A stretch of 64,000 nucleotides of DNA from Squalus acanthias (lineage: Eukaryota): NCBI GenBank assembly GCA_030390025.1, contig CM059443.1, positions 23,312,001-23,376,000 on the forward strand, in the 5' to 3' direction. A program made the translations under genes and the position numbers. This document shows, one piece after another, positions 1 through 64,000 of the stretch. How positions within the stretch are numbered: the first letter of the stretch is position 1; each line of letters begins with the position of its first letter. Below the pieces are notes generated by a model that was not told where the DNA came from, ran no database searches, and worked only from the letters and a program-made list of their open reading frames with translations.

Positions 1-607
1 TTTAGTGCTGAACAGCATTGCTCTTGTGTGATGCTTCCCTGAAGTATCGGATCATGATTCAGGTGTGAATTGCACATCTCCCTGAACTTCTGCTTTCACT
101 CCATATATTTATTGAAAAGCTGTCTCAAGCATAGAATTCTTTGAGGGTGACTGTGACCCCCAAGCAATTATCCCATTGTTCACAAAGATGTTATGACAGT
201 GAGATTCTGATTGTGTTTCAATCTTGAAAGAATCTGCTCAACTTCAAAAGTAGTCTAAAACAAGAATCTTCATGGTCAGCATTTCAGTATATAATTGGGT
301 GCAATGTACTACAGCAAGTGTTATTTCAGAAAGTTACCTGATAACCCATCAGCCTTATCACTGGTGCTGTATAGTATTTTGTCTAGAGCTTTGCTTCTGT
401 GAATCATTCATATTGTAAATAAATCTGCTTAAGCCTATACTAAATAGTCTAGTGTTGATATTTTTCACCTAACAGACAACAAAGTGCATATCTATCTTAC
501 TACCCCAGTAAACAATTTGCTGTTTTCAGGGTTAATTGTTAGACCCAGGCAGTAAGTACAGCAGTGTGAGATGTGCTCTGGTGATGGAAAAAGATCAAAC
601 AATTTGA

Positions 608-930
608 AGAACTTGCATTTACATAGCACGTGTCATGACCCGAGGACATCCCAAAGTGTTTCACACCCAATGTACTTTTGAAGTGTAGACACTTTTAATG
701 TATGGAAACTCAGCAGCCAATTTGCACACAGCAGGGTCCCACAAACAGCAATGAGGTAATGACCAGAAAATCTGTTTGTGATGATTGAGGGATAAATAAA
801 GGCCACAACACTAGGGAGAACTCCCCTGCTTTTTGAATCATGTCATAGGATTGTTTTACCAGAGGAGGAAAACAGGACCTTGGTTTTTAACTTCTCTTCC
901 AAAATACAGCATTTCTGACAGTGCAGCACA
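608..930 (-). mobile_element. Degenerate SacSINE1/DeuSINE-like SINE
   Basis: Shares aacttgcattta-atagcac...acatcccaaag...ttttgaagtgta...gcagccaatttgcacaca with the copy at 2199-2435. Confidence 0.6.
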
Positions 931-979
931 TCCTAAGTGTGTCAAAAATAAAATTTGTAGTGTAGTCACTTGTAATATA

Positions 980-1985
980 TAACCAAGGTGTTGGTGTCAA
1001 TAAAAGCGTACCAGTGATAATTCTCAGTAGAATTCAGCTGGACATCGACGGATTTGATATGCGGACTTGATAACTATGCTGTAGAGTACACCAGGGTTAG
1101 TGCTGCTGTACGGAGGATTGGAGGATTTGAGCATCTGCTCCCCATGTGGATCCGGCGAGTTTCTGGATCAAATTGACACTCTTTAGTTTCTTCCCAAGGT
1201 TCTGGAGATATCTATGTGACTCCTAAATAGTTTTTTTTGGCATGGTTTACCTCTGCACGGCAGGAGACGACTTTCAAAGCTTGGTTTGCTTGAGGGGTGT
1301 TGGTGGAATATCGAGGGGACGGTCTTTTGCAGGTTTGGCCGAAGTCACCATCGGCAGAAGTAGGCCTCCATCCTCTATAAATCACTGGTTAGGGTCTCTT
1401 CGGTGATGGACCGATTCATGTTTTACGTGGCCAAGGTAATGTCATCAGTGTATACGAACTTGCAGGACTGTTTGGGGCAGGTCACTGGTGTAAACGTTGA
1501 ATAACATGGGTGCCAGGACAGAATCCTGTGGGAATTCGATGTCCTATATCTGCTCTTCTGGGTGCCAGAGTACACACGGAAGCGTCAGTTGCTAAGCATA
1601 GAGTTGAGAAGATGGATCATTGTTCTGCAGGGTAAAATGGTGGAGAGCTTGAAAAGCAGTCTATGCTTCCGTACTCTGTCACACACCGCCGACAGGTCCA
1701 CGAGTGCTACAGCAGTCTTGAGCTGGTGCTAGAAGCCTGCTTCGATGTGCGTCGTTAAAGCTACCACTTGGTCGCAGCAGTTACAGCTGCTCCAGAAGCC
1801 CGCTTGCTCCTTAGGAATAGTTGGCTCGATGATGGGGGCTAGTCTGTGGAGTAGTAGCCTCTCCAGTACTTTATAACAAGTGCAAAGTAAGGAGACTAGG
1901 TGGATTATTCCCCTGCTTCAGGAGGGCAATTTTAGTCTCCCTCCAAATAGGTGGAATTTTACCAGTTGCCAGTACCTCAGAAAAA
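980..1985 (-). mobile_element. Decayed Vingi/Ingi-like non-LTR retrotransposon RT fragment
   Basis: Minus-strand frames give SLLCTCYKVLERLLLHRL...EQAGF...DQVVALTTHIEAGF...VDLSA, LAPMLFNVYTSDLP, FVYTDD and VDVQLNS..RIITGT...TPWL, with frameshifts and stops. Confidence 0.7.
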
Positions 1986-1989
1986 GTGC

Positions 1990-2178
1990 CGTGGGATTTT
2001 TACATCCACCTGAGGGGGCAGACAGGGCCTCGGTTTAACATCTCATCCTAAAGACGACACTTCCGATCGCTGCACTGGAGTGTCAGCCTAGATTTTGTGC
2101 TCAATTATCTGGAGTGGGATGTGAACCCACAACCTTCTGAATCAGGTGAGACTGCTACCAAGTGAGCCACAGCTGAAC
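1990..2178 (-). mobile_element. SacSINE1-like SINE 5' half with tRNA-derived head
   Basis: Minus strand begins tcagctgtggctcacttggtagc...gaaggttgtgggttcacatccc (A/B-box-like), followed by a Deu-like core. Confidence 0.65.
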
Positions 2179-2198
2179 CTGCAAGACTGCATGCAGTA

Positions 2199-2435
2199 AG
2201 AACTTGCATAAAGCACCTTTCACATCCTTAGAACATCCCAAAGTATTTCACAGCCTATTAATTACTTTTGAAGTGTAATCATGTACACAGGCAGCCAATT
2301 TGCACACAACACAATAAATTATAGTTTATCTGTTTTGCTGGTATTGGTGAGGTGTGGATGTTGCCAGGACACAGAGAATGCCCCTGCTTCTCTTTCAATT
2401 GTGCTATGGAATCTTTTACATCCACCCAAGTAGGG
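2199..2435 (-). mobile_element. SacSINE1-like SINE 3' half
   Basis: Homologous to 608-930. Confidence 0.55.
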
Positions 2436-2729
2436 AAGACTGTAAGCATTTTTGTTTACCATCATTTGACTGTAAAGGTGAAGAATATTCAGAAATGATC
2501 AAATTGTACTGTACAGAATTACTACTGCTGCAACTGTGGCACAATTGCATCTACAGGCAATGAAAATAATTTGGAATCGAGTGGATAGGTTGCAGATTCG
2601 ACAGTAAAGCTGTGCAACACCACATGCAACTGTGACTTCATTTGTTGTTTAAAAACAGCTGATGGAGTTGGAATTTCCTACAAGTGTTGTAGTACTAAAA
2701 ATATTTTTTGCAATAATACACAACCATTT

Positions 2730-5700
2730 ATATATTTAGAAATACACAACTTTATTAAAAAGCAAAAAAAAACCTTAAAAGCATAATTTCTTGGCAAAGC
2801 AAACACCAGAGACAAAATTCAAGAATAATTTGGGGGTAAAATGTCAAAACTGCCAGGTTGAAGAAAATTTATTCATCCAAAAAAACATTTTAGTAGTAGT
2901 AGCAACTTAACTGGATTTACAGTACTTTACAATCCTAGAAAAGGGTGGAATGGCAAAAAAAATTAAAGAGCAGTTCCACTATAACATTACATACAAAGAA
3001 AAACACTACAAGATCTTTAGAATGCTTGCCATGTAACCTTCACAAATTTCACAAAATTTAATAAGCACTAGGCCATTGTAATCACAAAACATCCCTTTCC
3101 CTACCAAACAGTATATGCACCAAGTCTACATTATGAAAAATTTGAAAAGCCAACTGAACTGACTGTCAATATGAATATCTAGTTATATTTCAAATTCTAC
3201 AGCCATGCCAAAATAGTAACAAGCCAATTCCTGAGCGATATCAGCTTCTCATCTGTACATATTGAATGACTTGTGTATATTCACTGAGTTTTTAAATAAC
3301 CACAGATTTTATTTCCTTAACATTGTGTTTATTTAGGACAACATTTTTTTTATTCTTCCACACCAAGCAGCATTGTACAATATAAGCTATAGCCACAAAG
3401 AGAGACGGTATGGTACAAGTGCAAAGAATATCTGATTCATCTTCCACTTGTGTATTTAAAGGTAACGTCCATCTTACACAGGATACATGTAGCCTTCTGA
3501 TCCAATACTCCAAACTGATGAAAACCTATGTCCGAGATGCCAAAAGCTTATATGGAGTTTAAAATAAGGGGAGTCTGGAGGCAAAACATTTACAAAGTTC
3601 AGATTCTTACACCTCACAACGAAGGTATTTTCTTTTCAATTCAAGAAATTTGCAGAATTATTAACAGTCCTAACTCCTGTTTGTAAACATTTTGGGGATA
3701 TGTGCCCGAAATAATCAGGAGTCTTAACACTATATTGTAATCCCCTTTATCATATTCCACAATCACAGCACACTTCATATTTATGGAATTTATTGCATTT
3801 TAATTTGTATTAACTGTGTGGTTAATTTCAAATAAGCATAACAACCCATGTAATCTCAACTGAAACAGGCTACTTAATGCACCATTTACATGAAGTTGCA
3901 AAATTTAATAAAATATGAATTTAGACATTTACATATTCATTGTTTTAAATGCTCATTCAGAATGCAGTGCAAGAGGATTAAAATATACTTGTATCTCAAT
4001 TGTTTTTCCCAACATAAGCATTTAAAAAAATGTAAAACTATGTTCAAATACCCTTGTGCATGGGGGGCGGGGGGAGTGAAAGAAATATGTAAAATACAAT
4101 TAACATTTAAAATCCAGCATATGATGGACATTACCTTTCAGTGCTGAAAGATGTCATCTGTGCCTTGATGGTTCACAGAAACAGTTGAAAAGGGTTAGTT
4201 TCCTTTTTCCGAACTATTAAATGTACGATTTTGTTACGAACAGGAAAAAAAAATGTCCTCCAATGTATTTGGGTATACTAAAGAAAATTAGGTAATAGTT
4301 TCTAATATATCTCAGGCATTTTGGTAATATATATTAAAATAATAGGTATTACTTTGTACAGAAGATTTTCCTTACAGTAAACTGAACTTGATAAATAGTG
4401 TACAGATCACAATAGATGTTTAATTTTTAAGGGGCAATCTCATTTACAGTTTCTGCATGATAGAGGCACCCCCGATGGATTGTACAAACTGATTTTTGAC
4501 TGCTTATGAAAAGCAGTTTGTTTATTACTATAAACCAACATAAAATGACATAAATGCACCTTTTTTCTATTAAGTTATATGGCTCAGTTTTCACAGCACG
4601 TAATTACACCTCAATATACCTACAAATTTAAGGCTACTTATGAGAACATCCTGCCATTGTTTTGATGTTTTATAGTTACTGGTTAGCTAGCTATCTACCA
4701 AGTACGAGTGTGGATTTTGTCACATTGTACAAAAATGAAGTCAAATTTATAATTGACTCATCAGCTTCCTATATATGCTTCCATGAAATTACTGGGTAGA
4801 ATGTATTACCCAAATAATCCATCTGCAGTCAACAGTCAAAATCACTGGACTCTACAAAGTAGGTTCTATGGGATTGAAATCCAACCAAACACCATATTAT
4901 TGGATAATTCAGATTTCATACTCTTGTAGTGTCTATTTCAATAGAACAGTACTCTGGATTTTATTTTATTTGACTTGTTGCACCTCAAAAGCAGAGTTTA
5001 TAACACCTGATAACTATTGCATCTGTACCAGTAACAGACTAAAGGTCTAATTTTAGTCAACTATTTCCTAGTTCAATTACCCTCCTCTTAGCTATTTCAA
5101 AAAGGAACACACAAAAGATTGCGTTCCAGTAATCTTTATTCTTCCCAAGAAAGATCTCATGACACATTTCATGGGGTCTTGCCCAGGAATACGTCAGAAT
5201 AGAGAAAGGGAAGTAAAACTCTCTACAGTACTATGGTATGGTATTTTAAACTTGAATAAATATTAGTTTCAAGTAAAAGGTCAAAACATTAACATGACTA
5301 AGCACTGACGCTAGTAACCAGTCAGTGGAAGGTGTCCAATCAGCGTTTGCACTTGAACACTTACTACTTCAACTATATTGTGCATAATGTAGCACTGAAC
5401 ATGTACCTGTAGGACATGTGTCACTATTTTAGTGCTAGTCATGCATCAAGGTGCATGCACATTGGAGGACCATCAAACTCAACTTCTCGGAAGAACCACG
5501 ATTCCCCCATACTGTAAAAAGCCAACATTTCTGCTCACACTTTTACAAGCTTTCATTTTATTACGATTACTCAGTCACAAACTCAAATTCCCACAGCCAC
5601 CACTAAAACTAAACAACCTTCTGGACATTCCAAAAAGCAAACACAGTTAATTCCCTCAGGTAAAATACAACAGTTTTTTAAACTGCAATGTGGTTTCAAA

Positions 5701-7150
5701 ACAGTCAGCAGAACTGAAGAATAAGTTTCCTCCCCCCCTCCCCCCACTTTATAGGTTTTATATTTACTTAACATGCTGGATAATGTTTTAAAAAAAGATA
5801 TATGGGATCCTGTGTGCTGCACTGCAATAAATACAGGGCATGTGAATCAGCTCCACCTGGAGACAGACAGCACAGCTCTTTGCTGGCCTAAAAACATTTA
5901 AGTCACCCTCAGTTACATATTCTAATCATTTTATTATACTTACAAAAATGCTTGGCATTGGTCTTACTGCTGTTTGGTTAGTGAATACAATTACATTAAA
6001 AAAATTACTGCAATTTCTTTGCTTCAGACCTTTAAAAACAGCTTTTTAAATAATTTGATAAAAGAAAAAACCATGTAGCTTCAAGCACAATCCAATGTTG
6101 AATTTTTTTAAACCAGAAAGTTGAACTTTTGTAAGGATATTAAAAAGCTTGATGTACTTTTTAAAACTGCATTAGTAAAGATGTCCCACCTTGAATGTAT
6201 AAAACTTTGTGAAAAAGAAATTTTTTAAATACATTTTTAAAATGACCTACAGTCTTATGAAATCCCACTGCATTTTAAATTTTAGTCTTCCTTTTCACAT
6301 TTTGCTCTCTTGGGTTGTTTATACATAATACATATTTCTTGAACAAAATGTGTAGGTAAAATTTACACTTCATTGTATACTAAGTTTACCAGAAAACTAA
6401 TGTGCTATTGCTTACAATTAAAATTACACACAGCAATAATTCAAATGTATAATAAATCTTTATCTAATGGTATTAGATTACATTGTTTTCAACGGCAATT
6501 TACAATGCTATAAAACACCATTAAATTAATGAAAAAAGGACAGTGATGACAGTATTTGTGTTATCATGAACTACCACTTAACATACAAAAAGACCAGAGA
6601 CAATCGGAGGAAGAGAAGAGCAGGATCGTACTTGTATAAAATAAACTGAAGGCGGCTGAGCAACATTTGCATCAAGTACCAAACTGTTAACAAGTGATGC
6701 AAAATATTACAAGGATATCACCTGTTGCTGAGCAACTCGTCTCAGCTAACAATTCAGTTTTCAACCTTTCAGAATAATAAGCACCAGGGATCAGAACCCA
6801 CAGAGGCACAGTTCGTGATGGTTAAAATAGCACCAACAGCAGGCTAACAAATGAATGCTGGTGTGCGCTGCACTTCACACTTCAAGCCTCTATAGGCTTG
6901 CTGGAACAATGACTAGTCCCAATCACTTGGAAAAAAGATAAATAGTTTCTAAAACACCATACAACAGGAGCCAATTTTTTTGCAGCAACACTAAAACCAA
7001 TTCACAGTAGAATGTATTTGCTTTTATTTTCCAGTAGTAAAGAAGCAAAACAATGTTTGCAGGCCACTCAAGCACCTTTTGTTTGATGGAAGTGGATGAA
7101 GTTGGTCCACATTGTCCTTGCATAGGTCACATTGTTTTGAGGTAGAATTC
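2730..7150 (-). other. DOT1L: Putative long DOT1L 3' UTR
   Basis: AT-rich, no recognisable TE over ~4.4 kb, unlike the introns; ends near a minus-strand AATAAA. Confidence 0.6.
2751..2756 (-). promoter_or_regulatory. Candidate distal polyadenylation signal
   Basis: Plus-strand TTTATT = AATAAA on minus, followed by GU/U-rich sequence (gttgtgtattattg); repeats resume shortly beyond. Other TTTATT hexamers exist more proximally. Confidence 0.5.
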
Positions 7151-7158
7151 CTAATTAC
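7151..7158 (-). CDS. DOT1L: DOT1L short-isoform terminal exon, coding part (..G-N-stop)
   Basis: Strong polypyrimidine tract ctttttcccttctatctctag|GT AAT TAG. Joined to exon 27 (phase 1) it gives ...GGTAGGN*, like the canonical human end GGTVGGN. Confidence 0.88.
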
Positions 7159-7813
7159 CTAGAGATAGAAGGGAAAAAGTACATTATCTATCTTCCGTTA
7201 GTAACTGCAACATATTTCAGATTTAAAAACTAATAATTCCCCATTCACCTTTAAGCATCAATGACAGCAACTCTATTCAACAGTTTGATACAGATTATCA
7301 ACTATTAAGTTTGGAGATTCACACACCCCAGGCTTAAATTTAATACTAGCTGAACAGCAAAATGTTAATGAATTTTTCATTTTAATGAGCAAACTTCCAC
7401 TTAAGGCATCAGTATCACAATAAAGATAGGTCTTCAACCGATCATATGAAACCCAAATGACTAGTCAGACTGTAATACTGAATTTTAAAATACCATGACA
7501 ATTAATATAAAGCCAGGACATTATTGTTGCAACTTAGTCTTGAAAAGCAGTTCTTTTTATTGATGGAGATATCTGTATCTGCATTTCTGTTTTAAGCACA
7601 TGCACACACTATACCAAGAAAAACAGACCATTCCTAAACCATAAATGAGACATTCTAGATGTCTTAATTTTACAAAATTGTCCAAGTTTTTACACTGCTA
7701 GAGTTTGCATTTCATCAAGATATCACAAACATAGCTGTACACATTGATAAATTGTGTTAACCTTGCACATTTTTCTAACCTTACCTTATAAGACTGATAA
7801 AGTACGCAAGTTC

Positions 7814-8400
7814 TTATCGAGGCTTAACCCCAGAGAAATGTGTAGCATAAGGAGGCTGCATGCCAAGTGTGACCCACATTGCAGATGTATTTGTGCTGGA
7901 CTGAGGAATGGGAGGTGCTGACTGAGCAAGCGCTGAGCGTGGCAAAGGTGGGTGATGCACTGTGAAGGAAGGGTGAGAAGCTTTGGGCTGCAAAGATGCA
8001 AGCTTCATGGCTAATGCAGTGTTAGCAGATTGAAGCGAAGCAGTTGAAGAGGAGCAAGAAATGGATGACGGCAAGTATCCATCGCTAACAGAGGACATAT
8101 TCCGGAAAAGGGAAGGATCAGAACTGTTTGAATTTAACAGTGGAGGGGGAGGTGGTAAGGAAATATTGGGGGGAGGTGTGTTAAGCACAGACTGCATTGG
8201 TGCTCGGGTAAGGTAAGGGGCCACTCTGCTCTCAGTGGAAGATAATGTACTGGAAGAGATAGAAATAAATGAATGGGAAGTAGTAGGAACAGACTGTAGT
8301 GGGTTAAAGCTTAACATCGTGCTACTAGATACTGGAACATTGCTGAAATTGGCTCCAAACTGATGAGAAGAGACTGAAGGCACCACATGGTTAAAAATAC
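7814..8400 (-). CDS. DOT1L: DOT1L long-isoform C-terminal coding exon (exon continues as UTR to a donor at 7785)
   Basis: cag|GTATTTTTAAC; (G)IFNHVVPSVSSHQFG...PSFTVHHPPLPRSALAQ...WVTLGMQPPYATHFSGVKPR*. Matches my recollection of the long human DOT1L isoform ending SGVKPR. Confidence 0.9.
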
Positions 8401-9397
8401 CTGAAATAGGAGAGAAAAAAACAGCTCAAAGATTTTTGTCTAGCAGGAAGCAAAGCATCAATACAGCAGCTAAGCCCACACTTGCAGCTTTTTTCAAGCA
8501 AGCACAGTAAAAGCAAAAGGGAAATAGATTTTTTTTTTTAAAAAGCCAAACAATTCAGGTTACACAAAGCATAGCAACTCTCCTTTTCAGTCAATGTCTA
8601 GTATATCGATGGAAAATAAATCTTACTTTTTAATATACAAATGTAAACATAATATGCCATAAATACTTAAAAATGTGATGGTAATATTTGGACCAAACAC
8701 ACTAAAAGATACTTGCCATACTTTTCCTCCTTCCTCTGCCCCCACCCACCAAATTTCCTCTCCTCCCAAATGAGTCAAATACTTGCATCCCTCGAATACT
8801 TTGCCAAAGTGAACGTTCTTGATATGTATGCCTAGATAATGAATGTTGGTAAACTATTCAACCATGGAGGACAACACAGTGAGACGGATCCCTGTTCTCT
8901 CCAGAGGCCCACATGTACTGTCCAGAAAGGGGTCACTGGATGACATTCAGAAACAGGAACTGTGACTGAAGAATTTACTCCCTCACCAGCACAGATCAAC
9001 TGCAGCACTCCCAGTTACTGTCAAAACTCAGTCAGCTAACTCGGCATGGATATGCAATCAACCTGGGAAGATAAATCCAGCACACGACTTGAAGCTAATC
9101 TAGAGCTTGCAGGACAAAAAGGGACATAGGTGCAAACGGGTCAAAAACAAATGCTGACAAATATGCTTCAAGCAAAGACTGATCAGTACCTGGGAACTGT
9201 CTGCAAGGGCAGTGAAAGCAAAAGCTTGAATCAAGGAGCAGTTAGATGATGTGATAGGGAGTCTAGGTTTCTACAGCAGGATGAGCTAGATGAGCTCCCT
9301 CATTTGTACTTATTTGTGTGCAGCTTACATGCTACCCTAGGTGTTGCCTTTACCCCCAAGATCATTGGAAGAGCATCTGGACTACACCTGGTGTCCT

Positions 9398-11260
9398 GAT
9401 TAATTAAGAGGGGGAAAATAGAGTATGAGAGTAAGCTTGCAGGGAACATAAAAACTGAATGTAAAAGCTTCTATAGATATGTGAAGAGAAAAAGATTGGT
9501 GAAGTCAAGCGTAGGTCCCTTGCAGTCAGAATCAGGGGAATTTATAATGGGGAACAAAGAAATGGCAGACCAATTAAATACATACTTTGGTTCTGTCTTC
9601 ACAAAGGAGGACACAAAAACTCCCAGAGATGTCGGGGAACATAGGGTCTAATGAGAGGGAGAAACTGAATGAAATCAGTATTTGTAGGGAAATGGTGTTA
9701 GGGAAATTGACAGGATTGAAGCCTGATAAATCCCCAGGGCCTGATAATCTACATCCTAGGGTACTTAAGTGGCCCTAGAAATAGTAGATGCATTGCTGGT
9801 CATCTTCCAAAACTCTATAGACTCGAACAGTTCCCATGGATTGGAGGGTAGCTAATGTAACCCCACTATTTAAAAAAGGTGGTAGAGAGAAAACAGGGAA
9901 TTATAGCCTGACATCGGTAGTGAGGAAAATGCTAGAGTCCATTATAAAAGATGTAATAGCAGAGCACTTGAAAAACAGTGACAGGATCGGACAAAGTCAA
10001 CATGGATTTACAAAAGGTAAATCATGCTTGACTAATCACTGGAATTTTTTGAGGATGTAACTGGTAGAATAGATAAGGGAGAACCAGTGGATGTGGTGTA
10101 TTTGGACTTTCAGAAGGCTTCGATAAGGTCCCGCATAAGAGATTAGCGTGCGAAGTTAAAGCACATGGGATTGGGGGTAAGGTACTGACTTGGATAGAAA
10201 ACTGGTTGGCAGACAGGAAGCAAAGAGTTGGAATAAACAGGTCTTTTTCCGAGTGGCAGGCAGTGACTAGTGGGGTACCGCAGGGATTGGTGCTAGGACC
10301 CCAGTTATTCACAATATATATTAATGGTCTAGACGAGGGAACTAGATGTAATATCTCCAAGTTTGCAGACGACAAAGCTGGGTGGGCGTGTGTGCTGTGA
10401 GGAGGATGCAGAGAAACTCCAGTATGATTTGGACAGGTTGGGTGATTGGGCAGATGCAGTATAATGTGGATAAATGCGAGGTTATCCACTTTGGTGGCAA
10501 AAACAGGAAGGCAGATTATCTGAATGGCAATAGGTTGGGAAAAGGGGAAGTGCAACGAGACCTGGGTGTCCTTGTGCACCAGTCGCTGAAGGTAAGCATG
10601 CAGGTGCAGCAGGCAGTTAAGAAGGCAAATGGTATGTTGGCCTTCATAGCGAGAGGATTAGTGTCTTGCTGCAGTTGTACAGGGCCTTGGTGAGACCACA
10701 CCTTGAGTATTGTGTGCAGTTTTGGTCGCCTTATCTGAGGAAGGATGTTCTTGCCATGGAGGGAGTGCAGCAAAGATTCACCAGACTGATACCTGGGATG
10801 GCAGGAATGACGCATGGAGAGATTGGGTCGATTGGGCTTGTATTCGCTAGAGTTTAGAAGAATGAGAGGGGATCTCATTGAAACTTATAAAATTCTAACA
10901 GGACTAGACAGACTAGATGCAGGAAGGATGTTCCTGATGGCGGGGGAGTCCAGAACCAGGGGTCACAGTCTAAAGATAAGGGGTAAGCCATTTTAAGACT
11001 GAGATGAGGAGGAATTTCTTCACCCAGAGAGTGGTGAACCTGTGGAATTCTCTACCACAGACGACAGTTGAGTCCAATTCATTAAATATATTCAGGAAGG
11101 AGTTAGATATATTTCTTAAGGCTAAGGGGATCAAGGGATATGGGGAGAAAGCAGGGACAGGGTACTGAATTTGGATGATCAGCCATGATCGCATTGAATG
11201 GTGGAGCAGGCTCGAGGGGCCGAATGGCCTACTCCTGCTCCTATCTTCTATGTTTCTATG
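9398..11260 (+). mobile_element. 5'-truncated CR1 LINE (ORF2 RT + 3' UTR)
   Basis: KSPGPDNLHPRVLK, DWRVANVTPLFKKG, QHGFTKGKSCLTN, GVPQGLVLGP, KFADD, LVRPHLEYCVQFWSP; frameshifted; ttctatgtttctatg tail. Confidence 0.93.
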
Positions 11261-14200
11261 AACACAAAAAGGTGGAGTTCAAATTCAGCACTGTTCATAA
11301 AAAGCAGAAATAATGTCAACACAACCACCTAAAGCAAAAGCCATCACTTGCAAGCAGCTGATGTAGAATTAAGCTGTAAATATAAATAATCTCCGGGTTT
11401 CATTATACCCTTTTTTCATCCAATCCACCCCTTTAATTCTTCTATGGACTTCCACATGGTCAACTGAATAACCTAAGAGACAACTAAATAGTATATGGAA
11501 TTCGGTTCGATTTTACTATTGTAATACCATTTAGAACACATTATTGCAATTCAAAGTAAGCGATTTTATGAAGCGCCTTGAAATATTTTGACATAATAAA
11601 GTGTGAAATAACTAAGTGTTCACAATTTCACATTTTAGGTAGGATTGAACTCACTGGAATGCACAAGATGTTGGAAAATGATTCAGGACTGAACCACAAT
11701 GAGATAAGAGTGGTTTAAGTTTTTTTTTAAAAAAAGAGTTACACCACAGCCAGGCAAACATCCTGGGTGTTGAGACAAATGTGGTAGCTCTTCCCTTACA
11801 CAAGGAACCTCAGACACAGTTGTAGATGAAAAGCCATGTGGAAGTATGTGTCTTGCATCAATGGCAGCCAGCTGGTCTCCTGAGCAGAGACTATTTTGAA
11901 CTATTTTAAGTGCATTCAACCAATTCTCGCAAATACAAGTTGGAATTGTGAGTTTCAGAATCAGAAAGTAGTGGAAATGAAATCCTGATCAGAGAGTATA
12001 TCCACTTTTAAGATCACATAATGGTGTCCACTGTATAGGCAGAATCTTTCATGGAACTTGGGTGAATTGAACAGATAATGCAATGAACCCCAACAGAAAT
12101 TTTCCCCATCCCCAGAATCAAAGGTATTCCATTAACCCACACAGCATTATGTCAATCCTTTATCCTGCATCTTTTGAATTTGCAGAGGGTGGGATAGGCA
12201 GAGTGGTGGCTTGGAACAGCAGCAGAGACAAGTTTTTTCCCCCCTTCTCCTCCATTTCTGGTTCACTACTACCAAAATTGGGTTCTTTCACACCTAAGAA
12301 GACAGTCCAAGAATGATCTTTATAGTCGAGCTCGACAGACAAACCTTCCAATTCCCATTTCAAGGGACCATAATGCAGAAGTCAAAGAAGGATGCAACAC
12401 TAGAAATGGCTTTACCCCTCCTTTTCCCCCAATTTGAATGAAGGTCCTTTCAGGCAGCAACATCAATAGCAATTGGGAAAATATTTTGCAGGAAAGAGAG
12501 TAGGCTAAGAATGGAAGAACCTCTAGACTCAACTCTAGAACTCAAAAGATCCCAATACCTAAAACACCAATAGTAATGGTTGGTGTCAATGAAAAATAAA
12601 CTGTAGCAAAGGGTATTGATGTGATTCACTTGGTAGAGGTCAAGTTTGTATCACTCAATAAAGTTTGATTTGCAACTGGGCAGCACTGATGCCAATAGTG
12701 ACTGCTGTTGACACTCAGTACTCAAAACAATGACTGCTCCCAACTCTCAGCATCAATCAGTGCCAAAAAAGATAGAATTTTGACACCACTGTTGGTTGCA
12801 GTGCTCAAAACTACCTCTGCGAGGGGCTGCTGATGCCAGAGGTGGAACTGCAATGCTGGACAAACATTTGATGCCCAGTAGATCTTGAAAGGCCAGAATT
12901 AGTGGAATGAGGTAGTGGAGGACATAACTAGTATAAATTTCTTGTGCTGTTTTCTTGAGCACTGCTCTTGGAGGATGGCCTCCCCAGCATGGTCAAGAAA
13001 AAACACGAATTTCATGTCATCTGCAGTCATGCTTTTGAGGGTCAATAGTGTAGACGTGTGTCATGTCCATCAACACTTTCTATAGAATGTGATGACTGAG
13101 CCTATCACTTGTACTTGACGTAGAACACGAAAACCAATGCAAAGATTTCATGACATCAAACTGCTCTTTTTTTCAGTTGCAAGATCTAGCAACGAATTGA
13201 GCTGCTTCTATTCAACTGCAGAAGAAGCTGAAGGTACATCCAATAACCCAGTAAGATGAGATTGGCATAAAAAAGAGGGACAAGGCAAGTCAGGCGCAGG
13301 ACCTCTACAGTGGCAGTGCAACCCAATATAATATTTAATTTGGTAGATCATCCATGCTCAGAATGGGTAGTTCATAGCAGTATCTATCAAGAGGGCATGG
13401 GGGAAATGTATTTTTTCTTAGGTTTGGGGTGCACTTTGAATTGTTTGGGTTTTTTAATTACGTATTTGATCTGCTGAGCAGAGTGCAAGTGTGATCAAGG
13501 TTATTGAGATGGGAATTACAGATTACTTTTCAAGCAATATGGAGGATGTGGATGGAGAAAGATTCTTGAAGTTGGGACTGTTTGGGAACAGAATGAAATG
13601 TGGGACTCAAAAAACATGAAATTATATTCTGACATTCCTTGGTCCCACCCCATCAGTTTTTGGACTTGTGGTTAGTGGGTTCGGGTCCTTGTATCATTCC
13701 TGTCGCTAGTCCTGGTCCAACTCAGACCATTAATTCCACCACCACCTTAGTGAGTTTTTGAAGTGACCCTTGGGCAACTTCTTGCTTGTAGTTGTGGCTA
13801 AAAGTTAGTGACAACCCCTGCCTTATCTAATAGTAGTGGAAAGAAAAAGATGAACTTTGAAGATGACAGAATTAGAAACCACCTGTTCCACGGATCTGTA
13901 GGTCATTGAATTGCATTCACCATTTCCTACACTGAATTGCTGACCTTAAGTGAACTATCAAGAAGTCGTGAAGAATGAGTGCAGGGAGGGGAAACAAACA
14001 AATCATTCAGGTTTCTTTTGCACAACTCCAAACAGCCAGCTCCAAAACCTAGGAATAAATCTGCGTGGTGCAGGGAAACTCAAGAGAAGAGTTAAAACAC
14101 TTCAAGCTATTTACTGGAAGCCTAAGAAATCTTTCTTTATACTGACTGTGCAGAAATCTACAAGAGTATACAGCTTGCCTAGCTTAATTGGTAGAGGGCT

Positions 14201-16099
14201 CCACTTCAGTTTTAACATTGCATCTTAACTACCTCCCTTTTGGCGTGTTTCACCAGTTCTCAAGCTGGGCCACAAGGTGCACCTTGCACAGAGAAAACTA
14301 TCACCTCATGAATCATGCCTCACATCACCAACAGCAAGAAGTATTAAGAGGTTGAAGGAAGATCTCATGACCTTAGCATTATTTTACACACTTTTCAACG
14401 AAGAAAATGCTTTTGGTATGGGGAAATATCAGTATAAGCCACAGAAGTAGGTCAGTAAAAAATGTCCAAAAAAATCCAGTAATATTCCAGGAAACCCAGT
14501 GAAGATCTGTTACTTTACATTTCACAAGAGCACGAGATGTATCTGGATGGAGGCCTTTTGGCCCATTTGATTTTCATCCTCCAAAATAAAAACACGCTAT
14601 TTTCTCCCTACAGCTTCTCTAGCCCCCGACTCATTCTTGCCTTTTGTGGAAGTCACGACATACACATCCCAGACCTTGTAAAAATGAACAGCCTCTGAAA
14701 CAGAGGGAAAAGTTCACAAAATTATTGATTCTCTCCTCCTTACCCCCCCCACCCTCCCCAAAATATCAGCTTGCACCAAATAATGATATATCCCTTCCAA
14801 CCCACAAGATGGTGCAGACAAACGATTCCCAGAGCTCTATCAATGCTGTTCTAGAACTACCCATACAGCTGTTCAACAACTTCAATCATTCAGCAACGTC
14901 TAAGCATTTAAGCAGAGTTGAACACTCCTCTTTTCCTCCCACCCAAGAGGCATGCCCTTAGGATACCAGCAAGCTGAAGTTAACAGGCAAAATATTAATT
15001 ATTTTTATTCCTATGTATTCAGAAACATTCAAGGAACTAAAAAAAACTTAACTCAGTATGGTATGCCAAACTGTCAAATCAACCATTCATCGCATACAAA
15101 ATGAAAAAATGTTTGTGTCCAATACTTTTTCCCCCCCATTTGAATGTTTATCTAGGTTTACAGCTAGGAACATTAGTAAAATTATTTCGTATGTGGTCCC
15201 CTATATGAAAGGATGCGATCAATCATTTTTGGCACTGCTGTTTCACCAAAAGAAGTATTGCATGCCTGTAATATGGAGATACTACCTCAAGCAAAAATCA
15301 TAAAACCGTCTGTTTGTGAAAGACAAAATGGTATCACAGTTGTTAAAACTCGTCATCTTGGGATAGACATAGTACAAACATACTCAAAGTAAATTGGCAA
15401 AAGGGTACAAGTGTTGCAATACATTGTGCCAATGCGAGATAAATATTGACTGTAGCCCACTCGCAACAGCAATTTGAGTATCATCTGGCAGTCACTGGAG
15501 GCATTTCCTAAATAAATCTGCTAGACCATGATACTGTTTTCTGAATGACTTGCAGTGTAAAAGAAGGAACTACAGAGAATTGGAGATATAATTACAGACA
15601 TGTGGTCCAAGACATTGTTCATTCTTAGCGCAACCATTTTCAATAGTAATCAGAATATATCGGGTGTTAAATTTGGTGCAAATCCCAATATCAGGTCTCT
15701 GTCCTGAGCACCAATGTTTAGATGTATTACTACTGCAAACAGGATGATATTACACTTGCGTACTTTCTGCTTATAAAACCTAACTTCGTTATTTCCTTTG
15801 TCACACTTGGGTGTAAATTTTTTCCCCACTCTAAATTCCAAAGTTCACATGCATAAATGAAAATAGCCCATGTAAACTAAACTTGTCACACTGTAATTAC
15901 ACTCTCCCACTACTGATAGTGCTGCAGCAACTCAGTTTTGCAATTCCTAGCTTCTTGGCCTGCACTGCAGAGAAAATCCTATGGTCCAACCAACTCTAAG
16001 TTTCAAGATTAACCCCCCCCCCCCCCCCCCACCTCCCCTCCAACTGACAGCAGAGGGGATTTGTGGGGGGGGGGGGTGGTTAAAGATTTGAATATGGGG

Positions 16100-16780
16100 A
16101 TTGCGTCCCCAACACACCGTGCACCTAACGATGCCTTTTTTCTGGTGGCGGATATCGGGGCGTCCAAGTGTCCTGCTGTGGAAAGGCGTTAACATAATTA
16201 ACACATTTAAATCCTGATGTAAAATTCATTGCAGCTGTGCAAATTTCCCTGGGGTTGGGAAACCCGGCAGTGAATGGGGGGCGCGGAAGCTGATAGTTCC
16301 ACAAGGCAATTGCCTTTTTTAAGCACTCCTTGTGGGCCAGGAGTAGGAGTGCTCCCCTGGCCTCTCAAGGAAGCCTTCTGCCTTCCCCCTGCCGATCGCA
16401 GCGCCTCTCTTCCCCAACCCCCTTCCTGATTGCCATCCTGCCGGTCGCAGCCTCTCTCTCTCCTCCCTACTGCGTTTGCCGACCTCCGCCCACCCCATCC
16501 CCAACGGCCTCTATCTCCACTGCCCTGTTTGCCGACTCCCACCCCACCAATTGCCAGGCACCATCCCCAAGGGTCCCCTGGCTGCTGTGTCCTGCCACTG
16601 GTTTTCGTTCCCGGCAGCTGCCAGGCTGTTAATTTAGCTAGTTGCCGAGCGGGAAGCGGGGGAAAAAAAAATGATAAATGAGGTCCTGTCGTTAAGTTCG
16701 GCAGAGCCTCTGCGTCTCCAGAAGTTTTCGGCCTCCCCAACACCCTACCTGCCTCCCCATAAATATCGGGGCCAATGTCT
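16100..16780. mobile_element. GC/CpG-rich non-autonomous DNA-transposon-like fragment
   Basis: Abrupt GC/CpG island in an AT-rich intron, ending in AAATATCGGGGCC, similar to the GGCC-type termini of the MITEs at 29377 and 36675. No matching left TIR found. Confidence 0.45.
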
Positions 16781-18629
16781 CTAATTCCCAAACTTCCCTA
16801 CGTTTTGCTATTTAATACATTTATTTTTTTTTAAATGAAAGTGTTATACAAAATAAGGACAGAATGTACAACTAAAATGGGTATTAATTTACACATTTGC
16901 AAAGAATTTACCCAATCTATCATATGTTCTATGGTGAAATATTTAAAATGCAGTTCCCCAAGAGCAACCATAACACCAGCTGCCAGGACCAATCTGCCAA
17001 AAACATGAATGCAGGCAGCTATCAAATCTAAACAGTTACACTTAGTAAATGTATGAAGAATACTCCAATTAGCACACCAGCAAGTACTACCAATTGGAAC
17101 CCAACTAACGTGTGCCTAGGAAGCAGACTTGGGCAATGACATTCAGCCTGACCCTTAGGCTTTTCTCCCTGTTTATCAGTACAGAATGCACTCATCTATC
17201 CACTTAGATAACTGATCACTGGTTTGTCTTTGTTTCATAGGAGGCATAACTGTAGAAACTTATGAAATTGCTTCAAATGAAATGTAGTAACAGTGGTCTC
17301 TGTACAAAATGAAAACACTTGCATTTTGACTGGTGTGACTGTAGGCAAAACATGGGATAATTTCTTGGCACAAATGAAATCGGAAAGCAACTTTCAGGTA
17401 GGAACTTGGGTCAAGTCCCAAGGACTACCTGGTCATAATAGCAAATCAAATCTGGCTTTGTAACCACTAACTCCACAAGCCAAAATGAACAGTGCAACTT
17501 TTCAGGTAGGAAAAATGTTCAAATGGTCCATACATTAACTTGGAGAAATTGTTTAAGATCCCAATTAGGAACCCACGAAAACCTGTTGGACCACAATTTC
17601 CTAATAGCTTGCAGAAGAGAGACCCCCAACTAGGTCATGAAAGACCAACATAGGTGTATGAGCCTAATAGATGGTTGATTGTGAACCAACTTTTAATTAA
17701 TGCTGGTGAACTCATGAATACAAGGGACATCACAATACATGGCTAGCCAACTCCACTGTATAAAATTAGTAGATCTCCTCTATGAACTAACCAAAGCATC
17801 TTGTGGCCAGGAATTGAATCATATTTCAAAATCAAAAGGCAATATTTATGTTTGAGATACTAGTCATCACTTGAAAATTCATTAGCGCAGCAGCCGGCCC
17901 TGCTAGAATATACAAACCTCATGAAGAAATTGCTATTGTGGGGAGCCAATTAAGAAACAAAGGATTCTTCTTGTGCAAATACATTTTGATTACAGAACTT
18001 ATTAAGCATAATTGCAATTAAAATCTACTTAACAGCTGCTTGTTTTGCTGTGTTATTGATCAATTGAGTCAAAAGGGGTTTGTAAGTCCGTGGAAAATGA
18101 ATGCATTTCCAACACTTACTAGGTGGGTACTGTCACATTTAGTGTTTATGGTTGAAAGCTTTTAAATTTAGGAGAAATCTCAGAAGGTCCTGCCAAAAAT
18201 GGTGCAATGCAATTGCAGGTTGAACTTGAGTATTTCTGAAACTGTGCAGCAGCAAGTAAAACAACTATCAATGCCCACCACCCACCTCCCCACAAATACA
18301 GAGAAGCAATTTAATTTTATCATATTCCACATATCATGCAAAGTCTGTGGCTCGAGGCCAGATAAAACTGTCCTGCAGCAATAGCTGACAGTGTTAGTAT
18401 GCTTTTGTAGCAACCTCTGGTCTAGTAATGAGCAAATCAGTATCTGCAGAATGGCAGAACCCAATGTTCTAGCCCTTTAAGAAACAAACTAAGGACACCA
18501 ACAAAAGAAATAATTGGCTAATTACAGTTGTACCATAACAAAACCATATCAACTATAACCAGGGATTCACAAGACAACTCCATCAGCTTACAGCACCTTA
18601 AGATATATTATAATACAGACTGGGAAATT

Positions 18630-18960
18630 GGGTACTGATGTTGGTTACATTGGCCTTTTCTGATCTGGGATAAAGATTCAAATACAGCCTCTACCAATGG
18701 GTTGAAAATTTCCTCTGCCTGCTAACGTCCTACAGAAAATTCATTGGACAGTTTCAACCCTAGTGAGCATGGGACTACTCTACAAAACTGCCCCTAGTTG
18801 TGCACTAGGTTATAGAAAGTTGGCTAATAAAGGGAAATGTCTCATTGATCACAACTGTGTCTATTCAAGCACTCAGCTTACCAGGATAGAAGTTGGTGCT
18901 CTTTTGAGATTGGCATCGTGGCAGACGGTCAAGTCAGAATGAAGGGAATGTTTATGGAGT
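18630..18960 (+). mobile_element. Old LF-SINE-like element
   Basis: ttggccttt...ttcaaat-cagcc...ccta..gaaa..ttgg...cctagtg...acaaaac motifs are collinear with my recollection of the LF-SINE consensus; highly diverged. Confidence 0.4.
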
Positions 18961-19166
18961 AGGGGAACAAAGCTTTGACCTGAAAGTACCTTCCTTCCAA
19001 CCCAAATACTATCTACAGTTAAATAGATTAAATTTATCAAAAATGTTAATATTCTGACAATACTAATCTTTTAAAGCTTCCCCTTCAAAATCCTAATGTA
19101 AAGCCTAATATATTTTCTAGATGCTAATCCAACCCTTTTAATTACATTACACTCTGAAGTACCCAC

Positions 19167-20162
19167 CTCCTGCAGTCCCACCAGCAATACCAGTAATGGA
19201 GAAACTAGTAACAGTGCAAGAATTAGTCAACCCAGCTCCAGCAGCTGTAACGGGAACCATGTTTGCAGTAACTGGTGTCGATCCAAAGAAAGACTGCAAT
19301 ACAGTTGGCCCCATCATGGAGTTTGAGTTGCCCTGCAATGATGTGGATCCCATAGGGTACTGTGATCCTGTGGTAAGCTGGCCAGGAATAGAACCTGCAA
19401 CAGAATGGTGCGATTGTGACTGAATTGAACATAGTGTATGGTTAGCGGTGGGGTGGCGGCTGTCTGAAACAGCAGCTGGCATGTTTTTACCACCCAGTAT
19501 TCCTCCCAACTGGACTGTGGTCACTGGAATAAAGAGATTTTCCCACTCTTTCTCACGTGATTTGTTCATCTTTACAATATGTAACATTGCATTTTTCTCC
19601 ATATGGCCTCCCAAGCAACTTACTACCTCTGCATTTTCTTTACCTTTGACCCCTGACTTGCTCAGCTCATCTCCCTTTGCACCAGTCAACCCATCTGGCT
19701 GCTTCTTGTTTGAAGAGAGATTTGAGTCAATACTGGAGTCAGTTTTGTTCCTGGACAGCTGGTACAGTGCACTGGAATTCAGCCCCACCATCTCTGAAGT
19801 CTTACGAGCTAAACAAGCACCTTCATTATAATTATGTAAACTGATATCTGCAGATCGTCCAGAATTGTAATTGAAAGTGATGGGTGAGGCTGCATGATGA
19901 CCATTTTCCTCCACTGAGACTGGGGTAGTGATGTGTTTCCTCTGATGGGACCCCATTTTAGCATCATTGACTGAAAGGTCACCTGTAATAGGCCTGGTAC
20001 CAAAAGGAGAGGCTTGGCATAAACCAGAAGCTGACTGGGATGAGTGGTCAGAGTTCTTGGTCAAACTGATATCAGATATTGGAGAGAAAGTGGATTTCCA
20101 TTTACTGCTGTTATCCGTACTACTGGAACTGAGTCCTTGCTTCCGCATTGGTAAACTTCCAC
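19167..20162 (-). CDS. DOT1L: DOT1L exon (~exon 27)
   Basis: 996 nt; GSLPMRKQ...NSSKWKSTFSPISDI...VLQSFF...GIAGGTAG; tag/gtgggt. Confidence 0.94.
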
Positions 20163-21259
20163 CTACAAAGATTTAAAAAACATAAACGTGGTCAGTACAA
20201 GAAGAAACTTGAGAGAAATAATTCACATATTTATCATTTTCAAAATAGGTTTCAATCAGCAATTCATATGAAGGTATCCACCGAAGAATTTGGGGGTGCT
20301 TTGGTACTATAGTATAATAGAAATAGATCATAACCCAATGCACAAGTCATATTTATAACATTAAACAGACGAGGCTAAAACAAGCTTTCAAAAAATAAAT
20401 TAAGAGTTAAAAGTGCAAGAGGGATGCATGTAATATTGACAGAGTAGGATTTGCAAAGCCAGAAAGCAATAAGGATAAATAAAAACAGTGGATGACAAGA
20501 TAAGTATGGGTACAGTGAGGCCACTTGGCCTATTTGAGCTCATCCATTCAGGAGAGAAAAAAAAACTGTGTCTCTTTACCTCTCTCCCTCACCCCATCAC
20601 AGTTTCACTTCTATCACTATATCAGGAAGACCATTCCAAGTGTTGATCACCCTTTGTTTGAAGCTCTTCACCACAAACATCTTAAATTGCCCTTTCACCA
20701 GGTTTGGCCTATTCTAGTTTAGTATTGGTCTAGTGTCTCAGTTTATCTTAAAGTACTGCTCCAGCTTTACTTGACTGTTAAGGTTTAATATTGTGTAAAT
20801 TTATATAAAATCCTTTCTCAGTCAGCTTCTATCAAGGCTAAGCGCTCCAGTCTTTCCTTACAACTTAATCCTTTGACCCTAGGGATCAGCTTCATGGCTC
20901 TGCTCTGTCCAGCCTCCATGCTTGAATGGTTCTCCTGTTTTTAAAGAAGTTTAACACTCAAGATACAGTTACTGTACATTGTCCAACTTGTACCTTACCC
21001 CATTATATACTGCTGTTCCACAGTAATGTTCTTAAGTCTCAAATCTACAATCGCCCCAGATCCCTTTCAACTTAATCTTTAGCTTTTAAAAAAAACTATA
21101 TCAAGTGTACATCTGACCCTCATTTTTCCTTCTAACGTGTAGTAGCTTTCACTTGTCTGTGTTCAATTTCATCTGACACTGTTCCACCCAGTTACTAGGT
21201 TTTATTAAACTCCTTTGGTCAGTCCTGGTCTACTTCCTCCAACTCAACACTCCCCCACA

Positions 21260-22167
21260 ATAGCAAAATACTGCGGATGCTGGAAATCTGAAACAGAAAA
21301 TGCTGGGAACATTCAGGTCAGGCAGCATCAAGGAGAGAGAGAAAGAGTTAACATTTCAGGTCTGTGACCCTTCGTCAGAACTGGAAACCATTAGAGATTT
21401 AACAGGTTTTAAGCAGGTGCAGAGGCAGGGAAAGGGGGAGGGGAGGAAAGAACAAAAGGGACGGTCTGTGATTGGGTGGAAGGCAGGAGTGATTAAATGT
21501 TGCAAATAGGGATGGCAGAATCATCAACAACCGCTGCCTGAAAAAAATAGGGGCTGGGTTATAGGTTATAGAGCGATTTACTTGTACTTCTTTACTTGTA
21601 CTTATTGCAATTTAGTCGACTGTATTCGCTGCTCACGATGCGATCTCCTCTGCATTGGGGAGACCAAACGCAGATTGGATGATCGCTTTGCGGAACATCT
21701 CCGTTCAGTCCGTAAGGGTGACCCCGAGCTTCCGGTCGCTTGTCACTAATTCTCCGTTCCACTCCCACTCTGACCTCTCTGCCCTCGGCCTCTTACACTG
21801 TCCCAATGAAGCTCAACGTAAGCTCAAGGAACAGCACCTCATCTTTCGATTAGGCATTTTACAGCCTTCTAGACTCAGAGTTCAACAATTTCAGACTATA
21901 ATCCTTGCACCTATTTGTTCAGGCGGCAGTTGTTGATGATTCTGCCATCCCTATTTGCAACATTTAACCACTCCTGCCTTCCACCCTATCACAGACCGTC
22001 CCTTTTGATCTTTCCTCCCCTGCACCTTTACCTGCCTCTGCACCTGCTTAAAACCTGTTACATCTTTAACAGGTTTCCAGTTCTGACGAAGGGTCACAGA
22101 CCTGAAACGTTAACTCTGTTTCCCTCTCCACGGATGCTGCCTGACCTGCTGAGTGTTACCAGCATTT
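21260..22167 (+). mobile_element. Penelope-like element: GIY-YIG endonuclease fragment flanked by ~255-bp inverted pseudo-LTRs
   Basis: From 21609 reads NLVDCIRCSRCDLLCIGETKRRLDDRFAEHLRSV...(fs)...EQHLIFRLG. Arms ~21297-21551 and ~21910-22167 are reverse complements. Confidence 0.88.
22083..22113 (+). ncRNA. Minimal hammerhead ribozyme core in Penelope pLTR
   Basis: CTGACGA-agggtcacagacct (stem II)-GAAA-CGTT (palindromic AACGTT). Mirror copy on minus at 21354-21378. Confidence 0.65.
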
Positions 22168-23298
22168 CCACCCACCACCCCCCGCGCACCAAGTAACCAC
22201 CATTTCCTTTCTTTTAGCCAATTTCTCATCCACGCCCAAATTTTTACTTGGAATTTCCTCTGCTTATAGTCTCAGTAGGAACCTTTTTGAGAAATGTTAT
22301 CAAAGGCTATTTGAAAATCTAAGTACCCAAGATTCTCTGGTTTTCCACTGTTCACTCAGGATGTCAGTTCTTCAAATAAAAAGTCAAGGAGATGATCAGA
22401 CAGTACCTTCCCTTTCTCACAATATATTGGCTGCTATATACTAGATTGTGAAGATAGATTTGCCCTTGCCCAGATTAGGTTATCTCCTTTTTTGAATATA
22501 CATTACCTTGTTTCCAGTGACTCCTTCATGATGATTGTGAAGTGTTGGCAAATTTCATCACTAGTCTCTCTTAGTATCTGAGATAGATTCATGGATCCCT
22601 GGGGATTTGTTCATTTTGAGCCCTCTATGGATGTCTAGAACCTCTGATGCCAAAGTCTGTAAATCTGTTTGGATTATCACCCTTAATAAAGGACATGTTA
22701 CTACAATCTTCTCTAGTGATGAACTAAAGGAAGGAATAGTCAAGTATATTAAATATTCTCAGATCATTCTCCGTTTCATCTCCACTGGCATCCATTCGAT
22801 CTCTCATATCTTTCCACACTGTACTCCTGCTATTTAAGCAGTGCAATTTTTTTTGCTGTTTCATTTGGATTCTGCACTTAACCATTTCCAGGTTCCTCTC
22901 CACCCCTTTGATGACCTTTTTGGTATCCATCTGAAATGTCCTGTATTCTTTCCAGTGGAGTCGCTCATCTTTCTTTTTGCAATGTTTATGAAGCTCCCCC
23001 AGTCATTCCCCCTTCATTTGACATCTGATTGTCCTGTTAATCAATTTAAGGTCATGTTTATTGAGCCTGTGCTTGCTAATCTTAGATATGTATGCATTAA
23101 CAATTTCCTCCAGCTAATGTATCAGGGGTACAACACACACACCCACGGGCTGGCCTTCGGCAGTGTGCAGTCCCAAATCCAGAGTGAACCGAAGCAAGGT
23201 TATGGTTGCAATCAACCTAGGGTGCCATGACTTTTATTTTCTGTATATATTCAAATCACTTACCATTACCAAGTCAAGTTGAGAACTGTGTTTCATGG

Positions 23299-23487
23299 CT
23301 TCCCTGACAAAATGCATCATGAAGCAATCGTTATAATTTCTGACTTTAAACCACTTGAGCATTCGCAATTTGTATAAGTTTGGTTGAAATCCCTTCCCTG
23401 ACAAAATGCATCATGAAGCAATCGTTATAATTTCTGACTTTAAACCACTTGAGCATTCGCAATTTGTAGAAGTTTGGTTGAAATCCC
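23299..23487. repeat. Tandem duplication, 2 x 94 bp
   Basis: cttccctgacaaaatgcatcatg...ggttgaaatcc repeated with one mismatch (tgtataag/tgtagaag). Confidence 0.95.
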
Positions 23488-23805
23488 CCACCAATATATA
23501 GCCTTCCTGTTTTCACAGAATCTGCTCACCTCTTCATAAAAAAATACTGTCATTGTGTGTGTTGTTCTGATTCAAATTTTGATTTTGTAACATGCTTCTG
23601 AAATAAGAGGGGTGGGGGTGGAAGGAGAAACAAACCTGGCTCAGTCTTATAATTCAAAAATAAGTTGTGCTCTGTATACTGTACATCACAGTCCAGTTAG
23701 GCTGTGGAACATGGGGAATTGCTAATAAACACATTTTTGAAACATTTACTTGAGGAAAAAGTTCAGGCTCATTTCATTTTGATTGCACAACCTCAATTTA
23801 CTTAC

Positions 23806-23891
23806 TTTGGTCACCTTCTCCACAAACGGTTGGAATTTCTTTACTTTCGATTGATACAGTGCACTGATTTTGAGTCATTTTTCTTTCAATC
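23806..23891 (-). CDS. DOT1L: DOT1L exon (~exon 26)
   Basis: 86 nt; aag|GATTGAAAGAAAA...GACCAAA|gtaagt; (R)IERKMTQNQCTVSIESKEIPTVCGEGDQ resembles human RIERKIATISLESK. Phases 2/1 bridge exons 25 and 27. Confidence 0.88.
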
Positions 23892-24177
23892 CTTAAAACA
23901 AAAAAGTGCATCTTTACAAATACAGAAATTGAGTGCTCTATTGACCGTGTGCTTGCACCTCAAAAGAATGGTATGGGATGGGTTTGGGCCAGTAATTCTC
24001 AATATAGACCATTCATCTCAGATTGAAGGAGGATTAGTCAAGCCAGCCTCAGCAGCTGAGGTGAAACTCATAGCAAGAAGCTGCACTGCAACATAAGAGC
24101 AGATAGTTTGATTCAGGAATAGCTCAACAATAACTGCAGAAAACTTGCCTTGAAAATAGGGACATTTGACAATACCC

Positions 24178-25590
24178 TAGAAATCATAGAATGGTTACAG
24201 CACGGAAGGAGGCCATTCAGCCCGTCGAGCCCGTGCCAGCTCTCTGCAAGAGCACTTCAGCTAATCCCACTCCCCTGCCCTTTCCCCATAGCCCTGCAAA
24301 TTTCTTTCCTTCAGATACATATCCAACTCCCTTTTGAAAGCAGTGATTGAATCTGCCTCCACCACCCTTTCAGGAAGTGCATTCCAGATCTTAACTGCTC
24401 GTTGCGTAAAAAAGTTTTTTCTTGCGTCGCCTTTGGTTCTTTTGCCAATCACCTTAAATCTGTTTCCTCTGGTTCTCGAACAGTTTCTCTCTATCCACTC
24501 TGTCCAGACCCCTCATGATTTTGAGCACCTCTATCAAATCTCCTCTCAATAATCTCTGCTCCAAGGAAAACAATCCCAGCTTCTCCAGTCTATCAACGTA
24601 ACTGAAGTCCCTCATTCCTAGAATCATTCTCATAAATCTTTTCTGCACCCTCTCGAAGGCCTTCACATCCTTCCTAAAGTGTGGTGCCCAGAATTGGACA
24701 CAATACTCCAGTTGGGGCCGAACCAGTGTTTTATACAGGCTCATCCTAATTTCCACACTTTTGTACTCTATACCTCTATTTATGAAGCCCAGGATCCCGT
24801 AAGCCTTTTTCACTGCTTTCTCAACCTGCTCTGCCACCTTCAACGATTTGTGCACACATACCCCCAGGTGTCTCTGTTCGTGCACCCCCTTCAGGATTGT
24901 ATCATTTAGTTTATATGTTCTCTCCTCATTCTAACAAAATGTATCACTTCATACTTTTCTGCGTTAAATTTAATCTACCACGTATCTGCCCATTTCACCA
25001 GCCTGTCTATGTCTTCCTGAGGTCTATCCCTCTCCTCCTCACTGTTCACTATACTTCCAAGTTTTGTGTCATTTGCAAATTTTGAAATTGCGCCCTGTAC
25101 ACCCACGTCCAAGTCATTAGTATACATCAAGAAAAACAGTGGTCCTAGAACCGACCCCTGGGGAACGCCACTGTATACCTTCCTCCAGTCCGAAAAACAA
25201 CCGTTCACCACTACTTTGTTTCCCATCACTTAGCCAATCCCGTATCCATGCTGCCACTGTCCCTTTTATTCCATGGGCTTCAACTTTGCTGGCAAGCCTA
25301 TTATGTGGCACTTTGTCGAACACCTTTTGGAAATCCATGTACACTGTCAACCACATTACCCTCATCAACCCTCTCTGTTAGCTCATCAAAGAACTCAATC
25401 AAGTTAGTTAAACACGATTTGCCTTTAACAAATCCATGCTGGCTTTCATTAATTAATCCACACCTATCCAAGTGACTGTTAATTTTGTCCCTGATTACTG
25501 TTGCTAAAAGCTTCCCCACTACCGAGGTCAAACTGACTGGCCTGCAGTTGCTGCGTTTATCTTTATACCCTTTTTTGAACAAAAGGGTGT
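24178..25590 (-). mobile_element. 5'-truncated CR1 LINE
   Basis: RPVSLTSVVGK, QHGFVKGKSCLTNL, DFQKVFDKVPH, GVPQGSVLGP, LVRPQLEYCVQFW; 3' tail at the left. Confidence 0.93.
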
Positions 25591-26044
25591 AAATATAAAC
25601 CCTATGTGTCATATTAGTGGCAACCCTCCCCATCATCAGTTACTAATGTGCAATAAGGCCACTTTACTAAATTAGGATTGTATTTAAAAATTTCAGACTT
25701 TTTTTTTTAAAAGACACGTTAATAGCTGTTTTCTCTGTCAAAACTAGTTTAAAAATGAGCTTAGACTACAACACTTTAAACTATTGGATAAGGTCTATGC
25801 TTGGGCATGAAATAGATACACTATTTTTCTGCACAGAAAATGCTGCAAACTACTCTTGAGTTTATTCACCTAGCCCTAGGCAGTCTAAAGCAGATAACCA
25901 GAGTACTAAATAGGTAGGTAGGGCTATTTTCTCTTAAATAGGCTAAAAAACCTTTACATTAAGAGACAACTCAATGTTGGATAATCTGAAGGCATCCCTC
26001 ATTATTTGAAAAAACTCCAGCATCTACACACATTTTACACAATC

Positions 26045-27300
26045 AAAGAAAGTTACAGCACAAAAGGAGGCTATTCTACCAATTGTGTCGACGCCAGCCA
26101 TTTACTAGAGCAATCAAAACCTAATCCCACTGCCATAGGCTTGCCTCTTTCACTGTTATATATTCCTCCAATATTCCCTTAAAAGATGCATTGGTCTCTA
26201 CTTCAATCACTCCATAGCAAAGCATTCCATGCTCCAACAACCCTCCACGTTAAGGTATTTCTTTTAACCTCTCTCCTTACTTAATGAGGATTTTATATGG
26301 AGGCCCCTCGGCACTGACTAATTCACTATCAAAAGTTATCAAAATTTTAAAAACCTTCATTAAAATTCCTCAGCCTTCTTTGTTCCAAAGCAAATAATTC
26401 CAGCTTCAAGGTCTCTCCTCATCACTATAGTTTCCCATCCCTGGCTTCAATCCATTGCACTTTACAGTTTTACCTCCCTGCATACGCATTTTCAGGGAAT
26501 TATGTATTTGAACTTTTAGGTTTCTTTGTCCATCTACCCCCTACAAATGCCCATTAAAGGCATACTCCCATTCCTTGTTTTTCCTTCCAAACCATATTAC
26601 CTCATACTTACCCACATTGAATTACATCTGCCACCTGTTTGACCATTCCATTAACCTGTGTCTTTTCCTGAAGTCTGCTCACTGTTTGACAAACCTCCTA
26701 CTTTTGTGTCTTCAACAACTTTAAAGATGGTGTTGCCAAGTCCAAGTCATCGATATAGACACAAGGAGAACAGAAATGGTCCCAAGCACTGACCCCCTGG
26801 GGTACAACGCTTCCAACCTTTCTCTTAGTCCAAGCAATATCCATGTACCGACAGGAAATGTTCGATCTATGCTGCTACAGTTCCTCTTATAGCATATGCC
26901 TGCTTTCATCTCACTGGGAATTTTGAGAAAGGGAAGAGATTTGATAGAGGTGTTCAAAATTATGATGGGTTTTGATAAAGTAAAGAGACAAACTATTTCT
27001 GCTGCTCAGTAAGATCTGCTAACTCGAACACAAATATAAGATCAGCATCAAAAAGAATAAAAATATGTTTTTTTTTTAAAACTTAGAGGGTTGTTAGGAC
27101 ATTGAATTCCCCATCAGAAACAATGGTAGAAGCAAAATACATCAGCTTTTAAAAGGGAAGCGATAAATATTTTGCAGGAAAAAATGTTAAAGGGGTGTGG
27201 GAAAAGGGCAGGAAGAGTGGAACTAAGAGGATAGCTTTGAGAGGCCAGCACAGGTACAGTGGGCCAAATGGCCTCCTTGTGTGCTGTAAAATTCCATGAT
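26045..27300. mobile_element. Two decayed CR1 fragments (minus ~26045-26830; plus 3' end ~26920-27300)
   Basis: PRGSVLG motif on minus; DLIEVFKIM and ggccaaatggcctcct 3' UTR motif on plus. Confidence 0.7.
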
Positions 27301-29376
27301 TATAAATCAAAAAGACAGCAAAGCCTCAAGAATAAATAAAAGGCAGTGTAACATGTATACAACTCCAAGTCAAAAAAAGAATCAAAAAGGTATGCTGGCT
27401 GGAAGCTATATAGAGAAGTTGAAACTACTTTCAAAGATAAAGTAAGATACTGCAAAAAAACAACTTACTTGTTCATTCAAACTCGACACAAATAGGATTA
27501 TACTGAAGTTGAACAGAAACTAGCAGTTGAACTCTGAACATCAAAATTTGCAGGCAAGCTTGAAGTACTGTATTGAACTATTAATCTTCCTGTCAGTTCA
27601 ACATCAAAGTACTTCAGGTAAGGATGCAAACCTTCTTTGTAGCTGCCTTAGATAACTTTAAGAATCCCCTGCAGTTAGTCCAAGATATGGCAACACCACC
27701 AATAGAATGGGCTGTAACTTTCTTTGCCCGAGAACAGAAATAATTCATTCTACTTTCCACTCTCAATCTCCAACCTAATTTTTTGTTGCCACAAGAAAAA
27801 AATGCTGTAAGCTTTTAGTTCTAACCATGTTGAAAGATGAAGTGCATGGAGCAATAATGGCCTGAAATAATCCGCAGTTGATAGAAAAACTTTCACAGAT
27901 TTCCTGCAACAGGGAAATCATAACTTGACAAATGTGCACATGGAGTGTGCAGTTCTTGGATTCCATCCAAAGATCTAATGGTCCAATAGGATTCATGCCT
28001 AAGAGAGAAACCAAACTAACAGCTTTCAGCGAAAGATACTTTCACAAAAATTCATTGGTTCAAATGATGGATATCAGTTTGCTCAGCACCAGGTTCAGCT
28101 CCTAGCTGAGATTTACCTCCTGAATAAATTATCCAGTTTCCTAAACAAAGCCTGCTTCCCTTTGCCAGATGTTCCATGGATCAAACATTATATCTGTTGG
28201 GTTGGACTCATTATAGAAAGACTCCCATCTGTTAGTGAAGCTTCTATTTGATTACTGAAAATAACATTTCCAAGAAACTCTTTTGAAGGTGAAGAGGAAA
28301 ATCTGACACGCACGCACGCCGCGCACACGTGGTTTAAGCCATTCTCCTAACTCATGTATATCAAGTACTCTCATAGGTAACTGTTGCATCAGCTATCTAA
28401 ATGTTAACTGTTTCCCCATACTATGAACTGTATAAATAGTTGCACTACCAATTTGGGCAGTTTAGGCACAAACTTCATCGAGTAAGCCCAATAAAATGTC
28501 ATCCATATCGCAGTATCCCATGGATACAATTTCTTACTCCAGACTTTGGACTTGACTGTTTCAAGAAAAGATGAACTGTATCTTTGATGAGTAATTTTTC
28601 TATTAGCTCGCACTTGAAAGACTATTGGATCAACAGACTAGGTAAACATTCTTCAGTCACCATGGGAACCCAGTCCACCTACTGGGCCGAGAGGCCACTG
28701 GTGCATTCTAACTCAGGTTCTTCCAACTTTCTTTCAACAGAGGAGGGAACTTAAACAGTGTGCATATATGGCCTGTAGATACAAATATCAGATTCATAAC
28801 TGTATCCTTAGTAGAACAAGATCCTGCATTTCCAAATGGTCACTATACTCAAATGGAATTGAACACTCAGGACTCTAGGAATGCTGCCGTAATTTTCTGT
28901 TATTGCGGAATCTGCAGAAGAGCATATTCTTTCCTCTACACCAGCACCCGTTAGTCCAGTTGAAGTCCATTGGACCTCAGACAAGGTAGATGCTGCCACC
29001 AGGCCAACGCATCCACAGCTGTCACTGGAATTTGTGCTGCGACTGATGTCACAGCTGGAGAAGACACTGGCTGCAATCTTAAAGCAAGACATATGCCACA
29101 AAATACTCTCTCTGGCTAAAAACAAGCACTGAATTGAGAGAATTCTTCACAAAGTCTTGAGTGGGGTGTAAAGGGATATCTCAGCAGATACTTCACTTTT
29201 TCTTTTGCAAGCCAGGCACCTGTGGAACAGCACTGGCCACTTCCAGTCACACATCAGTGATAGCATCCAATAGAGATCATTATGTCTCAGAATATGGGTG
29301 TTAAAACTAAATGATCACTGCAAAATTTAGTTCCAGTCAATTGCTCAAACTGATAGGCAGCTAACTGCAGAATATT

Positions 29377-30049
29377 GGTCCGTAATTTGTGACCCCCACG
29401 GGTGTGTACGCACCCATAGGGGCCGCGCAAGTTCCGGGTTTAGGCATGCGAAACACATGCGCGAAAACACGGAACTTGTGATGTCAAGAATTCTCTCGAC
29501 AGATGATCCCCATCCCCGGGTAAAGGGCCTCCACGGGCAGAGAGTTGCGCCATTTGCCCAACTACCGCCCGCTAAATGACCGTGAAATTCTTACACCTGG
29601 TAAAAGCATAAGAGTTTTAAAAAATATAAAAATAAAATTTTAATCACTCATTTATACTTTAAAAACTGGGTCCAATAAGGGAAGTTTATTTTTAGCCCCG
29701 TTAAAAAATACTTTTTTTCCAAAAAATTTAATATGTTTAAATTATTTAATTAAATGGCATTGTAATTAATTTTACATATGTAATTTTTTTTTAAAAAATT
29801 ATTTCATGTGTTCGTGTATTTTTTTAAGTGATCCCCATTCATACTTGTGGGAGTTCCGTACGTACGGAAACCCCTGGGGATTCCCTTCTTTTACTGGTTG
29901 GGGTGGCCCACGTGATCCCAGGGGCACTTGCGAACCACGTGCGCCCAAAATACGTGGGCCGCTACCCGCAGAGGCCCAGACCACCAGGTAAATTCGTAGA
30001 TTTTTTTTTTAAAAAACAGGTCGGAGCCTCCGACCACAAATTTTGGGCC
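29377..30049. mobile_element. MITE / non-autonomous DNA transposon (~670 bp)
   Basis: TIRs GGTCCGTAATTTGTG / CACAAATTTTGGGCC, CpG-rich subtermini, AT-rich centre. Confidence 0.75.
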
Positions 30050-31622
30050 AATATGTTTGAGCAGCCTTGTGGCTAATAAAAGAGTTCCATTAGCCCTAGA
30101 GCACTTTAGTGCTCTGCCCTCATTCATTCAAGTTTACATGGAACACTCATCAGCTATTGCATCTTTCCTGGAACAATTGTGAATCTGTTTTGTGTTTGCA
30201 TCTGGTCTGACATGAAGATACATGCTTCTTGGCAGATTCAGGAATTCACAGTCTCTGTGTCTCAACAAATCTACCATTGAATTCCAGATCACCACCAATA
30301 GCCTCTCAGCAAACAAGGTCAAGTGAAGCCTCTTGCTTCCGATGATAATCTAATTCGATTTTGTATGTTCTGAAGATCCAAGACATTCAACAGAAAAATC
30401 ATACCTTGCAACGGTGAGAGGCGAAGGATTGCTCAACTAATATCAAACTGAGGTGAGGCTTTGGTGGGCCAATAGTAAGGCAAGATAAGTAAAATACTGT
30501 CAATTTCCAAGCAAAAGTCAAATTCCATAAACATTTTCAAAAAGTGAAAAGGTCCCATACAGAACTAGAACTTGACCAAACTATACTGGTTTAAATGGAA
30601 GGATTTTTTTTTTTCAGTTGTCTATGAACAAGCAAGATTACTGCTGTCAGAAGAAAAAAAAACAATGCTTTACTTTACCAAAGCCTGACAACACAGGAGT
30701 ATTACCAAAATTGTTAAGCAAAGACAATTTTCTTGAAGGGACAGTATTCTCAAATGGTTCTTTCCTCATTCTTGCCCTTCCTTGCGATAGGATGACACCA
30801 CTTGCTATTCATATGATGACTGAACAAATATGAGGAAGAATTTAAATAAATTAAGACAAACCTCTGAGCTTCACAATATTTCGTCAAAGAAATTTAGATT
30901 GCATTTCAGACTCAAATATTACTGATAAAACGATGCTTTGATGTCTAAAGGATTTCATGTACAGCAAGCCCTCAGAAATAGAAAACTTCAGCTATAAGGA
31001 GCAGCCTACTACCCTAATAGCTGCATCTATAAAGGGCTGACAAATATTAACACTTCACACTGTGAAAGGACATGAACTTTAGATGTGGCTGATTTCAATA
31101 AATAGGTTAGTCAGGCTTCGATATAGCAAGGACATACAATGTAGTACCTCTGCGTGCGTTACTTATTAATTCCAAACTTCTCTAGTATAGTTACCACCAT
31201 TATTCCAAATTGCTTATTTAAAACCAAAATTCAACCCATCCCACTTTGCCATTCGCTGCAACAAAATTTTAAAAATAAGATAACTCCGCAGGTGCTCTAA
31301 CCAGTAGACCAACAGTCACAGCAATTAAATGCAGAACAGTTGCACAGCAGAATTAATGAGGCTTATTTCACAAAAGTAAGATTCCCAGTCAGAACTGATG
31401 GATACCAAATTATTTCCATTAGTTCTCACTTCATTTGCAACAAACTTGATGGCGTATTTGAGGTCCAAGGAATATACAATGAGATAGTTGCATATTTTTA
31501 ATTGTACTGCATTTCAAATGAATATTTCTTAGCTTCAGTCATATGAATTACCCAATGTCAAAATATAAATCTTTCAAAGTTATAAGGAAGTGTGTGAACC
31601 TCTTTGTTTGCAAGAGCCCCAC

Positions 31623-31825
31623 CTTCCATTAATCTGTTCAGTTTCCTCCTCTTGTTCTTCATCAGATGTAAGTGGCGAATAATGAACACCATTGGAGGCA
31701 AACATCTTTTTCTTTTTCAAACTTGGAGGTCCTTCATTATCCTGATGGGGAACAGGAGAGCTCTTCACTGAAGTTTCTGGTGATGAAATTGCTGTTATTT
31801 CCAAAGGCTGATTGATGTTATTGAC
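31623..31825 (-). CDS. DOT1L: DOT1L exon (~exon 25)
   Basis: 203 nt; VNNINQPLEITAISSPETSVKSSPVPHQD...HYSPLTSDEE...ING; tag/gtggg; phase-2 end. Confidence 0.94.
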
Positions 31826-32329
31826 CTAAGAGAACAAATTTTGCAATATTTTAATATCTGGACTACTGTGTTCTCTGCATTTTGGAAACAGTTCATATGC
31901 CAAGAGGCTTGGAGAGGAAGTGGTGTAATTAATTATAACGGTCGTCAATTCATCAAAAACAATAATTACAGTGAACCACTGCCTTGATTCAGAAATGGTG
32001 ACCCTATCACTTACGTATTCACAAATACATCAAAACAATTCAGATATGGTCTGCCAGAATCTTAAATGCCTATCCTATTATTGCCTGGCATTTTTATATA
32101 CATTATATAAATTAGTTAGAATATTTATGATATTCAATATGGTTATGTCTGTGGCAATCATTTTCAAGTTAGATTGAATTTTGTTGATCGGACTATGTAT
32201 AAGTAGGAACTTCAAACAGAAGTATGACTGTTTCAATCACAATAATTATAAATTAATTTTAAGCTTAGCATGCGATCCATCAGCAGCCCCTTCTTATTTT
32301 GACATAAAAACCGTATCAGATTGAACTCG

Positions 32330-33365
32330 TCATAACCGAAACAGTAGAACGCAAGTTAGAGGAAGTCATGATGCAATTTTGCAGTGCTCTGGTCAGACCA
32401 CACGTCGATAAGAAACGAGAGAGAGTCAAGTGCAGGAGGTGATATAATGAGCCGTGAGGCTGATCCCTAGTGTCAGGTATCCAAATTACGAGGAAAGCCC
32501 GGACAGACGTGGCTTTTCACGGGTTGAGGGGTGATTTTAGCGGTAATAGGGTAGTAAAGGCTGATCTGGAGATTATAAATTCAACTGTGGGAACAGGCCA
32601 ATGGTTCACAGATCCAAACTAGTAAAAGGCAAATATGGGACTGATATCATGAAGTTATTCTTCACAAAGACAGTGATCAACACTACAAACTTCCGGAGTG
32701 GAAAAGGTGAAAGTCCTTGAATTATTTAAGGAATTAGATGCAACAATGGGGGTGGGTCAGTAGGGTTGTTCTGGATGAATGAAAATGGCCTGAATGGCTT
32801 AGTCATCTGCAACAATGTTGGAAACATCACTGTTGTGGCATTTAATTGGCTTCAAAAACCTCAGCTTTTTATCAGCCAAGCAACATAGGTTTAATTTCAA
32901 ATGTCAGAATGATACCTGGACTTAAGGGTTAAGTTACAAGGGGAGATTACACAAATTAGGGTTGTATTCCCTAGAATTTAGAAGGTTAAGGGGTGATCTG
33001 ATCGAAGTTTCCAGGATATTAAGAGGAACAGATAGGGTAGATAAAGAGAAACTATTTCCGCTGGTTGGGGAGTCTAGGACTAGGGGGCAGAGTCAAAAAA
33101 ATTAGAGCCAAACCTTTCAGGAGTGAAATTAGGAAACACTTCTACACACAAAGGGTGGTAGAAGTTTGGAACTCTACTGCAAACGGCAATTGATGCTAGA
33201 TCAATTGTTAATTTTAAACTCGAGTTTGATAGCTTTTTGTTAACCAAAGGTATTAAGGGATATGGGTCAAAGGCAGGTATATGGAGTTAGGTCGCAGATC
33301 AGCCATAATCTCATTAAATGGCAGAACAGGCTCGAGGGGCTAAGTGGCCTCCTCCTGTTCCTATT
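32330..33365 (+). mobile_element. Two CR1 3' fragments (old ~32330-32810, younger ~32905-33365)
   Basis: ALVRPH, LYSLEFRRLRGDLIEV, FYTQRVVEVWN and CR1 3' UTR. Confidence 0.85.
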
Positions 33366-34467
33366 CCCAGCTCCAAAAATGAACAGTGGGAACCTCAAAG
33401 AACAAGACAGACAAACAAGCAAGCAAAAGATTTAAAAGTTAGCGCTAATATAAAACCTTGAAAATATATAGAACAATCTTGGTCAGTGTTAACATTTTGG
33501 GGACAAAATGAAAACGCACAAAAAGTTTCATTGGAAGCTGTATTCACCAGATTTAGGTACAGCACTCCAATGGGCTAAGTCAGCACTGCATCTGTGCGCA
33601 CTCACTACTAGGTTTTGAGGGCCTTCCTAAATCGAGCTTTCCTTTCTCATGCTCCTCAGAATCAGAGGACAGAAGCTTGCCTATCAGCAATAAAGCCACA
33701 CACATTAGGCAACTTGACCAAGCATTGGTACTTCTGCACTGGGTGATGCCGAAGCTGCCCCAGTAGTGACTGATGGTTGTACCCAAAACAGGATCAAAGC
33801 CCTTGGGACAGTCTTGGGATGACATGTTTTCAGAAGTGAAATGAGGAATCAAGATTTAGCCAATCGTTACTGAGAAGAACCACGTATTTCAATCAAATTT
33901 TGAAGCTAAACTGTTGCCAACCAATACCTGCAGGGCTTGACTCAACTGAGATTGGTTCAATCAGGGTGTGCCTGAACAGCCCGTGATGCAGGATGGTGTC
34001 CGCTGAATTGCATGCAAACTGGTTTGCATCCTAAACTAAATTCAAGAAAGTGATTTTTTTTTAATGACATTTTTTCCACTTGCCAAGGAACAAGAAAATT
34101 TTGCAACTAGCAAAAACAAAAACATGAACTTTCTTAACGATGAACAATAGAGGTATGACGCAGCATATTAAGGGAAGATTGCATTTGCCTATGTCACAAA
34201 TTTTCTTAGATGAGGCAGTGTTCCAAGATAACTTCAATATGGAGGTTGAAGAACATGTATATATATATTTTAAAAACAGGTCAATTGGCTCATCTTCACA
34301 GCCCTTTACTGAAATAACCATTTGTTTAGGCAGCCCGCCATCGGAGAATAAATGATTGCATTCTTACTGCAGTACAATGTCTATGGATACTGACATAGGC
34401 TTTGAAGTCAAAAGCAAGTATCCCTTCCAAAATAATCAGTAAAATAGAAATAAATCAAATCACTTAC

Positions 34468-35102
34468 CATGGAACTTATATTCAAAGGAGATCCTGAAGA
34501 AAGCCCCAGTGCAGCAAGCAGGGATTTCCGCTTAGGGGAGCTACCTGCATTTAAATTGGATGTCACAGATGAACGTTTCCTTCTGCCCTTCTTTTTCCCT
34601 TCTTGAGATGTCATCTGTCCAGATTCCAACTTGATGGATGAAGCAACAGGAGTCTGTTTACTTAAAGTAGGCTGCTTTATATTTCCACCATTCGCAGTGG
34701 AAAAAATTATTCTCCGTTTGGATTCATTCTCCTGATCAGAGGCACCTTGGTCTGACTGTAAATCTTTTTTGATTACCTCCGAGAAGGCCTTTTGTGTGTC
34801 TGCATACTGTAAAACCCCACCTGTGCTCGGAGAACTGGTTGCTGGATTTTGAGAGTTGGATAGCCTGGGGCTGGCTGAATGCTGCGTCGCTGGGGAGTTT
34901 TGTTCAGAATTCCGAGATTGCATCAGGTGCATTGTTGGATGCTGTGGGTTTGTGCTCTGCAAGACAGAACTATTGGCAAGGATACCTACACTGGTGGAAT
35001 CAGAATCTTCTAATGTCTTGTCATGACTGTTGAGCGCTGACTGGATGGGAGAACCAGAATGGACTCCATTGATCGCCACAGAGCCAGCTGAGTAACAAAA
35101 AC
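34468..35102 (-). CDS. DOT1L: DOT1L exon (~exon 24), includes basic NLS-like KKKGRRKR
   Basis: 635 nt; GFCYSAGSVAING...ESKRRIIFS...SGSPLNISSM; cag/gtaagt. Confidence 0.94.
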
Positions 35103-35574
35103 CTGCAAAACGATAAAGTAGCACACTGCAACAGCTTTGATAAACACATATACCATCACTTTTTGTTACTGCTTGGCATTTATGTATTTAATAAAAGAAA
35201 AATTAAAACCAGCCCAAAATACCAACATGGATTGATTTCCCAACTACATACATGGTATATCCATATATATTTACATTCATTCACAACCGCATAGATGACC
35301 CAAAATATAATTCTAGACTTCCACAGATTCTGTATTTTATATTCTAATACATTTAGCTTCAAATGGTTGGAAATTTGCAGGTATTATATAAATATCTCAA
35401 ATAGCAATTTTGAAAGGGTTATACCCAAATTTTAATTTTACTAAGTTCCTTTGTCACTACCAACAATTTATGCTGAGAGGTACGAAGAAAGCACCATGAT
35501 AAAAAAATTGACTAAATAATTAAGATGCATCAATAAAGTACAATATTTACATTACTATTATGAATTAGAGATTC

Positions 35575-35945
35575 ATAAGAACATAAGAAATAAGAGTAGG
35601 CCATGCAGCCCCTCGAGCCTGCTCCGCCATTCAATAAGATCATGGCTGATCATGGACTTCAACTCCACTTTCCTGCCTGATCTTCATATCCCTTCATTCC
35701 CCTAGAGTCCAAAAATCTATCTATCTCAGCCTTGAATATACCCAAAGACTCAGCATTCACAGCCCTCTGGGGCAGAGAATGCCAAAGATTCACAACCCTC
35801 AGTGAAAAAATTCCTCCTCATCTCAGTCTTAAATGGCCTACCCCTTATCCTGAGACTATGCCCCCTAGTTCTAGACACTCCAGCCAGGGGAAATAACCTC
35901 TCAGCATCTACCGTCAATCCCCTTCAGAATCTTGTATGTTTCAGA
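35575..35945 (-). mobile_element. CR1 3' end
   Basis: cataagaacataagaa tail and CR1 3' UTR/ORF2 end on minus. Confidence 0.88.
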
Positions 35946-36052
35946 TCTGACCAACTTATTAACTATATTCCAACTGTCACTTATCAAATGCAAACGTAAA
36001 CTGCTACATGTTAATTACAACTCAAATGGGGAAAAAAATTAAAAACAAGTAC

Positions 36053-36170
36053 CTGAGGTAGCCAAAGACTGTGGTTTATTTCCAGCCGCATTTCCATAGT
36101 TAGCACCATATTGTTTGTCAAGCATTGATAAATCACGATTTGGAACATGAATGGGACTAGGTGTGCTTCT
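36053..36170 (-). CDS. DOT1L: DOT1L exon (~exon 23)
   Basis: 118 nt; RSTPSPIHVPNRDLSMLDKQYGANYGNAAGNKPQSLATS; cag/gtact; phase-1 end. Confidence 0.92.
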
Positions 36171-36674
36171 CTGTAAAATAAATCAAACTGGTATGTTTAA
36201 AGCAGCAAATGATTTGAACAATCCTAACAGAAGAACAATATTCAAGAAAACTAACTTTTGATATTGCCTCCTGCTAGAAACTGAAGCAATCTGCACCTAA
36301 ATCTAGAACCATAAAATGCAAAAAGAACTATATTGTAGAGTATCAGAACTTTAATTCAGTGAAATGTGTCATGTTAAAGCATTATTTGTCTGCAGTCTTT
36401 AAACCTAGCTCCCATGCTATTCTATTCAGTCAAGTGGGTGGTAGCGTTCAATCTAAATTTTCTATTGCTAAGCCCCACTTTGGAGATTCATGTCCCATGA
36501 TCGCACCCCCCCCCCCCTTTATAAGAAACAGCATTTTTGCATAATTAATGTTAGTATAGATATAGCTGCCAAACCAGAATACTTCAGCAATTTTGTCATT
36601 GTAGCTGTTGTAATTCTGCTCCCTTATACTTTTGGGTTTTAAGATGAGGTCCAATCATATCATTCGAACTCACC

Positions 36675-36830
36675 GGCCTGGAAATTCCTTGGACCGGCTA
36701 CCACTTCACTAGCGTTACTTTGCCGAAAGTGAGGCAGAAACCCTGTTTACGCGTGTAAATGGGGTTTCCACCACACTTCAGGCGAAGTGTTGCCAGCGAA
36801 GCACGAGCAGATCCAAGGAATTTCCTGGCC
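36675..36830. mobile_element. 156-bp fold-back MITE
   Basis: TIRs GGCCTGGAAATTCCTTGGA / TCCAAGGAATTTCCTGGCC (18/19); interior is also imperfectly palindromic around tttacgcgtgtaaa. Confidence 0.85.
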
Positions 36831-37821
36831 ACTATGACAGTGTAAACAACTTCAGTGAAAGGAAATCTGCGGGTTTCTCCATTCTTCAGGTTGGGGACGC
36901 GAGCCGGCTGGAGGATGAGCTGTACTCTGCAGATGGAACTAGAATAGGTCTGTGGTCAGGTTGTTTGGGAGTGGAACCGGAAGTAATGAATTGTTAGGTA
37001 GCTTTGGAGGAGGCAAAATGAGAGTTTAATTGTGTGTGCAAACATCAAGGACCCATGAGTGCAGCTGCCATTATTAATTTATTTCTCATTTTAAGATGAC
37101 ACCAAGCAAGCAGCAACACCAAATCCAAGCAGGGCAAAATAAACTTTCCAGAAAGGTGCTGGGCACTATGCAATCAAGTAATTTTTGAGGCCTAGACAAG
37201 TTATTACAGAAGGGCTATTTATCTATTACCTCTAAACATCACGAAGACCCAGGGGCTCACGAGGACTTCACGCAACAAAAAATAAGACGCTCCACAACAC
37301 TGCAGAACTCGAGGCAAAGAACCTTAACAGATTTTGGAAGCAGAGTCAGGGGGACTTCATTTATTTCTTTATGGCCTTGGGCCCCAAGCCTCATGAGCAC
37401 AGCCAAAAATAAATTTATGTTGCACAGCAGTACAGACCAGAAGGCAAACAACCAACTGAAAAAAAAATACATTTAAACGGAGGAGAATTCAAAATACCTG
37501 CAAGTTGAAACTGTTTGCAGGGGATACCCAAGTTTGAGAACAGAGAGTCGGGAATCAGCCGGAGAGAGTAGAGGGGAATGCTACAGCGCCACCAATGGAG
37601 AAAATATGTATTGAAGGCATTTGTCCATTAGTGAGTTACAGCTAGCATGCTCTTTGCACCCAGATAACCAGGACACACCCCAATTTGGGAACCACTGGTC
37701 TAGAAAATGCATTTCGTTCATCTGGAAGTAACACTTGCGAATGCTCATTTTGCTCCAATATAACCTAGCCAGGACAGGCAAACTTCAGTCCTTAAGAAAT
37801 GGCCAAGGAAGAATGCTAGTA

Positions 37822-38400
37822 AAAATCATAGAATGGTTACAGCACAGAAGGAGGCCATTCGGCTCATCGAGTCCATGCCGGCTCCCTGCAAGAGCACTCC
37901 AGCTAGTCCCACTCCCCCACCCTTTCCCTGTAGCCCTGCAAATTTTTCTCCTTCCGGTACTTATCCAATTCCCTTTTGGAAGCCATGATTAAATCTACCT
38001 CTACCACCCTTTTAGGCAGTGCATTCCAGATCCGAACCACTCGCTGCGTAAAAAAGTTTTCCCTCATGTCACCTTTGGTTCTTCTGCCAATAAAAATTGT
38101 GTCCTCTGGTTCTCAAACCTTCCGCCAAGGGAGCAGTTTCTCTCTATCTAGGCCACTCATGATTTTGAACACCTGTCAAATCTTCTCTCAACCTTCTCTG
38201 CTCTAAGGAGAACAATCCCAGCTCCTCTAATCTATCCACGTAACTGAAGTCCCTCATCCCTGGAACCATTCTTGTAAATCTTTTCTGCACCCTCTCTAGG
38301 AAGGATCTGAAGGCCTTAAAGTGTGGTGCCCAGAATTGGACACAATACTCTAGTTGAGGCCGAACCAATGTTTTAAAAAGGTTCACTATAACTTCCTTGT
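37822..38400 (-). mobile_element. CR1 3' end
   Basis: NLFKTLVRPQLEYCVQFWAPH...ERVQKRFTRMVPG; same subfamily as 24178-25590. Confidence 0.9.
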
Positions 38401-38419
38401 AAAGACATAATAACTTGGG

Positions 38420-39260
38420 TTGACGACAATTTGCATTTATATGGGTTTGCTTACATAGAATGCCATCTTAGAGTGTTTAACAAGGGGAATCAGAGGGTGC
38501 TGAACACCAGAGTATAAAGGACTGGGTGAGTGCATGGAGAATCAAAGGCATGGTTGAATGAATAAGTTGCAAGGAGCTTTTACATAGAGACACTCAAGTC
38601 AAAATAATTTTGAATCTGCCACCAATGATGGGACATACCCCTGGGGAAAATTGCTGGCATAAGGTGGAATGAAACCAGGCAGGGATATAAAAATGAGGAT
38701 GAGGACTTCAAAATCATTATTGGTGGGAGTCAGTGGAGATGGGCAGTGGGAATACAGGACTTTAGCAGAAGGAGGAACTTGTCAGAGTTCTGGAATAACT
38801 GACAATGATGACAGGTGAAAGATGGAAAGTCAGTGAGGAGCATTTGAAGGCCAAGTCCTCCAGCTAATGGTGTGAATTAGGGTTTTAGCAGCCATGGGAG
38901 AAGTAGGGCAGAAGCAGGAATTGCCAGAGATGGAAAAATGCAATCTGGATGCGAAGCACAAAACAGCTGAGTCAAGCAGCACACCGAGGTTGCACATCTT
39001 ATGTCCAGCTAAAGCAGACAGGGAGCTGATGCCTGAGGCTGGAATGAAGTAAAGCATCGCTTTAGTTTTGCTAATATTTAGGTGAAGGAAATGTTGTCTC
39101 AAATAGGCAGTCAGGAAGGATAGCAATAACACTGGAATCAACAGTGATGGAGGTGAGGTAGAGTTGTGCATCGTCAGTGGAACAAATGAAAACCAATGAT
39201 AGGCTTGTAGTTGATGTCACCAAAAGAGAGCGATGAGAAAAAGGGCAGACACAAAAGGAC
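38420..39260 (-). mobile_element. Decayed L2-like LINE
   Basis: TDDAQLYL, HFLHLNISKTKAML, NLGVLLDS, KTLIHT motifs. Confidence 0.7.
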
Positions 39261-39709
39261 AAAAGAAATTAACCTGAGGTTTGAGGTAGAGAAGGTAAAA
39301 TGTGATGACTGGTGAATGGAGCAGCATGGGTGGCTGCTCCAATCCATGCCATGGTGAGCACATCTCAGGATAACCAAGTCAAAGCAAATGGAAGGCATGG
39401 GTCTGTGTAGGGTATACAAGAAACTGTGGCAGTTCAGGATTACTGTGGCATAGTAGTGGCAATTTAAGTGGGCATTATCCAATGCAGTGGGTAGGGGAAA
39501 TTGAGGGGTGAGACCAAGTAGCTGCGATGGTGCTACTGCTACTGGAATCACAGCCCCTTTTTAAAACTAAACAGGACTCTGAATTAGTAAAGGATAAGAT
39601 TAGATTGGACATGGAAATTTTATTTTAGCTATTTAATGTGTGTCACAAAATTGTAAATTTCTTCATTCTATTACTTGTAATACTGCAAATTGAGTCAAAT
39701 ATTACTTAC

Positions 39710-39862
39710 CACTTTCTCAGCACGAATCGGCAGAACTACACTGGCCAGAGGAATGCTGACAGGCAATTTGTTTGGTTGAACAGTGCTCAGTGGAATACTG
39801 ATTGGTAGGCTGGTTATGGTTTCAGAATTATTAACTGGACTTTTGCTGAAATCTTTAGAAAG
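39710..39862 (-). CDS. DOT1L: DOT1L exon (~exon 22), AF9/ENL AHD-binding motifs
   Basis: 153 nt; ...ITSLPISIPLSTVQPNKLPVSIPLASVVLPIRAEKV; cag/gtaag. Confidence 0.96.
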
Positions 39863-41023
39863 CTGCAGGAAAAAAATGCAATTCTCACAGAATGGACATA
39901 CAAGTACAAAGAAATCACAATGCAGCCTTTTGTAAAACTGAGATTGGTTTATGACACTGACCCATTTGAAGCATACAAGTGAATAGCACATGGATTAGGT
40001 TTTGCTGGACTATTGCCATATTTGAAGTGGTTGTAATTGTGATGTTTAGACACATTATTGTGTGCACTTTGGATGTGTAAAGGATCAAAATCAATACAAC
40101 AGACTCTGGATACTTGTAACATTACAACCATCTCACTATGACTTGAGAATACAGCAGCGCTGCCATTTGTCATACCAGTAGCCGTATAGACAGCTCTAAG
40201 AGTAGCAAGCCCGTGGATCCTAGCTGCATTGAGGCAAGAATACTCGAAGATTCTAGTTTAAAATTCCCCATCAGTCTTGCCTCACTTTTCCATTAAAGCA
40301 CAAAATGTAGGATGAGGGAGGTCAATTTAGTTCAGCACAAATTCAACGTCAATCAATACGTGAGTGGTGAAGCAGCAGGCATGGCGACACTGGGAACTGT
40401 AACTGCAAACCTACACAGGAAGTCTGGAAGTCCAGCCTCTTGGTTTTGGTTATTTGTGACTGACCATTCCTATTTAGGACATGCACTGCTCATTCAACAT
40501 GGGGTGGGGCTAGCAAAGACACCCTGAACATTACCAGCCACTATTAGTAATGAGGCTGGTAAACTACCCATTCCACTGTGGCTATAAAGTAAATTCTCTT
40601 TTCAACAAGGGCCATGGTCAGAGTATGAACGATGATCATCAACAGCAGTCAGAACAAGTTATACCTTTCAACATCCAGACCCCACAGAAAAACCAAATAT
40701 CTTCATGCTAGAACTGAAAACTCACTAACTATTGCATCAAGAAATACCAAAGCAGTCAACATCAGGAAAATGTTACAGATTAGTTAAGAGTGGCACATAT
40801 TGCATGGCCATTTGATACACACAACTAGTTCATTTTTAAAATGGTAAATTTTTAAAATCAAAATAAGTGCATCACATACATGCTTAATAGCTAAAATATG
40901 TACCCAAACTATACATTACCAAACTGGAAAAATACAGAAGCACAAGATCAAGATATGCAATGTAGTTCGTATTTTTTCCAAATAAGCTTTTATGAATAAG
41001 TAGACTACCAATACCAGCACATT

Positions 41024-42100
41024 GAACATAAGAAATAGGAGCAGGAGTAGGCCAATTGGCCCCTCGAGCCTGCTCCGCCATTCAATAAGATCATGGCTGA
41101 TCTGATCCTAACCGCCAATCTACTATCACAGAACCATCTCCTGAACCTAACAGAATTGGACACACGAAATAGGAGCAGGATCAGGCTACACGGCCCCTGG
41201 GCCCGCTGCGCTACCCACAGGGCCATGACCGATCCGAACCTAGACTCATGTCCAAATTCCTGCCCGCTCCCCGTAACCCTTAATTCCCTTTACTTCTAGG
41301 AAACTGTCTATTTCTGTTTTAAATTTATGTAATGATGTAGCTTCTACAGCTTTTTGGGGCAGCATATTCCATGGACCTACCACCCTCTGAGTGAAGTAGT
41401 TCCTTCTCATCTCAGTTTTGAAAGAGCAGCCCCTTATTCTAAGACTATGCCCCCTCGTTCTAGTTTCACCCATCATCGGGAACATCCTCCCCACATCCAC
41501 CCGATCCAACCCCTTCACAATCTTGTGTTGCAATAAGATCGCCTCTCATTCTTCTGAACTCCAATGAGTAGAGTCCCAATCTACCCAACCTCTCCTCATA
41601 TGTCCATCCCCTCATCCCCGGGATTAACCGAGTGAACCTTCTTTGTACTGACTCGAGAGCAAGTATGTCTTTTCTTAAGTATGGACACCAAAACTGTATG
41701 CAGTATTCCAGGTGCGGTCTCACCAATACCTTGTACAACTGAAGCAATACCTCCCTATTTTTATATTCTATCCCCCTAGCAATGAAAGCCAACATTCCAT
41801 TGGCCTTCTTAATCACTTGCTGCACCTGCATACTAACCTTTTGAGTTTCGTGCACCAGGACCCCCAGATCCCTTTGTACTTCAGTACTTTCCAGTTTCTT
41901 GCCATTAAGATAATAACTTGCTCCCCTATTTTTCCTGCCAAAGTGCATAACCTCACACTTTCCAGTATTGTATTCCATCTGCCAAATCTCTGCCCACTTA
42001 CTTAGCCTGTCTATGTCCCCTTGCAGATTTTTTATGTCCTCCTCACTCACTACTTTCCCTCCCATCTTAGTATCATCTGCAAACTTTGATATGTTACACA
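41024..42100 (-). mobile_element. Relatively young 5'-truncated CR1 LINE
   Basis: 215-aa open RT C-terminal frame (KFADDTK...LVRPHLEYC...RGDLI), one frameshift, 3' UTR. Confidence 0.93.
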
Positions 42101-42519
42101 CATTATCCATCATAGGTTCTGTTTTTTTTTTTTGCTGAACTCCATATTAGGATTATTAATCATCTTCATACAAGGAGCAAGGGAATTATCTGGAGCTACT
42201 ATTCCTATTGCAATTGTATGCCATATTCCCAAGAGGATTGTATCGCATTCGGTTGTATTACAAGGGCCTCAGATCTGGCAACTTCCTCAGTTCTTCACCA
42301 GAGGCCACAGACACACACCTCAGATAGTTCTAGCACCACCAATCAGAAGTCAGTTGAGAAGCTGATGAGAGCTTTGTAGCTGAAAACTAAACTATATTTG
42401 AAGAGTGAAGTACATGTAGAAATGGCCGTAGTGAGGATTAAACCATTTCTATGCTGATTGTGCTACTGGAATTGACAATTACTGTAGAGTGCTGAAAGAA
42501 TGGGGAGATGCATTATGCA

Positions 42520-43130
42520 AATCACACATCTTTGATAGCTTTGAGAGGTTTTGGAGCCTCATTTGGAGTTGCGTGTTCAGTTTTGATTTCCACACCTGGT
42601 GGGGATACTGAAGCCCTGGAGAAAGTACAATGGAGGATGATCAAAATGATGTATCTGGAGTAGCTACCTCTTGGAACTCAGCTATCAAGAGAGGCTCCAG
42701 AAGTTGAGACTATTCTCATTAGCCAAATGTCATCTTAGAAGAGTTATGCTTGAAGTATTTAAATTGATGAAAGGAATAGATTCTGTCCAGTTGGATAAGC
42801 TATTTGAGGTGGATAGGGATGGGAAAACTAAGAGGCATGATTATAAAATATGTAAGCGAAGAGTTAGTTTAGATAATAAGCAATCCTTTTCACAGATTCA
42901 TCACCCTCTGCAACAGATCACAAAAGAGACAGTGAGCTTGGACTCCCAGCGATCTTTCAAAAAAGCTGAACAAGTGCCCGAGGGGGGAGAGCATTTCAAG
43001 TTATAAAAAGGTAGGCTGTGGGGTACCTGGGATAAGCGACGCTCATGAGTTAGTGTGGACTACTGAAGCTTGCTTGATTGTCATCAGGAACCAGAGGAAT
43101 TTCCTTAGTGATTTTTCCTAAACCACCAGG
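42520..43130 (+). mobile_element. Decayed CR1 3' end
   Basis: LSYQERLQKLRLFSL...MLEVFKLMKG. Confidence 0.75.
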
Positions 43131-44098
43131 TGTTATTTTGCTTCTTCCAGGGGGTTGAGAGACTGGGGAGCAGGGGCCAAGGGAAAAACAATGATATGCA
43201 AGGCTGCACCATGCCTGGTTGGGGCAGGCTTGATGTTCCCATGTTTGAGTACAGGCTCTACCTGGGCTCAATTCTTTTTCCTGACTGGCAGCTGGAAAAT
43301 CTGTTTCCTAGCGGAACAAGAACTCCTGGTTTTTGTAGAGAGGTAAGCCACTCTTGCCTGAAAGATTGCCTTTGAGAGTTGGGCTCAGAGTCGCACCAAA
43401 CCAATAATGAGTTTTCCAGTAACTGAGCTGCTCCAAGATCAGTTCAAATCAGGCTGGTCCAAAATGGCAACAGCATCAAAATGAATCGAACTCCTTCAAG
43501 ATGCCAGCAATTGCTCCCAGTGATATTGCAGTGGCTTCAGAGGGGCCCACACTTAATTCTCTATCAGACCAGGACTAGACAAGTATCTCTGTTTTGAGCT
43601 ACGGTCAATACTGCCTTCCAGATGGTGTAATAGTCATACCAGGCCTTATCTCCATTAAGAATTGATGCTATGCCTAGCAAACCCTCATATTAGAGGAAAA
43701 GATGATGGGCGATTCAAGAAGCAATGCCGGATAATTTCCTCCTCTTTTCATCTCAAGTGGCATGCCTTTATATGTAGCCACATACTCCGTAATTGAGATC
43801 AGACTGAATTTGCTTCCACACTTCTTGAGATTGAACTCAGGTTTACCAGGGTACCATCCACCCATGAAAGGATGGTTTATATCCTAATGTATGCAGAAGT
43901 TGAAAGAATGAGGAAATATGAATATGCAACAATGCAGAAGCAAATTAGTGAATGAAATACAAACACTTAAAAACAGAAAATGCCACACAGAATTGAGTTA
44001 ACTATAAAAAATTCAGATAACATGAATCGTACCACACTGCATACGCTTTATAAACCAGCAACAGAAAAACAAAGTTATCAGCACTATACTATGAATAC

Positions 44099-44234
44099 CT
44101 TCTCTACGCTTTTCTCGCATGTCATCTGCTGGGCTGTCGGGGACAAAGGTTGCTGTTCACCTGAACCATGCTGAACACCATTTGGAATTCCTGGACTCTG
44201 ATGTGGGAGGGCAGCTTCTTTTAGGTTTTCAATC
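44099..44234 (-). CDS. DOT1L: DOT1L exon (~exon 21)
   Basis: 136 nt; (R)IENLKEAALPHQSPGIPNGVQHGSGEQQPLSPTAQQMTCEKSVEK; cag/gtatt. Confidence 0.92.
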
Positions 44235-44344
44235 CTGCAATGAATCAGCCAATTTCACTTTGATAGAACAGAATTGAAACTGATCGTATAAATATACACT
44301 TAAAGAAACAAGTTAGATTTGGTATCCTTGGTTAAATTTCCGTA

Positions 44345-44565
44345 ACATGGGAACAGCATTAGGCCATTTAGCCCCTCGTGCCAGTTCCGCCATTCAATGA
44401 GATCGTATCTCATCTGTGATCTAACTCCATATACCTTCCTTTGCCCCATATCCTTTAATACCTTTGGTTAACAGACATCTATCAATCTCAGATTTAAAAT
44501 TAACTGACCCAGCATCAACTGCCGTTTGCGGAAGAGAGTTCCAAACTTCTACCACCCTTTGCGTG
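44345..44565 (-). mobile_element. Short CR1 3' end
   Basis: TQRVVEVWNSLPQ...GIKGYG; near reverse complement of 33145-33365. Confidence 0.85.
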
Positions 44566-45456
44566 TCGGGCGGTAAAGAATCACAAAAAAGTTGCCCTGC
44601 AGCTGACGCACTCCAAAGCTTGGTCTTGCCATAAAACAAGTTGCCAGGAGTGTTACCTTAGAGCCTAACAAGATGGTCACTAGTTTGTATGTATTTCTCC
44701 TCTATTATGCAGATTTAGATTCCTTCTATTCCTAGGTAACGTATTACAGAAAAACCAATCCTTCATCGCCGTTTCTTCATTGTCACTGGGTCAAAATCCT
44801 GGAACTCCCTACCTAACAGTACTGTGGAAGTAGCTTTACCACACGGAAGCAGTTCAAAGCGGCAGCTCACCACCACCTGGTCAAGGGCAATTAGGGATGG
44901 GCAATAAATGCCACAACACCCACATCTCGTGAATGAATACTAAAAAAAAGTTCTTTTGGGAACTGGCCAGGTAAAATCAGATGTTTTAACTGTAGACTGG
45001 ACAGTGTACAGACAGGACTGTCATCAGCATAGCGCACACGAAATGTCACTAGTCTTCTGAAGTCCAGGCCTCCTGGGTGCAGTCAGGAATAACATTATTT
45101 TTCCAGTTCATCTTAGGAGTTTGTCTACTACTCATCCTTTTTTCTTGGATTTTTTTTGTTTGCTCATACTGTTAGAATTGTTCAATAACATTTCAATTTT
45201 AAACAAGTTCCATTCAAGTACCAATTTTGGATATGGCCAAACAAACGGTCAAAAGGTACTTGATAGATTACATAACCAAAACATTCACCCAATGAACACT
45301 GATATATTAGCCAGTTCAATTTCATGCAATAACAAAGATTTCTTTAATAACCAGATAAGCAATACTTGCCCCTCGTTCGTTGGGAGGAGTACAAACAAAA
45401 CACTTAACTGCAGCATTACTTCACTTTCGCATTCAGAAACAGCATCTGTCACTGAC

Positions 45457-45941
45457 CTCTGGGCACATGCCAGTTGTACTTCATGTGCAAGTTTTCCCCC
45501 TCCAGTATGATCCTGGTTCAAATGTCGACGAAGTGCTATTTTGGCTGGAGAAAATCTGGTGTAGTCAGGAAGAGAGTGACTTGGTAATCTGTCTGCTTTG
45601 TGTTTACTCATAAGGTTTGGGATGCACAGCCCATTCTCCTGCTCTGGAAACACAGTGTTGTACACATTCTGTGATTTGGAAGGAGGCCGGTTTAAAGAAC
45701 TATGAATTTCAAAAGGTGTTGCATTTCCATTAATAGAGAGTTCGGGGCTCAGACCATTCATCATTGCCATTGGAATTTTAGGACATTCAATTTCAAGTTG
45801 GTATCTGTTCCTTTCTGTATCCATCTCATAGTTTTTGTTTTTGTGGCGTAGCTGAAGAGATACATCATCTGATGGCATGTATGACTTGAGCTGTATTAGC
45901 TCTTGCTGTCGCTGACTCTTCTCCAACTCCACAATGCTTAT
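45457..45941 (-). CDS. DOT1L: DOT1L exon (~exon 20)
   Basis: 485 nt; ISIVELEKSQRQQELIQLKS...PDYTRFSPAKIALRRHLNQDH...ACAQ; tag/gtcagt; phase-2 end fits the next exon. Confidence 0.93.
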
Positions 45942-47434
45942 CTAATGGTGCCAGGGAGAGAAGAAAGGGATAATGAGGGGAAAACAGCAATATTCTTAAT
46001 CCCATTTCTCCAAATACTCAAATTACCAACATGTAGTTTCATATTTAAAGTCTGTGCAAATACATGGAAAGTTTCCTTTTCTAAAACAATGCAATTAAAT
46101 GACCATGTGCGTTCCTTAATAAATCCAACTGGTTCACATTGGGGTCGCCAGCAGTTGCCCAACAGGCAGCGCAAACACTGCACTGACATCAATATAAAAG
46201 TAGCTATATTTTATTTTGGCAGCTGCATGAATCATAAGCAAACTGAATTTCATCACTGTCCCTTAGTTTCCATTTGGGTCAGAGCGTGCAGCATAATTTC
46301 ACATGACGCCAACCTAGCCTCACCTGCAAATTGGGGGCTCGCACAGAAAAGTGACACTGATGTACAAGTAAATTGAGCCTACATCCTAGCCAATGCAATG
46401 ACAGACCTTAGAGTGCTTGATGACGGGCATGGGTGCAAAAAGTGGCCAATTTAACATTTGCAGGACTGGCAATCTTACCAAGTTGACCACAAAATTTCAC
46501 AAGATTTTAAGTATTTATATCTAGGATAGTGAGCAATTTATCCAAGAAGTTACTTAATATATTTAAATAACTTCCCTGTACATCTTAAACATCGGTTAGG
46601 TTCTAAGTTTAATATTGTAGCCATTAAAACAAAAGAAATAGATTCACCATCTTGCAACCTGTATGCACAAGATTAGAGCAGAGTGAAAGGGTTCCAGGCA
46701 TTTTAATTGCAAGACCACCACCATTAAATAAATTATTTGCCAATCCCATAGCTACAAGACCTCAAGTTAAATAAAAACAAGTTTGTGTAAAATAGGTACT
46801 TACCCAATTTCCATAAACCTTTTGTCAGCCCCAGTGTCTGACACATGCAAAAAAAACAACTGCCATGTTTAATAGTATCCAAAACAAGCTACTGAAGTGT
46901 ACAAAAGTATAGAGTTTGGTTGCTATATAATTTAGCATGCACTCTATCCCCTTAAGGACATACCCCACTAAGCTCAGGGAGGTTAGGAACGGGTTCAGAA
47001 GAGCCATGGCTGAGGACCCATTGGTGTGTGCAAGGGTACTGCTGGATTTAACCCAATATAAATCCACAGTCCAGGGCAAGGGTAAAGCTTCCCACTGCTT
47101 CTCCAGCCAGAACCACCCTTGTCAGACACAACTTTAAGGCATATCAGAGTTAAATGGGAAAAATCTCAGCTCCTAGTTACAAGTCTACCCTTCCTCCCAA
47201 TCCCATTAATGAGCCAAGCTGGCTGATCATGGTGTCTTGGAGTACTGCGGACCTGTCTTTCTTGCGTATCTGATTAACAACTTTGCCAAAAAGGTGAACT
47301 TTGTTTCAATTTTCCATCAGGTGTGTCATTTTGGATTCAGCCAAAGGAGACTTTGCTTACCCAAGAAAACCAAACTCAAATTTTGAATTTCTCTTTAGAA
47401 AATTAGAAGAGTAATAAGCTTATTGGTATCCTAC

Positions 47435-47560
47435 CTGAAGTTCTAAGCAGTGTCTTTGTTTTTCTGAGATCTGACTCTTCAAGGCCTGTTTCTCCTTCAG
47501 CAGGTTGTCCAAAGACAGAGAAGACCAATCCAAATTTAGCTCTTCACATCGTGCTTTCAG
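47435..47560 (-). CDS. DOT1L: DOT1L exon (~exon 19), coiled coil
   Basis: 126 nt; LKARCEELNLDWSSLSLDNLLKEKQALKSQISEKQRHCLELQ; cag/gtagg. Confidence 0.95.
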
Positions 47561-48161
47561 CTGCAACATTTATGATCCAAGTGAACAAATGGAAAACCTT
47601 TTAACTACCCCTCACCCAAATAAAAGTGCTGATACTTCAAGATCCATCATAGTCAGAACAAATATTACAGTATTTCCTAAATGTTTTAACAAAGGTCTAT
47701 TATCCTACTATATTATCCTCAAGTCACTTCACCTTAAAAATGCTGCATGCTAAAAGCCAACCTGCATTTCTATCTAGACCACCAACTTGTTGAGGAGCTG
47801 CGTGAGACGAGAACACAACAATTTGTTCATTTTCTCCCTCATGGGGAAAGCAGCCCATCCCGACTCAGCAGCTCCTAGCAAACTGATGATCAGAACTGAA
47901 GATGGATATGCCATTGTATTCCCTAAAACACTACAATTAAAAAAAATATTTATTTTTTTATTTTTAAAGAGATAACCATAATCACAAGGCAAGAACACTA
48001 ATGTATCCAAGATACTTCATAGCAGTGTTTGGCAATAACTTCTAAAATAACACATGCGTTCTAATTACAACTGACAATAGGTCAAGCAGCTCAGCCTGCT
48101 GCAGGATTCAAAAATGCCATCTTTTTAATTACATCCCACTCCAAACCCATTAAATAATTAC

Positions 48162-48299
48162 CAGCTGCAGACTTTGTTTCCTGAGGTCGCCATTATCCTT
48201 TTCCAGCTGCTTGGTCTGTTCTTTTAGCTGCCTGTTGTGAGCGATGATCTCTTTCTGTGCTTGGAGTAAATCATTGAATGTCATGGCCTTTATACCCAA
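48162..48299 (-). CDS. DOT1L: DOT1L exon (~exon 18), coiled coil
   Basis: 138 nt; LGIKAMTFNDLLQAQKEIIAHNRQLKEQTKQLEKDNGDLRKQSLQL; cag/gtaat. Confidence 0.95.
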
Positions 48300-49074
48300 C
48301 TGGAAGAAAAAAAGGGGGGGAGAAAGGGAAATGGCAAAGTGTAAATTTAAAACATTCCACAATTGAGAAGGCTAATCTCAGTTCCTCACTACAGTTCATA
48401 CACAAGCACATTGCAGCTCTATTCAATTACTTTTTCAGAATTTTTTTTTTTCAAATTCGCCATGGCATTTTGATTGGAAAGTAATCTGGAAAATTAACTT
48501 GTTGATTGCTGTATCCAAACATATCCTGCTGACTGGATCTGAAGCAACATAATATAGTGGAAGACTGCAGCAAAATACTTGCTCAGGGTATCCCCATCTT
48601 CCATAAATACACTGAGTTATTAAGTAGTGGTTCACAACAGTGCTTCATGTTTTTTTTTGAGGGGGGGGGGGGCAAGATAGAGTTTCTCACCCCTGTCAAC
48701 TATTGAATTAAGATAGCACGCATTTGATATCTAGGCTAAGAATTTACACTTAAAGCTCTCCTGTACAAAGGGAAAGAGAATCAGAACTGAATTAAGCTTT
48801 TGAGGCATTTATCTGTAATCACTTTTCGAGTGGAGAGAGAATAGGGTCACAAAACCCTAGATAACAGCAACACAATTTACTGTGTACAATACAAACAAAA
48901 ACAGAAAATGCATAGCAGTGAGCTCTTCCTCAGAACTCCAGCAAGGGTTCTACTTGAAATGTCAACTTGTATTTTATAATTTGCTGATGAAGAGGAAAAA
49001 AATCCTGTATTCAGAGAAATGCAGTTCTTGGTAAGCAGCTTTATATTTTTCAGATGTGGCCAGATAGTTTATAC

Positions 49075-49176
49075 CTCTTCAAGTTTTTGCTGAAAAAGAA
49101 GGCGGACTTCTTCTTTCTGTGTCTGACAGTGCCTAAACAGCTGCTGTGCTGTTCCCGTCAACTGCATATTCTTCAA
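49075..49176 (-). CDS. DOT1L: DOT1L exon (~exon 17), coiled coil
   Basis: 102 nt; LKNMQLTGTAQQLFRHCQTQKEEVRLLFQQKLEE; cag/gtat boundaries. Confidence 0.94.
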
Positions 49177-49601
49177 CTGTAAAAGAAACAAGAAAGTTAC
49201 ATTTCTTTAATAGCTACCTTATTGGCAATCATTTTCTGAAACTCATCAAACTTAAAATAATTACGTCAATTGCTGTGCTAAGTTAAGTCATGCTAAGGGT
49301 TCATTGCTAACCTTATAAAGCTTTTATTTTAAACCCAAAAATATTTAAACTAAAGGTTTCTCTAGTGATGTAGTCAGCAAACTCCTCCAATTACTAATGT
49401 TGTAATTTTCAAGAGTGAACTCTAACTGCTTTGCTTAATGTTGCATTTCAAAGATCATTTCAAGTGAACATACCAATGGGAAAACAGGCTCATTGCTCAT
49501 CCTACAGCCACCACATCAATATCACGTTTCTGATCATAAGGAGAATTGACTTTTGCAGAAAGTACCTGGAGGAAGCCTGAATCATAATAGACAATACCTT
49601 C

Positions 49602-49730
49602 NNNNNNNNNNNNNNNNNNNNNNNNNNNNNNNNNNNNNNNNNNNNNNNNNNNNNNNNNNNNNNNNNNNNNNNNNNNNNNNNNNNNNNNNNNNNNNNNNNN
49701 NNNNNNNNNNNNNNNNNNNNNNNNNNNNNN
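49602..49730. other. Assembly gap (129 N)
   Basis: Run of N inside the intron between exons 16 and 17; no expected exon is missing. Confidence 0.99.
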
Positions 49731-49980
49731 TACATTAGGAGTGAGGAGGGGAGGTGAAGGTATCATCTGCCAAGGAACCGTTATGACTAATTACACTAAA
49801 GCTCAATTTTGCCAAGATACTGTGGGGTAAACCTTCCCATTAGTGTTTGGGCATTTAGATCAGCATGCCCAATTTACATACATGCAGCCCATTAATTGTG
49901 ACAGAATATAATTTCCTTAACCACATCATAAACATTTCACCATGATGAGAATTTAATGAGGAATGATCCGAAAGATGTAC

Positions 49981-50072
49981 CTTTTCCTGGTCCAATAACT
50001 GCTGTAAGTTTGTCTTGTACTGAGGTGTCTTCATATATGCCATGAACTGCAGATATTGTAACCTGAAAGACT
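49981..50072 (-). CDS. DOT1L: DOT1L exon (~exon 16), start of the coiled-coil (AF10-binding) region
   Basis: 92 nt; ESFRLQYLQFMAYMKTPQYKTNLQQLLDQEK; AG/GT boundaries. Confidence 0.95.
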
Positions 50073-50478
50073 CTGAATTTGATCAATACTAGTTAATGTA
50101 TTGTACTTTTTTTCTTAAATGAACACATTCCTACAATCAATAAAACATTTAACTAAAAAGGAAAACAGTTAGGTGGACTTGGGAGGAAAATCTTCAAAAC
50201 CTTCTGTATTTTTGAACTCATTAGTGAATTCAGAATTTTTGGAGATGGATTTCTTCAACAAAATACAGTTTTTAAATAAACATTATAAAGATGCTCTTAA
50301 GTACTTAAAATGCATGCTTAAAATGCAGAAACATTACTAAGTTAACATTCTAGCAATAAAGGGCAAGTAAAACAAATCTATCCATGCAATAATATTTAAA
50401 ATCTAGTCACATTTCACAGTCCTGTACTACAAATACTAAACTTAAAAGCACGCTTTTAAGAAAAAATACAGTAGTGTG

Positions 50479-50790
50479 AACATAAGAAATAGGAGCAGGA
50501 GTAGGCCACTTGTTCCTTTGAGCCTGCTCCTCCATTCTATAAAATCATGGCTGATCTTTATCCTCAACTCCACCTTCCCGCACTATCCCCATATCCCTTG
50601 ATACCCTTAATATCCAAAAATCTATCGATCTTTGTCTTGAATATACTCAACAACTGAGCAGCCACAGCCCTCTGGGGTAGAGAATTCCAAAGATTCACAA
50701 CCCTTTGAGTGAAGAAATTTCTCCTCATCTCAGTCCTAAATGGCCGACCCCGTATCCTGAGACTGAGACCCCTAGTTCTAGACTCCTGGT
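50479..50790 (-). mobile_element. Short CR1 3' end
   Basis: aacataagaaataggagcaggagtaggcc tail; same family as 35575 and 61347. Confidence 0.88.
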
Positions 50791-51599
50791 TCGAGTGTGC
50801 ATGGGTACACTACCATTCTACACCAGTGTGTGTAGCACAACAGAGTTGCACTATTCTTTCCCTACAGTAAGCTTTCAGTCTGTCCATTAAGGATGTGCAA
50901 AGCAGACACAACAAACGAAAGCAAAACAATTGGGAGAATAAATCACTGAGCCATATTTCGAGTAGTAGGATACAGCATTGCAGTCAAAAACCCAAGGAGG
51001 TGGAAGCCTGACTTTTAGCTATGGAGTCGGGAAGTGATTTAAAAGGAACCTGCTTAGCGTCATCAAATTTTAACTATAATTCTCCCTTACAACCCCTTCA
51101 AGTGCCTCTAATCATGCTTCTGCCTCACCCACAGCACAAAACACCACTAGTCAAAAATCACAAACAGCATCCTGCAGAATTCTAACCATGGTTCCCCATT
51201 CCTCATTTTCCTTGACCACTCCACCTTCAACAGACACCATTCCATCCTCCAATATCTCTCCACTGCAGTGCACCTTGGACACCGATGTCTCTGACTCCAC
51301 TCTCACCAAGAGGAACTAAAGTATTACATTGCAGCTGATGGCTTTTCCTCCTCTGCTCGCACACCTACCTCCAGGTGTAATTAACAGTACATCCTTGGCC
51401 ATCTACTTTTCACTACCTGTATGACGCAGTCTGGAAGCAGCATCTACATGCACAATGACAACACTCTGCTCTACCTCACTACCTGCGCCATTGACCTAAA
51501 GATTGTTGCCATGCTCTCAAGCTGCCCGTCTATCAAGATATGAATGAACTAAAACTCTCCAGCTGAAGGCTGGCAAAAATCATTGAATAAAGACTTCAA

Positions 51600-54500
51600 C
51601 TAATTAAATAAACAAAATAAGGCTAGACTAAGATATGGCAGGGCAAGTTGTGTCTGGACTGCAGTATGTGGGAGTTTGTGGACGGAGAGACTGGCCTGAG
51701 CGAACATGTCTGCAGATGTCGTCTCCATCTCGAATCTCTGCAGCTCAGTCATTGAGCTGGAGTGCGAGTTGGAGGCAGTCCGACACATAAGGGAGGGGGA
51801 GGAATTTCTGGACAGTTTTATCCAGAATGCAGTCACACCCCAGAGGAAAATACAGGTTCAGGAAGGGGAGGGTGTGACTGCTAGGGAGCCGGGTAGCGGG
51901 GATTTAGGAGAGGTTGAGAAGGAGGTGCCGCAGACACTGGTCTTGTCCAACAGGTACGAAGTACTCGCTACCATTGAGGACAAGGAGAAAGACTGTGGGA
52001 AGGACAGCCACAATGCAGACCAAGGCACCGTGGCTAAGAAGGCTGTCCAAAGGGGGGGGGGGAGGGAGGGAGAGCAGAATAGAAATGTGGTCGTGATAGG
52101 GGACTCTATAATTAGGGGGATAAATAGCGTCCTCTGCAGCCAAGAACGAGAATTTTAAGAGTGTGTTGTCAGGGGGTAAGGGATATCTCACGGCAGCTGG
52201 AAAGGAACTTGGAAAGGGAGGGGGTAAATCCAGTTGTCGTGGGCCATGTTGGAACAAACGACATAGGTAGGAACAGGGAGGAGGTACTGCTGAAAGAGTA
52301 TCAGGAGTTAGGCTCTAAATTAAAAAGCAGGACCTCGAGGGTAATAATCTCTGGATTATTGCCCGAGCCACGTGGAAATTGGCATAGGAGCAGACAGATC
52401 AGGAGAATGAACACGTGGCTAAAGGGCTGGTGTGGGAAAGAGGGGTTCTTTTTCATGGGACACTGGCACCAGTCCTGGGACAGGCAGGAGCTGCACCGAT
52501 GGGACAGGCTCCACCTGAACCGGGATGGGACCAGTGGCCTAGTGGAAAGGGTAAATAGGGAGGAGGCAAAAGCTTTAAACTAGTAAGATGGGGGGAGGGA
52601 TCTACAAGAAACGTAACCAGCCTAATTATAAAAATAAGAGCATAGGAAGGAATAAAGTAAAGGAGGACATTGATGGCAAGGGAATAAATAGAGTTATAGA
52701 ACAGAGTCCTCAAAGATGGTTAAACATAAAGTGAGAGGAAATCCTATTAAAAAAGAGCTAAACTGTCTGTACAGCAATGCACAGAGTGTCCATAATAAAA
52801 CAGGGGAGCTAGAGGCAATCATGCATTGTGAGGAACCAGACATAGTAGGGATTACTGAGACATGGCTACAGAAAAATCAGGACTGGGAATTATAACATTG
52901 CAGGGTATAACATATATTGGAAAAGATAGAGGGGGGGAAAAGGGAGGTGGAGTAGCTGTACTTATTAGGGATAATAAAGGCAGTAGAAAAAAGTGATGCA
53001 GCTATCAGCAAGACAAAAATAGAATCCATATGGAGAGAGATAAAAGATAACAAAGGATCAATCACACTAATAGGTGTAGTGTACAGACCACTTCATAGTG
53101 GAAGGGAGGTAGAGGAAGAAATATGCAGACAAATTAGTGAAATGAGTATAAAACATAGAACAACAATCATGGGGGATTTCAACTACCCCGATATTAATTG
53201 GACAGAAGAGGAGGTAGGTAAAGGGGATAAGGGAATGGAGTTCCTACAATGTCTACAGGACTCCTTTCTAACCCAATATGTAACAAGCCCAACAAGGGAG
53301 GATTCGCTATTGGATCCAGTAATGGGGAATGAACCAGAGCAGATGAGAGAAGTAAAAGTAGGGGAACATCTAGGCAATAGTGACCATAATATAATACGCT
53401 TTAAGAAGATAATTGAGAAGGACATAAGTATGACAAAAACCAGGGTAATAGATTGGAGAAAAGCTGATTGAGCGGCTGAGAATAGAACTTGCGAAAATAA
53501 AATGGGCAACAATATTGGCAAACAACGATGTAGAACTTCAATGGGAAACATTTAAAACGGTGTTCAAAAGAGTCTAGGAAAATATATTCCGCTAAAAGGA
53601 AAGAACAAACTAAACACTAATGAGATTCCATGGATGAAGTCATAAGGGAACAATTGAGGGTAAGGAAAGAGGCACACATTAAGTACATAGACAGCAGCAG
53701 AGTGCATGATAAGGGAGAATACGAAGAGATTAGGAGAGAAATAAAAAAAAACAATTAGGAAGGCAAAGAGGAACTATGAAATTAAATTATCAAGGAACAT
53801 AAAACAAAATAGTAAAATATTTTAACGGCACATCAATAAAAATAGGAAGGTTAGGATGGGAATCGGGCCATTAGGGGATAAACAGCTAACGATAGAGAGA
53901 TGGCAGAAATACTAAATAATTATTTTGCTTCAGAATTTACCAGGGAGATAGAACAGGTGGACATGACATTGGATGATGAGATTAGTAATGAGATAAGTGC
54001 ATTTAATATAAAAAGAGGGGATATATTAAATAAACTAATCAAACTCAAAGAGGATAAAAAACCCTGGATTGCATCCACACATTTTAAAAGAATCTAGGGA
54101 AGAGATAGCAGAGGCATTACTACACATACTTAATAATTAGTTAGAAAAAGGTGTAGTGCCAGAGGACTGGCGGATAGCTAACTTAATACCTATATTTAAG
54201 GGGGATAGAACATGTCCAGGGAATTATAGACCAGTCAGCTTAACATCAGTGGTAGGAAAAATAATGGAATCCCTACTAAAGGAGAAAATAGAACATCTAG
54301 AAACCAAAAACATAGTAATGAATCATCAGCATGGATTTCAAAAGGGAAAGTCTTGCATGACCAACTTCACTGAATTTTTTGAAGAGGTAACAGAGAGAGT
54401 AGACAATGGTAATGCAGAAGATGTAACTTATCTAGATTTTCAAAAGGCCTTCGATAAGGTACCCCATAATAGACTGATGAACAAGGTCAGAGAATGCGGA

Positions 54501-55700
54501 GTCAGAGGACAAGTAGCAGAATGGATAGCTAGCTGGCTTCAAGACAGAAAGCATGGAGTAGGGGTAAAAGGTAGCTATTCACAGTGGCAGAAGGTGGGTG
54601 GTGGTGTTGCACAAGCATCAGTGCTGGGACCACTGTTGTTCACAACTTACATTAACGATTTAGACTTTGGAATCAAAAACACAATTTCAAAATTTGCGGA
54701 TGACAATTGTGGAGGGGGGCGGGAGATAGTCAATACTGAGGAAGACTAACAAATTACAGGAGGACATTAATAAACTTGCAGAATGGGCATATAATTGGCA
54801 AATGAAGTTCAACACAGATAAATGTGAGGTATTACATTTTGGTAGGAAGAATAGGGAAGTTGATTACTTGGAGGGTGCGAGTCTAGGTGGGCGAGAAGAA
54901 CAAAGGGATCTCGGAGTACAAATACACAAATCACTAAAAGTTGCGACACAGGTTAGCAAGGCCATAAAAAAAGCAAAAGTGAAAAGTCACACAACACCAG
55001 GTTATAGTCCAACAGTTTTATTTGAAATCACAAGCTTTCGGAGCTGCTGCCCCTTCGTCAGGTGAAGTGAAGGAATACAAATCGGCACCTGACGAAGGGG
55101 CAGCAGCTCCGAAAGCTTGTGATTTCAAATAAAACTGTTGGACTATAACCTGGTGTTCTGCGACTTTTCACTTTTGTCCACCCCAGTCCAACGCTGGCAT
55201 CTCCGCATCATAAAAAAAGCAAACTAAGCACTGGGGTTTATTTCTAGAGGTACAGAATCGAAAAGTAGGGAAGTTATGCTAAACCTGTATCGAACCTTGG
55301 TTAGATATTGCACACAGTTCTGGTCGCCATATTATAAAAAGGATAGAGGCGCACTGGAGAGGGTGCAGAGAATATTTACAAGGATACCACCAGAAATGCG
55401 AGGGTATACATATCAGGAAAGGATGAACAGGCTGGGTCTCTTTTCTCTTGAAAAAAGGCTGAGGGGTGACCTAATTGAGGTCTATCCTAATTGAGGTCTT
55501 TAAAATTATGAAAAGTTTTGATAGAGTGGATACAGAGAGAATGTTTCTGCTTGTGGGGAAGAGCATAACTAGAGGCCATCAATATAAGATAGTCATCAAG
55601 AAATCCAATAGGGAATTCAGAAGAAACTTCTTTACCCAAAGAGTGGCGAGAATGTGGAACTCGCTACCACAGGGAGTGGTTGAAGCACAAAGTATAGATA
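51600..55700 (+). mobile_element. Near full-length decayed CR1 LINE: ORF1 (SGNH esterase type) + ORF2 (APE endonuclease + RT)
   Basis: ORF1: LSNRYEVL, VVVIGDSIIRG, HVGTNDI, DRLHLN. ORF2: YSNAQS, GITETWL, MGDFNYP, SDHNII, NYRPVSLTS, DFQKAFDKVPH, KFADD. Several stops and frameshifts; 3' UTR missing. Confidence 0.94.
54978..55208. mobile_element. Small fold-back Penelope-derived element with 15-bp TSD and two hammerhead cores
   Basis: TSD CATAAAAAAAGCAAA at 54963-54977 and 55209-55223; 91-bp inverted arms; CTGACGA-aggggcagcagctcc-GAAAGCTT at 55089 (+) and mirrored at 55036-55061 (-). Confidence 0.85.
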
Positions 55701-58335
55701 GCCTGTTTCTGTGCCATATATCCTATGTAAAAACTGAAGTCATGCTCTTCATCTCCCATCAATGCCTCCAGCTTCAAGTCCATCAACCCAGCCAGCTGCG
55801 ACAAGTGCGGACCCGACATCTGGCTCAACCAGCACTTCCAGCTCTGCAACATTATCCACCTGTACCCCATTCTCTCCCCTTCAAAAGTCCATGCCTTCAT
55901 CACCTCAAAGCTGAATTTCTCCAAAGCCATTCTAGCTGGTCTCCCAGCATTAATCCTCCACAAGAGCCAACTCATGCCAACAACTGCATCCTGTACATTC
56001 ATCCACATTAACTCCCGCATTCCCAGAATCCCCATCCTTTCTAACTCCACTGGCTAAGTGCTGCAAGTGTTCCCATTTCAAAATTTTAATGCTTCTCGAG
56101 TCCCTGCATGGTCTCACCACCCACCCCACCCACCTTGGTGCTGCCCCACTGCCTTGCAACTATACCTCTGCTCCAACACTGAACTTCTGCTTGTTCCTGA
56201 ATCCCTCCGCTCCACCATCAGCAGCAACTCACTCAGCCACTATGTCCCATAGAATTTTCTGTTCTGTTCCATGTGCCTTGCCACCTTTCAACAAGCTCCT
56301 CAAAACCTTCCTGTTGAACTGTGCTTTTGGTGTCCCATTCTAGGCTCTTCATTTCACACTTCTTGAATAAAGTTGAAGGTGAAAAGAGAGCAACATAAAA
56401 AGCATTCAATCCTTGCCTTATTTAGTTGGATGTAATAGAGTCTAAAATAAAAACAATTTTACCAGCAGCATCCCATGTGGTTGGCCTACACAGAACGTCT
56501 ATACTTTTGACTTGTAGACTGCAATCTTCAGCCAAGATCAATGAAGGTGGCTCAGCTTCAAGGGTCTATCCGCTGATTTTGCCGTAACAGAGACCTGTCA
56601 CATCGCATCAGTTTCTGGTTAATAATGTGTAAGGAGTCTGATGGATTTTACATCTGCCAGCTCTTTCCACATAATTTTAAAGCAACACAAAAGCAAAAGG
56701 CCTAACTGGCTTCATCTATGTCAATGGTATCATTTCTAAAAATTGCACTCAAACTCAGTTTTGCTAAGATAATATGGGGTAAGCCTCATCAGTAGCATCC
56801 CCAGTACAGAACTTCATGCAACAGGAACCCACATCAAAATTTGGGCCTGTAGGTCAGCACACCCAATATTTACAGCCTGCACTATTTTCAGTCCATTAAT
56901 TTTGACAGAATATTGTGTGGTCTGCCAATCGGGCATGCTGACCACTGCATATTTCCAAATAGAATGTTTAATTCACTAGGTTCCCATCAATCTGCTGTCA
57001 AAGTGGCAAAAGCGTTACAATCAGAATCTGTAGGCCATTGTTATTAGTCCTTATAAATGCCAGTGGCTTAAATGTTGACCGTTTACTTGGCTAGTGAGAT
57101 TTTTTTCCACTTTGACAAGTATACCTGCAGCATTATTTCAACTTACGAGATGTTTCCATGTTAAGTGTTAATAAAATTTGCGAATTTAAAAATTATTCAG
57201 TTTACTGGCATTTTTCCAAACAAGCTTGACAAGAAAGCTAGCTTTTAATTTGCATCTTTGGCTTCTTTCAAGTAATTTCCTAGTATTTAAGGAGTAACTA
57301 TCGAACTCAGCAATTTACAGCAGCTGTTCAAGATTTCACACACTTACTGCACAATGACAAACGGCAAGGTTTTAATTCTACTTTATAACCTTGCTCAGGA
57401 CAATTTGTGCACAAGTATACTTGATGATCTCTCACATCTATGTATTCCTGTAGTTTTCAGAGTGCCCAGTTCTTGTCCCATGGTTGGGCAAAATAAGGAT
57501 CACTGCCCATACTCCAAAGACCTACTCCAGCACCTTTGGAAACCAAAGTTGCATCATGAAATACCTGCAATCAGATTTGCCTGCAAGTAATCCAAGATGC
57601 CCTTTGGAAACATCCAAATGGGCTGCAAGTCATAACAGGTGGAGGTAATGTGGCCACATGAATGCCAATGAACAGAAACTACGAAGTAGTTGGAGTTCTC
57701 CAACATGATAATGTAAGGTTTAAGATTGGCTTGATTACTGAATTTCCTCAAACATATCAAGTAGGAGACTGTTAAACAGCAAAGATGATACAATAAACTA
57801 AAGATTCCAGGGTTACTCATGCAGGTCTATCATCCAAACATATCCACCTTATAAGTGATCTATCATAGTCGAAATGCAAAATGACAGGATTTATATACCA
57901 TCTGGATAGCAACTACTGTGCTTATAAAAATAGAAAGAATCATTCTTGATTTTTTAATACCATTGAATTGAAGTTTCAAATGATTATCTAAGCTGCATGT
58001 CTGTATTGCCATTTCAATAACTATGTCAAATAACTTGGGTATTGAATCAAGAATTGGACCTGACAATTGTCTCAGTGAAAACAATAATGAATCAAGCCTC
58101 AGAACTTGACATTTTGGCAGTTGAGGCTAACTTAAAAATATTAAAACAGCAGTAAGTAGCAAACAGAAAACAATAGCAGTAATTAAGTTAGAAAGAACAG
58201 TGTTGGAGACTTGTAGGCTGCTTAGAGACTACAGCAGAAAGAATCAAAATTAAATTTACATAAATGGAGAGCAGAGAATAGCCATCAACTTACACACAGA
58301 TAGGTAGACAAACACCAAAATGCAGCAGTACTCAC

Positions 58336-58449
58336 CTAGCAGCTTCTGTAGTGCAGGTGGTGTAGGACCCAGTAAAAATTGATTGGGTGAATAGCGTTGC
58401 ACTTTGGGAGGTAGTTGGTAAAATGGACTATGAGGTGACTTGTATGCAT
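58336..58449 (-). CDS. DOT1L: DOT1L exon (~exon 15)
   Basis: 114 nt, cag|AT...CTAG|gtgag; DAYKSPHSPFYQLPPKVQRYSPNQFLLGPTPPALQKLL. Confidence 0.95.
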   Translation of the reverse strand: MHTSHLIVHFTNYLPKCNAIHPINFYWVLHHLHYRSC

Positions 58450-59549
58450 CTGAAAATTGAAAGCAATACACTGGAAGTTTTCCCAAACTATCAGTTTATA
58501 ATCATCAGTTACAATTAACTCCAGGTGATATAGCTTATGGCAACACCCAAAATCATTCAGGCTTCAATACAAATAGTTCAACGAAATCATCCAACATTCC
58601 CAAACATAGTTACAAAGCTGGAGAAGCACATCGATATGATGTATGCCGGCAAAGCCAAATTAGTATTGAACCCCATCCGTTGCAATTAAAAACCCAAATT
58701 AGAACACTTGAAACAAGGCTGACATAGTAATGTAAAAGTACAAACTTTAATGGCAATTATTTTTTGTGCCAACGTATTTTTTTAAAATAGGATGCAGCCA
58801 TGAGTAACAGAATTGTACAATCAAAATTTTGAGGCGTCTATTGCCAACTACAGTATTATGCTTCCAGATTTGCTTTATTCTATGCCAGGTTTAGACACAT
58901 TGATTATATTATTCACCAGTAACTGATCAGCAAACTAAAAATAAAATCAGCAGTTATTTTCTCCCCCCCACAAGCAGCCAACTCAATCCCACATTACGAC
59001 AAGGAAGTCCTTGCAAGTTGACACCGACAATCTGCACATATTTGTAGGTGAGGGAATGGGTGTTTGAATGTGAATTTGTATAAAACAGGCACTTTCAGGA
59101 TCACAGAATAAATCAGTGCTCAGATTAAATTTAGCTCAATGTCCATTTGGTAAGTAAAAGTAAACTTCAGTTCATCCTTTTTCAAAATTTACCCATCACA
59201 GACTTTTTTTTTCCCCCCCAAGAATTAGTGGGATAATTTGTATAATAGCTACCAAGGCATTTAGCTCACTTTTACAATGCACTATTCAAAGATCTGTTCA
59301 CCATTGGAAATTAAGAGGAACTTTCAGTGCCTCCACAAATGAAGCATCATACTACTGAACTCGGAGACCAAAATATTTACCTGTAACTTTCCAATAGCTT
59401 ATTATGAACTGCAAATTTTGCAGTGTATTTGGTTTAAAAGAACACCAATACAGTAAGTAACCCCATTCTATACTTGAAACCTTTTTTGGCGACTGTTTAA
59501 ATTAGGGAATGCAACTGAAAATACAGTATACAACAAGGGTGAGTGGAGA

Positions 59550-60253
<704 letters not shown>

Positions 60254-60979
60254 TCACAATTACTGGAGTACAAACAAAACACATTATCCCTTCATCGATA
60301 ACTCAGAAAACTGAAACCCTGACATACTTTTGAATTTCCTAGCAAAAAATGCAAGTTTTCCCCTACCATATTCTATATATTTTCTAAGATTCTAACAATT
60401 ATAATCACTGACCCAGCACTTGAAAGGAGTACTTCAGGAAAGGCTCAAAGATATTGTACTTAATTTACTCTAATATCCACGAATGCCTTCACTAAAATAA
60501 CTAGGCAGCATGAGCGCCGGGCAGAGCAAGCAATCGAACACCAAACAGATAGCAAACAGGAGGAATTTGAGGACATAAAAGGGAAAATACCAAAGAGTAG
60601 TGCAAGAGAGAAATACTGCTCAAGTCATCACTAAAATTCTAAAATGTTAGAAAAGCTTTTCATAGACATCTAATGACTAAACCAGACAGTGAGAGAAATA
60701 CCAGAGAATTAAATTCAGAAAAATAAAAAAGCAAAATTCATCTGTGAACTGCAGTTCGAATCAAGTATTCAGTCAGCCATGATGTACACATCAACAGCAG
60801 TGTCAGACATCTGACAGAAAAAGTATGACGTAGTTCCAACACAATATAAATCACAAAGGGACAATTATATGCTCAGTGATGAACGACAAGGTACAACTAC
60901 CCAAATAGCTTTCTGCAATGGCTCTAATAGGTACACTGTCAAAAAACTTATTTCATTCAAATTGAACACTCCACATTAC

Positions 60980-61057
60980 CTTGGTTGGAGTTGTCGTACT
61001 ACTCTTATTTTCTTTGTTTTCCTTTTGTTGTCTACGTCTAGCTGCCTCTTGTTCCTC
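60980..61057 (-). CDS. DOT1L: DOT1L exon (~exon 13)
   Basis: 78 nt, cag|GAGGAA...ACCAAG|gtaatg; EEQEAARRRQQKENKENKSSTTTPTK. Reading past the donor hits a stop after 8 codons. Confidence 0.9.
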
Positions 61058-61270
61058 CTGTAACAAATTATGAAACAACTTTCATTCAGAATGTGGGGGG
61101 GGGGGAAGAAAAATAGATTTGCATTATACTGCACATTTTCAAATGTTTATACTTCTAGTGTCCAGAGATAGAAACAAACATGTTGGATTAAGAGTAACCT
61201 TCTTTGACCTCAAATTCATGAGCATTCAATACTGACTGCAATAATTTTAAGCAGCAAAAGACAAACTTAC

Positions 61271-61312
61271 CCTGAGTTTTGGATTTTTGAGACTAGAAAA
61301 GTAGTTTTCAAG
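61271..61312 (-). CDS. DOT1L: DOT1L exon (~exon 12)
   Basis: 42 nt, cag|CTTGAA...CTCAGG|gtaag; LENYFSSLKNPKLR. Confidence 0.96.
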
Positions 61313-61346
61313 CTGAAATGAAAAAAACACAAATGTTTTGCTTTAA

Positions 61347-62320
61347 GAACATAAGAAATAGGAGGAGTAGGCCATACGGCCAACGAGCCTTCTCTGCCAT
61401 TCAATAAGATCATGGTTGAATTTCTACATCAACTCCACTTTCCCATTCTATCCCCATATCCCTTGATTCCCCAAGAGTCCAAAAGTCTATCGATCTTTGT
61501 CTTTAACATACTCAGCGACTGAGCATCCACAGCCCTCTGGGGTAGAGAATTCCAAAGATTCACAACCGAGTGAAGAAATTGCTCCTCATCTCAGTCTTAA
61601 ATGGCTGACCCCTTATCCTGAGACCAATGTTCCCTCTAATTTTGATTGGCGCCGCGCAGGCCATTCAAAATACCGCAGCCGCACAGCTTACAGGGAAGCA
61701 TTGCCCGAGACTATGCCCCCTAGTTTCACAGATTCATAGAAACTCATTCGGCCCGTCGTGCCTGTGCTGGTTCTTTGAAAGAGCAGTCGTGTTTAGTCCC
61801 ACATCCCCGCTTTTTGTCCGTAACCCTGTAAGATGATCATCCTTAAGTACCTATCCAACTCAGTTTAAAAATTGGCTCCAGACTCTCCAGCCAGGCGAAA
61901 CAGCCTCTCAGCATCTACCCAGTCACGCCCTCTCAGAGTCATGTATGTTTCAATGAGATCACCTCTCATTCTTCTAAACTCAGAGTATAGGCCCATTCTA
62001 CTCAATCTCTCCTCATAGGAAAACCTTCTCATCCCAGGAATCAATTTAGTGAACCTTCGTGGCACGGTCTCCAAGACAAGTATATCCTTCCTTAGGTACA
62101 GAGACCAAAACTGTACACAGTACTTCAGGTGTGGTCTCCCCAAATCCCGATATAATTGCAGCAAGACTTCCTTACTCAACCCCCTTGCAATAAAGGCCAA
62201 CACACTATTTGCCTTCCTAATTGCTTGCTGTACCTGCATGTTAACTTGCTGTGTTTCATGTACAAGAACACTCAAATCTCTCTGAACATCGACATTTAAT
62301 AGTTTATCATTTAAAAAACA
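61347..62320 (-). mobile_element. CR1 3' portion with two nested insertions
   Basis: QRDLSVLVHE...RPHLKYCVQFW...RGDLIE; 3' UTR interrupted at 61625-61703 and ~61727-61870. Confidence 0.9.
61625..61703. mobile_element. 79-bp hAT-type MITE
   Basis: TIRs CAATGTTCCCTCTAA / TTACAGGGAAGCATTG; 8-bp TSD CCTGAGAC / CCCGAGAC. Confidence 0.8.
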
Positions 62321-62837
62321 TTCTGGTTGTGCCTCAAAAATACACAAGTTGATTGCCAATTAGATCATTAGCCCACCCAAATCTCCCACAACCAGCCCAG
62401 CTCAGCCAAGCCCAGCTGGGGCTACCACCTTGAGAGTCTCCCCAGTACCTGCACAATAGAAACAAGGATCTGTCTTTGATCCAGCCCAACAAAATCTCCC
62501 AGCCTACATCAAACAGGGTTGAGACAATTCCTTCAGCAGAAATGACAAATTAAGAGTTGTAACTAAGCATAGAGCTAACAGCATACACAGAAAAAAAAAG
62601 TATTTGTGGGAAATAGCAAATTGCACAGAATTCTGGAAGTAAAACACAACTTTAAGAAATTGAAAAAGTTACGGCCAGCTTTTTAACAATATTTTGCCTC
62701 CTGCAGCACATTTCTCACCAACATTAAAAAAAATGCAATTTCAATGGTCATCACACAAAACCATTAAAACTTGAGTGAAAATCACTAACACCACTCCACC
62801 CCTCCCCACAGCAACTGACACACATTCCCAGCAACTA

Positions 62838-62999
<162 letters not shown>

Positions 63000-63489
63000 T
63001 CATAAAAGATTATATTACACAAACGTTTTAACATCCAAGTTTCAAATAATGAGTGCTGACTAGAATGCATTTCCAAATATCAGCACACAATTACTAGCAA
63101 TCAACTTTTATAAGCTCCTCAATGCAACAAATCCCAATTGCATTGGATCAATCAGATCAAAGATTTCCCAACAGTGTGCATAGTTTCTTCAAAAGAAAAT
63201 TCAGAAACAGGCAAAAATTTACATCTACAACAATATTTATACTGGGAAAAAAATCAACGATCTCAAGGCATGTAGCATAAAAGATCAGACTTCCAAAATT
63301 CTCCAAAATGTATCTGTTTCAAAATATTTGACTTTTCAATTTCAGTGTGTAGCAAAATTTTTCCATTTAATCACAGTTTCTGTATTTATGTTGAGGTTGG
63401 TGTTTCTAAGAGAAAGTAGTGTTTTATTTTATACATTTAAAATTTAAATATTTTACAGCCATATGCTCCTGCTAACAAAAAACTGTGCC

Positions 63490-63875
63490 AAAAACTCATC
63501 CTAAACTACATTGTCTGCTTTCTGTCCCATACCAAATCCTGTCTGCTCATAACCTCTATCCTTGCCAACCTCCACCAACTCCCTGTCCCACAATGCATGT
63601 TCCCTTGCCCTTCCAATCTCCTGTGCCTTCCTCCCCCTCCCACCACATTGATGGCCAAGCTTTCAAACATATTGATCCTATTCTCTAGGCCTCCTTCCCT
63701 AAACCTCTCTACTATTTCCATGTCTTTAAAAGCCTCCTGCGTACCTATATCTCTGACCATGTTGTCAGTCACCTCTTCCAATTCAATTATTGCTCTGCAT
63801 CAGAATCTGCTTTCTGAAGCACCCTAGGATGTTCCCTACATTAAAAGGCATTATACAAATACCAGCTGTTGCTGC
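63490..63875 (+). mobile_element. Decayed L2 3' end / L2-tailed SINE
   Basis: gaagcaccctaggatgtt...tacattaaaaggcattatacaaat tail resembles the reverse complement of the SINE tails at 608 and 2199. Confidence 0.55.
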
Positions 63876-64000
63876 CAACTATACCAAAACAGTCACTTCT
63901 CAAAAACGTGAGCAATTTCCTGCTCAATCTTTCTTGATTTCCTGTAGCAATGCACCATCATAATGTTGGTGCAGGACTGGCAGCAACCAAACAGCAATGT

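What the first reader, a model, noticed from the sequence alone, without database searches (positions are those of the whole stretch)
7138..8400. Splice switch between two DOT1L C-termini also moves a let-7 8mer out of the ribosome shadow
Seen: exon 27 (phase 1) can splice to 8400 (adds ~195 aa ending SGVKPR*) or to 7158 (adds G-N-stop). A near-consensus donor AAG|GTAAGG lies at 7785, 29 nt after the long-form stop, so 7785-8400 looks like a 616-nt cassette exon that splices onto the short-form exon. A let-7 8mer (CTACCTCA on minus, 7138-7145) begins 5 nt after the short-form stop but 42 nt after the long-form stop. Established: miRNA sites within ~15 nt of a stop work poorly, and stops <50-55 nt before the last junction escape NMD. 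Inference: exon inclusion gives an NMD-immune, let-7-sensitive long DOT1L, while skipping gives a let-7-resistant short DOT1L. I recall the same TAG-GATTTCTACCTCA context in human, which would make this an ancient jawed-vertebrate arrangement.
Basis: partly seen in the sequence, partly recalled or inferred. Interest (0 to 1): 0.7.

Follow-up and report, generated by a model that had tools for sequence, protein, structure and literature searches.

The report
DOT1L splice switch exposes let-7 site
In sharks, the gene for the chromatin enzyme DOT1L includes or skips one exon near its end, giving a long or a short protein; a let-7 microRNA seed match shared with humans sits 42 bases after the long form's stop but only 5 after the short form's, so let-7 likely dampens mainly the long form.

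Summary
All coordinates are exact. The window is the 3' end of a shark DOT1L gene. Contigs of public runs show the 7785>7158 splice in 7 of 8 runs laid, covering 6 of 6 organisms and 6 studies, so 8400-7785 is a real 616-nt cassette exon. One correction: the upstream donor seen in the runs is 19644, inside exon 27, not 19167. All donors are phase 1, so the stop-to-site geometry is unchanged. Both C-termini are already annotated in sharks, birds, an alligator and marsupials. A published human DOT1L primer matches 7160-7139 at 20 of 22 bases, with the same stop, 5-nt gap and seed match. That confirms the recalled shark-human conservation. It is the only let-7 seed match in the 4.3-kb UTR. Not shown: any let-7 effect, a difference between isoforms, NMD escape, or the human cassette donor. 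My paper searches found no report of the coupling, and the scan's notes held none. Verdict: real, ancient arrangement; isoform-biased let-7 control is likely (0.55) but untested and probably modest.

The parts
19167..20162 (-). DOT1L exon 27 (numbered by homology), full length, with phase-1 donors at 19983, 19644 and 19167
   Evidence: Translation and alignment; donor 19644 seen in run contigs; 19983 and 19167 only through protein models of other cartilaginous fish
19395..19643 (-). In-frame exitron (249 nt) inside exon 27: donor 19644, acceptor 19394
   Evidence: P0223 reads SGVK|GSIPG; CAG|G at 19397-19394; not among the joints shown
7785..8400 (-). 616-nt cassette exon encoding the long Ser/Pro-rich C-terminus (G + 194 aa, ...SGVKPR)
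   Evidence: Joints 19644>8400 and 7785>7158, and one 8,434-nt contig spanning both; 188 protein hits; no Pfam family above cut-off
7814..7816 (-). Long-form stop codon TAA
7785..7813 (-). 29-nt spacer between long stop and cassette donor (inside the 50-nt NMD boundary)
   Evidence: no gaps in 4 of 4 further organisms
7779..7787 (-). Cassette donor AAG|GTAAGG
   Evidence: used in 7 of 8 runs laid
7159..7784 (-). 626-nt last intron; spliced out, also seen unspliced
   Evidence: Joint; unspliced contigs in X1, X4, X5, X6, X9, X10 (retained intron or pre-mRNA)
7151..7158 (-). Start of last exon: G-N-TAG, the short-form end
   Evidence: skip joint 19644>7158 in X1, X4, X6; 11 of 59 cartilaginous-fish models end GN
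7138..7145 (-). let-7 8mer seed match CTACCTCA, the only let-7 6mer-or-better match in the 3' UTR
   Evidence: identical in 4 of 4 further organisms; 7 of 7 bases shared with the human primer; 10 let-7 loci in own genome
7102..7108 (-). miR-133 7mer-m8 seed match, outside the 15-nt zone in both isoforms
   Evidence: Seed taken from own-genome miR-133 hairpins
6828..6835 (-). miR-29 8mer seed match, outside the zone in both isoforms
   Evidence: motif as printed in PMC3763458
2850..7150 (-). Shared 3' UTR, about 4.3 kb; AATAAA at 2873 is the likely end

Best explanation
A 616-nt cassette exon in shark DOT1L is either included, ending the protein at ...SGVKPR, or skipped, ending it at ...GN, and both mRNAs keep the same last exon with a let-7 seed match shared with humans, which likely represses mainly the included form because it lies 42 nt after that stop but only 5 nt after the other, where the terminating ribosome would displace Argonaute. 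SHOWN: both junction types, the stop positions, conservation of site and gap. FROM ESTABLISHED RULES: sites in the first 15 nt of a 3' UTR lie in the ribosome's path; stops under 50 nt before the last junction escape NMD. INFERRED: long-form mRNA is stable and let-7-sensitive, short-form mRNA much less so, so let-7 level would shift the long:short ratio after splicing. A single site in a 4.3-kb UTR would be expected to give a modest effect.
For: Junctions: 7785>7158 in 7 of 8 runs, 6 of 6 organisms; skip 19644>7158 in 3 of 4 runs where it could be seen. The long tail is conserved from sharks to marsupials: 188 hits, all 120 listed end VKPR, 65 of 229 columns invariant over 12 sequences. The human primer matches 20 of 22 bases; both mismatches lie outside the seed match (one synonymous, one in the gap), while its partner primer (199-bp product) has no match within 3 mismatches. 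A review table lists human DOT1L as a let-7c target in miRSearch 3.0 and starBase 2.0 (PMC6883330, passage). The 15-nt ribosome path is stated in PMC4532895 (passages); ribosomes entering 3' UTRs de-repress AGO2 targets (PMC7433747, one section). A conserved site is hard to explain if only the 5-nt geometry existed; the cassette supplies an mRNA in which it can work (inference). Predicted accessibility is at the 71st percentile of the UTR in the included form and the 52nd-70th in skip forms. In rhesus embryos DOT1L 'exon 28' is a regulated event in an analysis of skipped-exon events (PMC12940521, section 2.4).
Against: No let-7 perturbation, reporter or CLIP data were examined. Among sharks the whole 171-nt UTR start is 98-100% identical, so the site does not stand out there. 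Human evidence is one 22-nt primer that stops before the A1 base; the gap is also 4 of 5 identical, so selection may act on the block rather than the seed. The human cassette donor and its distance from the stop were not seen; the rhesus paper gives no coordinates and its supplement has no DOT1L row. No placental-mammal or teleost protein was among the listed hits (lists capped at 120). 3' pairing to let-7 is poor and equal in included and 19644-skip forms, and the site can pair with the AG|GUA junction just upstream. Contig depths cannot measure isoform levels or NMD.
Confidence: 0.55

Rival explanations
1. The conserved block after the acceptor is kept for another job (a splicing or RNA-binding-protein element, or a hairpin that masks the 5' splice site regenerated at AG|GUA), and let-7 has a negligible effect on either isoform.
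For: The whole 22-nt block is conserved with human, not only the seed. The site folds with the junction AGGUA in 3 of 5 isoform models. Both acceptors read AG|GTA, as in recursive-splicing exons (PMC6224609, abstract and passages). One site, long ORF and long UTR predict weak repression.
Against: Both human mismatches avoid the seed match; the match is a full 8mer in sharks; database listings name DOT1L as a let-7c target. The hairpin is weak (-3.5 to -7.3 kcal/mol) and the junction is inside a last exon.
Confidence: 0.22
2. let-7 uses the site in both isoforms about equally; the ribosome shadow is leaky, so the splice only swaps the protein tail.
For: The 15-nt rule is a statistical trend. 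AGO1 has a reported let-7a site 10 nt after its stop that is bound (PMC6694283, passages). Duplex energies do not differ between included and 19644-skip forms.
Against: The seed match starts 6 nt after the stop, at the edge of the 6 nt a terminating ribosome covers, and the 3' half of let-7 would overlap the stop itself. In the AGO1 case let-7a did not change total protein.
Confidence: 0.15
3. As claimed for AGO1x, let-7 bound just after the short-form stop promotes readthrough, giving a third C-terminus.
For: Precedent of a let-7a site 10 nt after a stop; the 5-nt gap is kept between shark and human.
Against: Readthrough would add only 7 residues after the recoded stop before TGA. The AGO1 claim is disputed (PMC12264181, abstract). 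One shark model changes the last residue (G-I-stop).
Confidence: 0.04
4. The included form is held down by the junction behind its stop (NMD or EJC-linked translational repression, as for N-Bak), and that, not let-7, is the main control.
For: The stop precedes a junction; N-Bak shows translational repression in such a context (PMC3763458, passages).
Against: An EJC 20-24 nt before the junction would sit about 6-10 nt after the stop, within ribosome reach. Included-form contigs are well represented in 7 of 8 runs. The tail is under protein-level constraint.
Confidence: 0.04

Closest known systems
Annotated long (...SGVKPR) and short (...GGN) DOT1L isoforms in RefSeq/UniRef
   Same: Same two protein ends: of 189 proteins fetched, 137 end VKPR and 26 end GN; all four donor positions occur with both ends among 59 cartilaginous-fish models.
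   Different: The annotation says nothing about the shared last exon, the let-7 site or isoform-specific control; none of my searches found a functional study of the long tail.
Isoform-specific miRNA targeting by alternative polyadenylation, alternative last exons or 3' UTR splicing (general knowledge; PMC4532895 passages)
   Same: RNA processing sets which isoform a miRNA can repress.
   Different: Here the site stays in both mRNAs; what moves is the stop codon, across the 15-nt ribosome zone.
N-Bak neuronal cassette exon (PMC3763458, passages)
   Same: Included exon brings an earlier stop in the second-last exon, a stable mRNA, and miRNA sites in the shared UTR.
   Different: N-Bak protein is not detected and its sites are not reported as shadowed in the other form; the DOT1L exon adds a conserved 195-aa tail.
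AGO1 let-7a site 10 nt after the stop (AGO1x; PMC6694283 passages, disputed per PMC12264181 abstract)
   Same: A let-7 site right behind a stop codon that does not lower the protein.
   Different: No alternative stop by splicing in AGO1; in DOT1L the readthrough frame is only 7 codons.
Recursive-splicing (RS) exons (PMC6224609, abstract and passages)
   Same: Acceptor 8400 regenerates AAG|GTATTT, so skipping could proceed by re-splicing.
   Different: MaxEntScan was not available and no intermediate was looked for; U1 pairing of the regenerated donor is the weakest of 7 tested.

Membership tests
DOT1L (KMT4) gene | DOT1 methyltransferase domain on the same protein | tested here: met
   P0003 and P0120 hit PF08123 at E 5e-81 and 4e-83; shark DOT1L proteins map exon by exon on the window. 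The domain itself lies mostly beyond the window's end.
Cassette exon | Both inclusion junctions occur in RNA | tested here: met
   19644>8400 and 7785>7158 in X4, X5, X6, on one contig in each
Cassette exon | Skip junction between the same flanking exons occurs | tested here: met
   19644>7158 in X1, X4, X6
Cassette exon | Same cassette structure in mammals | tested here: inconclusive
   Both ends in marsupial models; rhesus 'exon 28' event without coordinates; human donor not seen
Canonical conserved let-7 target site | Perfect match to let-7 positions 2-8 plus A1 | tested here: met
   7145-7138 against let-7 matures from own genome
Canonical conserved let-7 target site | Conserved in distant vertebrates | tested here: met
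   7 of 7 bases in a human primer, A1 not covered; 4 of 4 further organisms. Only one non-shark point.
Canonical conserved let-7 target site | Conservation above flanking background | tested here: inconclusive
   Flanks nearly as conserved in sharks; human block 20 of 22, partner primer no match
Canonical conserved let-7 target site | More than 15 nt after the stop | tested here: inconclusive
   Met in the long form (42 nt), not met in the short form (5 nt): this split is the finding
Canonical conserved let-7 target site | Seed-dependent repression or AGO binding | not testable with these tools
   Only a database listing in a review
NMD-escaping stop in penultimate exon | Stop under 50-55 nt before the last junction | tested here: met
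NMD-escaping stop in penultimate exon | Insensitive to UPF1 loss | not testable with these tools
   No such data reachable
RS-exon | Regenerated 5' splice site with MaxEnt score of 5.52 or more, and re-splicing intermediates | not tested
   No MaxEntScan on hand; only AG|GTA identity and a U1 pairing estimate

The most novel reading that the evidence does not exclude
Jawed vertebrates have kept, since the shark-human split, a switch in which one splice choice in DOT1L sets both the protein's C-terminal tail and its let-7 sensitivity by moving the stop codon relative to a fixed let-7 site. The LIN28/let-7 axis would then tune the ratio of two DOT1L proteins in development, reprogramming and MLL leukaemia, and 'stop relocation' would be a general, overlooked layer of isoform-specific miRNA control.
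Probability: 0.3. Interest if true: 0.75.

Novelty: new variant of a known kind. Interest (0 to 1): 0.55.

Why it matters
DOT1L is the H3K79 methyltransferase and a leukaemia drug target; its inhibition reinforces NANOG/LIN28-aided reprogramming (PMC6918770, search listing). If only the long form answers to let-7, gene-level miRNA studies and 3' UTR reporters would misjudge the link: a qPCR amplicon in the shared last exon, like the one in PMC11417011, cannot tell the forms apart. It also gives a natural, deeply conserved test case for the ribosome-shadow rule, and points to a conserved 195-aa tail with no Pfam family. The claim can be tested with existing let-7 and LIN28 RNA-seq read at isoform level.

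Tried and rejected
19167 as the working exon 27 donor in these samples: not among the 15 of 18 joints shown; contigs drop rare forms, so this is not absence. Isoform ratios from contig depth: not used, since depth is one flat figure per contig. No run was on record as RNA; status rests on GT-AG joints. Extended 3' pairing or better duplex energy in the included form: not found. Readthrough: only 7 codons. A second copy of the locus: 1 match in own genome. Pfam for the tail: one hit below cut-off. Literature on the coupling: searches gave no paper on DOT1L C-terminal isoforms with let-7; I judged from listings and read passages of 12 papers. Grimson 2007, Gu 2009 and Zhang 2004 (mouse Dot1 isoforms) are not held and are recalled only. 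Human cassette coordinates in supplements: none found (files cut when stored; unreadable), so unseen supplements may bear on the human exon structure. Zebrafish dot1l primers were uninformative. Earlier scan notes: nothing relevant.

Full report
WHAT THE LOCUS IS. The minus strand carries the 3' part of DOT1L from a cartilaginous fish (genome 3.7 Gb). The 194-aa frame at 8398-7817 found 188 proteins among 4,681 candidates. The best are shark and ray DOT1L isoforms at 83-95% identity, then crocodilians, turtle, birds, coelacanth and opossum at 52-60% (120 listed, all ending VKPR). Shark proteins map exon by exon on the window. The region is single-copy.

OBSERVATION. Every coordinate given is exact: long stop 7816-7814, donor 7785 (29 nt later), acceptor 7158 with G-N-TAG, let-7 8mer 7145-7138 at 5 nt from the short stop and 42 nt from the long stop after splicing. 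The genome holds 10 let-7 loci above Rfam's cut-off, whose matures pair with the site. The 8mer is the only let-7 6mer-or-better match in the 4.3-kb UTR; 0.04 are expected by chance there, but 5 occur on the window's minus strand, so the sequence alone is weak evidence.

SPLICING. I laid 8 of 24 listed runs (all contigs, none on record as RNA). In one search (organisms A and B, 2 studies) the joint 7785>7158 appears in X4, X5 and X6, not X1. One 8,434-nt contig of X5 runs 20162>19644>8400..7785>7158>5500. The skip joint 19644>7158 appears in X1, X4 and X6. In one search (organisms C-F, 4 studies) 7785>7158 appears in 4 of 4, with no gaps between stop and donor and an identical let-7 site, while intron contigs differ by about 5% plus indels. 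X14 and X18 have 1 and 2 unlisted differences somewhere in 7781-7900. Unspliced contigs of intron 7159-7784 occur in 6 of 8 runs; they may be pre-mRNA. With retention the site would lie 668 nt after the long stop, still outside the ribosome zone.

CORRECTION. The donor used is 19644 (SGVK|G), 477 nt inside exon 27; 19167 is not among the 15 of 18 joints shown. Among 59 cartilaginous-fish protein models (clusters listed only in part), 41 end long, 11 end GN and 7 otherwise. Of the 52 long or short models, 24 use the 19644 donor, 12 the 19983 donor, 8 the 19167 donor, 4 skip exon 27 and 4 carry another small exon. An in-frame exitron 19643-19395 explains forms that reach 19167. All are phase 1, so the 5-versus-42 geometry holds for each.

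CONSERVATION BEYOND SHARKS. Both ends are annotated in birds, an alligator and marsupials (137 long, 26 GN, 26 other of 189). Table 1 of PMC11417011 (passage) prints a human DOT1L forward primer that matches 7160-7139 with 2 mismatches in 22, none in 100 shuffles: same AG, same G-N-TAG, same 5-nt gap, same 7-base seed match. Its partner primer has no match within 3 mismatches. A review table lists human DOT1L as a let-7c target in miRSearch 3.0 and starBase 2.0 (PMC6883330, passage). A rhesus study reports DOT1L 'exon 28' as a regulated event during genome activation, in an analysis of skipped-exon events (PMC12940521, section 2.4); it gives no coordinates. The human donor after the long stop was not seen.

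MECHANISM. Shown: two mRNA classes share one last exon and stop at different distances from one conserved seed match. Established: the ribosome's path includes the first 15 nt of the 3' UTR (PMC4532895, passages, citing Grimson 2007, which I could not read); unrecycled ribosomes in 3' UTRs de-repress AGO2 targets (PMC7433747, abstract and one section); NMD targets are defined by a stop more than 50 nt before a junction (10.1101/2020.07.01.183327, search listing). Inferred: the included form escapes NMD and is the let-7-sensitive one. A seed match kept since the shark-human split makes little sense 5 nt behind a stop unless another isoform exposes it, and the cassette does. Predicted accessibility fits mildly (71st percentile included; 55th, 52nd and 70th for skip forms). 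Against: no added 3' pairing, a weak hairpin with the junction, flanks as conserved as the site in sharks, and no functional data. miR-133 (7108-7102) and miR-29 (6835-6828) matches lie outside the zone in both forms, and both miRNAs are predicted for rat Dot1l (PMC11900980, passages), so the short form is not free of miRNA control.

RIVALS. Non-miRNA constraint with negligible let-7 effect (0.22); equal repression of both forms (0.15); AGO1x-like readthrough (0.04; 7 codons only, and the precedent is disputed); junction-linked repression of the long form as in N-Bak (0.04). Both acceptors read AG|GTA, so skipping could also go by re-splicing as in RS-exons (PMC6224609); untested.

NOVELTY. 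The isoforms and the let-7 prediction are each on record. Their coupling through stop position was not found in searches (open-licence papers and preprints only), nor in the scan's notes. It works like isoform-specific miRNA targeting, but by moving the stop rather than the site: a new variant of a known kind. Interest 0.55; most novel reading 0.3 likely, 0.75 if true.

Noticed in passing
window 20162-19167 (-): Exon 27 has three in-frame donors (19983, 19644, 19167) and a 249-nt exitron (19643-19395). With exon 27 skipping and two acceptors this gives at least 8 annotated C-terminal combinations in cartilaginous fish; birds use another internal donor (GGLLN|G).
   Followed up: partly
window 8400 and 7158 (-): Both acceptors read AG|GTA and regenerate a donor-like site after splicing, as in recursive-splicing exons; the let-7 match is complementary to that regenerated site.
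   Followed up: partly
window 12541-12476 (-): Intronic stretch similar (73% over 22 aa) to an alternative last exon in a basking-shark DOT1L model (P0228).
   Followed up: no
P0226; bird proteins P0127 and others: One shark short-form model ends G-I-stop instead of G-N-stop (stop position apparently kept, residue changed). 14 of 189 proteins, all birds, have a third C-terminus ending LTLPLQG.
   Followed up: no
window 7108-7102 and 6835-6828 (-): miR-133 7mer-m8 and miR-29 8mer seed matches in the shared 3' UTR; both miRNAs are predicted for rat Dot1l.
   Followed up: partly
window about 9400-11300: High-copy repeat in the last long intron (LINE-like by its open frames; label from recall); thousands of contigs lay on it.
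   Followed up: no
window 8398-7817 (-): The long tail is Ser/Pro-rich but keeps invariant blocks (FNH.VPS, SLPPPPPLL, PSFTVHH, WVT.G, SGVKPR) from sharks to marsupials, with no Pfam family above cut-off; possible short linear motifs.
   Followed up: partly
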